Virus record (IMG/VR): IMGVR_UViG_3300028837_000518
Coordinates: 45,320-109,319 of that record
Length of the DNA stretch: 64,000 nucleotides
Direction: 5' to 3' (one strand)
DNA from: a virus
Shown here: piece after piece, positions 1-64,000 of the stretch
Layout of the letters: every line of letters starts with the position of its first letter
How positions within the stretch are numbered: the first letter of the stretch is position 1
Program-made: the position numbers and the translations under genes
The notes under the pieces: generated by a model
What the model was told of the DNA's origin: nothing
The model's input: only the letters and a program-made list of their open reading frames with translations
Databases searched by the model: none

Positions 1-3
1 TAC

Positions 4-104
4 GGGTTGGGTCGAAGTATGTCGGTTATCATACATAGTAATAGCATGGGTAAGAGTACGGCTCTACCATGCCCAAACTCGACATACATTCCCTTATCCA
101 ATCC
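4..104 (+). ncRNA. Y RNA-like element 1 (Ro60-binding hairpin)
   Basis: GGGTTGG(4-10)/CCAATCC(98-104) terminal stem, GTCGA with bulged C opposite TTAT, second helix GTATGTCG(17-24)/CGACATAC(80-87), GGTTATC motif, internal hairpin 44-72; upstream of Ro60. Confidence 0.8.
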
Positions 105-121
105 ATAATACTTAAATTGTT

Positions 122-180
122 GGCTAGGTCGAAGTATGCTGGTTATCCTCTATGATCCCGGCTACAATCCTTATCTAGCC
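122..180 (+). ncRNA. Y RNA-like element 2 (minimal)
   Basis: GGCTAG-GTCGA...GGTTATC...CTTAT-CTAGCC followed by TTT; same architecture as the other four copies and as Y RNA termini. Confidence 0.82.
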
Positions 181-183
181 TTT

Positions 184-256
184 AGGTAAATAGCTCAGTT
201 GGTAGAGCACTTCTTTTACAAAGAAGAGATCGCAGGTTCGAGTCCTGCTTTGCCTA
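184..256 (+). tRNA. tRNA-Val(TAC)
   Basis: Full cloverleaf: AGGTAAA/TTTGCCT acceptor, GCTC/GAGC D stem, CTTCT-TTTACAA-AGAAG anticodon arm, GCAGG-TTCGAGT-CCTGC T arm; CCA not encoded. Confidence 0.93.
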
Positions 257-267
257 CTAAAACTTAA

Positions 268-374
268 TAGATTAGGTCGAAGAGTATCGGTTATCAAGGC
301 AAGCCGAGAGGTTGGTCTGGTGAGCCAGACTTAACATCGGTTATGAAAACGATCTCACAAACTTATCTAATCTA
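268..374 (+). ncRNA. Y RNA-like element 3
   Basis: TAGATTAG(268-275)/CTAATCTA(367-374) stem, GTCGA/CTTAT, GGTTATC motif, long internal hairpin 302-342. Confidence 0.8.
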
Positions 375-377
375 CAT

Positions 378-449
378 GGGGGCGTAGCTTAACGGGAAAG
401 CACCTCTTTTGCAAGGAGGGTACTGGAGGTTCAATTCCTCCCGTCTCCA
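378..449 (+). tRNA. tRNA-Ala(TGC)
   Basis: Cloverleaf with GGGGGCG/CGTCTCC acceptor containing the G3:U70 Ala determinant; anticodon TGC at 410-412; CCA not encoded. Confidence 0.93.
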
Positions 450-452
450 CCT

Positions 453-515
453 CTTGGGTCGAATGCATTGGGTTATTCAAGGTGAAAACTTCCCAACGCA
501 GTTAACTTATCCAAG
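453..515 (+). ncRNA. Y RNA-like element 4
   Basis: CTTGG/CCAAG stem, GTCGA/CTTAT, TGCATTGGG/CCCAACGCA helix, GGTTATT motif. Confidence 0.8.
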
Positions 516-524
516 TAATAATAT

Positions 525-597
525 GCGGGAGTAGCTCAGTTGGTAGAGCATCGCCTTGCCAGGGCGAGGGTCACGAGTTCGAGTCTCGTTTTCCGCT
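525..597 (+). tRNA. tRNA-Gly(GCC)
   Basis: Cloverleaf GCGGGAG/TTTCCGC, anticodon GCC at 558-560, U73 discriminator; CCA not encoded. Confidence 0.93.
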
Positions 598-606
598 TAT
601 GTTGTT

Positions 607-685
607 AAGCCGGGTCGAGTTCAGTGGGTTATTGTGTATAATAATCCTTGTGTGTGTTTTCCCACTGGAAAAGTTAACCTGGCTT
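607..685 (+). ncRNA. Y RNA-like element 5
   Basis: AAGCCGGG/CCTGGCTT stem, GTCGA, TTCAGTGGG/CCCACTGGA helix, GGTTATT motif, ends in T run. Confidence 0.78.
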
Positions 686-732
686 TTATCTCTCTGGGAC
701 GCTTTTCCATCCACCACTACTAGGAGGTTATA

Positions 733-2433
733 ATGAGCAATTACGGCCAACACTTCTCTACACAGCAAACCGTCCAGACCGAGCCCATCCCAGGAAAAGA
801 TATGGGAGAAAACTTGGCTGGTGGTTATGCATTCAAGATTGATAAGTGGGCAAGACTTCAGCGTTTTCTTATCCTCGGCGCGGAAGGCACCTACTATGCT
901 AGCGGTCAAGCAATGACCATTGATAATGCTAACGTAGTAGTGGATTGTATTCGGGAAGATGGCCGGCGAGTGGTAGATAGTATTGTTACTACCTCACAAG
1001 AGGGTCGTGCGCCCAAGAATGACTCAGCACTATTTGCCCTTCTCATGTGTATGACACCAGACTTTGCCAATCTTGCAACTCGCCAAGCAGCATTTGCTGC
1101 TCTTCCTGCAGTTGCACGAATTGGTACGCACCTATTTAAGTTCTGCTCTGAGGTTGACTCAATGCGGGGTTGGGGACGTGGGCTACGACGCGCACTCTCT
1201 AGGTGGTACAACTCTAAAGCTCCTGCTCGCCTTGCATACCAAGTTGTAAAGTATCAGCAGCGGCATGGCTGGACCCACAGAGATGTATTGCGCAAGGCTC
1301 ACCCAGTCCCCTTATCGGATGCGCACAAGATTATCTATCACTACATAACTCAAAAGGAGCTACCATGTAGTCTCGCGCAGACAGAGGGTGGTGTGGATAT
1401 GTTGTATGCCTTCGAGTCTATCAAACGGGCCGAGAGTGTTAATCAGGCCACACAACTAATCCGTGAATTCAGACTTCCTCGCGAGGCAGTGCCAACTCGA
1501 TTCTTGAATGATAGTGCTATTTGGCAAGCACTACTAGAATCTATGCCTATGACCGCCATGATTCGCAACCTTGCCAAGATGACCAGTATTGGTCTACTTG
1601 CTCCCTTGTCGTTCGCAGCTAACTTTGTAGTAAAGCAATTAGGTAATGCAGATTATCTGAGACGCGCACGCGTTCACCCATTCTCTGTATTTCTTGCGTT
1701 GCGAACCTACGCGATGGGTTGCGGTATTCGTGGTAAGCTTCGGTGGGAACCAGTACCTGCCATAGTAGATGCGCTTGACAAGGCTTTTTACTTGTGTTTT
1801 GATAATGTTGAGCCAACTGGAAAGCGTATAGTAATCGGCGTTGATGTCTCGGGTAGCATGAGTGCGCCGATACTCGCTGATCCTAATACACAATTCATGG
1901 TACCGGGGCCACCATCAGTCCTGGAGGCCGCTGCTGCAATTGCGTTAGTTACTAACGCTGTGGAACCCAATAGTACTATAGTAGCATTCTCGCATGATAT
2001 AGTACCAATCACTATTACACCGCGCCAGCGGATTGATAACCTTTGCAACGAGCTACGCGGCCTACCAATGGGCAATACAGACTGTGCTCTACCCATGCTT
2101 TGGGCGCTAGGTTATGCGCCCGATGTACGTGGTGGTATTCACAGATGGTTCCGTCACCCCTGCGATTATAAGAAAGTTAGGGACAACGTTATCGAGGCTG
2201 ATGTTTTCATAGTAATTACCGACAACGAGACTTGGTTTGGCAAGATACACCCTGTGCAGGCACTAAACAAGTATCGAAAGCAAACAGGTATTGACGCCAA
2301 GCTAGTTGTTCTCGCTATGACCTCTACCGGATTTTCTATAGCTGACCCCAATGATTCTGGAATGCTTGATATTTGTGGTATGGATAGCGCTGTTCCCACA
2401 CTTATCTCTGACTTTATAAGTGGCAGAGTTTAG
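733..2433 (+). CDS. rsr: Ro60/TROVE domain RNA-binding protein with C-terminal vWA (MIDAS) domain
   Basis: N-terminal 'NLAGGYAF...LQRFLILGAEGTYY', 'GWGRGLRRA', 'KYQQRHGWTHRDVLRKAHP', 'MPMTAMIRNLAKMT', vWA 'DVSGSM' and 'ITDNETW'; AGGAGG RBS at 722-727. Confidence 0.96.
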   Translation: MSNYGQHFSTQQTVQTEPIPGKDMGENLAGGYAFKIDKWARLQRFLILGAEGTYYASGQAMTIDNANVVVDCIREDGRRVVDSIVTTSQEGRAPKNDSALFALLMCMTPDFANLATRQAAFAALPAVARIGTHLFKFCSEVDSMRGWGRGLRRALSRWYNSKAPARLAYQVVKYQQRHGWTHRDVLRKAHPVPLSDAHKIIYHYITQKELPCSLAQTEGGVDMLYAFESIKRAESVNQATQLIREFRLPREAVPTRFLNDSAIWQALLESMPMTAMIRNLAKMTSIGLLAPLSFAANFVVKQLGNADYLRRARVHPFSVFLALRTYAMGCGIRGKLRWEPVPAIVDALDKAFYLCFDNVEPTGKRIVIGVDVSGSMSAPILADPNTQFMVPGPPSVLEAAAAIALVTNAVEPNSTIVAFSHDIVPITITPRQRIDNLCNELRGLPMGNTDCALPMLWALGYAPDVRGGIHRWFRHPCDYKKVRDNVIEADVFIVITDNETWFGKIHPVQALNKYRKQTGIDAKLVVLAMTSTGFSIADPNDSGMLDICGMDSAVPTLISDFISGRV

Positions 2434-2434
2434 C

Positions 2435-2890
2435 ATGAGCGAGGCGGAAAGACTTGAGGCTCTAATAGATCAGTTAGCAGAGCTAAGAGATATGGTGCAC
2501 TTTCTTCAAAGTGCCGAAGACGATGCGAAAGCAACGCTAGAGCAAGTACAAGAATACCAAATCTATAACAATATAGTAGATGGGCGCAAAAAGCTAAAGC
2601 GACAGGTTAAAGAACACGAAGTAGTAATACGTAACTTAGTTGTTAAAGTCTTTAGTGAAACAGGCATAAGGTATCCGGGGACAGGTCGTGCATATATTCA
2701 AATGGTTAAGACTTGTGTCTACGACGAAACCAATATTCATGCCTGGTGTGTCGAACGCGCCCCCGGCTTTCTCAATCTTAATACTAGAGCAATTGAGAAA
2801 GCAGCAAAGTCGGGTGCAAATGGTATGCCTATAGAAGTTACTGTAGTTCCGCGCGGTTATATCAAGGGCAAGCTAGATGTCCCGGCCTAA
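2435..2890 (+). CDS. Hypothetical coiled-coil protein (weak Gp157/Gam-like appearance)
   Basis: ATG just after Ro60 stop; helical N-terminal half, beta-rich C-terminal half. Confidence 0.5.
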   Translation: MSEAERLEALIDQLAELRDMVHFLQSAEDDAKATLEQVQEYQIYNNIVDGRKKLKRQVKEHEVVIRNLVVKVFSETGIRYPGTGRAYIQMVKTCVYDETNIHAWCVERAPGFLNLNTRAIEKAAKSGANGMPIEVTVVPRGYIKGKLDVPA

Positions 2891-3380
2891 TACACCAAGC
2901 TTTTGGACAACAACACATACTACCAGTGAAAAGGACGAGTGGGAAACACCGCGAAGTCTCGTTAGCTACTTAGCACAGTACTTTTCCTGGGACCTTGATG
3001 TGTGTGCGAGTCGAGCAAATGTCTGCGAGACCTTTCTTACTAAGGCCGATAACGCCCTAAGTTGTAGTTGGACGGGACTGTGCTGGAATAACCCACCATA
3101 CGGAAAAGAGATGCGTCGGTGGATTGCTAAAGCAAAACACGCTGCGCAGTCCCCCGGCACTACAGTAGTCTGTCTAGTGCCGGCTCGCACCGATACTAAG
3201 TGGTGGCATCACAACGTTCCTGAAGCAAGCTTGGTAGTTTTCTTAAAGGGTCGACTTAGCTTTGAACTAGATAACATTGGGCAACCCGCACCATTCCCAT
3301 CAGCTATAATAGTGTTTGGTCCACTAAGTGAACTACAGAAAAATGTTCTAAAACACATGGGCTGGTCACCACTAGGATAG
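2877..3380 (+). CDS. Phage DNA N6-adenine methyltransferase (Dam-like)
   Basis: 'EWETP', 'LDVCAS', 'NNPPYG', 'LVPARTDTKWW', 'APFPSA' motifs. Confidence 0.9.
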   Translation: MSRPNTPSFWTTTHTTSEKDEWETPRSLVSYLAQYFSWDLDVCASRANVCETFLTKADNALSCSWTGLCWNNPPYGKEMRRWIAKAKHAAQSPGTTVVCLVPARTDTKWWHHNVPEASLVVFLKGRLSFELDNIGQPAPFPSAIIVFGPLSELQKNVLKHMGWSPLG

Positions 3381-3387
3381 GAGAGAG

Positions 3388-3759
3388 ATGTTACTTAGTA
3401 AAAAGGAAACTAAACAACTGTTGCGCGCACTCTGTGAAGTCACCGACATTGAGCAATGTCAACCTTATACAATGGTGCGAGTAGTTATACCTAAGCTTCC
3501 CAACGTCTTAGGGGCGCATCCCGAGGCAATAACCGCTGCTGGATTCTCTAAAGTTGTATGGCCCGATAAGTGGTCGCCCACGATTGGTATTCGTATTGCT
3601 AAAGTACGCGCTGCCGACCGTATATTTAACGGGCTATGGGATGTTAACTTTCGCGTTACAGTAGAGTGTGCGCAGAAGTGGCGGGAGCAAGTTAAGGCAG
3701 CCCGACCAGAGCTACACACTGATGAGGTAGAACTTCTTCCCGCGAGTGTTCCTGCGTGA
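3388..3759 (+). CDS. Hypothetical protein
   Basis: ORF with AGGAG RBS, in co-oriented gene run. Confidence 0.6.
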   Translation: MLLSKKETKQLLRALCEVTDIEQCQPYTMVRVVIPKLPNVLGAHPEAITAAGFSKVVWPDKWSPTIGIRIAKVRAADRIFNGLWDVNFRVTVECAQKWREQVKAARPELHTDEVELLPASVPA

Positions 3760-4145
3760 AGAAAACACGGTTAGCATTCAATCACTACACGAGTATAGGG
3801 TGGTTACTACGACACCCCAAGGAACTCTTTCAGGAACTAAAGTGGTTTATTCAGCGTGGTCTTTATGGGTATTCTGATAGAGATGTTTGGGGTATATGTG
3901 ACTACCTCGTAGCGTGGATGCCGTCTGCAATTGACCAACTAAGGAAAAATTCCCATAGTTTTCCCACTGAACTATCACATTTTGACTGGCATGTTATTCT
4001 TGCCGAGATAAAGAATGGTTGGCAAGCAGGTGAAAAGTGGCTAGCTTGTGAATATACTAGCGATGACGAGCGTGAAGAGATAGAGAAGACTTTCTACAAA
4101 GGCTTTGCTCTCTTCTATGCGTGGTTCTGGCACCTTTGGGATTGA
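3756..4145 (+). CDS. Hypothetical phage protein
   Basis: GTGA overlap with the previous gene; 'WFIQRGLYGYSDRDVW...WFWHLWD'. Confidence 0.65.
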   Translation: MKKTRLAFNHYTSIGWLLRHPKELFQELKWFIQRGLYGYSDRDVWGICDYLVAWMPSAIDQLRKNSHSFPTELSHFDWHVILAEIKNGWQAGEKWLACEYTSDDEREEIEKTFYKGFALFYAWFWHLWD

Positions 4146-4181
4146 CAACGTGATTACTAAAGTAGTAAGTATTCAATTGGG

Positions 4182-4604
4182 ATGCGAGAAATAAAAGGCG
4201 ATTTGTGGCGTTACTACGCAGCCGGCGTACCATGCTGTATTACAGTGAATGGTTTTGTAAAGGCTAATGGTTGTGCTGTGATGGGGCGTGGTAGCGTGTA
4301 TTCCTACTGCGTCCCCATTTGTTTTCTTTTCCAGTTAAAAGAGATCGGGCTACCTGCGTTAGTAATCGTAGTAATGTAGTGCGACACATGCGAAGGAAAT
4401 TTAGGCCCGGTATGGGCACTAAAGGCTGAGCCACTTGTTATCAGGGCAAGCCTTTCATATCTCGATCACATTCGTATAGCAATGGATTGGCGTGTAGTAA
4501 TACTACCAAGGCCAGGATGTGGTGCTGGTGAACTTGACTGGGAAGAAGATGTACGCCCTATTTGTAATAAGTATAAGGAATGGTTATGGATAATCTCGAA
4601 GTGA
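4182..4604 (+). pseudogene. Frameshifted macro-domain-like (ADP-ribose binding) gene
   Basis: 'EIKGDLW...ITVNGFVKANGCAVMGRG' (frame 0), 'LFSFPVK...VVRHM' (frame 2), 'WALKA...VILPRPGCGAGELDW' (frame 0 again, stop 4602-4604). Confidence 0.7.
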
Positions 4605-4909
4605 TATTAACTATATCGGTGCTTGACAATTTTACCAGTACTTTAGGTGAATCCAAGCTAGCATTGGACGCACTGGTTATTGCTATCCAAAGCTGTAAGC
4701 GCACTCAACTAGAAGTTACCCTTCTACATTGGCACTTTCCTTATGTGCTAGCAGGTTTCATAGCGGATTACTGCCCAACAAAATGGCTATTTTTATTGTA
4801 AATTGGAATACTGAGTTAACACGTACTGAGATACTGGCAAGTACGAAGTCACAACTAGGCAATATTGATTTTAGTTATAGCGGCACACATGATGCCCTGT
4901 ATATAGGTT

Positions 4910-5497
4910 TTGGTGATTTTTGTTGCGGCACAAGGAGTTTTGACGACTACTGTGGTAAACACTTCGCCTGTGGATGATACAGATAAACTTATTCGTCACC
5001 TTTATGTAGAGCAAGAACTTAGCTTAGGTACTGTAAGTAAGAACGTGGGTCATAGTAAGTACCAGGTTGAGAAAAGACTTACTCGCATGGGGGTAAAAAT
5101 TCGTAGTCCTGAAGAAGGTGTAAGAATCAGGGAAGAGCGGAAAAAAGAAAGAGTAAAACAAATACTGCGTACAATACCGCAAGATATTCCCGTTGAGCAA
5201 CAAGTCAGGTTAATGCACAAAGCATCTCTGTCGAGAACGATTATTAGTCAACACTCAGGCTTAAGTACCCACTACGTTCATAAAATCATTAACAATATTA
5301 ATGGTTATATTCCAGCCGATGATGACCGACAACGCTGCAAACACTGCACTATTATTCTGGCAGAGTGTGATGATATAGTTCGTGAGCACGAGCGCGATGG
5401 TTATTGTGGGTATTGTGTTAGCGAAGGTATTCCCGAGAGAGTTCTGGCCAAGGAGGATACATGGACCCCCAACAGATCACTGAACCACAACAGATAG
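4910..5497 (+). CDS. HTH-like protein with C-terminal CxxC...CxxC zinc finger
   Basis: 'LYVEQELSLGTVSKNVG', 'RCKHCTIILAEC...ERDGYCGYC'; exact start uncertain. Confidence 0.6.
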   Translation: MVIFVAAQGVLTTTVVNTSPVDDTDKLIRHLYVEQELSLGTVSKNVGHSKYQVEKRLTRMGVKIRSPEEGVRIREERKKERVKQILRTIPQDIPVEQQVRLMHKASLSRTIISQHSGLSTHYVHKIINNINGYIPADDDRQRCKHCTIILAECDDIVREHERDGYCGYCVSEGIPERVLAKEDTWTPNRSLNHNR

Positions 5498-5516
5498 ATA
5501 AAGGGAGATAGAATAG

Positions 5517-6143
5517 ATGCATCATTGGGGACAAGAAGGTGTTGAGTTACCAGTACCGGCGACTAAGCTGGTTAGTGCCGAGGCCAGTACACCAAAACTG
5601 ACTGTAGAAACAGTAGATAATCACGTGTACTTTTATGCTACTGTTAACAGTGATCGCTGTTTAGCCTTAGTTCGTACCATTCGCGAACTTGATGGAAAAC
5701 TTAGGAACGAACATGCCTCACGTGCATTGCCGGCAGAGCACCCATTAACACCTATTTGGTTGCATGTGAATAGCGATGGGGGCAGTGTGTTTGACGCGCT
5801 TGGTGTTGCCGATCAACTGAAAAGTATTAAGACACCAATATTCTCTGTAGTAGAGGGGTGTGCAGCAAGCTCTGCGACTCTCCTCAGTGTCCCTTGTACG
5901 AAGCGGTTTATTACTTCATCTTCTTTCATGCTTATTCATCAAGTTTCCAGCATTATGTGGGGAACATACGAGCAGTTTAAAGATCAGATGAAGGTACTTG
6001 ACATGATCATGCGTCAACTTGTCAACTTTTACTCGACTCACACAAAGCTGGAGCCATTAAAGCTCGAGGAGCTTCTCAAGCGTGATTCGTGGTTTGCCGC
6101 ACAGCAATGTGTGGATATAGGGTTAGTGGACGCTATTCTATAG
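5517..6143 (+). CDS. clpP: ClpP-like protease proteolytic subunit
   Basis: 'NSDGGSV', 'GCAASSAT' (Ser), 'MLIHQ' (His), 'RDSWF...GLVDAI' (Asp region). Confidence 0.88.
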   Translation: MHHWGQEGVELPVPATKLVSAEASTPKLTVETVDNHVYFYATVNSDRCLALVRTIRELDGKLRNEHASRALPAEHPLTPIWLHVNSDGGSVFDALGVADQLKSIKTPIFSVVEGCAASSATLLSVPCTKRFITSSSFMLIHQVSSIMWGTYEQFKDQMKVLDMIMRQLVNFYSTHTKLEPLKLEELLKRDSWFAAQQCVDIGLVDAIL

Positions 6144-6154
6144 GAGGCGTAAAA

Positions 6155-6328
6155 ATGGGTAGATACAGTGTGAAACCGAAAGATAGTGATATTGACGACG
6201 TTCTAAATATCTGTACTGAGCGTGCGAACTCGGGAAATTCGCCGCTTTGGGGTATGACTTATGAGGAAGGTGTAGAGGCGGGAATTAGGTGGGTTCTTGG
6301 TCAAACTGATGATTCTCCACTAGATTAA
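6155..6328 (+). CDS. Small hypothetical protein (paralog of 16487..16675)
   Basis: AGGAGG RBS; 'GMTYEEGVEAGIRWVLG'. Confidence 0.7.
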   Translation: MGRYSVKPKDSDIDDVLNICTERANSGNSPLWGMTYEEGVEAGIRWVLGQTDDSPLD

Positions 6329-6341
6329 ATAAAGGAGAGAA

Positions 6342-6677
6342 ATGAGTAAGGCAGGTACTTATCTTTGCGGCGTACCATTCGAGCACTGTATGGCTCCAAT
6401 GAAAGATTGTTCCGCGTCTCTTCGTGATAGGCATTATCGAACTGGTGCGCTTAAAGCGCACTCATCTCGCGACGAATCATTCCGATGCTGTGTTCACTAC
6501 CTAACTAAAGTGTTAGGATACAAGCGAGTAGGTGGTCGTGAGTTCTCTCCTCCAGACGGTGGACCAATTAGGGTGCTGACTAAAAAGATACGGTTCGGTG
6601 GACGCCTGCGTGGTGGCAAACAAGAAAGAGCAATGCCGTCAGGAATACATACTGGCGGAATGGTCTTTTCAGCCTAG
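6342..6677 (+). CDS. Hypothetical protein
   Basis: AAGGAG RBS, intact ORF. Confidence 0.6.
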   Translation: MSKAGTYLCGVPFEHCMAPMKDCSASLRDRHYRTGALKAHSSRDESFRCCVHYLTKVLGYKRVGGREFSPPDGGPIRVLTKKIRFGGRLRGGKQERAMPSGIHTGGMVFSA

Positions 6678-6705
6678 TGACTTGGTTAGCCCAGGAGGCT
6701 GGCTA

Positions 6706-7161
6706 GTGAATGTTGAGCGCGTAAACCCTTATGACTTAAATGCAATAGCAGAGGTGAATCTCGCACGCCGACAATCACGTTCTCGAAACCCAAATCCATA
6801 CAGTCTTGACGGTGAAAGAAACCTTCTCTATACTGCAGGAAAGAGTACAATGCTTACTCAGACGAATGATGCGCTAAACCGCTGGGCAGCCCAAGTGGTA
6901 GAAGAGTCCCAAGAAACCTGTGATTCAGAGGGGCTAGAGCCACTCGACTACGTTTGTGATGCTAACGCTTGTCTGCAATTAATGAAAAAGGTGGGTGAAC
7001 GTGGACGGCTTTGGTGGGAGTCAATATGTCAGCGATGGATATACGAGCTACTAGATACAGTAATAGGTACAATTTGGTTTCATTCATCTGAACAAGAACC
7101 TGGTCGTTGCGTTATCGAGGCGCTGATGTATATAAAAGGTGATACTGATGATGATGGCTGA
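6706..7161 (+). CDS. Hypothetical protein, phage ABA-sandwich-like family
   Basis: 'TNDALNRWAAQVV...EPGRCVIEALMY', shared with 7148..7681. Confidence 0.6.
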   Translation: MNVERVNPYDLNAIAEVNLARRQSRSRNPNPYSLDGERNLLYTAGKSTMLTQTNDALNRWAAQVVEESQETCDSEGLEPLDYVCDANACLQLMKKVGERGRLWWESICQRWIYELLDTVIGTIWFHSSEQEPGRCVIEALMYIKGDTDDDG

Positions 7162-7681
7162 GCTACCTTGTTCTATGAACTCTCTCTCGGATGAACAAAG
7201 ATATGAAGATGCCGTGCGACGGGATGCTATTGAACTCGAAGGCGAAATGTTACTAACTGCAGAGCTGTCGGGAATGAGTGCTGCTGACGCAGCAAAGTTT
7301 GCAATGCAATTAGTTGGTTCAGCAAGTGGCGAAACACCTGGCAAAACTAACGCACAACTGAACCGCTGGGCGGCGGAGCTGGTGGGGTGGAAAGAGGCAT
7401 GGCGTGGTTTGTGGTTTTGGCCTGGCACATCGTCACGAGAACAACATGAGCCCATAGAGCCTCCCGACCCCGTCTACGACCTCGGTGCCTGCCCGCCGCT
7501 GTTCCAGATGCTGGGTACGCAAGCCCGCTTTTGGTGGGACGAGGAGGAGGAGACTTGGATATGTGATGTAGACGGTATGCCACACAAGCCCTATGGTATA
7601 TTCTATTCCCCCGAGTCCGAGCCTGGCCGCTGCATCGTCGAGGCGGCGATGTATGTGTTTGGGAAGAAGAGCGATGAGTGA
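7148..7681 (+). CDS. Hypothetical protein, phage ABA-sandwich-like family
   Basis: 'TNAQLNRWAAELVGW...EPGRCIVEAAMY'. Confidence 0.6.
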   Translation: MMMAELPCSMNSLSDEQRYEDAVRRDAIELEGEMLLTAELSGMSAADAAKFAMQLVGSASGETPGKTNAQLNRWAAELVGWKEAWRGLWFWPGTSSREQHEPIEPPDPVYDLGACPPLFQMLGTQARFWWDEEEETWICDVDGMPHKPYGIFYSPESEPGRCIVEAAMYVFGKKSDE

Positions 7682-7824
7682 GACATTCCACACTTTCGAG
7701 GAGTACCGACAACGCTTCTTTCCAGAGGAGTGCGAGCAGGAACGCTGAGAGAAGCTGACCGTGGAGGAGCGGGTGCGTGAGTGGGCGGAGAAGCACGCCG
7801 CCAGGATATTCGGGAAGGAGCGCG

Positions 7825-8115
7825 ATGAAGCCGCTGACGGATGAGAACGAATTAGACGAGTTGGAAACCTACCAGTTACGCCAGTTAGATGATTGGGAAG
7901 TCAAGGAGCTTCGGACATACCTCATCCGCGCCGTGGCGACGATTCGGGCGCTGAAGTCGCAACTCGATGAAATGGCTGAGGCGGCAATCAGATTGGCAAA
8001 TGCGCTTTGGGAAGTCGGCGCAACCCATCTGCTTACCAATTACGATGACTACGTTGCTCTCGCCGAATCCACGAGAGCGCGGCTGGAGAAGCTGATGGAG
8101 GGAAGCGATGATTGA
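7825..8115 (+). CDS. Hypothetical protein (paralog of 8520..8909)
   Basis: 'LTDENEL...RAVATIR'; shares an exact 21-bp repeat with 8721-8741. Confidence 0.6.
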   Translation: MKPLTDENELDELETYQLRQLDDWEVKELRTYLIRAVATIRALKSQLDEMAEAAIRLANALWEVGATHLLTNYDDYVALAESTRARLEKLMEGSDD

Positions 8116-8539
8116 CGACGCGACGCTGGCCAAGCTGGAGGAAGTCGAAAAGAAGGCGACGGATGGGCCGTGGGATTATGATGGTCAGCACAACGAGATC
8201 ATCGCGCCCACGACCGACGCTGAACAATACTGGCTCATCGTATCTGAGTGCCGGAGTGCTCCTGACCAAACCGCTGAACGAGATCGCTGGGGACACCACT
8301 ACGACGCGAACTATGATCTCATAGTCCGCAGCCGCAACGCCATGCCCGACCTCCTGGAGACGATTCGGGTGCTGAGGGCGGCGCTGGAAAATGTAGCAAT
8401 AGGTTGCGATGAGGCGTTGAAGAACCTGAGAAAAGGGAATCTCACTGACGTTGGTCGGAACCTGGCAGCGACGCAAACCATCTTACGCGCCGCCCTTCAG
8501 GAAGAGGAGGCAGAGCGTAGTGAACCTACTGACGGATGA
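8108..8539 (+). CDS. Ead/Ea22-like protein
   Basis: 'EKKATDGPW...LIVRSRNAMPDLLETIR' pattern. Confidence 0.65.
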   Translation: MIDDATLAKLEEVEKKATDGPWDYDGQHNEIIAPTTDAEQYWLIVSECRSAPDQTAERDRWGHHYDANYDLIVRSRNAMPDLLETIRVLRAALENVAIGCDEALKNLRKGNLTDVGRNLAATQTILRAALQEEEAERSEPTDG

Positions 8540-8909
8540 GAAGGAGCTGGCCGAGATCGAGGCGCTGTGCGAGGCGGCAACGCCGGGTCCGTGGGTGATT
8601 GGCATTCAGATAGCTGCCCGAAGCTGGCCCGTCTTCTCGTTGCGAGACATGGAGACTGCTACTGAAGATGAGGCGCGGCGAGACGCAGCATTGATTGAAC
8701 GCTGCCGCACCGACTTTCCTCGCGCCGTGGCGACGATTCGGAAGTTGACGGCGGCGCTGGAGCGACTCACAAAACTGGCCTCAGAGAGTTTGCCAGTAGC
8801 TCAAGGAGGGGTCTCTGCCCGCCTAGATTGGGAGCTAGGAGTTGATGCTGGTCGCTACGAGGCTGCCGAGATTGCGCAAACCGTCCTTCGCAGCGAGGAG
8901 GCCCCATGA
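8520..8909 (+). CDS. Ead/Ea22-like protein
   Basis: 'CEAATPGPW...DAALIERCRTDFP' pattern. Confidence 0.65.
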   Translation: MNLLTDEKELAEIEALCEAATPGPWVIGIQIAARSWPVFSLRDMETATEDEARRDAALIERCRTDFPRAVATIRKLTAALERLTKLASESLPVAQGGVSARLDWELGVDAGRYEAAEIAQTVLRSEEAP

Positions 8910-9292
8910 GCCACGAATACAAACCTGGCAGCCCTTACGGTAGACCAGTTGATCCTAAGCGATGCAAAGCATCCGTTTCCGAGAGTGGACGCTCACTATG
9001 GTATAACCAGTGTAGCCGCAAGCCCTGGAAGGATGGCTGGTGCAAGCAACACCACCCCGATACTACAGCGGCACGGCGGGCGCAGGCCCAAGAGCGCTAT
9101 GAGACAAAGCACCGAAACAGCCCATCAGTACAACTGCGGCGAGCCAATGCAGAGATTGTTCAACTGAAGGAACGTGTAGCGGAGTTGGAACAAATACATA
9201 ATGTTCCTTCAAACTGCCGTGTGATGATTGTGCCACTTGGAGGCCATGATGTTGAAGAGTTCTATAAGGAGGATACCTCGTGCCTGAATTGA
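8906..9292 (+). CDS. Hypothetical protein with C3H-type motif
   Basis: 'RCKASV...QCSRKP...WCKQHHP'; ATGA overlap. Confidence 0.6.
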   Translation: MSHEYKPGSPYGRPVDPKRCKASVSESGRSLWYNQCSRKPWKDGWCKQHHPDTTAARRAQAQERYETKHRNSPSVQLRRANAEIVQLKERVAELEQIHNVPSNCRVMIVPLGGHDVEEFYKEDTSCLN

Positions 9293-9489
9293 CCGATACA
9301 GAACTACTCACTCTAGCAATAAATGTGCTAGAGGGAACACAGATGGCAGTATCGCCGCAATCAACAATAGACCGACTAGAGCAGTTAGGCTGGGTACATT
9401 GTCCCTTTTGTGGAAACTGGACATCGGACGATGAACTTAGGCTGAGTGGCGAGAACGATGGCTGCAACTGGTGTCTGTAAGGAGGCCGT

Positions 9490-9930
9490 ATGACCAAGCG
9501 AGTGACGTGGGACGAAACAAAAGAGCTTAAGGATCATATTCGTACACTGCGAGCACAAATCTCAGTCTGGCAAGGCATAGAACTTATTTGGACTAAGCAG
9601 AAGGCAGAGCTACAAGAGGAACTTGCCACTACAGCAGCACGCATTGAAGAGTTGGAATCTGAGGCGGCTGCCATTCGTGGTTCTCTCGGTGCAGTTGTCT
9701 TAGCCGGCTCTATTATTCAGGAAGCTCGGGCCTCAGTTAGGCTCGATAAGAATAAGGATGGGTCATCAGTAACACAATCTGCATGGGACTTGCCTGAAAA
9801 AGAAGATGAGTGGGGTCAGAGTTATGGACGCTGCGATATTTGCGGAACCCCCATTAATATTGTACGCCCGGGGAAGGGACAACTAGCATGTGATTGTCAA
9901 CAAGAGGGTGCCATATGCCCGGACTATTAA
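9490..9930 (+). CDS. Hypothetical coiled-coil/Zn-ribbon protein
   Basis: AGGAGG RBS; 'CDICG...CDC'. Confidence 0.6.
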   Translation: MTKRVTWDETKELKDHIRTLRAQISVWQGIELIWTKQKAELQEELATTAARIEELESEAAAIRGSLGAVVLAGSIIQEARASVRLDKNKDGSSVTQSAWDLPEKEDEWGQSYGRCDICGTPINIVRPGKGQLACDCQQEGAICPDY

Positions 9931-10256
9931 TGACTCAGGTGAATGTTAGGGATAGGCTAAAGTTTTGGGCTAAACTTCCCTACCATCTTCGCCAAGGTAC
10001 ATAGGAACGTTTAAATGCTCTTCATACCGCCGACGTTCTCTATAACCGTGTTACCGCATTTAATGATTGGGCCTGGGAGTACCTTCTCAGTACGCGGCGT
10101 AGGATGTTTGACCGTAATTACGGTAGGATAGTATGGCGCTGCGTTAGATGTTGGGCATTGGTTGACTGTAACCCAAACCCAGAATTGCACGCACCTGGAT
10201 GTTATGTAGGTCGTTTAGAGAGACTGATGGGTAAGGTTTCTAATGCCAGTCCTTAA
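9915..10256 (+). pseudogene. Paralog of 10990..11538 interrupted by in-frame TAG (10002-10004)
   Basis: After the TAG: 'ALHTADVLYNRVTAFNDWAWEYL...CVRC...HAPGCYVGRL', matching 'ALHTALALYERVEAFKEWGREYL...CSLC...HTPDCLVGRL'. Confidence 0.7.
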
Positions 10257-10611
10257 CACAATCAACGCTAAGATAGCATTGGCGAAGGGGTGGAAAGTTG
10301 ATATTTTCCCCGCTATTAACCTGCTAACTGGCGAGCGCATCACTAAGGAAGGCAAGCCGGTCCAGCAATGTTTTTGGTATTCGCCCAGTGGTCAATTTTA
10401 CGACGAGTATCCTCCCGACTGGGTGGGTACGCTGACGGGAGTAATGGAACTACTGTGGGACTTACTACCCACATGGAGTTTAGAACGAACAGTTAATGAG
10501 TGGGGTCTAGTTGATGGCACTAGGTTGCCACGATAGTTCTTCTATGCACCACACGACAAGTTAGGTGAGTGTGTAGGTAGAGCCTGGTTAAGTGAATTTG
10601 GTGGAGAATAA
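10243..10611 (+). pseudogene. ABA-sandwich-like gene with in-frame TAG (10534-10536)
   Basis: Frame continues 'FFYAPHDKLGECVGRAWLSEFGGE*', resembling the C-terminus of 18683..18880 ('FESPEEHPAKCIMDAWQSVFGG') and ending next to the following ATG (10613). Confidence 0.65.
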
Positions 10612-10612
10612 T

Positions 10613-10993
10613 ATGGTACAACAGAATCCTGTTACGAATGATCGTTCTAGAGATGTTACACCTGTCGCAGAGCAAGAGTTTGTGAAGGCCATTCGCGAGA
10701 GAGAGCAAGTGGGAATAGCAACTTATGGAGTCTCCCTCCAGACTCATAACGGAAGGGATGCTATTCAAGACGCGATGGAGGAAGTAGTTGATTTGTGGCA
10801 GTATATCGTACAGATCAAAATGGAAGCAGCTGACTTAAAACAACAGTTATCAATTGACCGCGACGAGTTGGTTGAACAGATTATGGGTGTAGTAAAGGCT
10901 ATGACACAGGCCCATCCCACACTTATTGATACGACTGCATGGAGAACAATACTTCGGCAGCGTATTGAAGCAATTTGGGAGAAGGTTCCATGA
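10613..10993 (+). CDS. Conserved phage protein, possible all-alpha NTP-pyrophosphatase-like
   Basis: 'REQVGIATYG...NGRDAIQDAMEEVVDLWQY'. Confidence 0.55.
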   Translation: MVQQNPVTNDRSRDVTPVAEQEFVKAIREREQVGIATYGVSLQTHNGRDAIQDAMEEVVDLWQYIVQIKMEAADLKQQLSIDRDELVEQIMGVVKAMTQAHPTLIDTTAWRTILRQRIEAIWEKVP

Positions 10994-11538
10994 CCGAGCG
11001 AATGATGACGCGGAACGAATTGCATGTGGCATTACTATGCAAGGATGCTCCCCTTACAGAGAGTTTCCTATACCCTGTGATGAGCAAAGACGCAGCCCAA
11101 CTTGCTCTAGCTCGTTACAAGAAAGCACTCCATACTGCCCTCGCCCTCTATGAGCGCGTGGAGGCCTTCAAAGAGTGGGGGCGGGAGTATCTGGCTATAC
11201 CTACTAGGAGTGGCGCGGTTATTTCCTCTCTCTACGGATCTCTATTTTGCAGCTTATGTGGCAGTGCCCTTCACAAAGATGAGCCACACACACCTGACTG
11301 CCTCGTGGGACGCCTGAAGGAGATAGTAGAGGAGGTTTCTAATGCCAATTCCTGTAGCGCTGACCGGGGGGTGAAAGGACGAGATACAAGAACTATTTCT
11401 CGGACGCCGGAGGAGCGGCAAAGCCTGCGCGAGTGGATCGACAGTATAATGGGTCCCCGGCGCCGGGCGCGCGAGGAGGAGAATCGCAGAACGCGGCGAC
11501 CGAACCCCGGGGTTTTCAATCAACCAATGACATACTAG
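10990..11538 (+). CDS. Hypothetical protein with CxxC...HxxxC motif
   Basis: ATGA overlap; paralog of 9915..10256. Confidence 0.6.
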   Translation: MTERMMTRNELHVALLCKDAPLTESFLYPVMSKDAAQLALARYKKALHTALALYERVEAFKEWGREYLAIPTRSGAVISSLYGSLFCSLCGSALHKDEPHTPDCLVGRLKEIVEEVSNANSCSADRGVKGRDTRTISRTPEERQSLREWIDSIMGPRRRAREEENRRTRRPNPGVFNQPMTY

Positions 11539-12720
11539 CGAGATGGGGAAATGAGCATTAGCGGGGCGCTGGCTGATGCGCGGCGATATGTGATGATAGC
11601 GGCTGATACACTACAATGCTATGTTGATAATTACCGTTCAGCTACTGATCATGGTGTGCCCTGGCGCTACGTTAGAGAAGTGGCAACGGACCTGTATATC
11701 ATTACGGAGACCCTTGATGCAAACCCTTAAACGCATTGCCTGGTTCATCGTTCTCGCTTTGTGGATATTAGTACTCATGCTAATCACAAGTCAATTATTC
11801 CTAGCGACGAAATTATAATGAGTACTACTAAGCGCAGTCGACTACTTGAGATTGCTGGAATGCCCACGATTGTAGGGGCACAACACACTACATATAGGAT
11901 AGGCGAGAAGTCTTCCGTTTACTTCCTAGAGCATAATGGTGCGCAAGTATACGAAAGTGTCTGTCGTGCTTATCATATCCTAGAGCAGGTGAAGGATTGG
12001 CTCAAGCGCGGCGTGCCCCTAGAGACTATCCTAGAACTGGTAGAGTTCATGGAATCAGGATGACAAGAGGGGTAAAAGTAATGCTAGCACAATTTATTCG
12101 GTGGATAGGCTGTACGTCTGGTCTCTTTCACTTACGGTGTCTCTGGAAAGAAGAAGGTATCTATTGTGTAGACTGCGAGTTTTTTAAGAGCAAGGCAGCG
12201 CATCTAGCAGATTTGCACGCAGGCGGTGGGTGGTAAAGGCCGCAAAATGACAATCACTGAGAAATCAGTACTTCTAGGATTCGCCATAACTTATCGTTTT
12301 GAGAATCAAGGATTCAACGAACACGGTAAAAAAGTCTATACACACTCTGCTATCCGTCTTGCGCCACGGATAATTCAGGCAAATGCGCTACCGAAAGAGT
12401 TGGTCGTTTCTATTGCGCGTTTTCTACAAGAGCATATCGAGCAAATAGACGAGTAAGAGGAGGTATAAAGTGTCTATTAGCTATCTCGTACTCTTAATGA
12501 TTGGAGCTATTAATAATGGTGTTTAAGCAAGGGAGGTGATGTGGAGTGCCAGACGGTTATCACTATGTTTATAGTCCTAGCGGTCGAGAATTAGTGCTAG
12601 TTGCGGTCGAGGGGTCGATAACGAGCGTATAGACAGAAACTTGACCCTACGGAATGACGCGCTGACCGCAACTTAGACATTCAATGACAGGCTATTCGAC
12701 TCAGCCACAAGGTAAAAGAA

Positions 12721-13056
12721 ATGCCATTGCCGAATACTATTGATCCTGAATGCATAATCCCATGTAGGGCAATGAATCGCCTACCCGGAATCACAACCGT
12801 AGAATCATGTTGTGACCATAACAAACGGGCATTCAAGATATGGTTTGTTGTTGATAACCTAGCAGCCCTACCACCTCTTTTGTACTGGATTGATTCTTGA
12901 CATTCCGGCATTCCCGGATGGTCGGTGACCGTTCTAACGGACTGTGCGATGTATCCAACCTTCTTTCGTCTGACTGGCGGCTTAGGTGAAGTAGCCTATG
13001 ATGGTGCCAGGCAGATTGCCAAAGCAATAGATGAATACTTAGATACTATTCAATGA
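12721..13056 (+). pseudogene. Hypothetical gene with in-frame TGA (12898-12900)
   Basis: 'IDPECI...TVESCCDH...LLYWIDS*HSGIPGWSVTVLTDCAM...' continues to a stop at 13054-13056, just before the next RBS. Confidence 0.6.
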
Positions 13057-13068
13057 TGGGAGGTATTA

Positions 13069-13278
13069 ATGCGTTATCCAGATGTTACAGTACCGGTATG
13101 TCTGGCCGGGCCAGAGGGCAATGCTATGGCCATTATGGGTTTAGTAGCACAGTCATTGAGACGAGCAGGCGTACCACGAGCCGAGATAGATGAGTTCTAC
13201 AAAGATGCAACAAGTGGTGATTACGAGCATTTGCGCGCTGTGTGTGATGAGTGAGTAGATATGGAGTGGGAGTACTAG
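13069..13278 (+). pseudogene. Small conserved phage protein with TGA at a probable Trp position (13252-13254)
   Basis: 'GPEGNAMAIMG...ATSGDYEHLRAVCDE*VDME'; as I recall, this family normally ends '...W-V-x-V/I'. Confidence 0.55.
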
Positions 13279-13282
13279 AAAG

Positions 13283-13510
13283 ATGTCAAAGTTTCGCAAG
13301 AAACCAGTAGTAGTTGAGGCAGTGCAGTTAACACATCGCGTTGTTATTCGGACCCTTGAGGGTGAAATGGTGGGAGAGCCTGGGGATTGGCTTATCACTG
13401 GCCTTAGAGGTGAGCAATATCCCTGTAAGGATGATATTTTTCAAGCGACGTATGAACCAGTGGGAGAAATAACACCTATAACACCCTTTCTTGGGCCTTG
13501 TAGGTACTAA
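13283..13510 (+). CDS. PGDYG-like conserved phage protein
   Basis: 'KFRKKPVVVEA...TLEG.M..PGDWLITG..GE.YPCK.DIF..TYE'. Confidence 0.8.
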   Translation: MSKFRKKPVVVEAVQLTHRVVIRTLEGEMVGEPGDWLITGLRGEQYPCKDDIFQATYEPVGEITPITPFLGPCRY

Positions 13511-13518
13511 GCAATAAC

Positions 13519-13589
13519 GCCGGAGTAGCTTAATGGAAAGCGGTGCTCTTGTAAAGCACAAGTAGTGGGTTCGAATCCCATCCTCGGCT
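13519..13589 (+). tRNA. tRNA-Thr(TGT)
   Basis: GCCGGAG/CCTCGGC acceptor, GTGCT-CTTGTAA-AGCAC anticodon arm, GTGGG-TTCGAAT-CCCAT T arm. Confidence 0.88.
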
Positions 13590-13833
13590 CTGGTGCGCTC
13601 CGCGTGAGGGGCGCATGGCATGGATCACAGTAGAAAGGAGAGCATCATGGAAAAGCTGTGGACTTGGGTGTCGTGGAAGTTGCCCAGGAAGCTGGTGTAC
13701 TGGGCTTCCGTGCGTCTCATGGCTTATGCAACCACGGGTGAGCACGCCAGCAAAGAAGCACCGAAAGTTACTATACTCGACGCGCTTCAAGCCTGGTAAG
13801 GCGCACGGCATGACAGCGGGAAAAGACCCGCGT

Positions 13834-13880
13834 GGCTGGATAGGAGGTTATGACGGGCCGTTCGACTCGGCCACCAGCCA
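13834..13880 (+). ncRNA. Minimal tRNA-like element (acceptor stem + T arm only)
   Basis: GGCTGG/CCAGCC stem, GGCCG-TTCGACT-CGGCC T arm; no D or anticodon arm. Confidence 0.55.
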
Positions 13881-13893
13881 TTGGAGGGAGCAG

Positions 13894-14124
13894 ATGGTTG
13901 TGCAATCGTTCGTGGGGGGACTGCCCCCACACATTCGGGCTATTTAGGACAATGCTACGAGACACGAAAACAAAACGCCTTCACTAGCAATGCTTTTGGA
14001 GGAAGTCGCTGAACTTGCAGCCGCGCTTGAAGGGAAGCATGAGCACTCTCCAGAAATCGAACTGGTACAAATTGGTGGTATCGCCGCGAACTGGCTAAGG
14101 CTTCAGGCGGCGGGGCGAGACTAA
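13894..14124 (+). pseudogene. MazG-like small gene with in-frame TAG (13945-13947)
   Basis: GGAGGGA RBS; 'HIRAI*DNATRH...LLEEVAELAAAL...ELVQIGGIAANW'. Confidence 0.6.
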
Positions 14125-14880
14125 CAAAGAAAGGAGCAAGGATATGTTCGACCTATGCGCAGAAATGTGGAGAGCTGTCGGCGGAGAGCCGTCCGTTGTG
14201 GTCGCCAGGTTGACGGATGAGGAAGCTCAGCAACTAATCGCTCAATCCGAGCGAGACCTCAAGAGAGACATAGAGAAAATGCGAGCGAGAGTCGAGCCGA
14301 CTGCTGAATCCTGGATTCGTCTGTACTGACCTACGGGCGGCGGGGCGCAACATCTAGCGACGGGAGGAATCATGCGCGAAATTGCATCTGATGAAATGTA
14401 TAAAGCTCTGAGTGATCTTCTTGCAGAAGAAAAGGAGACTGAAGAACTACCCGACGATCTAGAAGAAGCAGTCAAACGCATCAAGGAGAGCCTTGAGAAA
14501 CCGGACGTGGAGGCAGTGTTGGTATTTCCTACGTCCCGACGACACTTTCCAATCCCACCACGTAAGTTATAATGTGTGCTACAGCAACACGCAACCGAAC
14601 CGGAGGATAGGTGTGGAAAGCCGATAGGCTCTCGCTGAGGCAGGGTTTTGACAGGCCACACCATGTGTTGCTTAATCTCTGACTACGAGTTTGATTCCGA
14701 ACCCGGTTATACAATCAGTTAGGAGGGTCGCGTGGGAGCTTGGCTTGTAGTATCTCTTGGGATTATATTGGCGTGCAGGCTAGTGAAGCTGGTGGTTTGG
14801 TTGCGTGGTTTCTCCGAACCATACTCAGGAGCTTGCTAAGGAAACCAAGCAAAGCCCTGATGACATCTCGGAAAGACGAG

Positions 14881-15024
14881 AAGAATGGTGCGGCGTGGAG
14901 GACACGCTAGGTTGGGGTTATCTGACTAGGCACTAGTAGGTACTGGAGTTCTAGAGTGACAGCCGAATAGCTAATAGTCCCTGGTTTAAGGTCAGAAGCG
15001 GGTTCAAATCCCGCCACCATTCTT
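14881..15024 (+). ncRNA. tRNA-like RNA with ~90-nt insert between D and T arms
   Basis: 10-bp terminal stem AAGAATGGTG/CACCATTCTT, D-like GCGT-GGAGGAC-ACGC, TCTGAC/GTCAGA helix, GCGGG-TTCAAAT-CCCGC T arm. Confidence 0.65.
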
Positions 15025-15055
15025 GGACGGTGCGGCATAGTGCGATGAAAGGAGA

Positions 15056-15616
15056 GTGAATATGCAAACTGACAAGAACAACAAAGATTGTCCAGCCACA
15101 CTCGGAGAGTATCGGCGTCTTTGCATAGCCTTATCACCATATCGCGAGAATTGTGAGGCAGTCGCCCTTCTCGACCGCAAGATTGCAAATTCCCCAATCG
15201 GTGCTGACGACTTAGTGATAGCGCCAGACAGTCAGATGAGAATACTGCTTATGCCTATGTTGACACGCGAGCATTGCTCACAGCCTACCGAGACTTCGGC
15301 GTCAGAGGTAGGTTCTTGTCCCAAGTGCGGATACAAGGGCCTAACTAAAAAAGGGGGAGTTCTTACGCAACGGCTGGGAGAATTTGGTGACGGACGAATA
15401 AAGCAGTGCCCCACTTGCGACGCTTGGCTCTTCATTGGTCCAAGTGGTACTGTAGAAGAGAGCAATGCCGGAGTATGTATTGGCGGTATGTTACGTGGCG
15501 AGCAAGCACTGTACTCGTTAGATAGCGGGCTAAACCGAGTTGATGCTCACATTGAGGAACTTAGCACTAATCGTGATGTTGTCAGACGGGAGATAGAAAG
15601 GCGTGGCATAGCATAA
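15056..15616 (+). CDS. Hypothetical protein with Zn ribbon
   Basis: AAGGAG RBS; 'CPKCG...CPTCD'. Confidence 0.55.
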   Translation: MNMQTDKNNKDCPATLGEYRRLCIALSPYRENCEAVALLDRKIANSPIGADDLVIAPDSQMRILLMPMLTREHCSQPTETSASEVGSCPKCGYKGLTKKGGVLTQRLGEFGDGRIKQCPTCDAWLFIGPSGTVEESNAGVCIGGMLRGEQALYSLDSGLNRVDAHIEELSTNRDVVRREIERRGIA

Positions 15617-15904
15617 TGCACAAGAAACCTCGTCGCTGGGCGGTTCGTACAGTTAAGAATGGACGAGTTCTAATCTTCGGCTACTGGTATAGGCCATCCA
15701 ATACTCATCTAAAGTATGATGGTAGGTTTGAAAACTGGCGACTAATCTTTGGTCTATACGCAAGGTATGATGAGGATGGCTGGTGTGGTTACGAACCTTT
15801 TGTCTACCTCTGGGGAACTGAACACCGGTTCCGTGAACGAAATCCTCATGCTGTAGACACTACCGCTGTAAATGGAACGCTACCATGGAGTTTCTGGAGA
15901 CGTG

Positions 15905-16318
15905 ATGATAACTAAACGTATCGGCTTTACTGGTACACGTCAAGGTATGACGGCACGGCAAAAGGCAGAACTTACACTCATCTTGTCTGAGGTTGAAGGC
16001 GGCCACAGCGAGCACCAATTTATTCACGGCGACTGTATTGGTGCCGATGCGCGAGCACATAATATTGCCCTAGCATTAGGTTATCATATAGTGATATATC
16101 CCTGTACTATTCATAAGCAACGCGCTTACTGTCAGGATGCGGACAAAGTTCACCGCCCTCAAAACCCTCTTGCTCGGAATAGAGACATTGTAAATGCGGC
16201 ACAACAACTTATAGCCGCTCCCGGCATGGTATATGAGGTTGTTCGCTCTGGAACATGGTACACGGTTCGGTACGCTCGGCGAGTTGGCGTGCCAATGACT
16301 ATTCTAAAACCATGGTAA
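15905..16318 (+). CDS. SLOG/DprA-like nucleotide-binding protein
   Basis: 'IGFTGTRQGMT', 'HGDCIGADA', 'ARNRDIV', 'SGTWYTVRYA'. Confidence 0.75.
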   Translation: MITKRIGFTGTRQGMTARQKAELTLILSEVEGGHSEHQFIHGDCIGADARAHNIALALGYHIVIYPCTIHKQRAYCQDADKVHRPQNPLARNRDIVNAAQQLIAAPGMVYEVVRSGTWYTVRYARRVGVPMTILKPW

Positions 16319-16397
16319 CGTGTCATTTATAATTATAGTTGTGTTAATAGTTATAATAGTAGTTATCTTTCACGATGAAGAACTCTAACTGTGCTAT

Positions 16398-16471
16398 ACG
16401 GCGGTAGCTTAACAGGCTAGAGCAACGATCTCCAAAATCGTAAGGTGTAGGTTCAACCCCTACCCGCCGTG
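16398..16471 (+). tRNA. tRNA-Trp(CCA)
   Basis: ACGGCGG/CCGCCGT acceptor, ACGAT-CTCCAAA-ATCGT anticodon arm, G73. Confidence 0.88.
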
Positions 16472-16486
16472 TATAGGAGGAAAAGA

Positions 16487-16675
16487 ATGAGTCGCTTTAT
16501 AGTTGCAGTATCGGATAATGATGTTGAGAACTTGCTAGACGAGTGTATAGAGCAAGATATAATTGGTGGGTCCAGGTTCGCGCAAATGACCTACGAGCAG
16601 GGTGTTGATGCGGCCTTGCGTTGGGTTATAGGGCTTGCTGATGAGCACCCTCTACACCCTCTATCAAACACGTAG
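16487..16675 (+). CDS. Small hypothetical protein (paralog of 6155..6328)
   Basis: 'QMTYEQGVDAALRWVIG'; AGGAGG RBS. Confidence 0.7.
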   Translation: MSRFIVAVSDNDVENLLDECIEQDIIGGSRFAQMTYEQGVDAALRWVIGLADEHPLHPLSNT

Positions 16676-16681
16676 GTAGCA

Positions 16682-16832
16682 AGCTCGGGTAGCTGGTGCT
16701 ACTGTAGCTCACTTTCTCAGTCGGCTTCATTAAAGTACGACGACTTAACGAGACACGGGGGGATGTGAGACCGTAAAATGGCACCAAGCGTCGTGAACAG
16801 GTGTCAAGCTGGTTCGATTCCGGCCCCGGGCT
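16682..16832 (+). ncRNA. tRNA-like RNA with greatly extended D-arm
   Basis: AGCTCGGG/CCCGGGCT acceptor, TA linker, long nested helix GGTGCTA/TGGCACC, CTCAC/GTGAG, AGTCG/CGACT, then GCTGG-TTCGATT-CCGGC T arm. Confidence 0.65.
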
Positions 16833-16853
16833 ATAGCATAAAGGAGGAGTGAT

Positions 16854-17261
16854 GTGGCAGAACTACTTATCAACACTGATGAGGTTAGTGCAGCATTTCT
16901 TGACTGTCTTTACAGTATGGAAGAAACAGGTAATTATATGCCGGCCGATGCTGTTGTCGTGAAGGGAATCTTAGGTAAATATGGGTTTCATCCTGCTCGC
17001 TTAGAGGCGAATCGTGCGCGAGTTGCAGAATGGTTAGTTACTCTTCCCAATGCCTTTCGATCAAGTGCAAGCGATGGGTGGGGTTGGACTTTTCTAAAAG
17101 CCTGTTATCAAGAGAATGGTGTACAGTGGACGAGCTTTCACCGCCACATGGAGCAACTCTTTTGCCTCGGGCTTGGCCTCGGCCCAGTTCGCTCTACTAT
17201 AGAACGCCGATACTGGCCTTATCTCGCCGGCGGAATGCCATACTATGTGATTAATCTATAA
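16854..17261 (+). CDS. Hypothetical protein
   Basis: AAGGAGG RBS; intact ORF. Confidence 0.6.
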   Translation: MAELLINTDEVSAAFLDCLYSMEETGNYMPADAVVVKGILGKYGFHPARLEANRARVAEWLVTLPNAFRSSASDGWGWTFLKACYQENGVQWTSFHRHMEQLFCLGLGLGPVRSTIERRYWPYLAGGMPYYVINL

Positions 17262-17454
17262 TGATTAAGTTTATACGGTTTAGAACTACGCGACTATTTA
17301 CCATCGGCGTCACCTGGTATAAGCGCGCAAACTATTGGGATAAAGGGAATCTAACTTTAGCCCTTGGGCACTTACGACTGGGTATTCAATATGGTCACAC
17401 CTTTTTCCCCACTTTCCCTTGGGGGTTTGACCACTTTAGATAAGGAGATAGAGT

Positions 17455-18045
17455 GTGAAGGTTACGCTTCTTCATATTACTGCAAATGCTACAGAGTTAA
17501 TTGAGGATGCCGGACGAACAGCATGGGCATCATCCGGCCGAAAATCCGAGGGAAGTGATAGTGTCTTTATAGGAAGGCTGATACATCTGGGGCATCTTAG
17601 TGTTTTGGAACATGCAACAGCCACGTTTAGAATTGAGGATATCTCACGAGCATGTTCGCATCAAGTCGTCCGTCATAGACTTTGTTCATGCACTCAGCGT
17701 TCACAACGATATGTTAACGAGCAGTCATTTGAATATGTTATGCCCGCGAGTATAGCATCTCATCTGACGGCCTGTACTAGTTTTACACGGGCAATGAATT
17801 ATGCGAGGATGATGTATCGCGAACTACGTCGTATGGGGATTCCCAAGGAGGACGCTCGATTTGTTTTACCAAATGCAACACGTACTGAGATTGTAATAAC
17901 TGCCAACCTTCGACAGTGGCGACACATGATTGAGCTACGAACCAGCAAACACGCACAGTGGGAGATTAGAGAAGTTATGATGGCAGTGTTGCGGATACTA
18001 AAAGATGAAGTTCCTGCTGTCTTTCTTGACTTTGGAATAGTGTAG
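17455..18045 (+). CDS. thyX: FAD-dependent thymidylate synthase
   Basis: 'HLSVLEH', 'SRACSHQVVRHR', 'SQRYV', 'ARFVLP', 'HAQWEIR'. Confidence 0.95.
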   Translation: MKVTLLHITANATELIEDAGRTAWASSGRKSEGSDSVFIGRLIHLGHLSVLEHATATFRIEDISRACSHQVVRHRLCSCTQRSQRYVNEQSFEYVMPASIASHLTACTSFTRAMNYARMMYRELRRMGIPKEDARFVLPNATRTEIVITANLRQWRHMIELRTSKHAQWEIREVMMAVLRILKDEVPAVFLDFGIV

Positions 18046-19232
18046 CCATCGCGGGAGGATTTCTACCAAAATGACAACAGTAATAACACGCAGAGAGCTT
18101 GAAGTGATAATGGCAGAATCAGATTCATACTCTATTGGGGAACGCGCTACTTGGATGGAATCTCTCATTCATACAGTATCAGTACTGTATGAACAGCTGA
18201 AAAAACTAGAGTGGTCTAGCCAGACAGGTTTCATATATTTTTGCCCTGTATGCAACCGCTTACCTTCCTCTGGACACAGTAAACATTGCGGACTAGGAAA
18301 GCTGCTGGCGTGAATGGGTAGAACATTAAATACCTTTAAGGAATACCTGCAGTGCTGTCGTTGCGAGGAACGTGCAGGGGCGCACGCCAGAGCTTTGCGC
18401 GAGAACTCTTGGCGGACTGACCGAGCAGTAGAGTGGGTGTGCTATACAATACGAATACCACATCTCATCTCTATATGGGCAGAGAACGAATTGGATGCTC
18501 GTTATAGAGTTTTGCAACAGCTAATGGATGATGGCCGGTGGTGGGCATACTGGGTCTGTACGCGAAAAGGATATGGAGTGAGTAGAGTGGGTTGTCCTAA
18601 AGACAACATATGGCTACCTATAGATTGGTGTTATGTTTTTAGATCGGAGTAAAAAATAACGCGACTTCGCACAGCAGCACGGTTGATGCGTGAACTGAAT
18701 AATAATAGTCATGGTGATACGTGGGAATGGGGCTATGCGCCAGTACCTTATTCACCTGTTCATTACATAGAACATTGTAACCGTGATGGTATTTTCCTGG
18801 AAGTCTTTGAGTCGCCAGAGGAACATCCTGCGAAGTGTATAATGGATGCGTGGCAGAGTGTATTTGGTGGAAGAGCATGACAGATCATCTTGTTGAGTTC
18901 CGTTGTACAGCTTGTGGCCGCATTCAGGAAGGGTATAATAATCTTCGTCTATGCCTCTATTGCAGCGGTGGTATACTTGTGCGCTGGCCATTATCAAAAG
19001 ATACTTTGATACAGTGGTTTGGCGGTATAGCCATGATACGAAGTTGGTTAAGAGAAGCTGCCGGCGAAGAGTTAGTAAGACGAAGTTTAAGAGACCGCAT
19101 TACTGATATATTCCGACCATGGTTCATACGACAGCAAGGCCAGGTACTTTTCCCTAAGTGTGAACTGGATAATATTGTAAGTGACATCTTAATAATTATA
19201 GGGAGTGAAAATAACTAAAGGGAGAATGTCAA

Positions 19233-19901
19233 ATGAAATACCATAAGATAAAGACAGTGTATAAGCGAAACCCAGATGACAAGTACCGCACTCTTATCGA
19301 GGGCGTATATAGTACGGAGACGCTAGAGTATTTGGCCGACAACAGATGGGAATGGACAGAGAAAGTTGATGGAACAAACATTCGAGTAGTGTGGGATGGA
19401 AAACTGGCGCGGTTTGCGGGACGAACAGATAAGGCGCAATTATACGCACCTCTCGTTAGTCGTTTACAGGATTTGTTTACAGCAGAGAAGTTAGGTATAT
19501 TCGGTGCTGGCGATATACCTGCTGTCTTTCATCTCTTTGGCGAGGGATATGGGGCTAGAATACAGAATGGTGGCGGTAATTACATTCCAGATGGCGTGGA
19601 CTTTATACTCTTCGACGTGCTAGTTACACCTAGTCCAGGTGTACCGGGCACTGTCCTCTGGTTAAGTCGCTTTAACATTGAGAATATAGCAGAGAAGCTG
19701 GGCATTCAAGCTGTTCCTATAGTGGGGCGCGGCACACTATCAGAGGCTATAAATCTTGCACGAACAGGGTTTGAATCACTTATTGCAGCCACATCAACCA
19801 TAGCTGAAGGATTAGTAATGCGTCCAGCCGTAGAGTTAATTGATCGTCGCGGAGACAGGGTTATGTGCAAGATTAAGCACAAGGACTTTCCTGTGGAATG
19901 A
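19233..19901 (+). CDS. ATP-dependent RNA ligase (Rnl2-like nucleotidyltransferase domain)
   Basis: Motif I 'EKVDGTN', 'FGEGYG', 'FILFDV', 'EGLVMRP', 'KIKHKDF'. Confidence 0.85.
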   Translation: MKYHKIKTVYKRNPDDKYRTLIEGVYSTETLEYLADNRWEWTEKVDGTNIRVVWDGKLARFAGRTDKAQLYAPLVSRLQDLFTAEKLGIFGAGDIPAVFHLFGEGYGARIQNGGGNYIPDGVDFILFDVLVTPSPGVPGTVLWLSRFNIENIAEKLGIQAVPIVGRGTLSEAINLARTGFESLIAATSTIAEGLVMRPAVELIDRRGDRVMCKIKHKDFPVE

Positions 19902-20671
19902 GCACAAGTCATAGAAACATTTTCTGCGAGGATTGCCTAGAGACTATGGAGCGACTAAGTGATGGTGAAGTTAATTGCATTGTTACTAGCCCTCCGTACT
20001 GGAACACTAAGCCCTATTCACATTGGCCAACTTATGCAGAGTACATGCAAGACGTAAGTTTATGGCTAAGTGGTTTGTTTCGTGTCCTTGAGCCTGGCCG
20101 TCACTGCTTCTGGGTTATCCCCGACAAACTACCCTATCCGCCTAAGGTGAGTGGGGTGAAGGAGCGACTATATCTTTCCATCTATGCTGACACTGAACGT
20201 ACTGCGGCTGAGGCTGGGTTCGTTTGCAAGTATCCTATTGTGTGGAAGAAGCCGCACGGAACACAAAAAATGTTCGGGTCATATCCTTTCCCACCTACCG
20301 TAATCCATACTCCTATGACTGAGCGAATCTGTATATGGAGAAAACCAGGAAAGTATATTAGAAGGTCAGGGGAAGTCAAGGAATCAAGCCGTTTTACCAA
20401 GGAACAATGGGTAGCTTGGGCACAGGATGTATGGGAAATAAGGCCGACAAGTCGAAAAGATCATCCCGCTCCCTTTCCCGAGGAACTAGTGGTAAGGATT
20501 CTCACCCTATGGTCTTTTAGAGGAGATTTAATTTATGATCCCTTTATTGGTTCTGGTACTACTGCTGTAGTGGCAACTAGAATGGGTCGCAAGTTTATCG
20601 GCAGTGATATTCACCAAGAGTATATTGACGCGGCGAAGAATAGGTTGACTTTTACACCTAACATGGTATAG
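19898..20671 (+). CDS. DNA methyltransferase, N4-cytosine/N6 type (beta class)
   Basis: 'VTSPPY' then 'HPAPFP...DPFIGSGTT'. Confidence 0.92.
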   Translation: MSTSHRNIFCEDCLETMERLSDGEVNCIVTSPPYWNTKPYSHWPTYAEYMQDVSLWLSGLFRVLEPGRHCFWVIPDKLPYPPKVSGVKERLYLSIYADTERTAAEAGFVCKYPIVWKKPHGTQKMFGSYPFPPTVIHTPMTERICIWRKPGKYIRRSGEVKESSRFTKEQWVAWAQDVWEIRPTSRKDHPAPFPEELVVRILTLWSFRGDLIYDPFIGSGTTAVVATRMGRKFIGSDIHQEYIDAAKNRLTFTPNMV

Positions 20672-20677
20672 AGAAAT

Positions 20678-21070
20678 ATGACTGACACAGAATATATCAA
20701 GCGCATGAAAGAGTGTGCTATTCGGGCATACATGAAGTCATGCAATATGCTTCTCGCCCAAGACCCAACGGGCGAAACTTTCTTGGCGAAACGCAGTAGG
20801 CTTTACAGACGAGAGCAAAACGCAATCAAACGGGGGGTTATGCCCTTTGTGGAATTGCAAGACAGTCGCACAAAGAGATGGAAAGTTTATTCTGTACTAG
20901 GAATGGATGCGACTATAGGTGTAGAAGCTCGCAAGAATCGGTGTGGGTACAATGATTGGGACGTTCGGCTTGCGGAAAAGCGGTTAGCTACAGGTTTTTC
21001 GGAAGGCCATTGGACGGGTGTAGCCGATGCCTTGATTGCCTACTGGAAATTTGTGTCCGACAACGCGTGA
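20678..21070 (+). CDS. Hypothetical protein
   Basis: Intact ORF in gene run. Confidence 0.55.
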   Translation: MTDTEYIKRMKECAIRAYMKSCNMLLAQDPTGETFLAKRSRLYRREQNAIKRGVMPFVELQDSRTKRWKVYSVLGMDATIGVEARKNRCGYNDWDVRLAEKRLATGFSEGHWTGVADALIAYWKFVSDNA

Positions 21071-21087
21071 AAGGTTGTCTTGTAACT

Positions 21088-21423
21088 ATGACTAATGATT
21101 GGACTAAAACAGAGTTAGAGAGATTAGTTGATATAGCAATACACAAGCTACATGTATGGATGAACCTACCTGCACAACATACATACAAAACACCTATATC
21201 AATGATACACGGTATCGCCGCAACTGTAGCGCCTAAAGATGCCACAAAGATTCTACGCCTACTAACCAACAACATACAGTTGGTGTTTAAAGATACTGAA
21301 TCATACGTACAGGGCAAATACTCTACAATATATACAATGGGAACTGCTCTACTTCGAGAACATATCTTTGAACTACTTTGGGCAGAGTACTTAAAGATAA
21401 GGGGGACAGAAATAATTGGCTAA
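21088..21423 (+). CDS. Hypothetical helical protein, paralog 1 of 3
   Basis: 'LVDIAIHKLHVWMNLP...LREHIFELLWAEY'. Confidence 0.65.
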   Translation: MTNDWTKTELERLVDIAIHKLHVWMNLPAQHTYKTPISMIHGIAATVAPKDATKILRLLTNNIQLVFKDTESYVQGKYSTIYTMGTALLREHIFELLWAEYLKIRGTEIIG

Positions 21424-21728
21424 TGCTAGATAAACTAATTGCTAACGCAAAAGAATCTCTGCATTTATGGATGAACAAACCGTTCGTAGAGCAAAGTAGG
21501 GATAACGCACGTCATAGCGCGATACGTCAGATTGCTATAGCAGCGGTAGGAAACAGTGATGTTCTGCATATTGTACTTAATAACCCGCACTTAGCAACAC
21601 GCAGTGCAGCAGAATACATACAACAATCAAGAATGCCAACAGTGTATAATCTAAGTCTTGTGGTGCTTCAAGAGTATATAGAACATTTACTTATGCAGGA
21701 GTATCGAATGAGTGGAGGAATACAATGA
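21423..21728 (+). CDS. Hypothetical helical protein, paralog 2 of 3
   Basis: 'LIANAKESLHLWMNKP...LQEYIEHLLMQEY'. Confidence 0.65.
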   Translation: MLDKLIANAKESLHLWMNKPFVEQSRDNARHSAIRQIAIAAVGNSDVLHIVLNNPHLATRSAAEYIQQSRMPTVYNLSLVVLQEYIEHLLMQEYRMSGGIQ

Positions 21729-21897
21729 CAATGCAAGAAAATCTTGATAATCTTTCCTACCTATTGGATGATATTTGGGACTCTGCCAAAGAGGCGCCTT
21801 CCAGTGCCCTAGAAGATACTCTGGATACCCTTAGTAATATCGTTGTTGATGCTGACCGAGCACGACGCATTCTCGTGCAGGTTCGTGAGGAAATGTC

Positions 21898-22209
21898 ATG
21901 AGTGAGAGCCTATCAGTTCTAATTGACGGTGCAAAGGCCGACCTACATACGTGGATGACACTACCCGCGCGATATACTCGTGGCTCCATTCCCTCGCAAG
22001 TAATACACGACATTGCTTGCGCCATAGTGCCGGAGGACAATGACAGGGTTCTACGAATGTTTCTTGGTAATATAGGACTGGCTTCTGAGTCTATACCATG
22101 CGCAGGCGATCCTTCAGTGCATGAGTTAGCAAAATTCGTACTTCAGCACTACATTGAGAAAATACTTTGGACAGAGTACGTAGACGTGGGTTCAGGAGGA
22201 ACACCATGA
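21898..22209 (+). CDS. Hypothetical helical protein, paralog 3 of 3
   Basis: 'LIDGAKADLHTWMTLP...LQHYIEKILWTEY'. Confidence 0.65.
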   Translation: MSESLSVLIDGAKADLHTWMTLPARYTRGSIPSQVIHDIACAIVPEDNDRVLRMFLGNIGLASESIPCAGDPSVHELAKFVLQHYIEKILWTEYVDVGSGGTP

Positions 22210-22679
22210 CCACTCTTCTTTTAGCCGCAGTCATCGCACTTGGTTTGGGGGCTATCGTTCTTGGAATTCGCCTATTGCAAATATCAGGGAGGAATAGAAC
22301 ATGACTGACGCATTCATGGACGCTCCGAATTGGGCACAGTGGATTATAGTGGCTTTTGGGCTAATCGGCACTCTAGTTTCAGCTATCCCTGCGGATGGGT
22401 GGGAGTGGTGCATACTGCGGAATGCGACGGCTTTTGCATTGTTTGCTTTTGGTGCCTTACTTTTTTACAACATTTACTTGAGCTAGGTGGAGGGTATGAT
22501 GGAAGATATAGGTGTGGCGTATTTAGCAGCGGTGATGTTTGCGGGGGTGGTTGCTAGTATAGCAATAATGGTCGATGAAAGACGTGGCACTTTCTCTAGG
22601 TTTTTTGCTATCCTAACAACAATTGCTTGTTACGCGGGAATGTTCCGTTATCTACGCCAGTTCTTCAAGGGAGGGTGAG

Positions 22680-24239
22680 ATGAAGGTAGGGATAACCAAT
22701 TTTGTTAAACTTGGCGCGCTAGTACGCGATGGTGTTACAGACTGGTTAGAGTACGGGAATGTGCGTGCCGTGTACCACGAGGGACTAGTTCTGTTTAACT
22801 ATACAGCAAAAGCACAGTTCCAGAATCGCTGGAACTGGTTTGAGCGTGTGAGTCGCGGGCTAATTTTAGACGCAACCACTGGCAAGGTTATAGCTCGCCC
22901 CTTCGACAAGTTCTGGAACTGGGGTGCATTCGGGCGGACGACTGACGCGGACTTGATTGAGGTAACAGAGAAGCTAGATGGGTGTTTTACTGGCTATACA
23001 AAACTAAATCTATGGGGTGGTGGTACAATTCCTATTAGGGAAGTAGTAAAAAAGCAACTAGCAGTAACACTTATAGGGATAAATAAGAGTGGGCAAGTTG
23101 TTCCTGCAAAAGTTGTTGACTGGTTCAACAACGGTACAAAAACTGAGTGGCTTTTACTGACGGTAGATTGTGATGTCTCTAAGCTATCAGGAACTCGGAC
23201 AGGGAACCATATTGTTGTTACACCTAATCACCATATACTCCTAAACGGACGATACCAACCAGTAGTTAATGCAAGACCAGGTGATTATGTTTTAAACTAT
23301 GGATGGTGGCCAGATGATCGTCAGCAAGGCAAACTTATACGGCGAGTAAAAGAGGTGAAAGTTCTTGACATACAGCATCTTAAACATGATGGTTCACACT
23401 CACACTTTTCCGCTGGGCGTGTTGGTTTCGATGTAGAGACAACGACGGGAAATTATTTTGCTAAGGGTGTCTTAGTACATAATTCGCTTGGCATTATGTA
23501 CTGGCATGAAGGCAAGTACAAGATTGCCACACGCGGATCATTCACAAGCGAACAGGCGTTGTGGGCGACAGAGTATTTGAATACGAACTATGATCTTAGT
23601 ACTTGTGATTTTCCTGGCACATTGCTTTTTGAGATAATCTACCCAGAAAATCGTGTCGTGGTGGATTATGGTAGGCAGCATGAAGACTTGGTGTTAATCG
23701 GAATACGGCTGCGTGAATCAGATTATGATGCCCTTTATCCTCATTTGGAATATTTTGCTCAGAAATACGGATTTACTTTGCCTCAGACCTATGAATTCTC
23801 TGACATAGCCAGCATTCTCGCCGCCCGCGAAGAGATTGTAGGCACTGAGCAAGAGGGCTGGGCACTACGGTTTGCTGATGGGCAACGATTTAAAGTGAAG
23901 GGAACGTCCTACCTAACACTACATCGTTTGGTTAGTCGTGCAACATATCCTGCTGTAGTTAAGGCTATGATGCGAGGCGAGTTGGACGAAACATTGCAAG
24001 ATTTGCCCAGCGAGCTATCGGGCGAGATCGTAGAATGGCGGGACATAACTAATGAGAGAGTGGCGCACATAAAACGGTGCGTTGAGCTGAACTTTGCCAT
24101 TGCGCCACAGGGAAGTCGGAAAGAGTTTGCTATATGGGCTAATACGGTTTTCCCAAGTCTCGCTCCATATCTATTCAGGCGGCTAGATGGGTGCGACTAT
24201 ACACAGTTGATCTATAAGAATATTCTAAAGGAGTGCTAG
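22680..24239 (+). CDS. T4 Rnl1-like RNA ligase containing a mini-intein
   Basis: 'LFNYT', 'RGLI...ARPFDKFWN', motif I 'EKLDG|S', 'ATRGSF.SEQA', 'LFEIIYPENRVVVDY', 'EGW...RFKVKG..Y'. Confidence 0.9.
   Translation: MKVGITNFVKLGALVRDGVTDWLEYGNVRAVYHEGLVLFNYTAKAQFQNRWNWFERVSRGLILDATTGKVIARPFDKFWNWGAFGRTTDADLIEVTEKLDGCFTGYTKLNLWGGGTIPIREVVKKQLAVTLIGINKSGQVVPAKVVDWFNNGTKTEWLLLTVDCDVSKLSGTRTGNHIVVTPNHHILLNGRYQPVVNARPGDYVLNYGWWPDDRQQGKLIRRVKEVKVLDIQHLKHDGSHSHFSAGRVGFDVETTTGNYFAKGVLVHNSLGIMYWHEGKYKIATRGSFTSEQALWATEYLNTNYDLSTCDFPGTLLFEIIYPENRVVVDYGRQHEDLVLIGIRLRESDYDALYPHLEYFAQKYGFTLPQTYEFSDIASILAAREEIVGTEQEGWALRFADGQRFKVKGTSYLTLHRLVSRATYPAVVKAMMRGELDETLQDLPSELSGEIVEWRDITNERVAHIKRCVELNFAIAPQGSRKEFAIWANTVFPSLAPYLFRRLDGCDYTQLIYKNILKEC
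22983..23483 (+). mobile_element. Mini-intein (167 aa, no homing endonuclease) in RNA ligase motif I
   Basis: 'CFTGYT' start, 'VTPNH' block B, 'LVHN|S' end. Confidence 0.9.
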
Positions 24240-24244
24240 ACTGC

Positions 24245-24715
24245 ATGGAACACTCAGATTTAGCTGCAAGCCTTCACGTACTTCATCCTAGCCCCGAGTG
24301 GGTATTTGTAACAGAAGTGCGGGTTAGGGCAGGATGGGCTGACTATAGCGAGCGCAATCAGGCTAATGCCGAGCGAATAATAGATGCGTTTGCCATGAAT
24401 ACTTGGCCATCGCGTGGTCACTTGCGCATTGCCTATGAAGTGAAAACATCTCGTTCGGACTGGCTTAGAGAACTTCGCGACCAAATGAAGAGTGTGCCGG
24501 CATACTATCTCAGTCACCGTTTCTACTACGTACTAGCCGAGGGGGTATGGCGTCCCCAAGATAGGTCAAATCCCGCACTACGAAGCGCAGGAATTATTCT
24601 GGTAAGGCAGGGTAATTTTGAGAGGTTAAGAATTGCTACTAAACGAGTAGCCTGGCCAATGCCCGAGGGGTTTGTCGCCATGCTACTAAGGCGAATGCAG
24701 GACGTGTCAACATGA
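24245..24715 (+). CDS. PD-(D/E)XK nuclease-like (MmcB-like) protein
   Basis: 'IDAFAMN.WPS...AYEVKTSRSDWLREL'. Confidence 0.7.
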   Translation: MEHSDLAASLHVLHPSPEWVFVTEVRVRAGWADYSERNQANAERIIDAFAMNTWPSRGHLRIAYEVKTSRSDWLRELRDQMKSVPAYYLSHRFYYVLAEGVWRPQDRSNPALRSAGIILVRQGNFERLRIATKRVAWPMPEGFVAMLLRRMQDVST

Positions 24716-24889
24716 ACCTTACTACATTAGGACGACTACTTAGAGCCTCACCTGGATTGCTTGTCGGGTTGGCCGGCGATATTATAGTCGGTGTGGGCTG
24801 GTGGCTGTTAGATATAGGCGGAGCATTGTTACGCTGGAGTTGGAAGCAGTACGATCAGTTATCCTGGAAGCAATAAGTGGAGGTTTGCA

Positions 24890-25381
24890 ATGATGTTGGT
24901 TTACCTTGTTGGTCCAATTAGTGGTATGACGTGGGAGGAGTCAACAACTTAGCGACGTTATGTTGAACACGCACTTAGCATAAGTAATATTGGTGTCCTC
25001 GACCCACTGCGCGGTAAACAATTTCTAGAGAAGCGAACAACTAATGGTGTTATCACGGGCACTTATGAAGATGACGCCATTACAACAGCACAGGGTATTG
25101 CCGGGCGAGACATTAACGATGTACGGCGTTGCGACGCAGTGCTTGCTAACTTTCTAGGCGCACGCAAAGCCAGTCAGTTCTCGCTTATAGAAATAGGTAT
25201 AGCATTCGAGTGCCGGAAGCCCATTATAATTGTAGTAGATAAAACAGGCAATCCGCACAACCACTCATTAATAGAGGAACGCATTGCCACTTATACAACC
25301 GATAACCTCGATGAGGCTATAGATTTGACAAAACATCTTCTCGCGCCTATTCCAACGACCACCCTCACTATTATGGGTTAA
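24890..25381 (+). pseudogene. Nucleoside 2-deoxyribosyltransferase-like gene with in-frame TAG (24950-24952)
   Basis: 'VYLVGPISG...STT*RRY...LDPLRGK...RDINDVRRCDAVL...EIGIA'; the TAG sits where the family has W of 'WR'. Confidence 0.75.
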
Positions 25382-25392
25382 TATGGAGTTCA

Positions 25393-26073
25393 ATGCTAAC
25401 ACTAGGACCTTACACCTTGGGACCTAATGACACACCCGAGAACGGGGTGTATGTAGGTGATGCACGGGAGTTAGCGCGTGCTATTCCTGACGAGTCAGTA
25501 GACCTAATTTTCACAGACCCACCATGGGATAACAATAGCGTAGTTTTATATGATGACTTAGCACAAATGGCTATACGTATTCTCAAGCCTGGTAGTCTCG
25601 TCTTTGCATATACAGGAAATGACTGGCTGCCTCGCATAATGCAGGCCATGAGTAATGCTGGCCTATCTTGGCTTCGTATGTTTGCAGGCATACAACTTGC
25701 TAGCAATAATAGATATTTTCGCAAGCGTTTGTTTGTAAAGTGGCGACCAATTGTAGTCTATGTTAAAGGTGAATATAATCCCAAGAGTTGGCTCCCTGAT
25801 GCTCTGCCAACTAACCGTGATAAACGGTATCATCCCCGGGGCCAAGGTGCAAAGCCTGTCCTTCGATGGATTCAGAATGCAAGTCCACCAAACGCTATCG
25901 TATTAGACCCGTTTGTAGGTGGTGGAACATTTATCGCCGTGTGTAAAATGCTTAGTCGGCGTTTTCTAGCTTTTGATATTGACTCAAGCGCGGCAGACAT
26001 AGCTCGTCAGCACGTGCGCGATACTCAACCACCACTATTTGTACTGAAGCCAAAGCAGGGGGACTTACTGTGA
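25393..26073 (+). CDS. DNA methyltransferase (beta class, DPPW)
   Basis: 'LIFTDPPW', 'LDPFVGGGT'. Confidence 0.85.
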   Translation: MLTLGPYTLGPNDTPENGVYVGDARELARAIPDESVDLIFTDPPWDNNSVVLYDDLAQMAIRILKPGSLVFAYTGNDWLPRIMQAMSNAGLSWLRMFAGIQLASNNRYFRKRLFVKWRPIVVYVKGEYNPKSWLPDALPTNRDKRYHPRGQGAKPVLRWIQNASPPNAIVLDPFVGGGTFIAVCKMLSRRFLAFDIDSSAADIARQHVRDTQPPLFVLKPKQGDLL

Positions 26074-26750
26074 GTATTGGACCGTATCAACTCGGCCCAA
26101 ACAATACAGCTGAGAATGGAATATATACGGGAGATGCACGCGATCTTGCACGTGCTATCCCTGATGAGTCGGTGGACCTCATCTTTACCGACCCCGTGTA
26201 TCAAAACATTGATGATTACCGGTGGTTGACAGAGATGGGGGCGAGAGTGTTAGTGGATGGTGGAAGTTGTATTGCGCAAATTGGACCAGAGTATATGCCA
26301 GAGGTTCTGGCTGCAATGACACCCGCACTAGATTGGGTTTGGGAGTTAATGGAATGGTATGGCTCTGGCGCGGGCAAAATCTGGTACAAACGTATCTTTT
26401 TAGCTCATAAGCCGTGGCTTTGGTTTAGTAAGGGGCCACGAGCGGGCAAGTGGGTTAGAACTGGTGGGCAATCAGTAAGAGACAAAAACCACCATCGGTG
26501 GGGAGACAGTGCGGGATTTATGCTCCCCTATATTCGTGCCCTATGTCCCCAAGATGGGGTTACCCTCGACCCATTCACCGGAGGCGGTACTGTTCCCGCC
26601 GCCTGTAAAATGCTGAATCGCTGTTACTTGGCTTTTGAGATTGAACCAGATACGGCAGATGATGCACGTCAGCGTATACGTGAAACTCAACCACCGCTGC
26701 CACTAGAGATACCGACACAAGGAAAGCCACTAAATGAGTGTCTACGTTGA
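26070..26750 (+). CDS. DNA methyltransferase (beta class, variant DPVY)
   Basis: 'LIFTDPVY', 'LDPFTGGGT'; N- and C-termini near-identical to 25393..26073. Confidence 0.82.
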   Translation: MSIGPYQLGPNNTAENGIYTGDARDLARAIPDESVDLIFTDPVYQNIDDYRWLTEMGARVLVDGGSCIAQIGPEYMPEVLAAMTPALDWVWELMEWYGSGAGKIWYKRIFLAHKPWLWFSKGPRAGKWVRTGGQSVRDKNHHRWGDSAGFMLPYIRALCPQDGVTLDPFTGGGTVPAACKMLNRCYLAFEIEPDTADDARQRIRETQPPLPLEIPTQGKPLNECLR

Positions 26751-27003
26751 TGAGCTAAGAACTTATATCATTCACCAGCGACATGGCCCGCAGTGGTGTC
26801 ATTTACTAGCTGACAGTGTAGCAGAATTACACGTCTTTGCAACTCGTCTTGGTCTAAAACGTCACTGGTTCCAAGACGGGCGCTGGCCTCATTATGACCT
26901 AACAGTAAATAAGCGTGCACTGGCTATTCAATTAGGGGCTAAAGAGATACATAGTCGAGACTGGATAACAGCTCATAGTGAAGAATTACCGGGGAGGAGT
27001 TAG
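26734..27003 (+). CDS. DUF4031 family protein
   Basis: 'MSVYVD...WCHLLAD...ELH.FA..LGLKR.WFQ...HYDLT..KR..A...GA'. Confidence 0.85.
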   Translation: MSVYVDELRTYIIHQRHGPQWCHLLADSVAELHVFATRLGLKRHWFQDGRWPHYDLTVNKRALAIQLGAKEIHSRDWITAHSEELPGRS

Positions 27004-27102
27004 CGACAATGCTAAATAGCAGGGAATAATGAAACTTAACGAGCACAGTGGTAGATTGTATTGGCGCTGTCCACGATGCGGTAATCGGTATACTCTGTCT
27101 AT

Positions 27103-27570
27103 GTGCTTGCAACGCGAGCCGAAGAACCCGTGAGACTAGAATTACAGCCTATCTCATACCCAGAAGCTTGCGCATTCATCAAAGAGCATCATAGCCATCA
27201 CCTGCCACCGCAGGGATGGAAGTTCGGAATCGCTGTCAATGATGGTGAGAAAATCGTCGGCGTTGTAACGGTGGGGCGTCCAGTGGCGCGACACCATGAT
27301 GATGGGTGGACGCTTGAAGTCACTCGTTGTTGTACGGATGGAACTAAAAACGCAGCAAGTAAACTCTACGCGGCGGCGAGTCGTGCGTGTCATGCACTAG
27401 GCTATAAGCGTCTCATTACTTATACACTTCTAGAGGAGCCGGGAACATGTCTTCGTGTGGCAGGATGGAAGGTCATTAGTATCTCGCATGGTGGCACGTG
27501 GAACCGAAAGGCCAGACCTAGGATAGATAAGCACCAAACTGGTCAGAAACGGCTTTGGGAGGGGCCATGA
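27103..27570 (+). CDS. XF1762-family (GNAT-like) protein
   Basis: 'HHSHH.PP.G.KF', 'GRPVAR..DDG.TLEVTR..TDGT.NA.S.LY', 'ITYTL..E.G..L..AGW'. Confidence 0.8.
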   Translation: MLATRAEEPVRLELQPISYPEACAFIKEHHSHHLPPQGWKFGIAVNDGEKIVGVVTVGRPVARHHDDGWTLEVTRCCTDGTKNAASKLYAAASRACHALGYKRLITYTLLEEPGTCLRVAGWKVISISHGGTWNRKARPRIDKHQTGQKRLWEGP

Positions 27571-28037
27571 TTATTCTTTTACTACTTCTACTCATCTTCC
27601 CCCCATTATTGCCATGCGCGTTTCACGGTATAGTGACTATTAATGGTGTCAATGCACCTGAAGGTACATTCATTACTATGGGAGGGGATGGGGAGACAGT
27701 TTATGCCCGAACTACAGTATTCCCATATGAGGATATATCAGTTTACCGCATTAATATACCGGGTGATGATCCCGATACACCCGAGCGCGAAGGCGGTATA
27801 GAGAGTGAAGAAATATGGGCCAAAGTATCTGATGATATTCAGATCGAGGAAACGCGAACTTGGAGCTCTGGCGAGCCGTCAGAGTATTGGGATTTAGTTA
27901 TAACAGGAGGTGCCACAGTAACGCCGACTATACCACCACCACCGGCGACTGTGTTTCTCCCGCTGATTATGAATAATTACCCCCAAGTGGTCAGCGGGGG
28001 AAGTAGTATGGGGGATAAATATGAAGAGGGGACCTAA
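27567..28037 (+). CDS. Secreted/surface protein with C-terminal FLPLI motif
   Basis: Hydrophobic N-terminus, Ig-like 'F.G.VTING..AP.GT', TPT/PPPP linker, 'TVFLPLIMNN'. Confidence 0.7.
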   Translation: MIILLLLLLIFPPLLPCAFHGIVTINGVNAPEGTFITMGGDGETVYARTTVFPYEDISVYRINIPGDDPDTPEREGGIESEEIWAKVSDDIQIEETRTWSSGEPSEYWDLVITGGATVTPTIPPPPATVFLPLIMNNYPQVVSGGSSMGDKYEEGT

Positions 28038-28329
28038 ACCTCGAAAGCTACCTGTAATGATCGCACAGCAGATTATCACTCGCTATCAAGCCGGCGAGAT
28101 AGGCACCGACCTTTGCAGTGAGTACCATATAGGTTATGATAGGTTTCGCAATATCCTAGCAGTACATAGTGTCAAGATACGCCCGTATAGGCGAAGGCGC
28201 AGAACAAAGGACACACGGGAGCGGTGCAGGAGTTGTGGCATCATATTGGAAGAATGTGAGGACTGGGAGCGAGCACTGGAGCGCGATGGGCTGTGCGGGG
28301 GGACTGTGTGCCGAAAGATTATATTATGA
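28021..28329 (+). CDS. HTH + zinc finger protein (paralog of 4910..5497)
   Basis: 'RCRSCGIILEEC...ERDGLCGG..C'. Confidence 0.6.
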   Translation: MKRGPKPRKLPVMIAQQIITRYQAGEIGTDLCSEYHIGYDRFRNILAVHSVKIRPYRRRRRTKDTRERCRSCGIILEECEDWERALERDGLCGGTVCRKIIL

Positions 28330-28376
28330 GGAGGGGAGACAATGAGAATACTGCTAGCATGGAAGAAGGTCGCGAC

Positions 28377-28574
28377 ATGAGAACCAAAAGAGTGTTGTGG
28401 TCTCTAGCTCTAGCAATCATCTTTAGCCTGAGCTTGCTTACTGTTCAGGCTTGGCGACACTATACCATCTACCTGCCATTAGTGATAGGGGGTGGTAGAG
28501 AAAGCGGGCAAGTCAAACCAACTCCCACTGCGATACCTATACTAACAGATATGACCAAAAGTAAAGGAGAATAA
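28377..28574 (+). CDS. Small membrane/secreted protein with YLPLV motif
   Basis: Signal-like helix, 'YTIYLPLVIGG...PTPTA'. Confidence 0.6.
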   Translation: MRTKRVLWSLALAIIFSLSLLTVQAWRHYTIYLPLVIGGGRESGQVKPTPTAIPILTDMTKSKGE

Positions 28575-28763
28575 GATATGAAACTACAGTGTCCAACATG
28601 CAAAAGAGAATTGAAGGTAAACCCCAAACGTGAAGCGTGTCTTGCATGTGGAGTTATTGATCACAAAACATGCGCCACATGTGGAACCACGGTAACTCTG
28701 CGCTTTCCACCATCTTTGCTTGTGCTGCAGTAATCTTCTACAATGTATTTATGAGGTAGAGAA

Positions 28764-29012
28764 ATGGGACTTAGTCGACCGATGAAGTGGGTACTTTTCT
28801 TAATGCAAACAGAGAACGTTAGCATTGAGCGCTTCCTGCGAACTTACCGTTTCTACCCATGGCTCCAAAGTACTAAAGCACATCCAAGCCGAGTCACAGT
28901 ACGAGCACTAGAAAACAAAGGGTATATCGTGCTAGAACGCAGAGGCGAACGAAATCTCTGGGTTCTTACTGATAGCGGCAGAAGACAACCCGTAATAAAG
29001 GAGAAGGCATGA
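28764..29012 (+). CDS. Winged-helix-like protein
   Basis: 'TVRALENKGYI...WVLTDSGR'. Confidence 0.55.
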   Translation: MGLSRPMKWVLFLMQTENVSIERFLRTYRFYPWLQSTKAHPSRVTVRALENKGYIVLERRGERNLWVLTDSGRRQPVIKEKA

Positions 29013-29210
29013 GAGTCGTAACTATGTTTTGTTTGTTTAATGCTACGTGTTTGTTTTGGGCGCGAAAGCTGGGTTACATTGGCAATAAAGATATATGGGG
29101 TTTTGTAGCATTCGTAGCATTTGGCGTAATTTCTGCAATGACTGAATATGGTCAGAAATACAGTCAATCAATAACATAATACTATTACAACTACTACCTG
29201 GAGGAACAAG

Positions 29211-30626
29211 ATGAAACCACTTAACGTGTTTAATGTTAGACTTGGACTAGCAACTAATAGTAGTAGTTCGCACAGTATTATATTCACTGAGCAGCGCGTT
29301 CGAGATAGCTATGATAACTTAGAAGGGTTTGGCTGGGATTTCTTTACACTTGCGTCGCAACAAGCAAAGGAATCGTACTTTCAAGTCGCACTATATCAAA
29401 CCCTACGCCATACCGTAGGCAAAGACATTGCAAGGATGGTTGCACAGTCATTTGTGATGGAGCCACACCACCTCACAGAATCAGCTAACTATCTATTCCC
29501 CTACATTGATCATCAGAGTGCGCCGACAATTCCTAGTGACTGGGGTGGGCATGGGATAGACATGGAGTTTGCACAGGACTTCTACAACTTCCTCATGCAA
29601 GATAACTTAGTAGTGCTTGGCGGTAATGATAACGACGGAAAGGTTCACCCCCTAGCTATTAATGGTGCCGTAACATTACCATTTGCTAACTGGGGAAGTT
29701 CAGCGGCATGGGTGGCACGCAAAGACCACGCACATAACTACTGGACACTTTTCAGCCGCACATCAGGTGCAAAGCTTAGATTTGGTTTCAATGAAGACAT
29801 GACAGCGCCAGCCCGGGCTTCTGTACCTGAACTAGTAGATATAAAGATTACAGACTACTGCGACCACAATTGTCCTTGGTGCTACCAAAGCTCGTCTGTT
29901 GACGGTAAACATGCTGATTATATCCACCCAATTACAAAGGCACTAGGCGAGCTAAAAGTCTTTGAAGTTGCGCTAGGTGGTGGCGAGCCAACCCTACATC
30001 CTAGATTTACCTCAATACTCCGAGACTTTCAATATTGCGGTGTAGTGCCAAACTTCACCACCCATAAACTAGCTTGGCTTCGTGATGATAGCCTGAGACA
30101 AGAGGTTCTTGCATCCTGTGGTGCATTCGCATACACTCCAGATAATATAGAGCAAGCACGAGCACTATGCTCTCTAGTAGACGTACATGAAATTAACCCA
30201 CGGCGAGTATCAATACAACTTATTGCTGGATTTTGGGAAGGGCCAGTCTTTGAGAAACTTCTTAGTCTAGCCCATGTTCACAATATTGGTGTTACACTTC
30301 TAGGCTATAAGGCTACAGGTCGTGGTGCTAACTATAGATACCAACCGACACGTGAAAGCCTCGATGAAATGTGGACGGTAATTCTTAAGTTGCGAGCAGT
30401 GTATGGTGCTCCGCGAATTTCCATAGATACCGTACTGGCCGAGCAGCTAAAAGATAAACTTGTAGAGACCGAGATTCCGCACTGGCTATACCATACGAGT
30501 GATGGTACATTCTCCTACTACATTGACGCCGTAAGTAAAAAGATAGGACCGTCGTCTTACTGTCCAACTTATCGACTTATTGATATGAGCGCGGACTTAA
30601 CGGCGCAAATAGCACGAGTATTTTAA
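29211..30626 (+). CDS. Radical SAM protein with N-terminal 'TNSSSSHS' domain
   Basis: 'CDHNCPWCYQ', 'GGGEPTLHP', 'PNFTT'. Confidence 0.88.
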   Translation: MKPLNVFNVRLGLATNSSSSHSIIFTEQRVRDSYDNLEGFGWDFFTLASQQAKESYFQVALYQTLRHTVGKDIARMVAQSFVMEPHHLTESANYLFPYIDHQSAPTIPSDWGGHGIDMEFAQDFYNFLMQDNLVVLGGNDNDGKVHPLAINGAVTLPFANWGSSAAWVARKDHAHNYWTLFSRTSGAKLRFGFNEDMTAPARASVPELVDIKITDYCDHNCPWCYQSSSVDGKHADYIHPITKALGELKVFEVALGGGEPTLHPRFTSILRDFQYCGVVPNFTTHKLAWLRDDSLRQEVLASCGAFAYTPDNIEQARALCSLVDVHEINPRRVSIQLIAGFWEGPVFEKLLSLAHVHNIGVTLLGYKATGRGANYRYQPTRESLDEMWTVILKLRAVYGAPRISIDTVLAEQLKDKLVETEIPHWLYHTSDGTFSYYIDAVSKKIGPSSYCPTYRLIDMSADLTAQIARVF

Positions 30627-30972
30627 TATAATGGATATTACATCAACAAGTTGGATTGAGTACGGCTTGGGTCAGAGCGCTACCCCCTTTGCGTGCGCAA
30701 AGGAAAAAGCACTATCCTGGTATCGCTTTATAATATCGGTAATCTACTCCGGACAATATGATGATGTAATAGTAGGTGAGTTAAGAGAGGGAGTTCTTGC
30801 ACAAATGAATGATGAAGTGCGTGCCGAGTTTGATAAACTAGTACAAAGTGGCTAAGTGTAAGCATAATAGCCTTAAACTAAAAGAACCATATGTGAAGGG
30901 TGAGCCCATGATCTTCATATGCCTAGACTGCGATCAAGAAATTACAAGAAGCAAGCACAAGAGAGGGGCAAA

Positions 30973-31332
30973 ATGACTCACCAATATCCTGAATCAGTTA
31001 ATATTCTTGGCGTAAATTACGCTATAGCGTATCACGACAATCCTGCGGAGGTAGACATATATAAACGCGAGTCGTTATGGGGGCAAATAGATTACTGGAC
31101 ACGTACTATTCGCATCTATGATAATGAACGTCCCAAGCAGGATGTTTGGCAAACGATTCTTCATGAGGTAATGCATGGCATTATGAATATGTTACACTTG
31201 AACAAGCTGCATGATGACGCTGCGCATAGTGAAATGGATTCATTAGCACTGGCTCTCACGGATGTATTTGTAAGAAATGGATGGTTGGTAGGAGTGCGGG
31301 AGGATGACGCGGATGACGTGGAAAGAATCTAG
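30973..31332 (+). CDS. HEXXH metallopeptidase-like phage protein
   Basis: 'GQIDY...I.I...TILHEVMHGI'. Confidence 0.65.
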   Translation: MTHQYPESVNILGVNYAIAYHDNPAEVDIYKRESLWGQIDYWTRTIRIYDNERPKQDVWQTILHEVMHGIMNMLHLNKLHDDAAHSEMDSLALALTDVFVRNGWLVGVREDDADDVERI

Positions 31333-32179
31333 CATTTCTTGGACAGATTACTCAGGTGGTGCCGCAAACTTTGTGTTGGGCTGTACGCCTATATCGTTGG
31401 GATGCAAGAACTGTTATGCTCATCGTAATTTCAGGCGGTTTGGCAAAGACTTTTCCAAGGTAGTTTGTAGTCCAAAGAAGCTCAGGGGACTAGCTAGTAC
31501 CAGATTTCCAGTATTCAGCCCTAAGCGTGGTGCACCACATAAACCCATGGTGTTTGTAGTAAACATGGGAGACCTCTTTCACACATCAGTTACAGACGAG
31601 TTTCTCTTAGATGTGTTTAGAATGTTTCAGGCTCGCCCGAATGTAGTTTGGCAAGTACTAACAAAACGCGCAGATCGAATGCGACGATTCATACTTAAGT
31701 ATCTAGCGCATCCCTATAGTGAATTTGGACGCTGTACCACAAAGCATCCCTGGCCCTTCCCTCATGTCTGGCTTAACGTGTCAGTAGAGTCACCACAGTA
31801 TCTCTGGCGAGTTCGAGAATTGCTAGACACACCAGCCGCTATACGGGGTGTAAGTTTAGAACCACTACTTGCTCCCGTAGATTTGCGACCTTGGATGTTT
31901 GATGGTATGGGGCATGATAATCACCCCAAATATAAAAGGTATGAGTACCCCACGGGTGCAATTGACTGGGTTGTTGTTGGCGGCGAGTCAGGTCCAAATC
32001 ATCGCGCCTTTAATAAACAGTGGGCAATAGACATTCGTAATCACTGTATCGGCCATACACCATTCTTCTTTAAGCAGTCTGCCGGTCTCTACCCCGGTAC
32101 AGACCCTACGCTTAATGGACAAATCTATCAGCAATGGCCAGGATATAAAGCAATTAGACACAATAACTGGACACAATAA
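31304..32179 (+). CDS. DUF5131 (Gp37/Gp68) family protein
   Basis: 'ISWTD', 'GCT..S.GCKNCYA', 'MGDLFH', 'LTKR', 'SLEPLL', 'WVVVGGESG', 'FFFKQ'. Confidence 0.9.
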   Translation: MTRMTWKESSISWTDYSGGAANFVLGCTPISLGCKNCYAHRNFRRFGKDFSKVVCSPKKLRGLASTRFPVFSPKRGAPHKPMVFVVNMGDLFHTSVTDEFLLDVFRMFQARPNVVWQVLTKRADRMRRFILKYLAHPYSEFGRCTTKHPWPFPHVWLNVSVESPQYLWRVRELLDTPAAIRGVSLEPLLAPVDLRPWMFDGMGHDNHPKYKRYEYPTGAIDWVVVGGESGPNHRAFNKQWAIDIRNHCIGHTPFFFKQSAGLYPGTDPTLNGQIYQQWPGYKAIRHNNWTQ

Positions 32180-32428
32180 TTGGACACCTTGCTAATAAAA
32201 AGGAAAGCACAACATGACAAGGCGCAACGTGGCAGAGTCAAATTGGTTACGGTGCGAGCAATGCACGCACTGGCATTACGTAGATGGTATGGCATGGCAT
32301 AGCAGGCAAAACAGACCTATTAATGGCATCTGCGTTAACCCAGAGTCAGATCACTGTGGCCATGTACTTGATAGACAGCACCATATTTGCAACCCAGACC
32401 ATTACCTTCCGTTAGTTAAAGCTCGCTG

Positions 32429-32794
32429 GTGGGAAAAATAATGTCATGGCAAGCAACACTAAGCATAATTAAGAAGTCAATAAGGGCTGAAGGCTGGCGA
32501 ATACTCTACAAGGACCTAGAAAAAATCAGGACACCAGATGGCATACGTGCTGTTACAGAATCCATTGACTTTGTTGGTAGAATAATCTATCTCCCCAAGG
32601 CGACACAGGGCACAGAGGAAACCCTGCAACAATTGGCAGATGTGTGGTTGAGCATACAGGGTGTTATTGCGTTTGAGAATCGAATGAAATCAACAATTAA
32701 TGAAAGAACTGATGAGCCCAAGGAAATAACAGCAATAACACTACCGCTCTCTCTATTGGACAAAAACACAAAAGTGTGCTATGATGACGGATAG
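32429..32794 (+). CDS. Hypothetical protein
   Basis: Intact ORF in gene run. Confidence 0.5.
   Translation: MGKIMSWQATLSIIKKSIRAEGWRILYKDLEKIRTPDGIRAVTESIDFVGRIIYLPKATQGTEETLQQLADVWLSIQGVIAFENRMKSTINERTDEPKEITAITLPLSLLDKNTKVCYDDG
32757..32785 (+). promoter_or_regulatory. Sigma70-like promoter upstream of GT/radical-SAM cluster
   Basis: TGGACA-17 nt-TATGAT with TGn extended -10. Confidence 0.55.
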
Positions 32795-32828
32795 TATTAG
32801 TCATATAGCAAAAAGGAGAGATTGGTAA

Positions 32829-34004
32829 GTGCTTAGAATACTTTGGCATTCCAATGCGGTTTGGGCAAGAAGTGGTTATGGTGGTCAGAGCAAGATAAAT
32901 GGTGAAGCGATAGCACAACTGGGTCATACAGTACATTATAGCGCTAACTGGGGACTACAGGGTTCCATAGTTGACCTCGATGCGAATACGAAGGTTTATC
33001 CGTCGCTACGTGCTGAATCTGGTGATGACCTATTACTTCCCAGTCATGCCGAAGCCATGAAGGCTGATATTGTTATTACTCTATATGATGCTTGGACTTT
33101 TGATCCAGTAATTACAAAGCAGTTTTGTTGGATTCCATGGTTGCCAATTGACATGGATAGAATATCAAAACAGCACTATCAGGCATTAGCACCGGCATAT
33201 CGGGTAATTGCATTCACGCGGTATGGCCAAAAGAAGCTTAAGGAAGTAGGTATAGAGTCAAGTTATGTTCCCCACTCACTAGACACTCGTATATGGCGAC
33301 CACTTGACAAAGCCGAAGCCCGTGAAGGCCTTGGTTTTCCGCCTGATAAATTTATAGTATTAGTAACGGCAATGAATAAGGGCTACCCAGCGCGAAAGGC
33401 ATTTCCCGAGATATTATGGGCGTGGAAAGCATTTGCCGAGGGTAAGAAAGATAAAGTTCTGCTTCACTTCCACTCTAATGATGGCCCTGCTATCGGTGGC
33501 CCCAGTATCAGGGGAATGGCCAGCGAACTAGGCATTACGCCCGAGACACTTTCTATTGCTGATCAGTACTCGTACTTTCTGGGTTACAAAACATCCTATA
33601 TGGTTGGACTTACTAACGCGGCTGATGTGCTACTTCTTCCCAGCTATGGTGAAGGATTTGGGATTCCCCTCATCGAAGCGCAAAGCGTAGGCGTACCTGT
33701 AATCACCAGCGACTTTGGCGCTATGAAGGAACTATGCAATGCTGGTTGGTTGGTAGAGGGGCAGCCCTTTCTTAATGTGTTGGCCGGTTTTTACCAAGTC
33801 CCCTTCATTGACAGTATTGTGGCTGCACTTGAGGAATCATATAAGTGCCGCGGTGATACTAGCTTGTCGGAACAGGCTATAGAAAGTATGAAGCAGTATG
33901 ATATTCGTTATGTTACCCAAGAGCATTGGACACCAGTGTTAGATGAGATTGAAGAGTCTTTGAGTACCGGTGGCGAGCTAAATCTCTTTGAGGGGCTAGA
34001 GTGA
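32829..34004 (+). CDS. Glycosyltransferase family 4 (GT-B)
   Basis: 'SGYG.Q', 'PH..D', 'RK', 'ADVLLLPSYGEGFGIPLIEAQSVGVPVI'. Confidence 0.9.
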   Translation: MLRILWHSNAVWARSGYGGQSKINGEAIAQLGHTVHYSANWGLQGSIVDLDANTKVYPSLRAESGDDLLLPSHAEAMKADIVITLYDAWTFDPVITKQFCWIPWLPIDMDRISKQHYQALAPAYRVIAFTRYGQKKLKEVGIESSYVPHSLDTRIWRPLDKAEAREGLGFPPDKFIVLVTAMNKGYPARKAFPEILWAWKAFAEGKKDKVLLHFHSNDGPAIGGPSIRGMASELGITPETLSIADQYSYFLGYKTSYMVGLTNAADVLLLPSYGEGFGIPLIEAQSVGVPVITSDFGAMKELCNAGWLVEGQPFLNVLAGFYQVPFIDSIVAALEESYKCRGDTSLSEQAIESMKQYDIRYVTQEHWTPVLDEIEESLSTGGELNLFEGLE

Positions 34005-34121
34005 TAGACTTCATATTTATGCGTAAAGCATTAGTTACAGATTTCACCATAGCTTCCGGTGTAATGTCTGTTTTCATTCTCTTCTGGTTAATAGGTAAAG
34101 TAGCACGCCGGTTGTTCACCA

Positions 34122-36494
34122 GTGAGTAAAATACTTCTCCTTAATCCTCCCGTCCATCACTACACAGGTTTTCAGTTTAAGATTAACCCCACTCTTGGCC
34201 TAGCTATTATAGCGTCACTATTGGATACAGCAGGACACTCAGTGAAGGTAATAGACTTAGAAGCTGTCGGAATAACGCCCAATAAACTACATGCCTACTT
34301 TAAAAATAACAAAGATAATTGGCCAGACATAGTAGGATTTACTGCGTTATCAGTAGCTGCGCGTGGATGTAAAGAATCTATCAGTGCTATACGTGCAGCA
34401 GGATACAATAAAAAAGTTATGGTTGGCGGTATATATGCTACGCTATCCCCACAAGAGCTGATAAACGAGGGCGCTGACTTAGTTGTTACGGGTGAATGTG
34501 AGGGGAATATTGTTGAAGTAGTAGATAATGATATTGTTGGTGTAGTAAGCGGTACAGCAGCACCTATTGCAGATATTCCCATACCTCTTTGGAATAAGCA
34601 TGTTCCCACAATCAATACCTACCAGGGTAATCAACCTCATATTGGCTGGCCCGAAACCGTAACCATGTTTACACGCGGATGTCCACATCGTTGTATCTTC
34701 TGCGTAACCGGTGATACACGTATAGAGACGCTTGCAGGTAGTAAAACCATTATTGAAATTAGCAAGGGTGACGAGGTGCTTACCGCCAATGGTGTAGCTG
34801 CTATACAAGACAAGCAAATACTAAAAGCTACAAACGGTCTTATAGAGATAAATGTCCAAGGTATGTTTAACAACTTAAGACTTACACCAGACCATAAAGT
34901 ATTAGCCATTCGATATAAAGCACTTAACCGTATGGCCTCGGCAGCCAATGTAAAACACCGACCGGCATGGATACAGGAAGAGACGCCGCATTTCGTGCAA
35001 GCCGGTAAGTTACAGAAGGGTGACTTTTTAATTGCCCCCTATCCCACTAAAACTGTTCCAACCCACTATTCTGAAAGTGACTTTGAGCTTTTCGGACTAT
35101 ATATAGCAGAGGGACATATAAGTAAACAATTGCATCGCAAGAATTACTATATGCTTGTATTAACTTTATCAGCTCGTGAAGGGGCTTTGGCTAACCATGC
35201 ATTAAAACTACTACGTAAATTCCTTGCAACAGATAAGGGAAGCATCTATCATAATCAGTGCAACAATACACTACAGGTTACAATAGGAGGGCGCAATAAG
35301 ATTCTATGGTTTAGGGAAACGTTCAGAACAGGCGCAAAACACAAGACACTTCCACCTTGGGCGCTTTTAGCACCTAGGGCACATCAGATTGCCCTACTAC
35401 GAGGTATGTTTTGGGGTGACGGACATAATTCCCATAGCGGCATTCGTTACACAACCGTATCACGAGTTCTTGCAGAGCAATTGCGACTGATACTATTGCG
35501 TACAGGCGGTGTTCCTAATCTTTTTCAGACTCCTGCCAATAAACGACCTAATCAGATACAAGGACGAACTGTAAATGTAAGTGATACTTACGTTGTTACC
35601 CTATTTGGACCGGTAGCCGATGAAATGCGTCATGAGTTCAATTGGGTTATTCGTAACGATAGTGCTAACCGGCGTTTTAATCGAGCTTATAACGTAGCGG
35701 GCAAGGGTTATGCGCTCTATCCTATTCAAGCTATTAACAAAACGCCGTATGAAGGTGTAGTGTATGACTTAACTACTAATGGAACATTTGTTGCAAATGG
35801 AGTGGCTATCTCGAACTGCGCCAATACTATATTCGGACACCAACCCATTAGGTTTCGACCGCCCGAGAACATTGAGCAAGAACTTAGATTCGACAAGGAC
35901 CAGTTTGGAATTCAGTCACTGTTTGTTTATGATGATGAACTCTTTGGCTGCAAGTACTCAAGTGGTTGGTTTGCGGAAGTGATGGAGCGAATAACACCAC
36001 TAGAACTCACGTGGAAAGCACAGGGTCGGTGCTCGGAGCGCTATGTAACCTCCGATGTTTTAGAAAAAGCATACGCAGCCGGTTGTCGTGCTATCATGTG
36101 GGGCATTGAAAGTTTCAGTCCTAAAGTCCTAGATGCTATAAAGAAAGATACAAAAGTTAGCGACATATGGGCAACTCTTAAGCGAGCCAAAGCCGCAGGT
36201 ATTAAAAACTGGGCTTTCACAATGATTGGTAACTATAAGGAGACTGAGCGTGACTTGGCCATAACAGCTGCCGCTCTAGAGAAAGCTAAGGGTATGGGGT
36301 TAATTGACTGGCGTCAAACTACTATCGTTACTTCGTGGCCGGGAACAGAACTGTGGGATATTCAAGAACGTGAGGGTTGGCTGACACCGCCACCTGATAC
36401 AGGACCGCAGACACAGCAAGTATATGCCGATACACCTTGGTTAACTAAAAAACAGATGTTATATTGGCTGGGAAAGTTTTCTACCATTTGTTAG
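34122..36494 (+). CDS. B12-binding radical SAM protein containing an intein
   Basis: Cobalamin-binding 'PTLGLA...GG..AT...GEGE'-like N-domain; 'TRGCPHRCIF|intein|C'; 'YDDE', 'GIESFS'. Confidence 0.9.
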   Translation: MSKILLLNPPVHHYTGFQFKINPTLGLAIIASLLDTAGHSVKVIDLEAVGITPNKLHAYFKNNKDNWPDIVGFTALSVAARGCKESISAIRAAGYNKKVMVGGIYATLSPQELINEGADLVVTGECEGNIVEVVDNDIVGVVSGTAAPIADIPIPLWNKHVPTINTYQGNQPHIGWPETVTMFTRGCPHRCIFCVTGDTRIETLAGSKTIIEISKGDEVLTANGVAAIQDKQILKATNGLIEINVQGMFNNLRLTPDHKVLAIRYKALNRMASAANVKHRPAWIQEETPHFVQAGKLQKGDFLIAPYPTKTVPTHYSESDFELFGLYIAEGHISKQLHRKNYYMLVLTLSAREGALANHALKLLRKFLATDKGSIYHNQCNNTLQVTIGGRNKILWFRETFRTGAKHKTLPPWALLAPRAHQIALLRGMFWGDGHNSHSGIRYTTVSRVLAEQLRLILLRTGGVPNLFQTPANKRPNQIQGRTVNVSDTYVVTLFGPVADEMRHEFNWVIRNDSANRRFNRAYNVAGKGYALYPIQAINKTPYEGVVYDLTTNGTFVANGVAISNCANTIFGHQPIRFRPPENIEQELRFDKDQFGIQSLFVYDDELFGCKYSSGWFAEVMERITPLELTWKAQGRCSERYVTSDVLEKAYAAGCRAIMWGIESFSPKVLDAIKKDTKVSDIWATLKRAKAAGIKNWAFTMIGNYKETERDLAITAAALEKAKGMGLIDWRQTTIVTSWPGTELWDIQEREGWLTPPPDTGPQTQQVYADTPWLTKKQMLYWLGKFSTIC
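34701..35816 (+). mobile_element. Intein (372 aa) with LAGLIDADG endonuclease
   Basis: 'CVTGDT', 'LTPDH', 'GLYIAEG', 'GMFWGDG', 'VYDLT...ISN|C'. Confidence 0.9.
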
Positions 36495-36508
36495 TTAAAG
36501 GAGAGAAT

Positions 36509-37210
36509 ATGAGTGATAATATCCTCGTAACAGGTTCGGCCGGGTTCTTTGGTGAATGGGTAATACCGGCACTGGAGGGAGCAGGGTATAATGTTATACC
36601 ATACGATATTGTAGACGGTGATGATGTTGGTAATAGGAGACGTCTAGCCGGCAGACTGCGCTCCTGTCTTGGTGTTGTGCACTTAGCTGGTGTGGGAATG
36701 TTGGCTAAGGGACAAGACTACGGATGGCATCACGCCACCATTTACGAAACGTTTACAAGTACATTTCTGACATTCGTTGCGAGTCGAAGTGCCACCCACT
36801 TTATTCATATGTCGTCTGGTGCTATCTATGGGTTTGGACCCGAGCAAATGAATGGTTGGCTTACAGAGAATGATATGCCAATAAGTGAGTTATTGATCCC
36901 CGACACTCAAGCGCGAATAGATATGCTCAATGCGTACTCGAAAAACAAATGGGAGATTGAAGAGTACTTAAGCAATGCCGACTTGAAAACAAAAGTTGCA
37001 GTCTCTCTGCGCGTAAACTGCATCGAGCCTCATAACGCGGGTGCAGTACAACGCGGTGATCATTGGGGCTGGTGGTGCTCGCAGCGGTTAGTATGTGATG
37101 CTATACTGGCTGGGTTGCGGCGGCAGGAATCTGGTTTCTTTCCTGTAAATGTAGGCGAGGATAACCCTAACCTTGACAAGGAAAACTTAACGGAGCTTTT
37201 ACGCTCATGA
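36509..37210 (+). CDS. NAD-dependent epimerase/dehydratase (extended SDR)
   Basis: 'LVTGSAGFFG', 'VVHLA', 'SSGAIYG', 'YSKNK' (YxxxK). Confidence 0.85.
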   Translation: MSDNILVTGSAGFFGEWVIPALEGAGYNVIPYDIVDGDDVGNRRRLAGRLRSCLGVVHLAGVGMLAKGQDYGWHHATIYETFTSTFLTFVASRSATHFIHMSSGAIYGFGPEQMNGWLTENDMPISELLIPDTQARIDMLNAYSKNKWEIEEYLSNADLKTKVAVSLRVNCIEPHNAGAVQRGDHWGWWCSQRLVCDAILAGLRRQESGFFPVNVGEDNPNLDKENLTELLRS

Positions 37211-37716
37211 CAAATAAAGAGTGGTTGCTGTGTGCTATTGACATGGCCGGATACGACGGTGTATCGCTGCGACAACTCGAAGTAATAATGTTTCTTATCT
37301 ACCACGATAGCCCAATATACCTTCGGGGCGAGGGAAGCAAGGATACATTACCTGAATTAAACTTTCGTCCCGGACTGTTGGGCCCTATCAGTTACGATCT
37401 ACGCGATATGCTCAGAATATTGGTAGACAAGAAATTAATTCAGACAAAAATGCTCTACGAGGGAGACACAGTTCTTCTCTACACAATGTTATACTTTGTA
37501 ACTAATGCGGGACATCATAGAGCTCTGGGTATACGCGGAAGGTATTTGGCCCGAACATTCACTGTACGAACACTCGAAATTACTTTCCCTATTACTTGGC
37601 TGACAAAGTTCCGTATAGTGCTAAAAGAAGTACAATCACAACAATTCTTGAAAGTAATTAAGGCACTTAGTCATAAGTACCCGAACTTTGCATCACCACT
37701 TTTCAGTGTGAACTAG
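37207..37716 (+). CDS. Winged-helix protein, possibly YwgA/SocA-like
   Basis: 'F.PGLLGPIS.DL.D.L..L...K.I...Y.VT..G'. Confidence 0.45.
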   Translation: MTNKEWLLCAIDMAGYDGVSLRQLEVIMFLIYHDSPIYLRGEGSKDTLPELNFRPGLLGPISYDLRDMLRILVDKKLIQTKMLYEGDTVLLYTMLYFVTNAGHHRALGIRGRYLARTFTVRTLEITFPITWLTKFRIVLKEVQSQQFLKVIKALSHKYPNFASPLFSVN

Positions 37717-38256
37717 AACTACTACAATTTATTCCTCATTATAACTACTACCATTTCTGTAGTAGTTATACCTATTCTACTACTAAGTTAAGGAGATAAA
37801 TGTTTATCTGTGATAAAGCCGGTTGTAATGTAAGAGTAGATGAATCCGAAGTAATTGAGGTGAGCAGAGATGGTAGTTATTTTCACTTCTGCTGCTACGC
37901 CCATCTCTACGATTGGGCCAAAACCCAAATGTATAATGAGTCAGGCTTAGGCGATAATACCCTCAGTATAACAATATATCAAGCAAGGCGTTTTAGGAAA
38001 TGTCCCATTAACTGGCATATATCTAATTACTTTGCGAGCAGGGAATAGGCGAAATGATTACTGTTAAGTGTCCCAATTGTCAAACAATGATGGATGCGTA
38101 TGACCCTAAGAACTGGCCCGGTCGTGAACCTGATGCTGAGTGTCCGAATTGTGGCGCGCTAGTAACTAGTTTGGGAAATGGAAGCACCTTTGCTCGTACT
38201 GGGGTAGGCTTCGTAGCGGTCTTATCTACACCTATTGCGCAAGAGGACCTTCATCA

Positions 38257-39078
38257 ATGACACACATACTTCTTAACCCAACATGGTCATGTGTAAATAA
38301 GTGCGCTTATTGTTGGCTTAATAGCACTATAAGGAAAAGACCTGAACTATTAAATGCCAAGACTCGACCATTTGACGACTGGCTAAGTGCTGTTAAAAGA
38401 GAGTTAGTTAAGATAGAAACTACCACTGGTCGCACACCACTCGTCATAGATATTGCCGGCGGCGAACCATTTCTTCTTCCCTGGATTGTAGAGTTCATCG
38501 CGCACTTTCCTGAAGTACCCGTTGGTTTATCTACTAATGGATTACCTGATCACGTACTTCAATTGGTGCGAAGGCCCAAGTTACCCAACCTAATATCAAT
38601 CAATATGAGCTATCACCCCGGCACAACAGAACGCTACCCTGACTACGAGCAATTCTTTCGCAATAGAGTACTAGACATTTTAGGTACTGGATACCCGCTG
38701 CATATAAGCGCTGTAGGTTATGGAGAGGGCGCACGGCTTGTACGCGACCTAGCTGGTTGGGCAACAGACATAGGAATTGACGTATATGTATCTCCCTATG
38801 AGGATATGGCTATGTTGGCAGATAAACAAGAACAAGGTCTCGTGTGTAAAGGTGGAATAAACCATATCGTGGTTGCGCCTGACGGCACTTCATGGCCCTG
38901 TCTCTCTACCTTGCGTTCACCATTCTGGCGCGAGTCAATATTGGGAAACTGGCTAGATGATAACATTGATATAAGCAAGAAGGAACAACCATGCCATATC
39001 TACTGCGTGGATTATTACTTTCTCAAACATCACCATAGAGATGGTGACATGTGGGGCGTGGAGGCACGAGAAGCATGA
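38257..39078 (+). CDS. Radical SAM protein with SPASM/twitch-like C-terminus
   Basis: 'CVNKCAYC', 'GGEPF', 'STNG', 'C.GG...V.PDG...PC'. Confidence 0.87.
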   Translation: MTHILLNPTWSCVNKCAYCWLNSTIRKRPELLNAKTRPFDDWLSAVKRELVKIETTTGRTPLVIDIAGGEPFLLPWIVEFIAHFPEVPVGLSTNGLPDHVLQLVRRPKLPNLISINMSYHPGTTERYPDYEQFFRNRVLDILGTGYPLHISAVGYGEGARLVRDLAGWATDIGIDVYVSPYEDMAMLADKQEQGLVCKGGINHIVVAPDGTSWPCLSTLRSPFWRESILGNWLDDNIDISKKEQPCHIYCVDYYFLKHHHRDGDMWGVEAREA

Positions 39079-39295
39079 GAATAGGAAACTTGGAGGTTAC
39101 TTTTGAGCAACTACAACAGGCGCTCGGCTTACCGTCGGGTACGAGAATAGTCAGCATTGATTGTGGCGCACGAGAATCAGCTTGCCGGGTAGTGCATATC
39201 TATGTAGAACATCGGGCACTTAGTGATATTCAGAGTACAACCATACCGCGCGTAATACACAAAACCGTTTGGCATAATACGGATGGTACAAGAGC

Positions 39296-40282
39296 GTGAT
39301 AATACTACTCGTCCACTATAATCCTCAGCATTACGGTGGCGCAGAAAGTAATCTGCACGACCAGGCCAAGGCACTCACGCTTGCTGGTCACACCGTCATA
39401 ATTGAGCATAAAGACCCAGTGGCAGCATATGAAAAGCACCAGCCAGATATAGTACACTTTCACACTATTCATCTTGGCATAGGCGTAGGTATACTCACGT
39501 GGGCACAAAATCTAGGTATCCCTCATTGCATCAGTATGCATGATTACTGGCCCTTTAGCCGCAACAGACTACTAATCATTGACTTCGATCAGTCCTGTCC
39601 CGGTGTCACGGGAGTCTGCGATAGAGATTGTATACGCTTTAACAATTGTCCGTATGGCCCAGCGCACACCGCGATTCGAGACGCCGTTAACAACACACCA
39701 ACTATTGCGTTTAATACCTACTCGGCTGAAATCTATACAAGAAATGGTATTCGAGTAGATGCTGTTATTCCACACGGCATTGATACCGATTACTTTTGCC
39801 CTGAAGGCGAGAAGGACTGGGGAAAAGTAGTAACAAGCGCAGCATGGGCAAATCAACCACATAAAGGCGTGCATATTCTCAAGGCGGCTCTGCGTCGCGC
39901 AAAGGTAGATGCTACACTTATAGTAGGCACAACACGCGATAACGTTAGAAAAGTATTACAACGATCAGGAATTTGGGTGGGAAGTAGCGTATATGAGGAA
40001 ACATTTTGGCTAAGTTTAACAGAGGCAATGGCGGTTGGTTGTGCTGTTATTGCTACGGATGTAGCAGGTGGTAAGTTTCAAGTTCGACATGGCGCAACAG
40101 GACTAATAGTTCCCAAACTCGATATTCAAGCTATGGCTGACGCAATCACCCACCTCGTTAGTGATCGTGAGCGTGCTATGATTCTCGGCAAGAACGCTAG
40201 GAAATGGGCAGCAGAAAACTATAGCTTCGCACGCTGGGGTCAGAACCTCTTACAATTCTATGAAAAACTTCTACAAGGATAG
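39296..40282 (+). CDS. Glycosyltransferase family 4 (GT-B)
   Basis: 'GGAE', 'HDYW', 'PHGID', 'KG', 'ETF.L..TEAMA.G..VI'. Confidence 0.9.
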   Translation: MIILLVHYNPQHYGGAESNLHDQAKALTLAGHTVIIEHKDPVAAYEKHQPDIVHFHTIHLGIGVGILTWAQNLGIPHCISMHDYWPFSRNRLLIIDFDQSCPGVTGVCDRDCIRFNNCPYGPAHTAIRDAVNNTPTIAFNTYSAEIYTRNGIRVDAVIPHGIDTDYFCPEGEKDWGKVVTSAAWANQPHKGVHILKAALRRAKVDATLIVGTTRDNVRKVLQRSGIWVGSSVYEETFWLSLTEAMAVGCAVIATDVAGGKFQVRHGATGLIVPKLDIQAMADAITHLVSDRERAMILGKNARKWAAENYSFARWGQNLLQFYEKLLQG

Positions 40283-40284
40283 TC

Positions 40285-43200
40285 ATGGTAAACTCCGTTG
40301 TAAAACGCGATGGGCGTACTGTGCCCTTCAAACAAGAAAGAATTACAAATGCCATTTTTAAGGCTGCGCAAGCCGTAGGTGGTGAAGATCGTGAACGTGC
40401 AGTTCTAATTTCTACTGCCGTAGTAGATAGTCTTAATGCGCAGTTTACTGACGATAACATACCAAGTGTTGAGCAGATTCAAGATACCGTAGAGAAGATA
40501 CTTGTTGCGTATGGTCACGCAAAGACAGCAAAGGCGTTTATTCTCTATCGTGACCTGCACAGTAAATTGCGTGATATTCACGCACTAATAGATGCTAACG
40601 AGCTAGTACAAGGGTACTTAGATCGCCTAGACTGGCGAGTTAATGAGAACTCGAACATGAGTTACTCGCTACAGGGGCTCAATAACCATATTTTTACTGC
40701 TGTGAATAATGCTTACTGGCTCAATCAACTATATCCTCGCAATATCCGTAATGCACACATGAATGGCGATATTCACATCCATGACCTCTACCTACTGGCA
40801 GCATATTGTTGTGGCTGGAGCTTAGAGGACTTGTTGCTTCGTGGCTTTGGTGGTGTGCCGGGTAAGCTAGAGTGTAGTCCGCCTCGGCACTTTCGCTCCG
40901 CTTTGGGTCAAATTGCTAACTTTCTTTATACTGTTCAGGGCGAGGTGGCGGGCGCAGTAGCAATTAGTAGTTTTGATACACTGCTTGCACCTTATGTTTG
41001 GGCTGATGACTTGGAATATGATGAAGTCAAACAAGCTATGCAAGAGTTCATCTTTAACATGAACGTGCCTACGCGAGTAGGGTTTCAGTGCTTCTCAGAG
41101 GATACTGAGATTCTAACTAGTTATGGGTGGCGAAGTTACCAAGATGTAAAAGTTGACGACGCTATAGCTACATATAATCCCGATACTGAAATAATAGAGT
41201 ATCTCCCGGTACTACGAATGTTTAGTGCACCATACTCGGGAATAATGTACAACCTAAAAAACAGAGTGAATGACCAGCTTATATCACCTGGGCATAGAGT
41301 TGTAAGGCGGGGGTTCAACAATAACAAGAAGATTACTATTCAGCCAATTGAGCAAGTACTAGAGTATAATTCGCCAGTTTGCATACCACTCCTGACAGGC
41401 GGAAACTCTATGGGTAGCAGCGAGCTAAATAATGACCTCGTTCGTATTGCTGCATGGATTATCTCAGATGGAACTTGGGATAAAACTGGTAGAGGTTTTG
41501 GAAGAATAACCATTTTCCAAAATAAAGACAAACACCCCGATGCATACCAGGAGATTATAGAAATCCTTGACAGACTTGAATTGGTCTACTCTATTAATGA
41601 TAGCACTACTGGGTTTGGCTCAGTAACTCAAATACGTATTGACACACCTGGCTCACGACAGTTGGTAGAGAGTTTATGGAAAACTAGCAAAGACCAGGGC
41701 CTAAAGTTTATTCCAGAATGTATATTAAACGCAGATACCCGCCTTTCACGTCTTTTCATAGAAACTTACTTAAAAGGTGATGGCGATACCATCAGAGTAA
41801 GAACATCTACAGCGAGTAAAGAAATCAGGGATGGCTTGATCCATGTAGGAATAAATGCGGGCTTTATGTGTACAGTCTTTACGCGGGAATTTGATGGTCA
41901 TTCGACCAATAAACAGGACTTATATGTTATTAATTTCCTCCGTTCAGAAAATACATATATTCAGGGAGTACGAGAAGTTCCTTATGAAGGTATAATTTGG
42001 TGTCCAACTACTAAGAACGATACTGTTATAGCGCGACGAAATGGAAAGACATTTATCACGGGAAACACACCATTCTCAAATATTACTATGGATGTACAGG
42101 TTCCCGCACACTTAGCTGATGGTAGTGTTGTCTTAGCTGGTGCATATAATCCACATACATATGGCGAGTTTCAAGAACAGGTTAATATGATTAATCGTGC
42201 ATTCGCCGAGGTAATGCTGGAAGGCGATGCCAGCGGGCGAGTGTTTACTTTTCCTATACCTACATACAATATCACAGCTGACTTTGAATGGAATAATCCT
42301 AGCCTTGACGCTATGTGGCAAATGACGGGTAAGTATGGCATTCCCTACTTTGCCAACTTTGTCAACTCTAATATGAATTTAGAAGATACGCGTTCTATGT
42401 GTTGCCGGCTTCATATCAATACCAGTGAGCTAAACAAGCGTGGCGGTGGGCTTTTTGGTTCAAATCCGCTAACGGGAAGCCTGGGTGTAGTTACGCTGAA
42501 TATGGCACGCATAGGATACACAAGCGATACGGACGAGGAGTTTCTAAATCGCGTAGCCGAACTAATGGATATAGCGCGCGACAGCCTACTCCTCAAGCGA
42601 CAGGTTATAGAGGGCTTTACAGAAAAAGGGTTGTATCCCTACTCTAAGTATTACCTCAATAATGTAAAGAGGCGTTTTGACTCCTACTGGGCCAATCACT
42701 TTAACACCATCGGCGTCATTGGTATGAACGAGGCGCTACGTAACTTTATGAATGTAGACTTAACTAGTGAAGTTGGTCGCGCCTTTACATTGCACGTTCT
42801 TGACTTTATGCGTAAACGGCTACTGGCATATCAAGAAGAAACTGGCCAGATGTTTAACCTTGAAGCCACACCGGGGGAAGGCGCATCCTATCGCCTTGCA
42901 CTACTAGATAAAGAAAGATTCCCCAATGCCTTCACGGCTGGACAAAATGTGCCATACTACACCAACTCTACGCAGTTGCCTGTAGATGCAACTGATGACC
43001 TATTTGAGGCGCTTGGCTGGCAGGATGAGATTCAAACTCAGTACACTGGCGGCACAGTCTTTCACGCTTATCTGGGCGAAAGCCTATCAAATACAACTCT
43101 GATTAAGCAAGTTGTCAGGACTATAGCTCTTCGATTTCGTCTGCCATACTTTACTATTACACCAACATTTAGTATCTGTCCCGAGCATGGATATATCACG

Positions 43201-43365
43201 GGGGAACACTTTACTTGCCCAACGTGCGAATCTGACTGTGAAGTTTACTCAAGGGTGGTTGGTTATATACGACCGGTGAAGCAGTGGAATAGAGGTAAGC
43301 AAGCTGAGTTTGCCGAGAGGAAAAGCTTTGAGACAATGCGTGTCGCCGCCGTTCCCAAGGAGTAA
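40285..43365 (+). CDS. nrdD: Class III anaerobic ribonucleoside-triphosphate reductase with ATP cone and intein
   Basis: ATP cone 'VVKRDG', 'IHIHDL..AYC', 'SMCCRL', 'EATPGEG', 'YYTNS', glycyl loop 'YSRVVGY'. Confidence 0.95.
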   Translation: MVNSVVKRDGRTVPFKQERITNAIFKAAQAVGGEDRERAVLISTAVVDSLNAQFTDDNIPSVEQIQDTVEKILVAYGHAKTAKAFILYRDLHSKLRDIHALIDANELVQGYLDRLDWRVNENSNMSYSLQGLNNHIFTAVNNAYWLNQLYPRNIRNAHMNGDIHIHDLYLLAAYCCGWSLEDLLLRGFGGVPGKLECSPPRHFRSALGQIANFLYTVQGEVAGAVAISSFDTLLAPYVWADDLEYDEVKQAMQEFIFNMNVPTRVGFQCFSEDTEILTSYGWRSYQDVKVDDAIATYNPDTEIIEYLPVLRMFSAPYSGIMYNLKNRVNDQLISPGHRVVRRGFNNNKKITIQPIEQVLEYNSPVCIPLLTGGNSMGSSELNNDLVRIAAWIISDGTWDKTGRGFGRITIFQNKDKHPDAYQEIIEILDRLELVYSINDSTTGFGSVTQIRIDTPGSRQLVESLWKTSKDQGLKFIPECILNADTRLSRLFIETYLKGDGDTIRVRTSTASKEIRDGLIHVGINAGFMCTVFTREFDGHSTNKQDLYVINFLRSENTYIQGVREVPYEGIIWCPTTKNDTVIARRNGKTFITGNTPFSNITMDVQVPAHLADGSVVLAGAYNPHTYGEFQEQVNMINRAFAEVMLEGDASGRVFTFPIPTYNITADFEWNNPSLDAMWQMTGKYGIPYFANFVNSNMNLEDTRSMCCRLHINTSELNKRGGGLFGSNPLTGSLGVVTLNMARIGYTSDTDEEFLNRVAELMDIARDSLLLKRQVIEGFTEKGLYPYSKYYLNNVKRRFDSYWANHFNTIGVIGMNEALRNFMNVDLTSEVGRAFTLHVLDFMRKRLLAYQEETGQMFNLEATPGEGASYRLALLDKERFPNAFTAGQNVPYYTNSTQLPVDATDDLFEALGWQDEIQTQYTGGTVFHAYLGESLSNTTLIKQVVRTIALRFRLPYFTITPTFSICPEHGYITGEHFTCPTCESDCEVYSRVVGYIRPVKQWNRGKQAEFAERKSFETMRVAAVPKE
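41089..42066 (+). mobile_element. Intein (326 aa) in NrdD with LAGLIDADG-like endonuclease
   Basis: 'GFQ|CFSEDT', 'SPGH', 'WIISDG', 'YLKGDG', 'ITGN|TPF'. Confidence 0.9.
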
Positions 43366-43419
43366 GTAGATGAAAGTATTATTACAAATGAGTGGTTACT
43401 CATGGAGATTATGTCATAA

Positions 43420-44100
43420 ATGAAGATAGGGCCGTACACTTTGGGTTATAATGACGAGAATCAGGGAATATATATGGGTGATTCTCAGGTTTTAAGTCAA
43501 GAGTTGCCCGATGAAAGTATAGATTACATTGTTACGGACCCCCCATATCCTCGAAAGTATCTGCACCTCTATGAGTGGCTGGCAAAGGAAGCTAGTCGTG
43601 TTCTAAAACCTGGCGGTCTTTGTTTGGCCATGAGTGGTCATTACCACCTACCCACCGTTATAGATTTAATGGGTAAGTACTTATCCTACCACTGGATATT
43701 TGCAATATATCTCCCGGGACCAAAGAATAGTGTTTTCCCACGAAAGATTCTGGCTAGTTGGAAACCAGTTCTCTCCTTTTCCAAGGGCAAGTATACGGGA
43801 CCCTGGTGGGTGAAAGATATTTTCTTCTCACCAGCGCGAGAAAGCGGACTTCATATATGGCAACAATCGGTAGCAATGATGGAGTGGTTCGTTTGTCGCT
43901 TACCGCCTGACAGTATTATTCTCGATCCGTTCTGCGGGTCAGGAACTACCTGTGTGGCTAGTCGTATGAATAATCGAACATACCTAAGCTTTGATAATGA
44001 TGAAGTGGCTGTGCATACAGCACGCGAGCGACTTAAGACAGTGCAACCTTATCCTATTATGGTAGAATATGAGCAGCCCATGATAGGGAATTTATTATAG
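43420..44100 (+). CDS. DNA methyltransferase (beta class, DPPY)
   Basis: 'IVTDPPY', 'LDPFCGSGTT'; same 'IGPY.LG.N' N-terminus as the 25393 and 26070 MTases. Confidence 0.9.
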   Translation: MKIGPYTLGYNDENQGIYMGDSQVLSQELPDESIDYIVTDPPYPRKYLHLYEWLAKEASRVLKPGGLCLAMSGHYHLPTVIDLMGKYLSYHWIFAIYLPGPKNSVFPRKILASWKPVLSFSKGKYTGPWWVKDIFFSPARESGLHIWQQSVAMMEWFVCRLPPDSIILDPFCGSGTTCVASRMNNRTYLSFDNDEVAVHTARERLKTVQPYPIMVEYEQPMIGNLL

Positions 44101-44111
44101 AAGAGGATAAG

Positions 44112-44267
44112 AAAGTTCGACATTCATTATGAATTCGGCCCGAATATTCAATGTTTACAGTATACAGCAATACACGTATACTACTTAAGTAGTACTGGTA
44201 TACATGTATTACTGTTTGCAGTAAACAAATAAGATTCGGACCGAATTCTGAATGAATTCATAACTTT
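44112..44267. repeat. ~155-bp imperfect inverted repeat with perfect 16-bp core
   Basis: Core TACTACTTAAGTAGTA (44179-44194); arms AATACACGTATAC/GTATACATGTATT, TGTTTAC/GTAAACA, GAATTCGGCCCGAAT/ATTCGGACCGAATTC, ATTCATT/AATGAAT, AAAGTT/AACTTT. Confidence 0.9.
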
Positions 44268-44287
44268 TGAAGGGGAGCTATAACGTA

Positions 44288-45235
44288 ATGAAAAATGATC
44301 GCTCGCTTATGTTTAGAATGCCTGAAAATCTTTTTCAGGTTCTCGAAAATTATGCCAGCGAATTACACGTAAGTAAATCAGAGTTCATGCGAGGTATGCT
44401 ACGAACTTTAGCATCCAATAAGGCTATAGAACCAGAAGACTTTGCCAAAGAAATTAAAGCTGATATTGTGTCTACCAAAGAACCTCCCAACATAGAGGGT
44501 CATATCGTCTCAACACGGGTACCACTCGGGCACCATGATATAATTTCTAGTTATGCTGATACAAAAAATACCTCAGTTTCAGCCATTGTACGCGCTTTAA
44601 TCAGGGCTTTTGCTGAGGGTAAAACCACAATTTCTAGTAACTTGCCAGTCAGACAACATGTTCGGAAACAAACGAATCCAGATAGCGAAGGAGTTTATAG
44701 AAGTCAAAGTAAGTGGGCTAATGCAGTAAAATCACGCGATAACTATTGCTGTGTTGAATGTGGAGATCAAGGGCCAGTTGTAGCTCATCATATCATTTTT
44801 ATTGAGAGTGGTGGGGAACACACATTAGAAAATGGCATGACTCTCTGTCATCCCTGTCATAGCAAGAAACATACAGTTGACGACTACATAGGCATAGACG
44901 TTCCCAATGCCTGGAAAACCAGGGAGAGAAATTATAAAGGTAACCATGGTGGCGAGACAGAAGCATTCTGGAAGGAGCAATTGGCCCGTCTAAACACTCG
45001 CCGATGTATCAAGTGGACAAGGATAACTAAGAGGTATATTAACACGTTTCTACAAGATATACCTGAACACGTTGTCAAAAGAACAGTCATTACGCTGTGT
45101 CCAGACCCGCGCGCTATTAAACAGAAACCCGTAGAGTCATTCATACCTTATAAGGAAGAGCTTACGCCACCAACTTTGATTTGGTTAGAGGGAGAACAAG
45201 ATGCGAGCACCAAGGAAGAATCTATCAATACATAA
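44288..45235 (+). CDS. Tandem RHH (CopG-like) domains fused to HNH endonuclease
   Basis: 'LMFRMP...VSKSEFMR', 'VSTRVP...SVSAIVRALI', 'RDNYCCVECG...AHHI...GG.H..ENG.TLC..CH..KH'. Confidence 0.8.
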   Translation: MKNDRSLMFRMPENLFQVLENYASELHVSKSEFMRGMLRTLASNKAIEPEDFAKEIKADIVSTKEPPNIEGHIVSTRVPLGHHDIISSYADTKNTSVSAIVRALIRAFAEGKTTISSNLPVRQHVRKQTNPDSEGVYRSQSKWANAVKSRDNYCCVECGDQGPVVAHHIIFIESGGEHTLENGMTLCHPCHSKKHTVDDYIGIDVPNAWKTRERNYKGNHGGETEAFWKEQLARLNTRRCIKWTRITKRYINTFLQDIPEHVVKRTVITLCPDPRAIKQKPVESFIPYKEELTPPTLIWLEGEQDASTKEESINT

Positions 45236-45386
45236 AGACACCCATAAGTTACTAAAAGTCATTGCGCTATTCCAAGAGGAAACAATCACGAGTCTTATAC
45301 ATCGACTGGCGCTAAAGGAAGCTAGAAGAATCGGCGAAGAAACAATCCTTCAGCATCTAGCATCACTTCTTCCGAGGGAGATATAA
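45201..45386 (+). CDS. Small RHH-like DNA-binding protein
   Basis: 'KNLSIHKDTHKLLK...TITSLIHRL'. Confidence 0.6.
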   Translation: MRAPRKNLSIHKDTHKLLKVIALFQEETITSLIHRLALKEARRIGEETILQHLASLLPREI

Positions 45387-45673
45387 TGCAGTATGAGGAC
45401 GTAAAAGTAAGACCTGCGACACATCAGAAACTTCTAATGTTGCGCAAAGCTACTAGTTTACCCATGGTAAGAATTATTGATGCAATGACTGATAAAGCTA
45501 TGCTGATGGTAATGGGCGAGATCGCACCAGAGCTACAGATCAATTGGGGTCGGCAAACGAAAAATGCGCTAGAAGCTCTTGCGGAAGCACAAAAAGAATC
45601 AATTGAGACCAAAGAGCCGCTAATGTGGATTTTTATGAAAAAGATGGGTATGAACAGGAATGAAGATGAATAA
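45386..45673 (+). CDS. RHH-like DNA-binding protein
   Basis: 'VKVRPATHQKLL.L...T.LPM..II'. Confidence 0.55.
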   Translation: MQYEDVKVRPATHQKLLMLRKATSLPMVRIIDAMTDKAMLMVMGEIAPELQINWGRQTKNALEALAEAQKESIETKEPLMWIFMKKMGMNRNEDE

Positions 45674-45687
45674 ACAGCAAGGCTTGC

Positions 45688-46392
45688 TTGACAATAACGA
45701 ACACATACGGTCTTTGCGAATTTTTGACAAAAAGAGGACAATGTGCTAGAATCATTCCCCCTGCTTTATCCCGCACCAACAAGTGGGCGCTTATGGTACA
45801 ATCACAAGAAGTAGAACAAGATCGGAAACTTCATCTCTTTAGCCCCGCAGCTAGTCCTGGCGGGGCATCTATACCTGTGGCTAGTAGAGTATCAACGGAA
45901 CTATACGACACTATCACACGGCTCGTAGAACATCCCAACAGTCCCTGGGATACAAAGGCCGAGTTTATGCGCGATGCACTTGATAACTTCATAGACTTTG
46001 TGGCCGGCGGTGTTAGTGATGGAACAGCAATACCGCAAATCATAATGTTAGTCAGAGTACTACGAGATCGTAGCGAACAATCCACAACACTTAGAAAGCT
46101 ATCAAGGAGCGTTTATGATACTCTTGAAGAACTAGAAATCTATTATAGAGATAGGGACCTTGCCAAGCTAGCTATACGAATGGAAGAGACTGCCGAAACA
46201 ATACAGGCAATAGAGGATTACTTCTGGTTCAGACGAGCTATAGAAGGGTTATTTTCCAGTTCTATAACAGTTAAGATTATGGAGGCATTGGAACGCAGCA
46301 ACAATATCGGTCCAAGTGCAAAAGCTATTTGGCAGACCTGGCAAAATCTGAGGGAGGAAATACCCAGTGAAGCCACCGCAAAAACCGAGTGA
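45688..46392 (+). CDS. RHH-containing protein
   Basis: 'VASRVSTELYDTITRLV...TKAEFMRDAL'; start uncertain. Confidence 0.55.
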   Translation: MTITNTYGLCEFLTKRGQCARIIPPALSRTNKWALMVQSQEVEQDRKLHLFSPAASPGGASIPVASRVSTELYDTITRLVEHPNSPWDTKAEFMRDALDNFIDFVAGGVSDGTAIPQIIMLVRVLRDRSEQSTTLRKLSRSVYDTLEELEIYYRDRDLAKLAIRMEETAETIQAIEDYFWFRRAIEGLFSSSITVKIMEALERSNNIGPSAKAIWQTWQNLREEIPSEATAKTE

Positions 46393-47935
46393 TTTAGGTT
46401 TTCCAGAGTTTGAGGAATTCAGACCTGGTCAAGCTGAGATTATTGCCGAGATTGTTAACATTTTCCAAAGCGGCAAAAGAATCATAATCTTAGAAGCGCC
46501 GACTGGTAGTGGTAAAAGTCTCATTGCTATGTCGGTTATTGCCGCACTGAATCAACGTGCGGTAATAACAACACAGACTAAACAACTGGCTTCGCAGTAT
46601 CACGACGCTCACCCGACCACTACCGTTATTCAGGGGCGAGAGAATTACCAGTGTGCACTACAGCCCGAGTTACCTTGCGCTATAGGTCCATGTATAGCAG
46701 CAAGTTTTGAGTGTGCAAGCAAGAAGTCAATTTGCCCCTACTACCTTGCCAAACAAGACGCACTAAAGTCACCATGTGCCATTATGAACATTTGGTACTT
46801 TATGTATGAAGCCAACTACGTGGGCGGATTCTCTAATAGAGACTTGTTAGTAATAGATGAGGGGCACTTGCTAGAGAGTGCACTAATGAGTTTTATTTCC
46901 ATCGAACTATCTAAGCGGCAGCTTACGCTTCTCGGCTGCGAACTGCCGTCGTTACAAACTACGCAGCAAGTAAGTATGTGGGCAGAGAACGTAATGCCCA
47001 AACTCCAAAGTATGCTTGCTGATGCTATTTACGAAGATAACCCACGGCGATATAGAAACTTACAAACACAGAATAAAAGAGTACAAAGTATAGCAAGCAC
47101 TGACTTAAGTAAGTGGATACTAACGAAGACCTATCATGGTTACACGTTAAAGCCGGTTTGGGTTACAACTTATGGTAACCCGGCTATCTTTCAACACGCT
47201 AGTAAAATCCTAATAATGTCAGCTACAATTAGAGACGCCAAGCAGTACTGTAAGTGCTTGGGTATACCACAAAGTTCACTGCATTACATGGAAGCCCCAT
47301 CACACTTTCCCAAAGAACACAGACCAATAAACTTTTGGCCTGTTGCCAAGATAGGTTATAAGTCAACCCCACGTGACTATAGTAAGCTTGTAAAAGCTAT
47401 TGATACTATTTTGGAACTTCATAGGGGCGATAAGGGAATCTTGCACACTGTCTCATATAAACTGCTAAAGAAAATTGTAGCTGCTTCACGACATAATGGC
47501 CGTATACTAACACATGATTATAAAAATAGGGAGGAAGTTATAAGAAGGTTTAAAGAGTCTAAGAGAAACCCTGTTCTAGCATCACCATCTATTGGTATTG
47601 GATTGGACTTACCAGATGATGAATCACGATTTTGTATTATTGCCAAAGTGCCCTGGCAAGATATGTCGGATGAACAAGTAAAGAAACGTGTTAATGATGA
47701 TCGTGGCTGGTACTCTTGGAATACAGCTTGTGCAATGATACAAATGAGTGGGCGGTGTATAAGGTCGGATACCGATTACGCCACCACTTATCTACTTGAC
47801 GGACATGCTGGATGGTTTATGCAAAGGAATGCACGACTATTCCCAATTTGGTGGAGGGAATCTGTATACCATGTAGAAAAACCGTCGCAGTTTGTTCTTC
47901 CTCGCACTGTAATGCAACCCAAACTAGCCTGGTAG
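46367..47935 (+). CDS. DinG/XPD-family SF2 helicase with Fe-S cysteines
   Basis: 'FRPGQ', 'EAPTGSGKS', 'GRENY.C...C..C...CPYY', 'IDEGH', 'MSAT', 'GLDL', 'Q..GR.IRS..D'. Confidence 0.9.
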   Translation: MKPPQKPSDLGFPEFEEFRPGQAEIIAEIVNIFQSGKRIIILEAPTGSGKSLIAMSVIAALNQRAVITTQTKQLASQYHDAHPTTTVIQGRENYQCALQPELPCAIGPCIAASFECASKKSICPYYLAKQDALKSPCAIMNIWYFMYEANYVGGFSNRDLLVIDEGHLLESALMSFISIELSKRQLTLLGCELPSLQTTQQVSMWAENVMPKLQSMLADAIYEDNPRRYRNLQTQNKRVQSIASTDLSKWILTKTYHGYTLKPVWVTTYGNPAIFQHASKILIMSATIRDAKQYCKCLGIPQSSLHYMEAPSHFPKEHRPINFWPVAKIGYKSTPRDYSKLVKAIDTILELHRGDKGILHTVSYKLLKKIVAASRHNGRILTHDYKNREEVIRRFKESKRNPVLASPSIGIGLDLPDDESRFCIIAKVPWQDMSDEQVKKRVNDDRGWYSWNTACAMIQMSGRCIRSDTDYATTYLLDGHAGWFMQRNARLFPIWWRESVYHVEKPSQFVLPRTVMQPKLAW

Positions 47936-47964
47936 GTTGCTTTGCAGATATATAAGGAGTAATA

Positions 47965-48636
47965 ATGACCGATCAGAACGCAGTACCGAAGAAATGGTTT
48001 GAAGAGACACCTGATAGTATTGTTGTGCTTGTTTCGGGCCTTGATATTATCCCCACACAACGCTTCAATAGAGAGGGTGAGCAGGAGCTCATGGACACCA
48101 TTGTTCTGCAATGCGATGACCTCACTGGGCGATTTCCTGATGGCACCACACAGTGGTTTACGCCCAGCAACCACCCTAACAGTAAGTGGCAGAAGTGGCT
48201 CAAGGTTGTAAAGGCCAAGAGTGGAGTGAAGGTGCGGAGCTCTAAGGACCTAGTGGGCCGATACTTCATAGCCGAGTTCCATCAGTGGGAGTGGGGTGGC
48301 GGCCTGCCAGCTAGTCGCGTACTTGAACTTGTCGAGGAGTTGCCGGGCCTAGAAGTCGCTGAGACTAAGGCTCGTGAGTTCGGTGGAGGTTCTACAACGA
48401 GTTCAACAGGAGCTACTTTCGATGACCTTACAGATGAACAGAAAGTAGTTATCGAGCTTATTGACGGCAAGACCTACGAGGCATTTTTAACCGAAGCCGT
48501 CACTGACGCAAGGGTTTCCAGTAACCCAGCGCTGCTAACACGACTTGTAGACCCTCAGAGACTATTGGTTGAGGCGATGATTGACCTTGGTTACCTCAAC
48601 CTCAATGATGACGAGACATATTCGGCATCACAGTAG
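47965..48636 (+). CDS. Hypothetical protein (possible ssDNA-binding/replication accessory)
   Basis: AAGGAG RBS, beta-rich N-domain, acidic C-terminal part; inference from position. Confidence 0.45.
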   Translation: MTDQNAVPKKWFEETPDSIVVLVSGLDIIPTQRFNREGEQELMDTIVLQCDDLTGRFPDGTTQWFTPSNHPNSKWQKWLKVVKAKSGVKVRSSKDLVGRYFIAEFHQWEWGGGLPASRVLELVEELPGLEVAETKAREFGGGSTTSSTGATFDDLTDEQKVVIELIDGKTYEAFLTEAVTDARVSSNPALLTRLVDPQRLLVEAMIDLGYLNLNDDETYSASQ

Positions 48637-48643
48637 TTTACCA

Positions 48644-48682
48644 TTCATCCTCTCGTCAAACCAGGCTTGGCGAGAGGATGAA
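48644..48682. other. 16-bp stem-loop in intergenic spacer
   Basis: TTCATCCTCTCGTCAA / TTGGCGAGAGGATGAA; no following U-tract, so not called a terminator. Confidence 0.7.
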
Positions 48683-48696
48683 AACATAGGAGATTA

Positions 48697-49359
48697 ATGA
48701 TCCTTGTAGATAAGTTTGAACCACAAGAAGTACTAGAGGCCCTAAGCGAACACGCCCGGCAAGCATCAATGGATACAGGTGATTACGCCTTTACTACATG
48801 TAGTGGGCAAAGCGTACTTATAGAGCGCAAGCAAGTTAGTGACCTTCTACACTCTCTAAGCACAGGCCGACTAATGGATCAATTACGCCGCATCATCATA
48901 GAAAGTGATATTCCCATCCTACTCGTCGAGGGATTCATCACAATTACTAAAGATGGCTTTGTACGATACAGGGCTGGTAAGTCAAGGTGGCGCTATACCT
49001 CCGTACAAAATCTAATCTTAACAGCACAGTTATCAGGTGTTTATCTTATTCAGTCACCAAGTCAATATAATACGCCGCGAATAATTCTTAGTCTTTATAA
49101 GTACTTTCAGAAGCCAGAACATACTAGCTTAGTACGGCAGAAAGTCTTTACCGTTTTCCCCAAAGATAGAGATTATAAGCGTGCTGAAATGCTTATGAGT
49201 TTACCAGGTGTGGGCGTAGAAATTGCTACACGGATGGTAGAGAGATTTGGTACGCCAATGACAGCATTTAGCGCATCAGATGAAGAGCTAAATGAAGTAG
49301 GTGGTCTTGGCCCTAAAAAAATCAAAGCCATAAGAAAGTTTCTCGATGACCCTCGATAG
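48697..49359 (+). CDS. ERCC4/XPF-family structure-specific nuclease with HhH repeats
   Basis: 'ILVD..E', 'GDY', 'IERK..SDL..S...GRL..Q', 'LPGVG', 'V.GLG.KK'. Confidence 0.9.
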   Translation: MILVDKFEPQEVLEALSEHARQASMDTGDYAFTTCSGQSVLIERKQVSDLLHSLSTGRLMDQLRRIIIESDIPILLVEGFITITKDGFVRYRAGKSRWRYTSVQNLILTAQLSGVYLIQSPSQYNTPRIILSLYKYFQKPEHTSLVRQKVFTVFPKDRDYKRAEMLMSLPGVGVEIATRMVERFGTPMTAFSASDEELNEVGGLGPKKIKAIRKFLDDPR

Positions 49360-49732
49360 GCCCGATAACTATAATGAACGCCTTCACTACCTTGTGGCTA
49401 AGTATGTAATGGGATGGGAACTAAAACATATACAAGAAGGGTGTCCTAATTACACGGATTATGGAATGTGGTGGCACTACCTTACATTTCCGTATAAACA
49501 TAAGAGTTGGTGGAGACCCACGCATGAAGATGGCGACACGGAGGAAGTACTAAAAAGACTACACAAGCTAGGTTATGACGTACACATAGTTCGATTTGCT
49601 GAATCACATTACTGGGAGTGTATTATACACATACCGGCAGGACTTAGTTTTACTGCAAGACATAAAATAAGAGGACATGCTATCTGTCTTGCAGCATGTT
49701 TGGCAGTGGGGTTAAAGGTAACTACATGTTAG
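49346..49732 (+). CDS. Phage ABA-sandwich-like protein
   Basis: 'LVAKYVMGW...W.PT....D...V...HAICLAA..AVG'. Confidence 0.65.
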   Translation: MTLDRPDNYNERLHYLVAKYVMGWELKHIQEGCPNYTDYGMWWHYLTFPYKHKSWWRPTHEDGDTEEVLKRLHKLGYDVHIVRFAESHYWECIIHIPAGLSFTARHKIRGHAICLAACLAVGLKVTTC

Positions 49733-51465
49733 ACCACCTCTCGTACTCTAGTATAGTAAGATTTATTATGTGTCCTAGGTCATGGGAATACCACTATATT
49801 CACCGTATCGCACGCCCAGTTTCTAGCGCACTCTTTGTGGGAAGTTGTACGCACGGTGCCCTAGAGCATAACTATAAACAGAAAGTGTTAACGCATGAGG
49901 ACTTGCCAGTAGATGAAGTTCTACAGTGGTTCTCAGATCGGTGGGACACTTTGGACCCATCAGTGGGGCGTCCCGCAAGCAGTACCGGCGCTGAATCATT
50001 GGGTATAGACTGGAAAAACAAAGACCCAGGCCTTGAGAAAGACATGGGTGTAGCCATGGTTGGTAAGTATCAGAAAACAATAGCCAAGACCGTACAGCCT
50101 GTAGTTGCTGAACTTGGCTGGAGTCGGAAAGTAGATGATATGAAAATCATCGGTCGCGTAGACCTTATTGATGATAACGCTATCGTTACAGACTTTAAAA
50201 CAGCAAGCCGGCGACCGCGAAGAGGTAGCTGGCATACAGACTTACAACCAACATTCTATGCACTTGGTATGAAAAGCGCAATAGTTTTTGAGTATCATTA
50301 CATGCTTAAGTTAAAATCGCCAGCTGTAGAAAAGTACCGCACGCAACGAACGAAATCTGACATAGAATGGATAGTGAAAGTACTTATACCGCCAATCGTA
50401 AAAAGCATTCGCCGAGGTATATTCTTCCCTAACACGCAAACATGGAAGTGTTTCTCGCTAGATACTGAAGTACTAACTAATAATGGATGGAAGGGGTATA
50501 ATAGCTTATCTTATCAGGATGATGTTTTAACCCTAAATCAGCAGACGGGTTTTCTAGAGTGGCAAAAACCCTATGCCATCTTTACACGGAAGTATAATCA
50601 ACCTAAGCGAATAGTATCATTCGATGGTAGGACAATTAGCTTTAGTGTTACACCAGATCACCTAATGCTGAGTCGTTCCTGCGGTGCTAAGCAGTATAAC
50701 CATCCTTGGCAACTTAAGACTGCACAGTCTATCGCCGGCGTAAGTTCGAGAGTTTTCCGAATAAGCGGGATAATGGAGCGAGATAACTACCCTATCTCTA
50801 ACGACCTACTACAACTGACAGCGTGGGCACTAACCGAGGGTCACTTTCGACAGTGCTCTCAAGCCATAGAAATAGCACAGAAAACTGGTACAAGATATGT
50901 TAATGACATTCAGGATATATTAAATAGATTATCGTACTCATATACACGAAGAGATAGAAAAGATGGCTGCACTATATTCTATATTAAGGCAAGATCAGGT
51001 AGACAACTTAGACAGATACAGCCCGATAAGAGTGCGCAGCCTTGGTTATGGAAACTATCCAAAAAGCAGTTTGACCTATGGCTAGAAACTTTTGTAAAAG
51101 GAGATGGTAGTGCTCGTAGGGGTGGCTATATAATTAGTCAAAGAATTGAAAATACTATTGATCTTATTCAAGGTGTATGTATCTCGCATGGTTATAGTGC
51201 TATAAAAAATCCAGTACCAAAACATTCTAGTTTCGGTGGTTCTGCATATTCTTTATCCATCACTAAAAACAGACAGGAGTATAAAATGGGTGTTGGTCCG
51301 GCAACAAAGTTTTATCATAATGAATCAGCCAGTGCCGTTTGGGATTGCGCAGTCCCTAATGGACTTATTGTAACAAGAAGAAATGGTAGGCCACTAATAA
51401 CGCATAATTGTTCACCATCATACTGTGAATACTATGACATATGCCGAAGGGAGAAACAGTTGTGA
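49726..51465 (+). CDS. Cas4/RecB-like PD-(D/E)XK exonuclease containing an intein
   Basis: 'HLSYS...CP', 'GS..H', 'GRVDL', 'DFKT', 'Q..FY', C-terminal 'C...YC.Y..IC'. Confidence 0.87.
   Translation: MLDHLSYSSIVRFIMCPRSWEYHYIHRIARPVSSALFVGSCTHGALEHNYKQKVLTHEDLPVDEVLQWFSDRWDTLDPSVGRPASSTGAESLGIDWKNKDPGLEKDMGVAMVGKYQKTIAKTVQPVVAELGWSRKVDDMKIIGRVDLIDDNAIVTDFKTASRRPRRGSWHTDLQPTFYALGMKSAIVFEYHYMLKLKSPAVEKYRTQRTKSDIEWIVKVLIPPIVKSIRRGIFFPNTQTWKCFSLDTEVLTNNGWKGYNSLSYQDDVLTLNQQTGFLEWQKPYAIFTRKYNQPKRIVSFDGRTISFSVTPDHLMLSRSCGAKQYNHPWQLKTAQSIAGVSSRVFRISGIMERDNYPISNDLLQLTAWALTEGHFRQCSQAIEIAQKTGTRYVNDIQDILNRLSYSYTRRDRKDGCTIFYIKARSGRQLRQIQPDKSAQPWLWKLSKKQFDLWLETFVKGDGSARRGGYIISQRIENTIDLIQGVCISHGYSAIKNPVPKHSSFGGSAYSLSITKNRQEYKMGVGPATKFYHNESASAVWDCAVPNGLIVTRRNGRPLITHNCSPSYCEYYDICRREKQL
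50449..51408 (+). mobile_element. Intein (320 aa) with LAGLIDADG-like endonuclease
   Basis: 'WK|CFSLDT', 'VTPDH', 'WALTEG', 'FVKGDG', 'ITHN|C'. Confidence 0.9.
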
Positions 51466-52409
51466 GTGATGAAGTTATTGAGGGTGTAGTTAAGGAAGTT
51501 AATGGCACGCCCTCTGTGCAAGACATATCTCTAATACCAGCATTCAAGTCCCGGGTTGTTAGCCCAATTATGACTGTTGACGAAGCACAGGAGGCGTGGG
51601 CGCAATATCAAGAGCTAGAGAATACGCTTCTTACCGACGATGACTACATTTACTTTGTCCAATGCAAGATTAAGGACCGAACACAAAGCGCTACTTATAT
51701 GACTAAGGCTGATGCTGACCGTGGCGCAGATACTTGGAAGGCTATGGGTTACCCTGTAACTCTAACAAGACGAAAGAAAAAGTCAGCCTTTCGCAAGATG
51801 GCAAGGTTCTTTGGCTTGTCTATTCCACAGCAAAATGATAGCGCAATAATCACTATTGAGCCTCTTGGTAATAGTCACTTTGTAAAGACAGAGAAGGGTG
51901 AAGGTTACTCCGTTATCACTTACATGGATGAGGACATGGATACTGTCAAGTGCGAAGCATCTGTATCTGTTATGCATCCGGGCGGAGCTACTATGGTTGG
52001 ACTTGGTACGTGTTCAGCAAGAGAAAGAGGATTTACACATCCCGACCACGACATTATAGCCACTAGTTGGACACGCGCACTTAACCGCGCAATCTCTGAC
52101 ATGGTGGGATGGGGTGAGGTTTCGGCAGAGGAAATAGATGCAATAACGGAGTCGAATACTAAGCCTAAAGCGCAAGGCGAACCTGACAAAGGTAAGTCCG
52201 AAGAGTCAAAGAGCAAGGTCGAGGAGTCTGTAGATGAAAAAATGGGACTAGCGACATTCTTGGCCAGCGCCTTTAAGCTTGGCGAAACTGCCGAGAGTCT
52301 TGCTGAAAGCTATGGAAGTCTCTCGGAGATCGAGGACTATGCCGCGACTCTTAATAGTATAAAAGATGGAAAGGAGACTAAGGCATCAGCTGAATCATCA
52401 GTTGGTTAG
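51462..52409 (+). CDS. Conserved phage protein, possible single-strand annealing protein
   Basis: 'KSAFRKMA..F', 'HDI.AT..TRA.NRAISD.VG.GEVSAEE'; adjacent to exonuclease (inference). Confidence 0.5.
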   Translation: MSDEVIEGVVKEVNGTPSVQDISLIPAFKSRVVSPIMTVDEAQEAWAQYQELENTLLTDDDYIYFVQCKIKDRTQSATYMTKADADRGADTWKAMGYPVTLTRRKKKSAFRKMARFFGLSIPQQNDSAIITIEPLGNSHFVKTEKGEGYSVITYMDEDMDTVKCEASVSVMHPGGATMVGLGTCSARERGFTHPDHDIIATSWTRALNRAISDMVGWGEVSAEEIDAITESNTKPKAQGEPDKGKSEESKSKVEESVDEKMGLATFLASAFKLGETAESLAESYGSLSEIEDYAATLNSIKDGKETKASAESSVG

Positions 52410-52413
52410 AACA

Positions 52414-52767
52414 TCAATCAGTGCCAGTGGGTAATATCGTTATGTGACCAATCGCTGGCTTCACAGCACGACCGAGGGTATCTACTCCCTTTAGTTCATG
52501 GTAGTAGGTGCCCTCTATACTCAGGGTATCGGCAGAACCAAGCGGGACAGTTAGCTTGCCAGAGCCCGCGTCTGTAATAGTTATAGTTAAACTACCACTT
52601 GTCTTTATAATGGTGGGTACGGCACTACGCTCATTAGGCTGCATAATCCAAGTAAAATCGTAGTTATTTATATTCTTTCGCGTCGTATCGGTATCATCTT
52701 CCCAAATAGTGAAGTTAATATCTCTATCTTCACCGGCCAGCATAGTAAAGTCTTGTTGAGTACGCAT
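52414..52767 (-). CDS. Virion protein, BppU-like Ig fold
   Basis: 'G.D..I.FT', 'ITITDA..G.LTV.L..ADT....GTYYHEL'. Confidence 0.6.
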   Translation of the reverse strand: MRTQQDFTMLAGEDRDINFTIWEDDTDTTRKNINNYDFTWIMQPNERSAVPTIIKTSGSLTITITDAGSGKLTVPLGSADTLSIEGTYYHELKGVDTLGRAVKPAIGHITILPTGTD

Positions 52768-52769
52768 CG

Positions 52770-54374
52770 CTATACTTCTCCATCCAGGTCTACGTCTATC
52801 ATATGTGATCCATCAAGCCCCGTACTTATAGTCCATGAACCATCTGCTGCTATACTCAAAATCCAGGAACCCTTTAGCGCCACAGGGATAACCGCTATAC
52901 CCTCTGCAAGGGTGAGAAGATATATTTCATTCAGTATTGAAAATGTCACTGATGCCAGGGTAGATACTGAAGCACTTTCGTCTACGTCTAGGGTTAGTGC
53001 TAGTGATATGTCGGCCAAAGCTGAAGATAATGCAGCCTCCGTTACCCCTGCCTCGCGCACTAGAGACATAGCAGCTAATGTAGCGGCTGCACTTGATGAA
53101 CTTAATCCTACAAATCTGTCTAAGGTAAATGCAACATTAATATTCTGACCTGTAGCGACAGTTATTGCATTAAATATCTCTGTAAGGGTATTGGCCAAAG
53201 TACCGGCTAATGCTGACAATGCTACTTCATCAGAGCGCGAAAGTGTTGTAGATGCTAGAGTTGCCGCCTCGCCCGTCGGTGTTATCGCGGCTAACCGACT
53301 TAGGCTCAGTACCACTAGTCGATCTGCTACTCCCGTAGTACTAACCGCCGCACTTCTTGTCAATGTGGTATTGGCTAGGGCAGCAGCTAAAGCCGAGGCT
53401 GACACTCCTGCATCACGCTCTAATACTAACGACGTAAGTCCCGCCGTCATACCCGTGCTTGTTGTCCCCACTTGTCTTGCTAGAGACGTGGCGGCTAATA
53501 CGGTAGCCAGCGCTGAAGTTGATATTGCACTGTCTCTGGTAAGTGTTAAAGTGGCTAGATTTGCTGCCTGACTACTACTCGCCAAAGCCGCAGACCTTGT
53601 TAGGGATACGTTGGCTAGAATTGCCGCTAGTGCTGAAGTCGAGATTCCTCCTTCACGCCCAAGTGTTACCTCACCCATGTATACCGTGCCGCGCATAGCA
53701 ACTATAGCGGCACTCCTCGACAGCGAAGTATCTGCCAATGTTACGGATGTACCTGCGCTAGTTAATTCTGCAACCCGCGCCAGAGAAGCACCTACCAACG
53801 TTGCCGCCAAAGCTATGGTTGCAATTGCACTATCGCGGTTTAAACTTAGGTCGCTCGTTCCAGCTGCTAATGCTAGTGCTGAAATTGCATTATCCCTGGC
53901 CAAACTCACGTCGGCTAACCCTGCCGCCTGACTTGTACCAGTCAACCCTACCGACTTAGCCAATGACGTAGCGGCTAATGCGGCAGATAGTCCCTCTAGG
54001 GCGACACCAGCACCCCGCGCCAAAGTTATATCGGTGTTTCTTGTAGCCTGACTTGCATTTATTAGTCCCGCTAACCGATTTAGTAATGTACTAGCCAGCG
54101 CAACACCCTGTCCGCCACCGCTAACACCAATGGCACGACTTAGTGATGTAGCACCGAGGGCACCAGCTTGACCGGCTGACGTTACCGCGGCTACACGCGA
54201 GAGCGTTAAAGACACGTCGTAGTTTTGACCAGGCGTTAGCCCACTATACACCCAAACAATATGTTGTCTATCACCTTGGTCAAGTGTACCGTCGGGCAAC
54301 ACCAACGTAAGTACAGATGGTGATAGTATCTGCGTAGACGAAGCCCGTTTAGAGCGTGTGTCTAAGTTAGCCAT
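52770..54374 (-). CDS. Ala/Thr/Leu-rich virion fibre protein with ~20-aa tandem repeats
   Basis: About 20 repeats of L-A-x-x-S/T-L-x-R-x-x-A/G-x9. Confidence 0.7.
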   Translation of the reverse strand: MANLDTRSKRASSTQILSPSVLTLVLPDGTLDQGDRQHIVWVYSGLTPGQNYDVSLTLSRVAAVTSAGQAGALGATSLSRAIGVSGGGQGVALASTLLNRLAGLINASQATRNTDITLARGAGVALEGLSAALAATSLAKSVGLTGTSQAAGLADVSLARDNAISALALAAGTSDLSLNRDSAIATIALAATLVGASLARVAELTSAGTSVTLADTSLSRSAAIVAMRGTVYMGEVTLGREGGISTSALAAILANVSLTRSAALASSSQAANLATLTLTRDSAISTSALATVLAATSLARQVGTTSTGMTAGLTSLVLERDAGVSASALAAALANTTLTRSAAVSTTGVADRLVVLSLSRLAAITPTGEAATLASTTLSRSDEVALSALAGTLANTLTEIFNAITVATGQNINVAFTLDRFVGLSSSSAAATLAAMSLVREAGVTEAALSSALADISLALTLDVDESASVSTLASVTFSILNEIYLLTLAEGIAVIPVALKGSWILSIAADGSWTISTGLDGSHMIDVDLDGEV

Positions 54375-56035
54375 TAGGGACCAGTTTCAATCTCGCCCCG
54401 AGTAAAGGTGGTATCATCATCTGAGACAGTTGCTTTCTGATCAACAGTGTCTCCAGCATCATTATAGACGCTTAGAGTCGTGGCAGTCTGTGTAAGCTTG
54501 TTGCGAAGAAACTTGTAAAGATAGCCGACCTTCGCCACAAGTGATGCTGTGGCTGCTGGGGCACCTTGACCTGGTTCGGCATAAGTATCAGTGCTCAACG
54601 CATCTACGACCTGACTATTGACTTCGGTAGGGGTAGCATGTGATTGTATCTCTTCGCCAAAACTTCCCCCTGCTGTGTGACCAGAGATTGGCTCGTCAAA
54701 TACTGTATCTGCAATCAATAGACGGTGAGTGGCTTGTGAAAGAATATCAACTGTATCACCAACCGCCATAACAAATACACCGGGGTCTGCTATAAGTGTG
54801 ATGGTTTTAGAAGACCCAACATAGTTCAAAACGTGACCAGTACAGTATCGAAACACCGTCGTAGTATCGTGTATGATAATACACATATCATTATATGCGT
54901 CATCATCAGATGACCCGTTTGCTAAAGTGAAACTGGTCTGCGAAGCTAATGTAGCGATAGTTGTTGATACCATGGTGAATGGCACAGACTCAGCTGCCAC
55001 CCTCCCTTGAGGTATGATAATGAATATACTTGTATCATTAGGATTCGTTGCCCATGCCCTTTGCACCGATACTACCTTAGTACTCCCAACATAGTTCTTG
55101 ATTCGCCGAGATTGCCCCGCACCAGTTCCGCCAATGATGCAAATTATAGCATCAATGTAGAGGTCATCAACTGCAGATGCGCCAGAGTCAAGTGTGATAG
55201 ACCGAGCCTCTCCTGCCTGAGCAGTGCCATCCCGTATCAAGTGAGCAAAGCGACCAAAGGAGCCCGCTGCTACGTGGTCTGCTCGTGGCTCGTCCATGAC
55301 TGCATCTGCTATTGCGGCAGCCGTCGGATCATTTAGTCCGGCAATCGAATCGTCAACTTCGGATTCAACTTCTGCTTTCATACCATCAGACATACCGCCC
55401 AAGTCACTCAATCCAGCACCAGCCGTACCAATCTCACCTGTATCAGTGCGTATCTCGTCCACCTGGTTCGCCATTTTGCCAACGGTCCCTGCATCAAGTT
55501 CACTCAAGCGTGCAGCAGTAACTTCGTGAGTATTCGCTAGTTTAGTATCCAGGTCAAGCTCGCCAGCGTCACTAATCGGAAGACCCCCAGCTGCGTCTGC
55601 TGCCGCCGCAGGAAGTGCGGTTCCAGTAAGTCCGCGCGTCGCAGAATATGCCAAATCAATCAAAACATTATTCAGTCCAGCAGCCCGGAACCCAACAACT
55701 GGTCCACGCCAAGGCAAAACGCCAGTGGCAAAACCAGTGAACCATCCAAATCCCTCAGTGTCATTATCAATCGTTCCACCACTAGCCGGTATCTCTAGCG
55801 TATACATACCATCGCCCTGATGTGCCCAGTCATGAATACCGCTGGTTGTTGGGGTTACAGCAGTCTGTGTAAATGCGCCTGCCGTGGTGACAAAGTTCCA
55901 CACCAGGTCCATACCAGCCTGGTCATAGGTAATAGCAACTTCCCTGGTTTTAAAGTCAGTATCATCGGTAAGAGCCAAAACATTCACTGGCACCTCGGCC
56001 AGTGCCGCATCTACATCATACCAAATATCAGGCAT
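54374..56035 (-). CDS. Virion structural/tail-associated protein
   Basis: Ala/Thr/Asp-rich; duplicated 'L..G.S..DD.Y....I...G...I.NYVGS.K' unit and 'IAD.V.DEP...H..AGSFG' unit. Confidence 0.65.
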   Translation of the reverse strand: MPDIWYDVDAALAEVPVNVLALTDDTDFKTREVAITYDQAGMDLVWNFVTTAGAFTQTAVTPTTSGIHDWAHQGDGMYTLEIPASGGTIDNDTEGFGWFTGFATGVLPWRGPVVGFRAAGLNNVLIDLAYSATRGLTGTALPAAAADAAGGLPISDAGELDLDTKLANTHEVTAARLSELDAGTVGKMANQVDEIRTDTGEIGTAGAGLSDLGGMSDGMKAEVESEVDDSIAGLNDPTAAAIADAVMDEPRADHVAAGSFGRFAHLIRDGTAQAGEARSITLDSGASAVDDLYIDAIICIIGGTGAGQSRRIKNYVGSTKVVSVQRAWATNPNDTSIFIIIPQGRVAAESVPFTMVSTTIATLASQTSFTLANGSSDDDAYNDMCIIIHDTTTVFRYCTGHVLNYVGSSKTITLIADPGVFVMAVGDTVDILSQATHRLLIADTVFDEPISGHTAGGSFGEEIQSHATPTEVNSQVVDALSTDTYAEPGQGAPAATASLVAKVGYLYKFLRNKLTQTATTLSVYNDAGDTVDQKATVSDDDTTFTRGEIETGP

Positions 56036-56043
56036 AACTCACC

Positions 56044-57291
56044 TCATTGTTGCTGTGCATAGTAGTACCAGGGATTACCTTCCGCTGCCGCCTCTCCCTC
56101 TATCGCCACAGCCCACATATACTTGGCCGCAGGTTTGACCGCCGTGTAGTTGAGCGTCCAGCCATTCGCGTCGAGCGACACAAAGCTAGCCGTCAGCCCC
56201 GCGCTGCCGTCGTCGTCGGGCAACTGAACAGGCACATCATCGCTCAGTGACTGGGTGTCCGTGGTCGCTGCGCCATCATCAGCGCATCCAGACGTGGCGT
56301 AGGCATCGTCCTCATCAAACGCGCTCACCATCAGGGAGCCACCCAGAGCATCGGTATAGACCGTGTTCACCGCCTCGGCCATTGTACCGTGCAGAATCAC
56401 CGCTTGGGGCGTGAAACTTGGTCCGATCTCTGCATCATTGCCTGTCTCGGTGGGAGTCGTGTGATCGCCTACCCAAGAGGCGACCGCCGGACCCGAACCG
56501 AAACGCAGGGCCAAATAGGCCCAAACCTTCGTAGTTTCTTCGCTTGCCGTGGCCGTAAATCCGTTAGCATCAAAAGTCCCCAAGGACACAGAGAGCCCTA
56601 TCGCATCATAAATGAAGGCGCCTGTGACATAGGCATTCGAGTAGTAAACCGTCGTCTGCGCATCTGCACGGTTGTCCCGGTTGAATCCCAAAACACACCG
56701 TTGCGTGATACCGCTGGCCCTGTCGTTATGACAGACCCCGAAGCCCCACTTCATGTTGCTGCTCGAAATAGGCCAGGAGTTGTGATCATTGCCCAAGACG
56801 AATACCAAGTCTGGCTCAAATCCTGGCGCAGTAACGTCCACGGTATCGGTGCCAGGGAACTTGATTATGTCCACGTCGGCGGAAACATCCGTGCCTGCGA
56901 AGAACGTCACGGTTAGAAGCAACGCGCTGGTCGGGGCATCAGTGATGTTGATTGTGACGCCATTCGTAATCCAAGCGGAGAACGCCGCCTGACAGTCCAC
57001 TGACCCCGTGGCTGGATCAACGACGTAGATAGGCACATCCTGGTTGCTGTAGCCAGTATTCGAAGTGGCGAGGTTATGTTGGTCCCAGCCGTTATGACAC
57101 TTGCTGACTACGCCATCGGTGATTCCTACCATGAGCGAGAGACCGTCTGCGGCTACGCCGTCGGTAACGGCCCAAGACAGAAAGAGCATCGCCGCCTTGG
57201 GGGTCAAGCCACCCAAGTCGTCCGTGGTGATATTCTGTTCCCCTGTGTCCGTGTTCAGAGCGACACGGGTCGTGGCAACCGTCACACCCAC
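56044..57291 (-). CDS. Virion structural protein (internal repeats 'G.F.P..V' / 'DANG.T')
   Basis: Beta-rich repeated units; GC-rich segment. Confidence 0.6.
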   Translation of the reverse strand: MGVTVATTRVALNTDTGEQNITTDDLGGLTPKAAMLFLSWAVTDGVAADGLSLMVGITDGVVSKCHNGWDQHNLATSNTGYSNQDVPIYVVDPATGSVDCQAAFSAWITNGVTINITDAPTSALLLTVTFFAGTDVSADVDIIKFPGTDTVDVTAPGFEPDLVFVLGNDHNSWPISSSNMKWGFGVCHNDRASGITQRCVLGFNRDNRADAQTTVYYSNAYVTGAFIYDAIGLSVSLGTFDANGFTATASEETTKVWAYLALRFGSGPAVASWVGDHTTPTETGNDAEIGPSFTPQAVILHGTMAEAVNTVYTDALGGSLMVSAFDEDDAYATSGCADDGAATTDTQSLSDDVPVQLPDDDGSAGLTASFVSLDANGWTLNYTAVKPAAKYMWAVAIEGEAAAEGNPWYYYAQQQ

Positions 57292-57300
57292 CCTGAACTC

Positions 57301-57636
57301 CTAGATCGCATTGAGCTGCGCCCGAATCTCTGCGGCAGACATATAGCTGGGCACATCGCCCTGCTCCCAGAAGGTCAGGATGCTGCGGATACGATGCACG
57401 GCGCGGTCGCGGTGGTAGTCATCTGCATGTGCCGTGACCCGCCCCACTAGCGTGTCAAACTCGGCTTCGTCCTCGACGGTCATCGCGTAGAACGCCTTGA
57501 CCTCGGTGACGGTGTGATAGCCGCCCAGCAGGCTGAACATCGCCTCGCAGAAGGGATTGAGCGCGATGTGCCGCGCGTTTGGCTCCCCTCCAGGATCATC
57601 CGATGGTATCTGACACAATCGCTCTACCAACGCCAT
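57301..57636 (-). CDS. Hypothetical protein
   Basis: GGAGGAG RBS on the - strand. Confidence 0.6.
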   Translation of the reverse strand: MALVERLCQIPSDDPGGEPNARHIALNPFCEAMFSLLGGYHTVTEVKAFYAMTVEDEAEFDTLVGRVTAHADDYHRDRAVHRIRSILTFWEQGDVPSYMSAAEIRAQLNAI

Positions 57637-57730
57637 ATGACTCTCCTCCCATAATGGCCGTCGTGCTGATCGTCTTCTCGTCTACCCGTATATCATCTGG
57701 CTTTGTACTGATAATTCTAGGCATTTAGGA

Positions 57731-58309
57731 TTAGCTAGCGCTGGCTGTACAAGTAATTGTCAGAGTGAGAGTATCGTCGTCATCAATAGTCTTGTCCCCA
57801 GCCGTGAATGCACCGCCACCGTAGAGCGTATCTACAGTTGCACCTTTGACTGATGCGGTACTAAGAAAAGCTCCACCAATAGTTGTATCGTCGGAAGAGA
57901 TAGTAAAGACTGCTTTAGACGCTGTATTATCTACCGACTGTCCCGAAACTGCTCCCAGCACCAATGTCTGCCGAGCTGCCTCATCGTAGGCAGTAACCTC
58001 AACCCAACCCGCATGGCCTGATTCTTGGTCGCCCGCTGCAAAGGACGGCGTACCATCAGTCAAACCTATATACCAGGCAGCTGTGTAACCGCTACCCTTA
58101 AGGTGCTTATCTAAACTATCGTCCAATCCAGCATTCACTACCAGATTAAAGATAAAGTCTGTCCAGATAAGATCAAGCATCTCGGACGGAACTGACTGAC
58201 CAAGTGCGCGAAGCTGACGTACCTGAAGCAGGTACTCCGGCTTAGGTCTATGACACACAACATCATAGCGAGTGGTCAATTGTCGTGCCAATATCGTTTG
58301 TGTATTCAT
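57731..58309 (-). CDS. Phage tail fibre-like/structural protein
   Basis: 'NLVVNAGLD...WYIGL...W.E...Y....R..L...A.FTI....TI.GAFL'. Confidence 0.65.
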   Translation of the reverse strand: MNTQTILARQLTTRYDVVCHRPKPEYLLQVRQLRALGQSVPSEMLDLIWTDFIFNLVVNAGLDDSLDKHLKGSGYTAAWYIGLTDGTPSFAAGDQESGHAGWVEVTAYDEAARQTLVLGAVSGQSVDNTASKAVFTISSDDTTIGGAFLSTASVKGATVDTLYGGGAFTAGDKTIDDDDTLTLTITCTASAS

Positions 58310-58313
58310 TTCT

Positions 58314-58643
58314 CTAATTCCTCTTTGATAGTACTTTACGTCCATGCAACAACTGACCAGCTATGATAGCACCAGCAGCAATCTCAAACAATGCCTCCAC
58401 CCACTCCTGCCAACCACTCGGTATCACGGCTATCTCGACATAGTTGAAGATTGTTACCGCCACTGCGAAAACAATACATGCTATAACTGCTGATAGCGCA
58501 AATGCAACTATTCGCTTCGCTTCAGCAGCAAGGCCGGCCAGAACACGCCATCTCTCGACAAGTTGGAAAGCGAGATATGCTGCTCCACCATCACTAATTA
58601 TCCAGGTAATCGCACTAATCAATGTCACTTTGAGCCTCCTCAT
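58314..58643 (-). CDS. Holin-like membrane protein
   Basis: Three hydrophobic segments, basic C-terminus. Confidence 0.55.
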   Translation of the reverse strand: MRRLKVTLISAITWIISDGGAAYLAFQLVERWRVLAGLAAEAKRIVAFALSAVIACIVFAVAVTIFNYVEIAVIPSGWQEWVEALFEIAAGAIIAGQLLHGRKVLSKRN

Positions 58644-58887
58644 TCAGGTTAAATCTATACCCCGTGACTTTACAGCGCCGCCCATCTATTCTCTCGCGTT
58701 GTAACTGCGCCCTATCTACAACGCCATTATCTAAGCCTTCACGGATTAGAATTCGTGCACTTTTTACACCAACACCAAGCTCTTGCGCCCATTCTCTAGC
58801 AGTCTTAAAACCCATTGGCTCAACTTCATCATTCTGATCAATGAATTCTATTAATTCCTCAAGCGTAAAGCTCGGCCTAGCATTCAT
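58615..58887 (-). CDS. HTH domain protein
   Basis: 'TAREWAQELGVG...AR..I'. Confidence 0.6.
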   Translation of the reverse strand: MNARPSFTLEELIEFIDQNDEVEPMGFKTAREWAQELGVGVKSARILIREGLDNGVVDRAQLQRERIDGRRCKVTGYRFNLNEEAQSDID

Positions 58888-59695
58888 TTGACAACTTCCT
58901 TACACTTGGCAACGGCAAGGGGAACTTTTCCTCATCCACTTCAAAGCGCTTGCCATTATGAGTAATCTTAACATAGCCAATGTGAGGTAGCATTGAAGTG
59001 GCTTTACGGTAACCAAACGCTGTTTTTAATTGCCATGCCGGCGTTACAACTACACCTACATCTTCTCTAACGTATACGTGCCGATGCCTGTGCGAACGCA
59101 CTACCAGTTTAACATTAGGCATTTCGTCCTGATATTCGCGAACCAACTCTGACAAAAGTAAAAGCGTATCACGTAGAGGTACTGTAGCCTCATACCATGG
59201 AACACTAGATGTGCCTATGTGATGTGCGAAATGAATTACATCTGTATTGTCCGCCCACTCTAAAAATAGTTCCCATTGAGTGTATTGACCAGTAGTTGGA
59301 TTTTGTACAGCACCAATAGAACGTGCTAGCCGACTAACATCCTCAGAGCAGCGCCCCTCATGCCACTCCGTACCTCTAATCACATAGCGCTCACCAACTA
59401 ATTCCATCAACGGTGCCAGTAGAAGTTCGGCAGCATTAGCCTGAATATCACCTCTATTAGTAATTAATTGACCGTCCCTCCAGCTTTTCCCCTGAATAAT
59501 ATCACCATTAATAACTAGTGTGGGCTTAGGCGAAATTGTTGCAATGTCCTCACACATCGCCTGCCAACATTCCATTAACCACTCTTGATACTTATTGAGT
59601 TGATAACGCCCGCCACCCTCCAATATGGCACCCACAGGCCATAGCCCTACAACTGAACCGACATGAAGATCACTAATTACAACTACACAAGTCAT
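58877..59695 (-). CDS. Calcineurin-like metallophosphoesterase
   Basis: 'ISDLHVG', 'NGDII', 'GT.WH', 'AHH', 'RSHRH'. Confidence 0.82.
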   Translation of the reverse strand: MTCVVVISDLHVGSVVGLWPVGAILEGGGRYQLNKYQEWLMECWQAMCEDIATISPKPTLVINGDIIQGKSWRDGQLITNRGDIQANAAELLLAPLMELVGERYVIRGTEWHEGRCSEDVSRLARSIGAVQNPTTGQYTQWELFLEWADNTDVIHFAHHIGTSSVPWYEATVPLRDTLLLLSELVREYQDEMPNVKLVVRSHRHRHVYVREDVGVVVTPAWQLKTAFGYRKATSMLPHIGYVKITHNGKRFEVDEEKFPLPLPSVRKLSNEC

Positions 59696-59729
59696 AGATA
59701 ATCTGCCTTTCTCGGCTAATTGATGCGTG

Positions 59730-59758
59730 ATTATAGCATAGTTTGCTCACGGTGTCAA
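59730..59758 (-). promoter_or_regulatory. Consensus sigma70 promoter
   Basis: - strand TTGACA-17 nt-TATAAT with TGn extended -10, ~35 nt upstream of the metallophosphoesterase ATG. Confidence 0.8.
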
Positions 59759-59773
59759 TGTCTGCTTGCGACG

Positions 59774-60028
59774 TTAATTACTGGCATCATCATCACTAAC
59801 TTGTTCTATAACATAATTTAGCTTGGTTTCAAGGCGCTCCATGCCAACGAGAATCTCTAACCTATCTTTTCTTGCTTCATCATTGGCAGATTCTAGTGTT
59901 GTGATTCGTCGCCTATCATTTTGTATATCGGCTTGCGTTGTACCCCATGCAATGCCCATTGTTACAAATAAAGCTATGATAGTTATTACAGTAGCCAGCA
60001 ACTTAACATGACTATGATTGTTTAGCAT
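59774..60028 (-). CDS. Membrane-anchored coiled-coil protein (holin/XhlA-like)
   Basis: One TM helix then heptad region; directly downstream of endolysin. Confidence 0.55.
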   Translation of the reverse strand: MLNNHSHVKLLATVITIIALFVTMGIAWGTTQADIQNDRRRITTLESANDEARKDRLEILVGMERLETKLNYVIEQVSDDDASN

Positions 60029-60034
60029 ATTGTT

Positions 60035-61582
60035 TTATCCCACTGTGATTTCCGCTACTAGTTTCCACGTATCAGACTCAATCTTTAGAGCTACAAAACA
60101 CTTCTCGCTAGGCTTATAAGCAAGACAGTATGCAAAAGCTGCACCCGACACATAGCGTTCCTGAAGCCATATGTAACCAAGGGCAAGGCATACCTTCCTA
60201 GTGGCGGGAAATACATAGTAGTCATTACGCATTAAGGCTGATTCAGTGGCCGTAAATTTTTGCCCGGATTCTTGACCGTAGTAGTGATTAAGGATTTGAC
60301 GGTAATTCGCTCCTCGCCTCGCCATTTCCCTAGCACCATACTGGCACATGCGTCCAGGCCATTGCTTATCCAAGTGCCCATTCTCACCTTTACAGAAAGG
60401 ACAGTTAGATAAACCACACTTGTTAACGTACATTCCACTACTTAGCCAAAGTTCGCCCGTAGTTTCACGAACGGCTTGATCGCTGCGGTCGTGAATTGTT
60501 GCTACGTTATAAACCTGGCAATGTGTTGTATTACAAAGATGTGCTTCAGTACCATGACGCGGAGATTTCATTGCACGATCAGCGTAAGTTCGTGCGGCCA
60601 CAGCTTGGGCCTTTAGGGCTTCCATGTGCCAAGAAGCAGGCATCTCGGCAGGCACAACGGCACGCAGATACTCCTCTAATCGTATACTTGTAACAATAGA
60701 CCCTTGTAAGAGCAGAACCTTGTCCTCACGATAAGCGTTACGAACGTACTCAGCTAGTTGGTTCTCGATCCTACTCCCTACAATATCAAAGGTTTGCCAG
60801 TCCCTCTTTGCTCCAGTCTGGAATATGGCGGCCCACTCAATCTTGCTATCCAACTCAAGTTGACCATCATACTCTACCAACCAATGAAAGTATGCGCCCT
60901 GATCTTCGACACTCCAGAAGCCAGCATTAGAAGCATTTTTCTCAGCCAGAGCTACATCCCAACCAATCTCAGTTAGAAAGATTGTTGGTATTCTATATCC
61001 CAAGTCTTTCAGAATCTCTATATCGCGCCGATAAACAAAAACACACCATGGACTCCACTCCAGCCCCGGCTTTGCATATTCATGTTTACCTAAGATTGCG
61101 TTTGGTTGTGCCAGTGGCTCCTCGTAGAACCGCCATAATTCCGGCAACGGACGTGTAGGGGCAAAGTTGCCAATGATAACATCGAACTCCTCACGCGCCA
61201 TCAATCGGCATAGTTCAGCCTCACATGCTGCCAAGCCCTTCATTTCATCAGCATCGTGAATAATTCTCTCATTTACACTCTCAAGAGTGTTAACGCCCAG
61301 TACATTTCGCCAGTGATTTGCGTCACCAATTAGTGCATCAAAGAGACGACGTGCGCCACTCGTACCATTCCTGATACATTCAGAAGCAATATTATCTGTC
61401 CAGGTGCGGTGCCAGACAAAGGGTCGGTTAAAGCCAACATCATCATATGCTGAGTAAATGTCATCACGAATAAACTCAGGCGAGGTAGTTCCCATACATT
61501 TAAGCGCCGGGTATAAAGCATGACGTAGGTGATTCTTGCATTCATCACTAGGCAATTGTATATGTCCCGCTAACTTTGTCAC
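60035..61582 (-). CDS. Endolysin-like: clan GH-A-like TIM barrel fused to SpoIID/LytB domain
   Basis: N-terminal 'SVNE', 'KHEY', 'LTEIG'; C-terminal 'LEEYLRAVVPAEMP.SW.MEALKAQAVAARTYA', 'CQVY', 'QYGA...A..G...QIL.HYY'. Confidence 0.8.
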   Translation of the reverse strand: MTKLAGHIQLPSDECKNHLRHALYPALKCMGTTSPEFIRDDIYSAYDDVGFNRPFVWHRTWTDNIASECIRNGTSGARRLFDALIGDANHWRNVLGVNTLESVNERIIHDADEMKGLAACEAELCRLMAREEFDVIIGNFAPTRPLPELWRFYEEPLAQPNAILGKHEYAKPGLEWSPWCVFVYRRDIEILKDLGYRIPTIFLTEIGWDVALAEKNASNAGFWSVEDQGAYFHWLVEYDGQLELDSKIEWAAIFQTGAKRDWQTFDIVGSRIENQLAEYVRNAYREDKVLLLQGSIVTSIRLEEYLRAVVPAEMPASWHMEALKAQAVAARTYADRAMKSPRHGTEAHLCNTTHCQVYNVATIHDRSDQAVRETTGELWLSSGMYVNKCGLSNCPFCKGENGHLDKQWPGRMCQYGAREMARRGANYRQILNHYYGQESGQKFTATESALMRNDYYVFPATRKVCLALGYIWLQERYVSGAAFAYCLAYKPSEKCFVALKIESDTWKLVAEITVG

Positions 61583-61905
61583 TTATCTTCCACCTTTCTT
61601 AAACATACTTGCAGGTGCCAATGATTCTGAATTGAATGACGGTTGGTATCAATTTCTACTAATTTATAACCCCTCTCGCGACATAGTGCACGCGCTACAC
61701 CCATAGCTATATTTTGCGTATAAAGTACTACACCATCAGAAACTCTATTACAACTCACGTGCTCGTTTGGTACAGCCAGTAGGCGCAGATCAAACTCTTT
61801 CTTATCTAAATCTACAGCTACGACAATATCAGGTGAAACATATAACCACTCTGTTAAGTGAGCCTCGGGCAAGTGCGTGGCCAACATACAAAGGGGGCAG
61901 TCCAT
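61579..61905 (-). CDS. HIT-like protein
   Basis: 'MDCPLC', 'VP.EH', 'HSI..HWHLQ'. Confidence 0.55.
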   Translation of the reverse strand: MDCPLCMLATHLPEAHLTEWLYVSPDIVVAVDLDKKEFDLRLLAVPNEHVSCNRVSDGVVLYTQNIAMGVARALCRERGYKLVEIDTNRHSIQNHWHLQVCLRKVEDK

Positions 61906-62161
61906 TATATTAACCTTTCTTTATAGTTTCTATACTTGCTTCTAGTATCTTTATGAAGGCTTCGTTGGTACCATTACTTGTTAATATTCTAATGTGGTCA
62001 TTTACACATAGAATTGTTATCATAATCTCAGCTTCATTTGGTAATATGTGCTGCTTTACTTGCTCGCGCAGCTGTGAGTTCTCACGCAGCAAACCAATCA
62101 TTTCCTCATTAGTCGTCTGTAACTCACTAGTTAACAACTCGCATTGTTTACATTCTGGCAT

Positions 62162-62647
62162 TTAAGTAACCTTTCCCGCGCAAGCATCAATGAGGTCCAT
62201 GATCGCTTCCTTCTGTGCCAGATTTAGCGGTACAGGGTTATCCTCACTATCTGGCCCTTCAGTAGCAGACCAGTCGTGATGTAGCATTAGCCCGTGTGCC
62301 CACTTTAGCATGTCATCACTAATGCTATATTCAGTCACTGCAGCACTATTACCAGTATTAAGATCATCCCAAGTAATACCACGTGGACGACGCGGTGCCT
62401 TCTCATCATCCTTGTGCTCATCGCCCCAAACCTTCATGGCGTCTTGCCACTCGCGCATTTCCTCCATTGATTCCTCGGCCAACTTGTCAAATTCTTCCCA
62501 AGCCTGCCGAACCTGGAATCCACGCCGTATAGCACGAATGTTGGAAAGTTCTACACTCGTTAACTTCTCATCAGTTTTCGCCCCTATTGACATCAAAAAG
62601 TTTCGTAACATACAACGTTGTGCGATACTAAGTGAAATTTGCGACAC
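62162..62647 (-). CDS. Hypothetical protein (possible tail-fibre chaperone)
   Basis: Intact ORF coupled to the upstream tail gene. Confidence 0.45.
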   Translation of the reverse strand: MSQISLSIAQRCMLRNFLMSIGAKTDEKLTSVELSNIRAIRRGFQVRQAWEEFDKLAEESMEEMREWQDAMKVWGDEHKDDEKAPRRPRGITWDDLNTGNSAAVTEYSISDDMLKWAHGLMLHHDWSATEGPDSEDNPVPLNLAQKEAIMDLIDACAGKVT

Positions 62648-63939
62648 TATGCTACTCCTAATCTAACTTCATAAAAATCATCCGACTTCGCCCATAACTC
62701 ACCTACTGCTGCACCAGCATTTGCTTGACTTGTGCCGGTCTTCATGGCTGGCATTAGGTGGCCACCATCTTTCAAGATCGTCTCTCGCAGTGTGTTTTCA
62801 GTGTAAAGTTCAATTATGCCACCAGCTATGTTTCCTGCTACCAGTCTCACTTTCCCCGGATGTGCACCATGTTCGTTACCGGAGACGATGATCGAAGCCC
62901 CACGAGTCGCGTCGCTGGTGCCACCGCCGGTCAGAGCGGTCTGTTTAGTGTCCGATCCGTCCGCAGTGTCGGCTTTCATAGAGAAGGTGGCTGCGCTGTA
63001 GGAGATGGCTCCTGCAAGGACAAGATTCAGCGCGACGGTCAAACCGTCATCAGTCTTGAGCATGTTCGCTGCGCTACGGTACAGGTTCACGTCTGACCAG
63101 TGAAGATCTTTGCCGTCCGCGATAATGATGTCGTCGCCGACGTCGAGACCACCATCGATCTTTACATTGTCCGGCGTTCGCATCAGATTAGCCGCAGAAC
63201 GATACCAAAGCGCGTCTCCACCAAGTAACAGTCCTGCAGTAGATCCTTGTAACGGAAGAGCCAACTGACCAGCACGACCTAGACCGAGAATCTCGGAGTC
63301 GTCCGCTTTGAGAACCTGAAATCGCGAGGCTGCGAAATCCTCGATTATGTTACTAATCGTGTAGCTATCCAACTGGATATAACCAGTTGCATCATTAGGC
63401 TCTCTGAAACATTCAATAAAACTCATACCTCCGCCTAGCGAGTGGGCTTCGAGGCGGATGGTGCTCTCATGTGTGGGATAAGAGTCTGCTTCAATGTAGA
63501 TATTTGAGTTTGTATCGTGATCAGGATGAAGAACATACAAACTCACGTATGAATCAGTTTCAGTTATCAACCCCCGGAGCCTCCCAAACACGTCCCCCGT
63601 ACTATCCCTAAACTTGTAGGCCCTAGTATCACTATAAGTGTCTGAGACTTCGATTCCGATCCCGCCGGAATTGAGAAAAACCACGCCAGCGCCAGCTTCA
63701 ATAGCGCCTGTCACTGCATCGAATTTCGCCTGCAATACATCAACGAGCAGACCATACATCCCCGTGCGATCAATCCAGATACCCGTACCTGTTGCAGGCA
63801 GGCCGTTTGGATCAGCTATAGGTGGCGTCGAGCCGATGCTGATAGCACTGTTCTCACCAGGCATGGTCAACTTCTTGGTGATCTCGGCCCCTAGGGCGGC
63901 GTCGAGTGTGATGACCGCATTTCCGCCGCTATCCTTCAC
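62647..63939 (-). CDS. Tail/receptor-binding protein C-terminal part (probably extends beyond window)
   Basis: Gly/Thr-rich beta repeats, duplicated 'YRSAAN..(R/K)T.D' motif. Confidence 0.65.
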   Translation of the reverse strand: MKDSGGNAVITLDAALGAEITKKLTMPGENSAISIGSTPPIADPNGLPATGTGIWIDRTGMYGLLVDVLQAKFDAVTGAIEAGAGVVFLNSGGIGIEVSDTYSDTRAYKFRDSTGDVFGRLRGLITETDSYVSLYVLHPDHDTNSNIYIEADSYPTHESTIRLEAHSLGGGMSFIECFREPNDATGYIQLDSYTISNIIEDFAASRFQVLKADDSEILGLGRAGQLALPLQGSTAGLLLGGDALWYRSAANLMRTPDNVKIDGGLDVGDDIIIADGKDLHWSDVNLYRSAANMLKTDDGLTVALNLVLAGAISYSAATFSMKADTADGSDTKQTALTGGGTSDATRGASIIVSGNEHGAHPGKVRLVAGNIAGGIIELYTENTLRETILKDGGHLMPAMKTGTSQANAGAAVGELWAKSDDFYEVRLGVA

Positions 63940-64000
63940 CGTCAGGATGCCAGCCGAGGTAAGCCCTATCCGTTCTTGCGAATCTGCCCATAGTCCAAGG

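What the first reader, a model, noticed from the sequence alone, without database searches (positions are those of the whole stretch)
4..2433. Phage Ro60 gene preceded by an array of five Y RNA-like genes interleaved with tRNAs
Seen: five non-identical hairpins (4-104, 122-180, 268-374, 453-515, 607-685) share GGTCGA-N8-9-GGTTAT(C/T) on the 5' side and CTTAT-C on the 3' side (TTAAC in copy 5). The closing stems differ in sequence yet stay paired (GGGTTGG/CCAATCC, GGCTAG/CTAGCC, TAGATTAG/CTAATCTA, CTTGG/CCAAG, AAGCCGG/CTGGCTT), i.e. covariation. The order is Y1-Y2-tRNAVal-Y3-tRNAAla-Y4-tRNAGly-Y5-Ro60. Established: Ro60 binds a terminal helix with a bulged C in Y RNAs, and Y RNA genes lie next to bacterial and some phage Ro60 genes. 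From memory, copy 2 resembles the human Y1 5' end (GGCUGGUCCGAAGGUAGUGAGUUAUC) and copy 5 resembles Y3 (…GAGUGCAGUGG…CCCACUG). Inference: this is a multi-Y-RNA Ro60 RNP cassette in a virus, with animal-like rather than tRNA-mimic (YrlA) Y RNAs. The array may continue upstream of position 1.
Basis: partly seen in the sequence, partly recalled or inferred. Interest (0 to 1): 0.95.

Follow-up and report, generated by a model that had tools for sequence, protein, structure and literature searches.

The report
Phage Ro60 gene with Y-RNA/tRNA array
An uncultivated 109-kb phage carries a gene for the RNA-binding ring protein Ro60. Just upstream lie six small hairpin "Y RNA" genes alternating with three ordinary tRNA genes; this is a real but fairly typical example of a protein-RNA module that I found beside Ro60 genes in most of the phage and microbial loci I searched.

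Summary
Five hairpins (4-104, 122-180, 268-374, 453-515, 607-685) share GGUCGA-N8-GGUUAU, 5 matches against 0.04 expected. They alternate with genuine tRNA-Val, tRNA-Ala and tRNA-Gly genes and precede a canonical Ro60 gene (733-2433). A sixth, degenerate copy lies 106-165 nt upstream of the window.

The hairpins belong to a large family. A covariance model built from relatives found 128 matches beside viral Ro60 genes and 92 beside bacterial and archaeal Ro60 genes. Every match was on the Ro60 strand, mostly within 1 kb upstream, and the covariation is strong. The handle matches the bacterial GNCGAA motif and, in spacing and the UUAUC loop motif, the animal Y RNA and nematode sbRNA consensus.

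None of the six copies has the tRNA-like domain of YrlA. Real tRNAs sit 3-10 nt away instead, which suggests release of the Y RNAs by tRNA-processing enzymes. That step is inferred.

Phage Ro60 with Y RNAs is already published (mycobacteriophages 2014, Thermus phage phiLo 2025), and this scan has noted similar arrays on other DNA. I rate it a new variant of a known kind, of moderate interest. Expression and Ro60 binding are untested.

The parts
4..104 (+). Y1. Terminal helix 4-12/96-104, bulged C13, G14-A15 paired with U94-U95, upper stem 17-24/79-86, GGUUAUC at 24-30. The 50-nt apical part holds a hairpin and no T-loop.
   Evidence: R2 model 37-37.5 bits, E 1.5e-6 in 521 kb; this copy was not in the seed. 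RNAfold z -4.6.
122..180 (+). Y2, the shortest copy (59 nt). Helix 122-129/173-180, bulged C130, GA 131-132 paired with UU 171-172, GGUUAUC at 141-147. It ends 3 nt (UUU) before tRNA-Val.
   Evidence: R2 39 bits; this copy is a seed member. RNAfold z -2.6.
184..257 (+). tRNA-Val (anticodon TAC), no encoded CCA.
   Evidence: ARAGORN; Rfam tRNA 75.3 bits.
268..374 (+). Y3 (107 nt). Helix 268-277/365-374, bulged C278, GA 279-280 paired with UU 363-364, upper stem GAG(U)AUCG/CGAUCUC, and a long apical hairpin. It ends 3 nt before tRNA-Ala.
   Evidence: R2 31.8 bits, E 3.6e-5; not in the seed. RNAfold z -2.8.
378..451 (+). tRNA-Ala (anticodon TGC). Its discriminator base A449 is 3 nt before Y4.
   Evidence: ARAGORN; Rfam tRNA 64.4 bits.
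453..515 (+). Y4 (63 nt). Helix 453-459/509-515, bulged C460, GA 461-462 paired with UU 507-508, GGUUAUU loop motif.
   Evidence: R2 47 bits, E 3e-9; this copy is a seed member.
525..597 (+). tRNA-Gly (anticodon GCC).
   Evidence: ARAGORN; Rfam tRNA 63.6 bits.
607..685 (+). Y5 (79 nt). Helix 607-615/677-685. C616 faces A676 instead of bulging, the motif is CGAG instead of CGAA, and the apical loop is U/G-rich. It ends 47 nt before the Ro60 start codon.
   Evidence: R2 29.2 bits with filters off. Rfam Y_RNA 29.9 bits, E 6e-4, below the gathering score of 38. RNAfold z -4.3.
722..727 (+). Shine-Dalgarno-like AGGAGG, 5 nt before the Ro60 ATG.
   Evidence: Read directly from the sequence.
733..2433 (+). 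Ro60 (TROVE HEAT-repeat ring plus vWA domain), 566 aa. The MIDAS-type DVSGS motif is kept, as are K173, R177 and H190, which align with Xenopus K170, R174 and H187.
   Evidence: Pfam TROVE 8e-42 and vWA_Ro60 2e-57; phrog_850 1e-71; human and Xenopus Ro60 E 1e-119, D. radiodurans Rsr 1e-98.

Best explanation
The region is a phage Ro60-Y RNA module. Six small RNA genes (Y0, just upstream of the window, and Y1-Y5) each fold into a hairpin built on the same plan. The 5' and 3' ends pair into a terminal helix that ends in GG(U/C), then a bulged C, then G-A paired with U-U. An internal loop follows, then an 8-9 bp upper stem, then a near-invariant UUAUC at the start of a variable apical part. This terminal helix is the handle that Ro60 proteins recognise in animals, bacteria and Thermus phage phiLo.

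The most likely working is as follows:
1. The Y RNAs, the three tRNAs and the Ro60 mRNA are made as one + strand transcript.
2. Host RNase P cuts at each tRNA 5' end, and tRNA 3'-end enzymes cut at each 3' end. These cuts set the neighbouring Y RNA ends free, because the spacers are only 3-10 nt.
3. The phage Ro60 ring binds each Y handle.
4. The different apical parts gate the ring or tether it to different host partners. By analogy with D. radiodurans, Salmonella and phiLo, a likely partner is the exoribonuclease PNPase. The outcome would be altered RNA decay, quality control or repair during infection, possibly as a counter to host defence.

Shown here: the sequence anatomy, family membership, covariation of the helices, and linkage to Ro60 in position and strand.

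Inferred: co-transcription, tRNA-dependent processing, Ro60 binding, the partners, and the biological role.
For: Motif and folds:
- Five exact motif matches against 0.04 expected, and stable folds.

Family model:
- R2 was built from 28 short RNAs beside Ro60 genes; 26 came from other viral contigs and two (Y2, Y4) from this window. It finds Y1 and Y3, which were not in the seed, at 37 and 32 bits, and Y5 and Y0 at 29 and 15 bits.
- It finds no other convincing match in the 109-kb genome; the only other match scores 12.9 bits, E 0.9.
- It gives 128 matches in viral Ro60 loci and 92 in cellular Ro60 loci, all on the Ro60 strand. 78 of 99 viral matches lie within 1 kb upstream of the start codon and none lie inside the gene.

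Covariation:
- Viral set: 85% of cells paired against 62% shuffled; covariation score 0.66 against 0.25 (0 of 500 shuffles reach it); slid controls 0.10-0.16.
- Independent cellular set: 88% against 70%; score 0.54 against 0.22.
- The pair next to the bulged C switches between C-G (84 sequences) and U-A (32, the type in this window).

Links to known Y RNAs:
- Mycobacteriophage Cali, a phage of the kind in which Y RNAs were published, carries the same handle.
- The CGAA nucleotides each contribute to phiLo Ro60 binding (PMC12135203). The bacterial motif GNCGAAN0-1G fits Y1-Y4 (PMC4201824).

Protein:
- The Ro60 is full length, with conserved ring and MIDAS residues.

tRNA neighbours:
- Real tRNAs within 10 nt of Y RNAs recur in L140 (Y-tRNAPro-Y-Y-Ro60), L138, L149, L159 and L167.
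Against: - There is no expression, end-mapping or binding data.
- No promoter-like site lies directly before Y1. The nearest is about 950 nt upstream, before an unrelated ORF.
- Y0 has lost CGAA (it reads CGCC) and Y5 has CGAG plus a C-A mismatch, so not all copies need be functional.
- Y1-Y4 give no match to Rfam Y_RNA or YrlA.
- The covariation alignments were fitted to the model, which favours the structure.
- Chen et al. [quoted passage not shown]
Confidence: 0.75

Rival explanations
1. The Y-like hairpins act in cis rather than as free RNAs. They would be Ro60-binding sites in the leader of the tRNA-Ro60 transcript, through which the protein feeds back on its own translation or on the stability and processing of the operon RNA.
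For: The last Y copy sits very close to the Ro60 start codon. The gap is 47 nt here and only 20-30 nt in many relatives (L131, L135, L147, L201, L140). No separate promoter or terminator was found around the array.
Against: Arrays of up to 8 copies, copies downstream of Ro60, and copies spaced by tRNAs are more than a leader needs. Bacterial and phiLo relatives are bound as free RNAs (PMC4201824, PMC12135203).
Confidence: 0.1
2. Each Y RNA works together with its neighbouring tRNA as a two-piece equivalent of YrlA. Either the uncut Y-tRNA precursor is the active species, or the Ro60-Y particle surveys, protects or helps repair the phage's own tRNAs, for example against host anticodon nucleases.
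For: In relatives the two parts are physically joined:
- YrlA-type RNAs.
- tRNA genes whose anticodon arm is replaced by a Y handle, in L002, L128, L131 and L201. L201 carries the closest Ro60, at 53% identity.

The spacers between Y2 or Y3 and the next tRNA are only 3 nt. The phage also encodes a T4 Rnl1-like RNA ligase.
Against: The three tRNAs are fully canonical and should be cut out by RNase P. I found no specific complementarity between Y apical parts and the tRNAs; the best duplex z-score was -2.4 over 30 comparisons. Y1, Y5 and Y0 are not followed by a tRNA.
Confidence: 0.1
3. The hairpins are chance inverted repeats, decayed tRNA genes, or generic processing or terminator hairpins of a tRNA operon, with no link to Ro60.
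For: They lie in a tRNA cluster, and hairpins are common between tRNA genes.
Against: Five motif matches against 0.04 expected. The same handle is found beside Ro60 in more than 100 loci, always on its strand. The helices covary. The copies have no D or T arm remnants.
Confidence: 0.03

Closest known systems
Bacterial and mycobacteriophage Y RNAs YrlA and YrlB with Rsr/Ro60 (Chen et al. 2014, PMC4201824; Rfam RF02553)
   Same: They are encoded within about 1 kb upstream of Ro60 on the same strand, often several per locus. They share the 5' motif GNCGAAN0-1G in a terminal helix formed by the two RNA ends. Cali, a phage of this group, carries three RNAs with the same handle.
   Different: None of the six copies has the T-arm/D-arm tRNA-like domain that defines YrlA; they resemble the simple hairpin class (YrlB, Yrn2). 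Canonical tRNA genes are interleaved instead. Where this family has GGUUAUC, the Rfam YrlA consensus has 'gaaCUAc'.
Thermus phage phiLo Ro60 with Yrl1 and Yrl2 (PMC12135203; PDB 9KOP, 9L5Y)
   Same: A phage Ro60 gene with Y-like RNAs directly upstream. The handle contains CGAA, and binding was shown to depend on it. The particle binds host PNPase.
   Different: phiLo has two RNAs rather than six, and the paper describes no interleaved tRNAs. phiLo Ro60 is too diverged to appear among the PDB sequence matches of this protein.
Animal Y RNAs and nematode stem-bulge RNAs (Rfam RF00019, RF01656; Kowalski and Krude 2015, PMC4726728)
   Same: The plan is the same: a terminal helix GGUC[C]GA/UUGACU with a bulged C, 8 nt to GGUUAU, an upper stem, and UUAUC at the start of the loop. 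The Rfam Y_RNA consensus can be compared with the R2 consensus. Y5 scores 29.9 bits on Y_RNA. Relatives score up to 38.5 bits on the sbRNA model, whose cut-off is 38.
   Different: The helix next to the bulge is one pair shorter here (GGU[C]GA/UUAUC). Y1-Y4 give no Rfam match. These are phage genes made by bacterial transcription, with no polymerase III U-tail logic. Common descent is not shown.
E. coli phage Bas63 gp130, a Ro60-like protein next to tRNA genes (PhageMaP preprint, 10.1101/2024.10.10.617714)
   Same: A phage Ro60-type protein encoded beside a run of tRNA genes. It is reported to counter a host defence system (Ppl), which gives a possible biological role.
   Different: The similarity of gp130 to Ro60 is structural only. 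Its partner RNAs are only guessed at in the preprint. I did not compare the sequences.
tRNA punctuation of polycistronic transcripts (RNase P and RNase Z release of flanking RNAs, as in mitochondria and bacterial tRNA operons)
   Same: Non-tRNA genes are separated by tRNAs with spacers of a few nucleotides, so cutting out the tRNAs would define the neighbours' ends.
   Different: This is not demonstrated here. Y1/Y2 and Y0/Y1 have no tRNA between them, so other nucleases would also be needed.

Membership tests
Y RNA (functional class: small RNA partner of Ro60) | Encoded next to a Ro60 gene on the same strand | tested here: met
   Y5 ends 47 nt before the Ro60 ATG, and all copies are on the + strand. 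The family as a whole is strand- and position-linked to Ro60.
Y RNA (functional class: small RNA partner of Ro60) | The 5' and 3' ends pair into a conserved helix with a bulged C and the G(N)CGA(A) motif | tested here: met
   Met in Y1-Y4. Y5 has a C-A mismatch and CGAG; Y0 has CGCC. Covariation supports the helix.
Y RNA (functional class: small RNA partner of Ro60) | Accumulates as a discrete small RNA and is bound by Ro60 | not testable with these tools
No RNA-protein prediction tool was available.
Rfam Y_RNA (RF00019) | Score at or above the gathering cut-off of 38 bits | tested here: not met
   Y5 scores 29.9 bits (E 6e-4). Y1-Y4 give no match at E<10.
Rfam YrlA (RF02553) | tRNA-like T arm, closed acceptor-like stem and D arm between the handle strands; score at or above 69 bits | tested here: not met
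   No YrlA match at E<10 in 1-760. The T-loop scan finds only the three real tRNAs in this region.
Nematode sbRNA (RF01656) | Score at or above 38 bits | tested here: not met
   Y5 scores 20.5 bits. Relatives in other phages reach 29-38.5 bits.
Simple Ro60-linked Y RNA family defined here (model R2) | Match to R2: terminal helix, bulged C, GA/UU, upper stem, GGUUAUC | tested here: met
   Y4 47, Y2 39, Y1 37.5, Y3 31.8, Y5 29.2 and Y0 15.1 bits. Y2 and Y4 were seed members; the others were not.
Ro60 / TROVE protein | TROVE HEAT-repeat ring plus C-terminal vWA domain with a MIDAS motif | tested here: met
   Pfam TROVE and vWA_Ro60 above their cut-offs. Full-length alignment to human and Xenopus Ro60 with DVSGS kept.
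Ro60 / TROVE protein | Basic residues used for Y RNA binding (Xenopus K170 and R174) and cavity residue H187. The roles of these residues are recalled from the literature, not checked here. | tested here: met
   K173, R177 and H190 align with them and are invariant in the four-sequence alignment A5.
tRNA | Cloverleaf with anticodon; Rfam tRNA score at or above 29 bits | tested here: met
   75.3, 64.4 and 63.6 bits; ARAGORN gives Val-tac, Ala-tgc and Gly-gcc.

The most novel reading that the evidence does not exclude
The simple Y RNAs beside phage, bacterial and archaeal Ro60 genes may be true homologues of animal Y RNAs and nematode sbRNAs. They share the bulged-C handle, the 8-nt spacing and the UUAUC loop motif. 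If so, UUAUC is an ancient part of the Ro60 particle rather than an animal DNA-replication signal, and phages are plausible carriers of the Ro60-Y module between domains of life. This phage would add a twist: its Y RNAs have no built-in tRNA-like domain and may instead use real neighbouring tRNAs for maturation or function.
Probability: 0.3. Interest if true: 0.7.

Novelty: new variant of a known kind. Interest (0 to 1): 0.45.

Why it matters
Ro60 and its Y RNAs are studied because of lupus and Sjogren autoimmunity and because of RNA quality control, yet what they do in phages is largely unknown.

- This locus is a compact test case: one canonical Ro60, six different partner RNAs on one scaffold, and tRNAs that could serve as built-in processing signals.
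- The family model built here shows that simple Y RNAs with an animal-like UUAUC motif lie beside most of the searched Ro60 genes of phages and many bacterial phyla. Reviews describe bacterial Y RNAs as highly diverged from animal ones, so this bears on the origin of the Ro60 particle.
- It also gives a searchable model for annotating these RNAs, which Rfam 15 does not match at its gathering cut-offs in this window.

Tried and rejected
- A model built from Y2 alone (R1) was too weak and misaligned Y1 and Y3. It was replaced by R2.
- MAFFT alignments of the full copies misplace the 3' strands. I set the structure columns for the seed by a script.
- The viral-collection scan with GGTCGAAG-N4-9-GGTTATC gave 118 or more loci. 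By my estimate of pattern frequency, not checked locus by locus, most are chance matches. Of those read, only L074 proved useful.
- My regex-and-pairing finder missed many copies and was used only to pick seeds.
- Rfam YrlA searched against the whole phage genome gave only a 16-bit match to an orphan T-arm element at G000:24937-25047.
- I tested complementarity between Y apical parts and the phage tRNAs or the Ro60 leader. Nothing stood out; the best duplex z-score was -2.4.
- ARAGORN's 'tRNA-Arg' next to a Y RNA in L184 turned out to be a YrlA-type RNA, not a tRNA, so I dropped it from the list of Y-tRNA neighbours.
- Two reviews by Sim and Wolin, and the supplementary tables of Chen et al. 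2014, were not held. I therefore cannot exclude that simple Y RNA arrays or the UUAUC motif in prokaryotes are described there.
- The host could not be named. The best phage relatives of the helicase are only about 30% identical.
Full report
**What is there**

The window is bases 45320-109319 of a 109,319-bp IMG/VR virus record with 144-bp direct terminal repeats and 46.7% G+C. It encodes phage proteins such as a head maturation protease.

At its left end, all on the + strand, lie five hairpins at 4-104, 122-180, 268-374, 453-515 and 607-685. They alternate with tRNA-Val(tac) 184-257, tRNA-Ala(tgc) 378-451 and tRNA-Gly(gcc) 525-597. The tRNAs score 64-75 bits on the Rfam tRNA model.

After an AGGAGG ribosome-binding site comes a 566-aa ORF at 733-2433. 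It matches Pfam TROVE and vWA_Ro60. It aligns end to end with human and Xenopus Ro60 at E about 1e-119, better than with Deinococcus Rsr at 1e-98. The MIDAS-type DVSGS motif is kept. So are K173, R177 and H190, which align with Xenopus K170, R174 and H187. That these residues serve Y RNA and substrate binding is my recollection of the literature, not something checked here.

**Check of the observation**

GGTCGA-N7-10-GGTTAY occurs five times in 64 kb, all in the array, against 0.04 expected.

Each copy has a different terminal helix of 7-10 bp. The helix is followed by a bulged C, then G-A paired with a conserved U-U, an internal loop, an upper stem of 7-9 bp that ends in the GG of GGUUAU, and a variable apical part. 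In Y5 the C faces an A, and the motif reads CGAG.

The record upstream of the window (L001) shows a sixth, decayed copy at window -165 to -106. It reads GGGUCGCC...UGGUUACC...CUUAUCC.

**What it is**

A single-protein search for relatives of the Ro60 found two viral contigs. A profile search found 283, of which 80 were kept. Nearly all have the same kind of hairpin upstream.

I built covariance model R2 from 28 short copies, 26 from other viral contigs and two (Y2, Y4) from this window.
- Over 521 kb of viral Ro60 loci plus the window, it gave 128 matches at E<=0.05, every one on the Ro60 strand.
- 78 of 99 matches in loci with full flanks lie within 1 kb upstream of the start codon, 13 just downstream, and none inside the gene.
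- In the window it found Y1-Y4 only. With filters off it also found Y5 (29 bits) and Y0 (15 bits).
- The rest of the 109-kb genome has no other convincing match; the only other match scores 12.9 bits, E 0.9.
- The same model gave 92 matches, again all on the Ro60 strand, in 59 of 80 Ro60 loci from bacterial and archaeal genomes. These span Armatimonadota, Chloroflexota, Planctomycetota, Verrucomicrobiota, Myxococcota, Gemmatimonadota and a Bathyarchaeota MAG.

Covariation supports both helices.
- Viral set: 85% of cells paired against 62% after shuffling; covariation score 0.66 against 0.25; slid partners 0.10-0.16.
- Cellular set, which shares no sequence with the seed: 88% against 70%; score 0.54 against 0.22.
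- The pair next to the bulged C alternates between C-G and U-A. The window's copies are the U-A type.
- Caveat: these alignments were fitted to the model.

**Relation to known Y RNAs**

The handle is the published bacterial motif GNCGAAN0-1G (PMC4201824). Each of the CGAA nucleotides contributes to binding by Thermus phage phiLo Ro60 (PMC12135203). Mycobacteriophage Cali, from the group in which phage Y RNAs were first reported, has three RNAs with this handle upstream of its Ro gene. One of them is a YrlA-type tRNA mimic.

Other contigs show arrays that mix simple hairpins and YrlA-type RNAs. L074 has four and L182 has eight. So several Y RNAs ahead of a phage Ro60 is the rule, not the exception. 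With five good copies plus one decayed, this window is at the upper end of the range.

The family is also strikingly like animal Y RNAs. The Rfam Y_RNA consensus GGCuGGUCCgA-N8-GGGUUAu...CCCAC...UU.GACUaGCC has the same order and spacing as the R2 consensus ggcGGgCCGAA-N7-GGUUAUC...CC...AAC-UU-GcCCgcc. Y5 scores 29.9 bits on Y_RNA. Relatives score 29-38.5 bits on the nematode sbRNA model, whose cut-off is 38. The Rfam YrlA consensus has 'CUAc' where this family has UUAUC.

A review states that UUAUC is conserved in vertebrate Y RNAs and sbRNAs, and that bacterial Y RNAs are highly divergent (PMC4726728). It is a property of a whole prokaryotic and viral family, though, not of this phage. By Rfam's own thresholds these copies are members of neither Y_RNA nor YrlA.

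**What is particular here**

None of the six copies has a T or D arm, whereas Chen et al. 2014 found a tRNA-like domain in at least one Y RNA of each species they surveyed. Three canonical tRNAs sit between the copies instead, with short spacers:
- 3 nt between Y2 and tRNA-Val, and 3 nt between Y3 and tRNA-Ala.
- 9 nt between Y4 and tRNA-Gly.
- 3-10 nt from each tRNA to the next Y.

Real tRNAs within 10 nt of a Y RNA recur in L140 (Y-tRNAPro-Y-Y-Ro60), L138, L149, L159 and L167. Many viral Ro60 genes lie inside tRNA arrays.

In the closest relatives the tRNA and the handle are fused the other way round. These are tRNA genes whose anticodon arm is replaced by a 50-62 nt insert carrying a loop-closed Y handle, in L002, L128, L131 and L201.

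**Most likely mechanism**

The likely sequence is co-transcription, then excision of the tRNAs by RNase P and 3'-end enzymes, which frees the Y RNAs. Ro60 then binds the handles. The distinct apical parts gate the ring or tether it to host proteins such as PNPase, as shown for D. radiodurans, Salmonella and phiLo.

Possible roles:
- Damping or redirecting host RNA decay.
- RNA repair. The phage also has a T4 Rnl1-like RNA ligase at 22623-24239.
- Countering a host defence, as reported for the Ro60-like gp130 of phage Bas63 (10.1101/2024.10.10.617714).

All of these steps are inferred. No expression or binding data could be obtained. The only promoter-like site is about 950 nt upstream, before an unrelated ORF.

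**Rivals**

1. The copies could act in cis, as a leader for Ro60 feedback.
2. Y-tRNA units could work as a split YrlA, or Ro60 could guard the phage tRNAs.
3. The hairpins could be chance or generic features of a tRNA operon.

The third is excluded by the statistics above. The first two remain possible at about 10% each. A test for complementarity between the Y apical parts and the tRNAs was negative.

**Novelty and verdict**

Phage Ro60 with adjacent Y RNAs is published (2014, 2025). This scan's own notes record many Ro60-like protein and RNA arrays on other DNA, and several first-stage notes on this same stretch.

Within the literature I could search, I did not find:
- an all-simple Y array punctuated by real tRNAs;
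- a family-wide description of the UUAUC-bearing simple Y RNAs of phages and bacteria.

Two key reviews and the supplementary tables of the 2014 paper were not available. I rate it a new variant of a known kind, with interest 0.45.

Noticed in passing
L002:2555-2678 and 2770-2894; L128:1982-2104 and 2113-2240; L131:2153-2275; L201:1724-1836 and 2213-2335: These are tRNA-like genes with normal acceptor, D and T arms. Their anticodon arm is replaced by a 50-62 nt insert that carries a loop-closed (permuted) Y handle with the CGRA...GGUUAUC motifs. Rfam tRNA scores them 40-55 bits and ARAGORN misses them. They look like a third way of joining a tRNA body to a Ro60 handle, besides YrlA.
   Followed up: partly
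window about 13856, 14998 and 16808; also G000:C1:24937-25047: Four orphan elements have a T arm (GTTCRANNC loop on a 5-bp stem) stacked on an acceptor-like stem, but they are not called as tRNAs. The one at G000:24945 gives a weak YrlA match (16 bits).
   Followed up: partly
window 22623-24239 (+): A 538-aa protein matches T4 Rnl1-type RNA ligase (phrog_562, 1e-47). This is an RNA repair enzyme in the same phage as the Ro60-Y module.
   Followed up: no
L001:1441-1475 (window -59 to -25): A perfect inverted repeat, ATCTTTGA-N-TCAAAGAT, lies between the decayed copy Y0 and Y1. It has no U tail. It could be an operator or a processing site.
   Followed up: no
L184:2176-2250; L003:2827-2900: ARAGORN labels YrlA-type Y RNAs as tRNA-Arg and tRNA-Asn. 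tRNA counts near phage Ro60 genes can therefore be inflated.
   Followed up: yes
L216 (Bathyarchaeota MAG) 926-1368; L249 (Akkermansia muciniphila MAG) 509-575: The same simple Y RNA family lies upstream of Ro60 in an archaeal MAG (four copies) and in a gut Akkermansia MAG.
   Followed up: no
L141:798-913: A wcaG RNA (RF01761) match at 56 bits, above its cut-off of 42, lies between two Y RNAs in a 296-kb viral contig.
   Followed up: no
G000, about 8.3 kb before the window start: An earlier first-stage note reports an E2-JAB-E1-Ubl operon in this phage. Another note in the scan links ubiquitin-like modules with Ro60-like genes in other genomes. I did not examine this.
   Followed up: no
window 60-72 (Y1 apical part): GCUCUACCA in Y1 is complementary to the D-arm sequence UGGUAGAGC of tRNA-Val and tRNA-Gly. 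The duplex score is not significant (z -2.4).
   Followed up: yes

What the first reader, a model, noticed from the sequence alone, without database searches (positions are those of the whole stretch)
122..690. tRNAs appear to act as processing punctuation that releases the Y RNAs
Seen: spacers between hairpins and tRNAs are only 3-11 nt (Y2-TTT-tRNAVal, Y3-CAT-tRNAAla, tRNAAla-CCT-Y4; 9-11 nt elsewhere). I see no internal promoter or terminator, and none of the three tRNAs encodes CCA. Established: CCA-less precursors are cut by RNase P (5') and RNase Z (3'). Inference: host tRNA-maturation enzymes would cut one polycistronic transcript into mature tRNAs, individual Y RNAs (Y2 with a UUU tail like animal Y RNAs) and the Ro60 mRNA. 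This would be a natural analogue of engineered tRNA-gRNA arrays.
Basis: partly seen in the sequence, partly recalled or inferred. Interest (0 to 1): 0.8.

Follow-up and report, generated by a model that had tools for sequence, protein, structure and literature searches.

The report
Phage Y RNAs interleaved with tRNAs
A 109-kb phage packs six Y-RNA-like hairpins and three real tRNA genes, a few bases apart, in front of its Ro60 gene, so the host's tRNA-trimming enzymes would cut about half of the Y RNA ends, although related phages show that Y RNAs do not need tRNAs to be released.

Summary
Three genuine tRNAs without encoded CCA (Val 184-256, Ala 378-449, Gly 525-597) alternate with Y-RNA-like hairpins, 3-11 nt apart, just upstream of a TROVE+vWA Ro60 gene. 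Consensus scans find no convincing promoter or terminator inside the array. A near-consensus sigma-70 promoter lies about 950 nt upstream.

- If the array is one transcript, RNase P and a 3' tRNase must cut at six of the twelve Y ends.
- A sixth hairpin (Y0) lies upstream of the window. Y0, Y1, the 5' end of Y2 and the 3' end of Y5 have no tRNA neighbour.
- Those ends face a 20-nt long-range duplex, a 106-nt hairpin and AU-rich linkers, which suggests RNase III/E-type cuts.
- In 86 Ro60 loci my covariance model found 104 Y modules, all on the Ro60 strand. Only 10 abut a tRNA or tmRNA, and 15 Y-Y pairs abut with no tRNA between.
- Abutment recurs in scattered lineages: Gordonia phages Forza and GMA2, Rhodococcus phage Trina and several IMG/VR contigs.

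So the tRNAs are working cargo that also serves as cleavage sites, not dedicated punctuation. No RNA data could be obtained. This scan has noted Ro60-linked RNA arrays in tRNA operons on other DNA (e1-272486). I rate it a new variant of known kinds.

The parts
4..104 (+). Y1: Y-RNA-like hairpin (GGGTTGGGTCGAAG...CTTATCCAATCC) with a branched apical domain. No tRNA on either side.
   Evidence: Fold -36.1 kcal/mol, z -4.6. R1 63.8 bits. R2 22.6 bits.
105..121 (+). Y1-Y2 linker: 17 nt, 12% G+C, no tRNA. Must be cut by something other than tRNA enzymes.
   Evidence: It overlaps a weak TCGACA-19-CATAAT candidate promoter at 79-109.
122..180 (+). Y2: minimal Y-RNA-like hairpin, followed by TTT (181-183).
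   Evidence: R2 42.9 bits, E 4e-7. Fold.
184..256 (+). tRNA-Val(UAC). U at -1, discriminator A256, then CTA (no CCA).
   Evidence: ARAGORN. Rfam tRNA 75.3 bits.
268..374 (+). Y3: Y-RNA-like hairpin with a long apical domain. 11-nt AU-rich leader (257-267) and CAT trailer (375-377).
   Evidence: R2 29.7 bits. R1 64.3 bits. Fold z -3.65.
378..449 (+). tRNA-Ala(UGC) with G3-U70. U at -1, discriminator A449, then CCT.
   Evidence: 64.4 bits. Sequence.
453..515 (+). Y4: minimal Y-RNA-like hairpin (GUCGAAUG form of the motif). 9-nt trailer TAATAATAT (516-524).
   Evidence: R2 46.9 bits, E 5e-8.
525..597 (+). tRNA-Gly(GCC). U at -1, discriminator T597, then TAT (no CCA).
   Evidence: 63.6 bits.
607..685 (+). 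Y5: Y-RNA-like hairpin, 47 nt before the Ro60 start codon. If no further cut occurs it would stay on the 5' end of the Ro60 mRNA.
   Evidence: Rfam Y_RNA 29.9 bits, E 6.6e-4. R2 30.8 bits.
722..727 (+). AGGAGG ribosome-binding site of the Ro60 gene.
   Evidence: Sequence.
733..2433 (+). Ro60 orthologue, 566 aa.
   Evidence: Pfam TROVE 8.4e-42 and vWA_Ro60 1.9e-57.

Best explanation
The locus is one densely packed non-coding RNA and mRNA operon of a phage Ro60 system.

Transcription (inferred). Host sigma-70 RNA polymerase starts at the near-consensus promoter at G000 44344-44372. It reads through a 227-aa ORF, then Y0, a long hairpin, Y1, Y2, tRNA-Val, Y3, tRNA-Ala, Y4, tRNA-Gly and Y5, and on into Ro60 and the genes behind it.

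Folding (predicted). The modules fold independently, like beads on a string, joined by short AU-rich linkers.

Processing (inferred, mixed):
- RNase P cuts at 183|184, 377|378 and 524|525.
- A 3' tRNase (RNase Z/BN, or RNase E plus exonucleases) cuts near 256|257, 449|450 and 597|598, and host CCA-adding enzyme finishes the tRNAs. Together these cuts fix six of the twelve Y ends to within 3-11 nt: the 3' ends of Y2, Y3 and Y4 and the 5' ends of Y3, Y4 and Y5.
- The other ends need other nucleases. Candidates are an RNase III-type cut at the 20-nt long-range duplex that ends 2 nt before Y0, a cut in the 106-nt Y0-Y1 hairpin, and RNase E or exonuclease trimming of the 17-nt Y1-Y2 linker back to the stems.

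Role of the tRNAs. They are genuine decoders that share the transcription unit and double as cleavage sites. They are not dedicated or required punctuation.
For: - tRNAs, hairpins and spacers are as described.
- There are six R2 matches in the genome, all in this cluster.
- The Y module is a conserved structured RNA tied to Ro60. There are 104 matches at E<0.1 in 56 of 86 Ro60 loci, all on the Ro60 strand. Of the pair cells, 93.8% form standard pairs and 287 are compensatory, against 92.6 in shuffles; versions with the partner slid by 1-3 columns fall to 34-52%.
- Only one strong + strand promoter lies upstream: 11 of 12 matches plus TG. No + strand terminator was found in the array or in Ro60.
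- The genome uses canonical sigma-70 promoters, including four perfect 12/12 sites.
- The precursor fold keeps Y1, Y2, tRNA-Val, Y3, tRNA-Ala and Y4 as separate domains.
- The linkers are 16% G+C against 44% for the array.
- All three tRNAs have U at -1.
- A 20-nt, 90% complementary duplex links L002 11067-11086 with 11811-11830. The Y0-Y1 spacer folds at -31.2 kcal/mol, z -4.2.
- Tight tRNA-Y junctions of 0-13 nt occur in Forza, GMA2, Trina, L027, L081 and L084.
- Precedents: T4 CCA-less dimeric precursors with a 3-nt spacer (PMC11143913), and M. smegmatis YrlA and YrlB processed from one precursor (PMC4201824).
Against: - There is no transcript evidence of any kind.
- The promoter and terminator scans are consensus matches only. 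A phage-specific promoter, or a weak one such as TCGACA-19-CATAAT at 79-109 with a predicted start near 116, would be missed or under-rated.
- The host is unknown; the best phage matches to the helicase are about 30% identical. Which 3' tRNase acts is therefore unknown.
- tRNA-Ala is followed by CC. As I recall, C74 and C75 hinder RNase Z.
- A stem only 3 nt from the RNase P site leaves little single-stranded leader for the RNase P protein, which contacts positions -8 to -3 (PMC11143913).
Confidence: 0.6

Rival explanations
1. Strong form of the first reader's idea. The tRNAs, or tRNA-shaped modules, are kept in the array because they are the punctuation: without them the flanking Y RNAs would not be released or would be unstable.
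For: - Strict alternation over the last seven elements here.
- The same alternation in Forza: tmRNA-Y-tRNA-Y-tRNA-Y-tRNA-Y-tRNA, with 1-2-nt and 5-7-nt spacers.
- In L003, tRNA-shaped RNAs that keep the acceptor, D and T arms but lack an anticodon loop alternate with Y hairpins. These are the parts that RNase P and RNase Z recognise.
- Abutment is scattered over the Ro60 tree: 8 rows need 7 changes. That fits repeated gain.
Against: - Six of the twelve Y ends here lack a tRNA.
- The sister locus L009 has no tRNA call clear of a Y core in its array.
- 94 of 104 Y modules do not abut a tRNA. 15 Y-Y pairs sit 3-24 nt apart with no tRNA between them.
- Given 6 Y and 3 tRNAs, alternation alone has about a 12% chance (my count: 10 of 84 orders).
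- The tRNAs look like normal decoders (G3-U70).
Confidence: 0.15
2. The elements are separate transcription units. Each Y RNA or Y-tRNA pair has its own promoter (weak sigma-70-like or phage-specific), and the tight spacing only reflects genome compaction.
For: - The AU-rich linkers contain -10-like words.
- One candidate, TCGACA-19-CATAAT at 79-109, would start about 6 nt before Y2.
- In Listeria phage CKA15, three highly transcribed regions upstream of a Ro60-like gene were proposed as possible Y RNAs (PMC12282133).
Against: - Spacers of 3 nt leave no room for promoters in front of tRNA-Val, tRNA-Ala or Y4.
- Weak candidates are no more frequent than in shuffles: 3 against 1.9.
- There are no terminators between the elements.
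Confidence: 0.1
3. Some Y-tRNA units stay joined, or are cut slowly, and act as two-part analogues of YrlA: a Ro60-binding helix tethered to a tRNA body. Alternatively, Ro60 bound to the nascent Y stems controls maturation of the neighbouring tRNAs.
For: [quoted passage not shown] None of the six here matches Rfam YrlA, even at E up to 10, yet three real tRNAs sit 3 nt from Y stems.
- L003 carries tRNA bodies whose anticodon arm is replaced by a Y-like helix, in the positions that true tRNAs occupy here.
Against: - The tRNAs have normal cloverleaves and identity elements, and must be freed to decode.
- Nothing in the sequence blocks RNase P.
- The idea is entirely inferential.
Confidence: 0.1

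Closest known systems
Bacterial and phage Ro60 (Rsr) loci with adjacent Y RNAs: YrlA and YrlB (Chen et al. 2014, PMC4201824); Thermus phage phiLo Yrl1 and Yrl2 (PMC12135203)
   Same: - A TROVE+vWA Ro60 gene with several Y-like RNAs directly upstream on the same strand.
- The conserved GNCGAA(N)G motif in a bulged helix.
- M. smegmatis YrlA and YrlB come from one precursor, and RNase P cuts YrlA.
   Different: - There are six copies here.
- None has the tRNA-like domain that defines YrlA. They look like animal Y RNAs or nematode stem-bulge RNAs.
- Real tRNA genes are interleaved. I found no description of that in the papers I could search.
Phage T4 tRNA gene cluster (PMC11143913; the RNAC and RNAD small RNAs are mentioned in PMC9697503)
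   Same: - Phage tRNAs without encoded CCA.
- Dimeric precursors with spacers under 5 nt (Pro-Ser: 3 nt), cut by host RNase P and a 3' nuclease, then CCA addition.
- As I recall, two stable RNAs of unknown function are co-transcribed with the T4 tRNAs.
   Different: - The T4 partners are mostly other tRNAs.
- The T4 small RNAs have no known protein partner and are not Y RNAs.
- T4 has no Ro60 gene.
tRNA punctuation of mitochondrial polycistronic transcripts and plant t-elements (PMC3790967, PMC1920247)
   Same: tRNA or tRNA-like structures inside a long precursor serve as RNase P and RNase Z sites that define the ends of neighbouring RNAs.
   Different: In mitochondria nearly every junction carries a tRNA and the scheme is essential. 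Here only half of the Y ends do, and relatives manage without.
tRNA-linked small RNAs in eukaryotes and their viruses (MHV68 tRNA-miRNA, MALAT1-mascRNA, plant tRNA-snoRNA) and engineered tRNA-gRNA arrays
   Same: A non-tRNA small RNA is released by RNase P or RNase Z cleavage of an adjoining tRNA or tRNA-like fold.
   Different: Those are eukaryotic or synthetic. This would be a bacterial-virus example, with a ribonucleoprotein partner encoded next door.
Felix O1-like phage Bas63 gp130 (PMC11482910, preprint)
   Same: A Ro60-like gene lies directly beside a tRNA array. The authors suggest that some annotated tRNAs may be Y RNAs.
   Different: No Y RNAs were defined there and processing was not discussed. 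Here the two RNA kinds are told apart and mapped.

Membership tests
Ro60-Y RNA system (Rsr with Y RNAs) | Ro60 orthologue with TROVE and vWA domains | tested here: met
   Pfam TROVE 8.4e-42 and vWA_Ro60 1.9e-57 on ORF 733-2433.
Ro60-Y RNA system (Rsr with Y RNAs) | Small structured RNAs encoded within a few kb of Ro60 on the same strand | tested here: met
   Six R2 matches within 900 nt upstream and none elsewhere in the genome. 104 of 104 matches in 56 related loci are on the Ro60 strand.
Ro60-Y RNA system (Rsr with Y RNAs) | Stem formed by the 5' and 3' ends, carrying the conserved bulged helix with GNCGAA(N)G (motif as given in PMC4201824) | tested here: met
   GUCGAAG in Y1-Y3 and GUCGAAUG in Y4, with variants GUCGCCG (Y0) and GUCGAGU (Y5). 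Covariation of both helices: 93.8% paired, 287 compensatory cells, 0 of 500 shuffles as high (the alignment was fitted to the model).
Ro60-Y RNA system (Rsr with Y RNAs) | Rfam Y_RNA (RF00019) gathering score | tested here: not met
   Only Y5 matches, at 29.9 bits against a gathering score of 38.
Ro60-Y RNA system (Rsr with Y RNAs) | Physical binding of the RNAs by the Ro60 protein | not testable with these tools
   Needs EMSA or RIP.
YrlA (Rfam RF02553) | tRNA-like domain (T, D and acceptor-like arms) enclosed by the Ro60-binding stem | tested here: not met
   No YrlA match in window 1-800 even at E up to 10. Relatives do score in the same kind of search (E up to 1): Forza 52.1, GMA2 43.1, Cashline 42.2 and ET08 37.4 bits, all below the gathering score of 69.
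tRNA-punctuated polycistronic precursor | tRNAs abut the neighbouring RNA genes with spacers of a few nucleotides | tested here: met
   Spacers of 3, 11, 3, 3, 9 and 9 nt.
tRNA-punctuated polycistronic precursor | One transcription unit: a promoter upstream and none inside, with no internal terminator | tested here: inconclusive
   Consensus scans only. There is one strong promoter 950 nt upstream, and weak internal candidates occur at the chance rate.
tRNA-punctuated polycistronic precursor | tRNAs mark (nearly) every junction | tested here: not met
   The junctions Y0|hairpin|Y1|Y2 and Y5|Ro60 have no tRNA. Most related Y arrays have none.
tRNA-punctuated polycistronic precursor | Cleavage by RNase P and RNase Z at the junctions | not testable with these tools
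Functional tRNA genes | Cloverleaf, conserved D and T loops, identity elements | tested here: met
   Rfam 63.6-75.3 bits. ARAGORN anticodons UAC, UGC and GCC. G3-U70 in tRNA-Ala. Cloverleaves are kept in the precursor fold for Val and Ala.

The most novel reading that the evidence does not exclude
tRNA-shaped modules are selected partners of Y hairpins in phage Ro60 operons. The array would encode two-part units, a Ro60-binding helix next to a tRNA body. These would either be matured by the tRNA machinery as their normal route of biogenesis, or act before cleavage as split YrlA analogues. Either way, Ro60 particle assembly would be coupled to phage tRNA supply or tRNA repair. The phage also encodes Rnl1-like and Rnl2-like RNA ligases. 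The L003 RNAs, tRNA bodies whose anticodon arm is a Y-like helix, would be the fused form of the same partnership.
Probability: 0.12. Interest if true: 0.75.

Novelty: new variant of a known kind. Interest (0 to 1): 0.5.

Why it matters
How bacterial and phage Y RNAs get their ends is barely studied. This locus, and cultured phages with the same layout (Gordonia phages Forza and GMA2, Rhodococcus phage Trina), offer a compact system that can be tested genetically. In it, RNase P and RNase Z cuts at real tRNAs, an RNase III-type duplex and AU-rich linkers can each be tested for their share in making Ro60-bound RNAs.

It also has a practical side. Y-like RNAs inside phage tRNA arrays are unannotated or mis-annotated as tRNAs. 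In Forza, for example, the annotated 'tRNA-Gln 5540-5607' is part of a YrlA-like RNA.

If the tight tRNA-Y pairing proves to be selected, it would link phage tRNA supply or repair with Ro60 biology. It would also give a natural bacterial counterpart of engineered tRNA-guide arrays.

Tried and rejected
- **RNA evidence.** No reads could therefore be laid and no ends mapped.
- **Model R1.** Built from the six own copies, it was over-fitted. It found only those copies and nothing convincing in relatives. I replaced it with R2.
- **nhmmer profile.** A profile of the 5' arm alone gave E-values too weak to use.
- **My two-helix descriptor.** It picked wrong closing stems for several known copies, so I dropped it for boundary calls.
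- **MAFFT alignment of 23 Y elements.** The lengths were too different and the 3' arms did not align. It was used only for the 5' arm.
- **R2 and long elements.** R2 misses long YrlA-type elements (Forza 5539-5663 and 5744-5873, ET08 2693-2844, L004 696-821). The count of 10 abutting modules among 104 is therefore a lower bound for abutment, and for Y number.
- **Maximum-likelihood tree.** It did not finish in time. The FastTree result was used instead.
- **Host inference.** The helicase gave only about 30% identity to phages of varied Gram-negative hosts. The host stays unknown.
- **Reviews.** Sim & Wolin 2018 and Sim et al. 2020 are not held in the library. I cannot exclude that they mention tRNA-linked phage Y RNAs.
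- **Rejected reading.** The hairpins are not generic repeats or attenuators. All 104 of 104 matches lie on the Ro60 strand, covariation is strong, and the matches are confined to Ro60 loci.
Full report
**Where the window lies.** The window is G000:C1:45320-109319 of a 109,319-bp virus record with direct terminal repeats. I fetched 12 kb upstream as L002, where window position = L002 position minus 12000. The genome is 46.7% G+C.

**The observation.**
- ARAGORN and the Rfam tRNA model agree on three + strand tRNAs: tRNA-Val(UAC) 184-256, tRNA-Ala(UGC) 378-449 and tRNA-Gly(GCC) 525-597. They score 63.6-75.3 bits.
- The bases after the discriminators are CTA, CCT and TAT, so none encodes CCA. All three have U at position -1, and tRNA-Ala has G3-U70.
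- Between and before the tRNAs lie stem-bulge-stem hairpins with invariant GGTCG..GGTTA..TTA.C. They are Y1 4-104, Y2 122-180, Y3 268-374, Y4 453-515 and Y5 607-685.
- Y5 matches Rfam Y_RNA at 29.9 bits (E 6.6e-4, below the gathering score). No element matches YrlA, even at E up to 10.
- The ORF at 733-2433 is a Ro60 orthologue: TROVE 8.4e-42 and vWA_Ro60 1.9e-57.

- A sixth hairpin, Y0 (L002:11833-11897, variant motif GUCGCCG), lies upstream of the window.
- It is followed by a 106-nt spacer that folds into a long hairpin: -31.2 kcal/mol, z -4.2, 0 of 200 shuffles as good.
- Upstream of that is a 227-aa ORF with no Pfam or PHROG match (L002:11118-11801).
- Ahead of the ORF is the only strong + strand promoter in the neighbourhood: TTGACA-17-TACAAT with an extended TG, at L002 11025-11053.
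- The genome has four perfect 12/12 sigma-70 promoters elsewhere, so host-type promoters are in use.
- A 20-nt, 90% complementary inverted repeat joins L002 11067-11086, just after the expected start site, to 11811-11830, which ends 2 nt before Y0. By my estimate, about 0.003 such matches are expected by chance in 1.9 kb.

**Are the hairpins a real RNA family?**
- I built a covariance model, R2, from 13 short hairpins of this phage, two IMG/VR relatives and Gordonia and Mycobacterium phages.
- In the whole genome it finds six matches, all in this cluster.
- In 86 Ro60 loci (1.0 Mb, both strands) it finds 104 matches at E<0.1 in 56 loci, every one on the Ro60 strand.
- On the resulting alignment 93.8% of pair cells form standard pairs. 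There are 287 cells with changes on both sides, against 92.6 in shuffles (0 of 500 as high). Slid controls fall to 34-52% paired. The alignment was fitted to the model, which favours the structure.
- These are Y-type partner RNAs of Ro60, of the kind without a tRNA-like domain.

**One transcript?**
- The standard scan finds no + strand promoter or terminator within the array or within Ro60.
- A relaxed scan gives three weak candidates against 1.9 in shuffles. One, TCGACA-19-CATAAT at 79-109, would start about 6 nt before Y2 and remains a caveat.
- Three junctions have only 3 nt, which leaves no room for a promoter.
- In a minimum-free-energy fold of the 905-nt stretch, Y1, Y2, tRNA-Val, Y3, tRNA-Ala and Y4 keep exactly their stand-alone folds.
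- The 55 nt of linkers are 16% G+C, against 44% for the array.
- Co-transcription is therefore the best reading, but it is inferred.

**What tRNA processing can and cannot explain.**
- On one precursor, RNase P cuts at the three tRNA 5' ends and a 3' tRNase cuts at the three 3' ends. These cuts necessarily produce six of the twelve Y ends, each within 3-11 nt of a stem.
- The T4 Pro-Ser precursor shows that bacterial enzymes handle such substrates. It has a 3-nt spacer, neither tRNA has CCA, and RNase P cleavage is helped by prior CCA addition (PMC11143913).
- Y0, Y1, the 5' end of Y2 and the 3' end of Y5 have no tRNA neighbour. Next to those ends I find the long-range duplex, the long hairpin and a 17-nt, 12% G+C linker. 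These point to RNase III-type and RNase E or exonuclease steps (inference).
- The phage's other two tRNAs, Thr 13519-13589 and Trp 16398-16471, also lack CCA and sit within strings of protein genes. tRNA-Trp lies 5 nt before a ribosome-binding site. Putting tRNAs inside transcription units is thus a general habit of this genome.

**Relatives.**
- Tight tRNA-Y junctions do recur.
- In Gordonia phage Forza the order is tmRNA, Y, tRNA-Arg, YrlA-like, tRNA-Gln, YrlA-like, tRNA-Ile, Y, tRNA-Met. Spacers are 1-2 nt after each tRNA or tmRNA and 5-7 nt before the next tRNA.
- GMA2, Rhodococcus phage Trina (tRNA-Tyr to Y 0 nt; Y to tRNA-Asn 5 nt), L027, L081, L084 and L004 each have one or two such junctions.
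- In L003, three Y hairpins alternate with two tRNA-shaped RNAs. These keep the acceptor, D and T arms but carry a 50-nt Y-like helix in place of the anticodon loop.
- Even so, only 10 of 104 R2 matches (6 loci) lie within 13 nt of an ARAGORN tRNA or tmRNA.
- 15 Y-Y pairs in 11 loci are 3-24 nt apart with no tRNA between them.
- The Ro60 sister of this phage on the tree, L009 (53% identity), has no tRNA call clear of a Y core in its array; its two ARAGORN calls overlap Y cores and look YrlA-like.
- On a FastTree of 86 Ro60 proteins the abutment trait needs 7 changes for 8 rows, the same as shuffled labels at 7.7.
- tRNAs are therefore neither necessary nor ancestral for Y arrays. The association has arisen or been lost many times.

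**Verdict.**
- The sequence facts are right.
- The mechanistic core is very likely right as far as it goes: tRNA enzymes would cut this precursor at the tRNA borders and so free the neighbouring Y RNAs.
- The claim that the tRNAs are the punctuation that releases the Y RNAs overstates it.
- The UUU-tail analogy with animal Y RNAs is superficial.
- The idea of a natural analogue of tRNA-guide arrays is fair, but older natural precedents exist: the T4 tRNA cluster, mitochondria and plant t-elements.

**Literature.**
- I found no paper describing Y RNAs interleaved with tRNAs or matured by tRNA enzymes at such junctions.
- The nearest statements are that M. smegmatis YrlA and YrlB come from one precursor and that YrlA is cut by RNase P (PMC4201824). 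A preprint also remarks that Bas63's Ro60-like gene sits beside a tRNA array that might hide Y RNAs (PMC11482910).
- Two reviews were not available.
- This scan has noted similar Ro60-linked RNA arrays in tRNA operons on other DNA. I did not test those notes.

Noticed in passing
L002:11067-11086 and L002:11811-11830 (G000 44386-44405 and 45130-45149; upstream of the window): A 20-nt, 90% complementary long-range inverted repeat brackets the 227-aa first ORF of the unit. It runs from just after the predicted start site to 2 nt before Y0. It looks like an RNase III-type processing stem (12 bp, a 2x2 loop, then 6 bp).
   Followed up: partly
L002:11898-12003 (window -102 to 3): The Y0-Y1 spacer is itself a long, strongly folding hairpin (-31.2 kcal/mol, z -4.2) without the Y motif. 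It may be a seventh RNA element or a double-strand nuclease site. Its core contains the inverted repeat GATCTTTGA..TCAAAGAT.
   Followed up: partly
window 50-69 versus 200-219: The apical domain of Y1 (GTAAGAGTACGGCTCTACCA) is 80% complementary over 20 nt to the D-arm and anticodon-stem region of tRNA-Val. The GCTCTACCA part would also match the TGGTAGAGC stretch shared by tRNA-Gly. Y1 may therefore have an antisense 'cargo' directed at tRNAs.
   Followed up: no
L003:3555-3678 and L003:3770-3895 (IMGVR_UViG_3300037067_019204): Two tRNA-shaped RNAs have intact acceptor, D and T arms (Rfam tRNA 48 bits for the first). Their anticodon loop is replaced by a roughly 50-nt hairpin carrying a Y-like motif in reversed order (..CACTTGAC-loop-GTACGAATG..GGATTATCC). 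They look like YrlA with the opposite topology, and they alternate with three Y hairpins before Ro60.
   Followed up: partly
L005 (Gordonia phage Forza) 5539-5663; L097 (Rhodococcus phage Trina) 3643-3851 and 69-134: The annotated 'tRNA-Gln' at L005:5540-5607 is part of a YrlA-like RNA, with a Ro60-binding 5' arm at 5539 and a T-arm inside. Trina's 'tRNA-OTHER' features next to Ro60 are probably Y or YrlA-like RNAs too. Y RNAs in phage tRNA arrays are being annotated as odd tRNAs.
   Followed up: partly
L008 (Gordonia phage GMA2) 5491-5547: A Pistol self-cleaving ribozyme (Rfam RF02679, 56.8 bits, gathering score 34.5) starts 4 nt after tRNA-Trp inside the tRNA/Y array. This is another built-in cutting device in such an array.
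   Followed up: no
window 19233-19901 and 22623-24239: There are two RNA ligase genes. One is Rnl2-like (PF09414). The other is T4 Rnl1-like (PF09511, phrog_562) with a weak, sub-threshold Hint (intein-like) match at residues 116-259 (20.9 bits, cut-off 29.7). Together with Ro60, the Y RNAs and the tRNAs this suggests an RNA repair and surveillance tool kit.
   Followed up: partly
window 13519-13589 and 16398-16471: tRNA-Thr(UGU) and tRNA-Trp(CCA) also lack encoded CCA. tRNA-Trp ends 5 nt before an AGGAGG ribosome-binding site, so tRNA processing may also cut mRNAs in this phage.
   Followed up: partly
L002:11030-11046 and L002:11961-11977: A near-palindromic word, TAGAATCTA / AGATTCTA, occurs both between the -35 and -10 of the strong promoter and in the Y0-Y1 hairpin (17 nt, 82% complementary). 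It may be an operator, or it may be chance.
   Followed up: no
window 2877-3380, 19898-20671, 25393-26750, 27103-27570: The phage has many DNA-modification genes: Dam-like, three N6_N4 methylase-like ORFs and a weak Mom-like hit.
   Followed up: no
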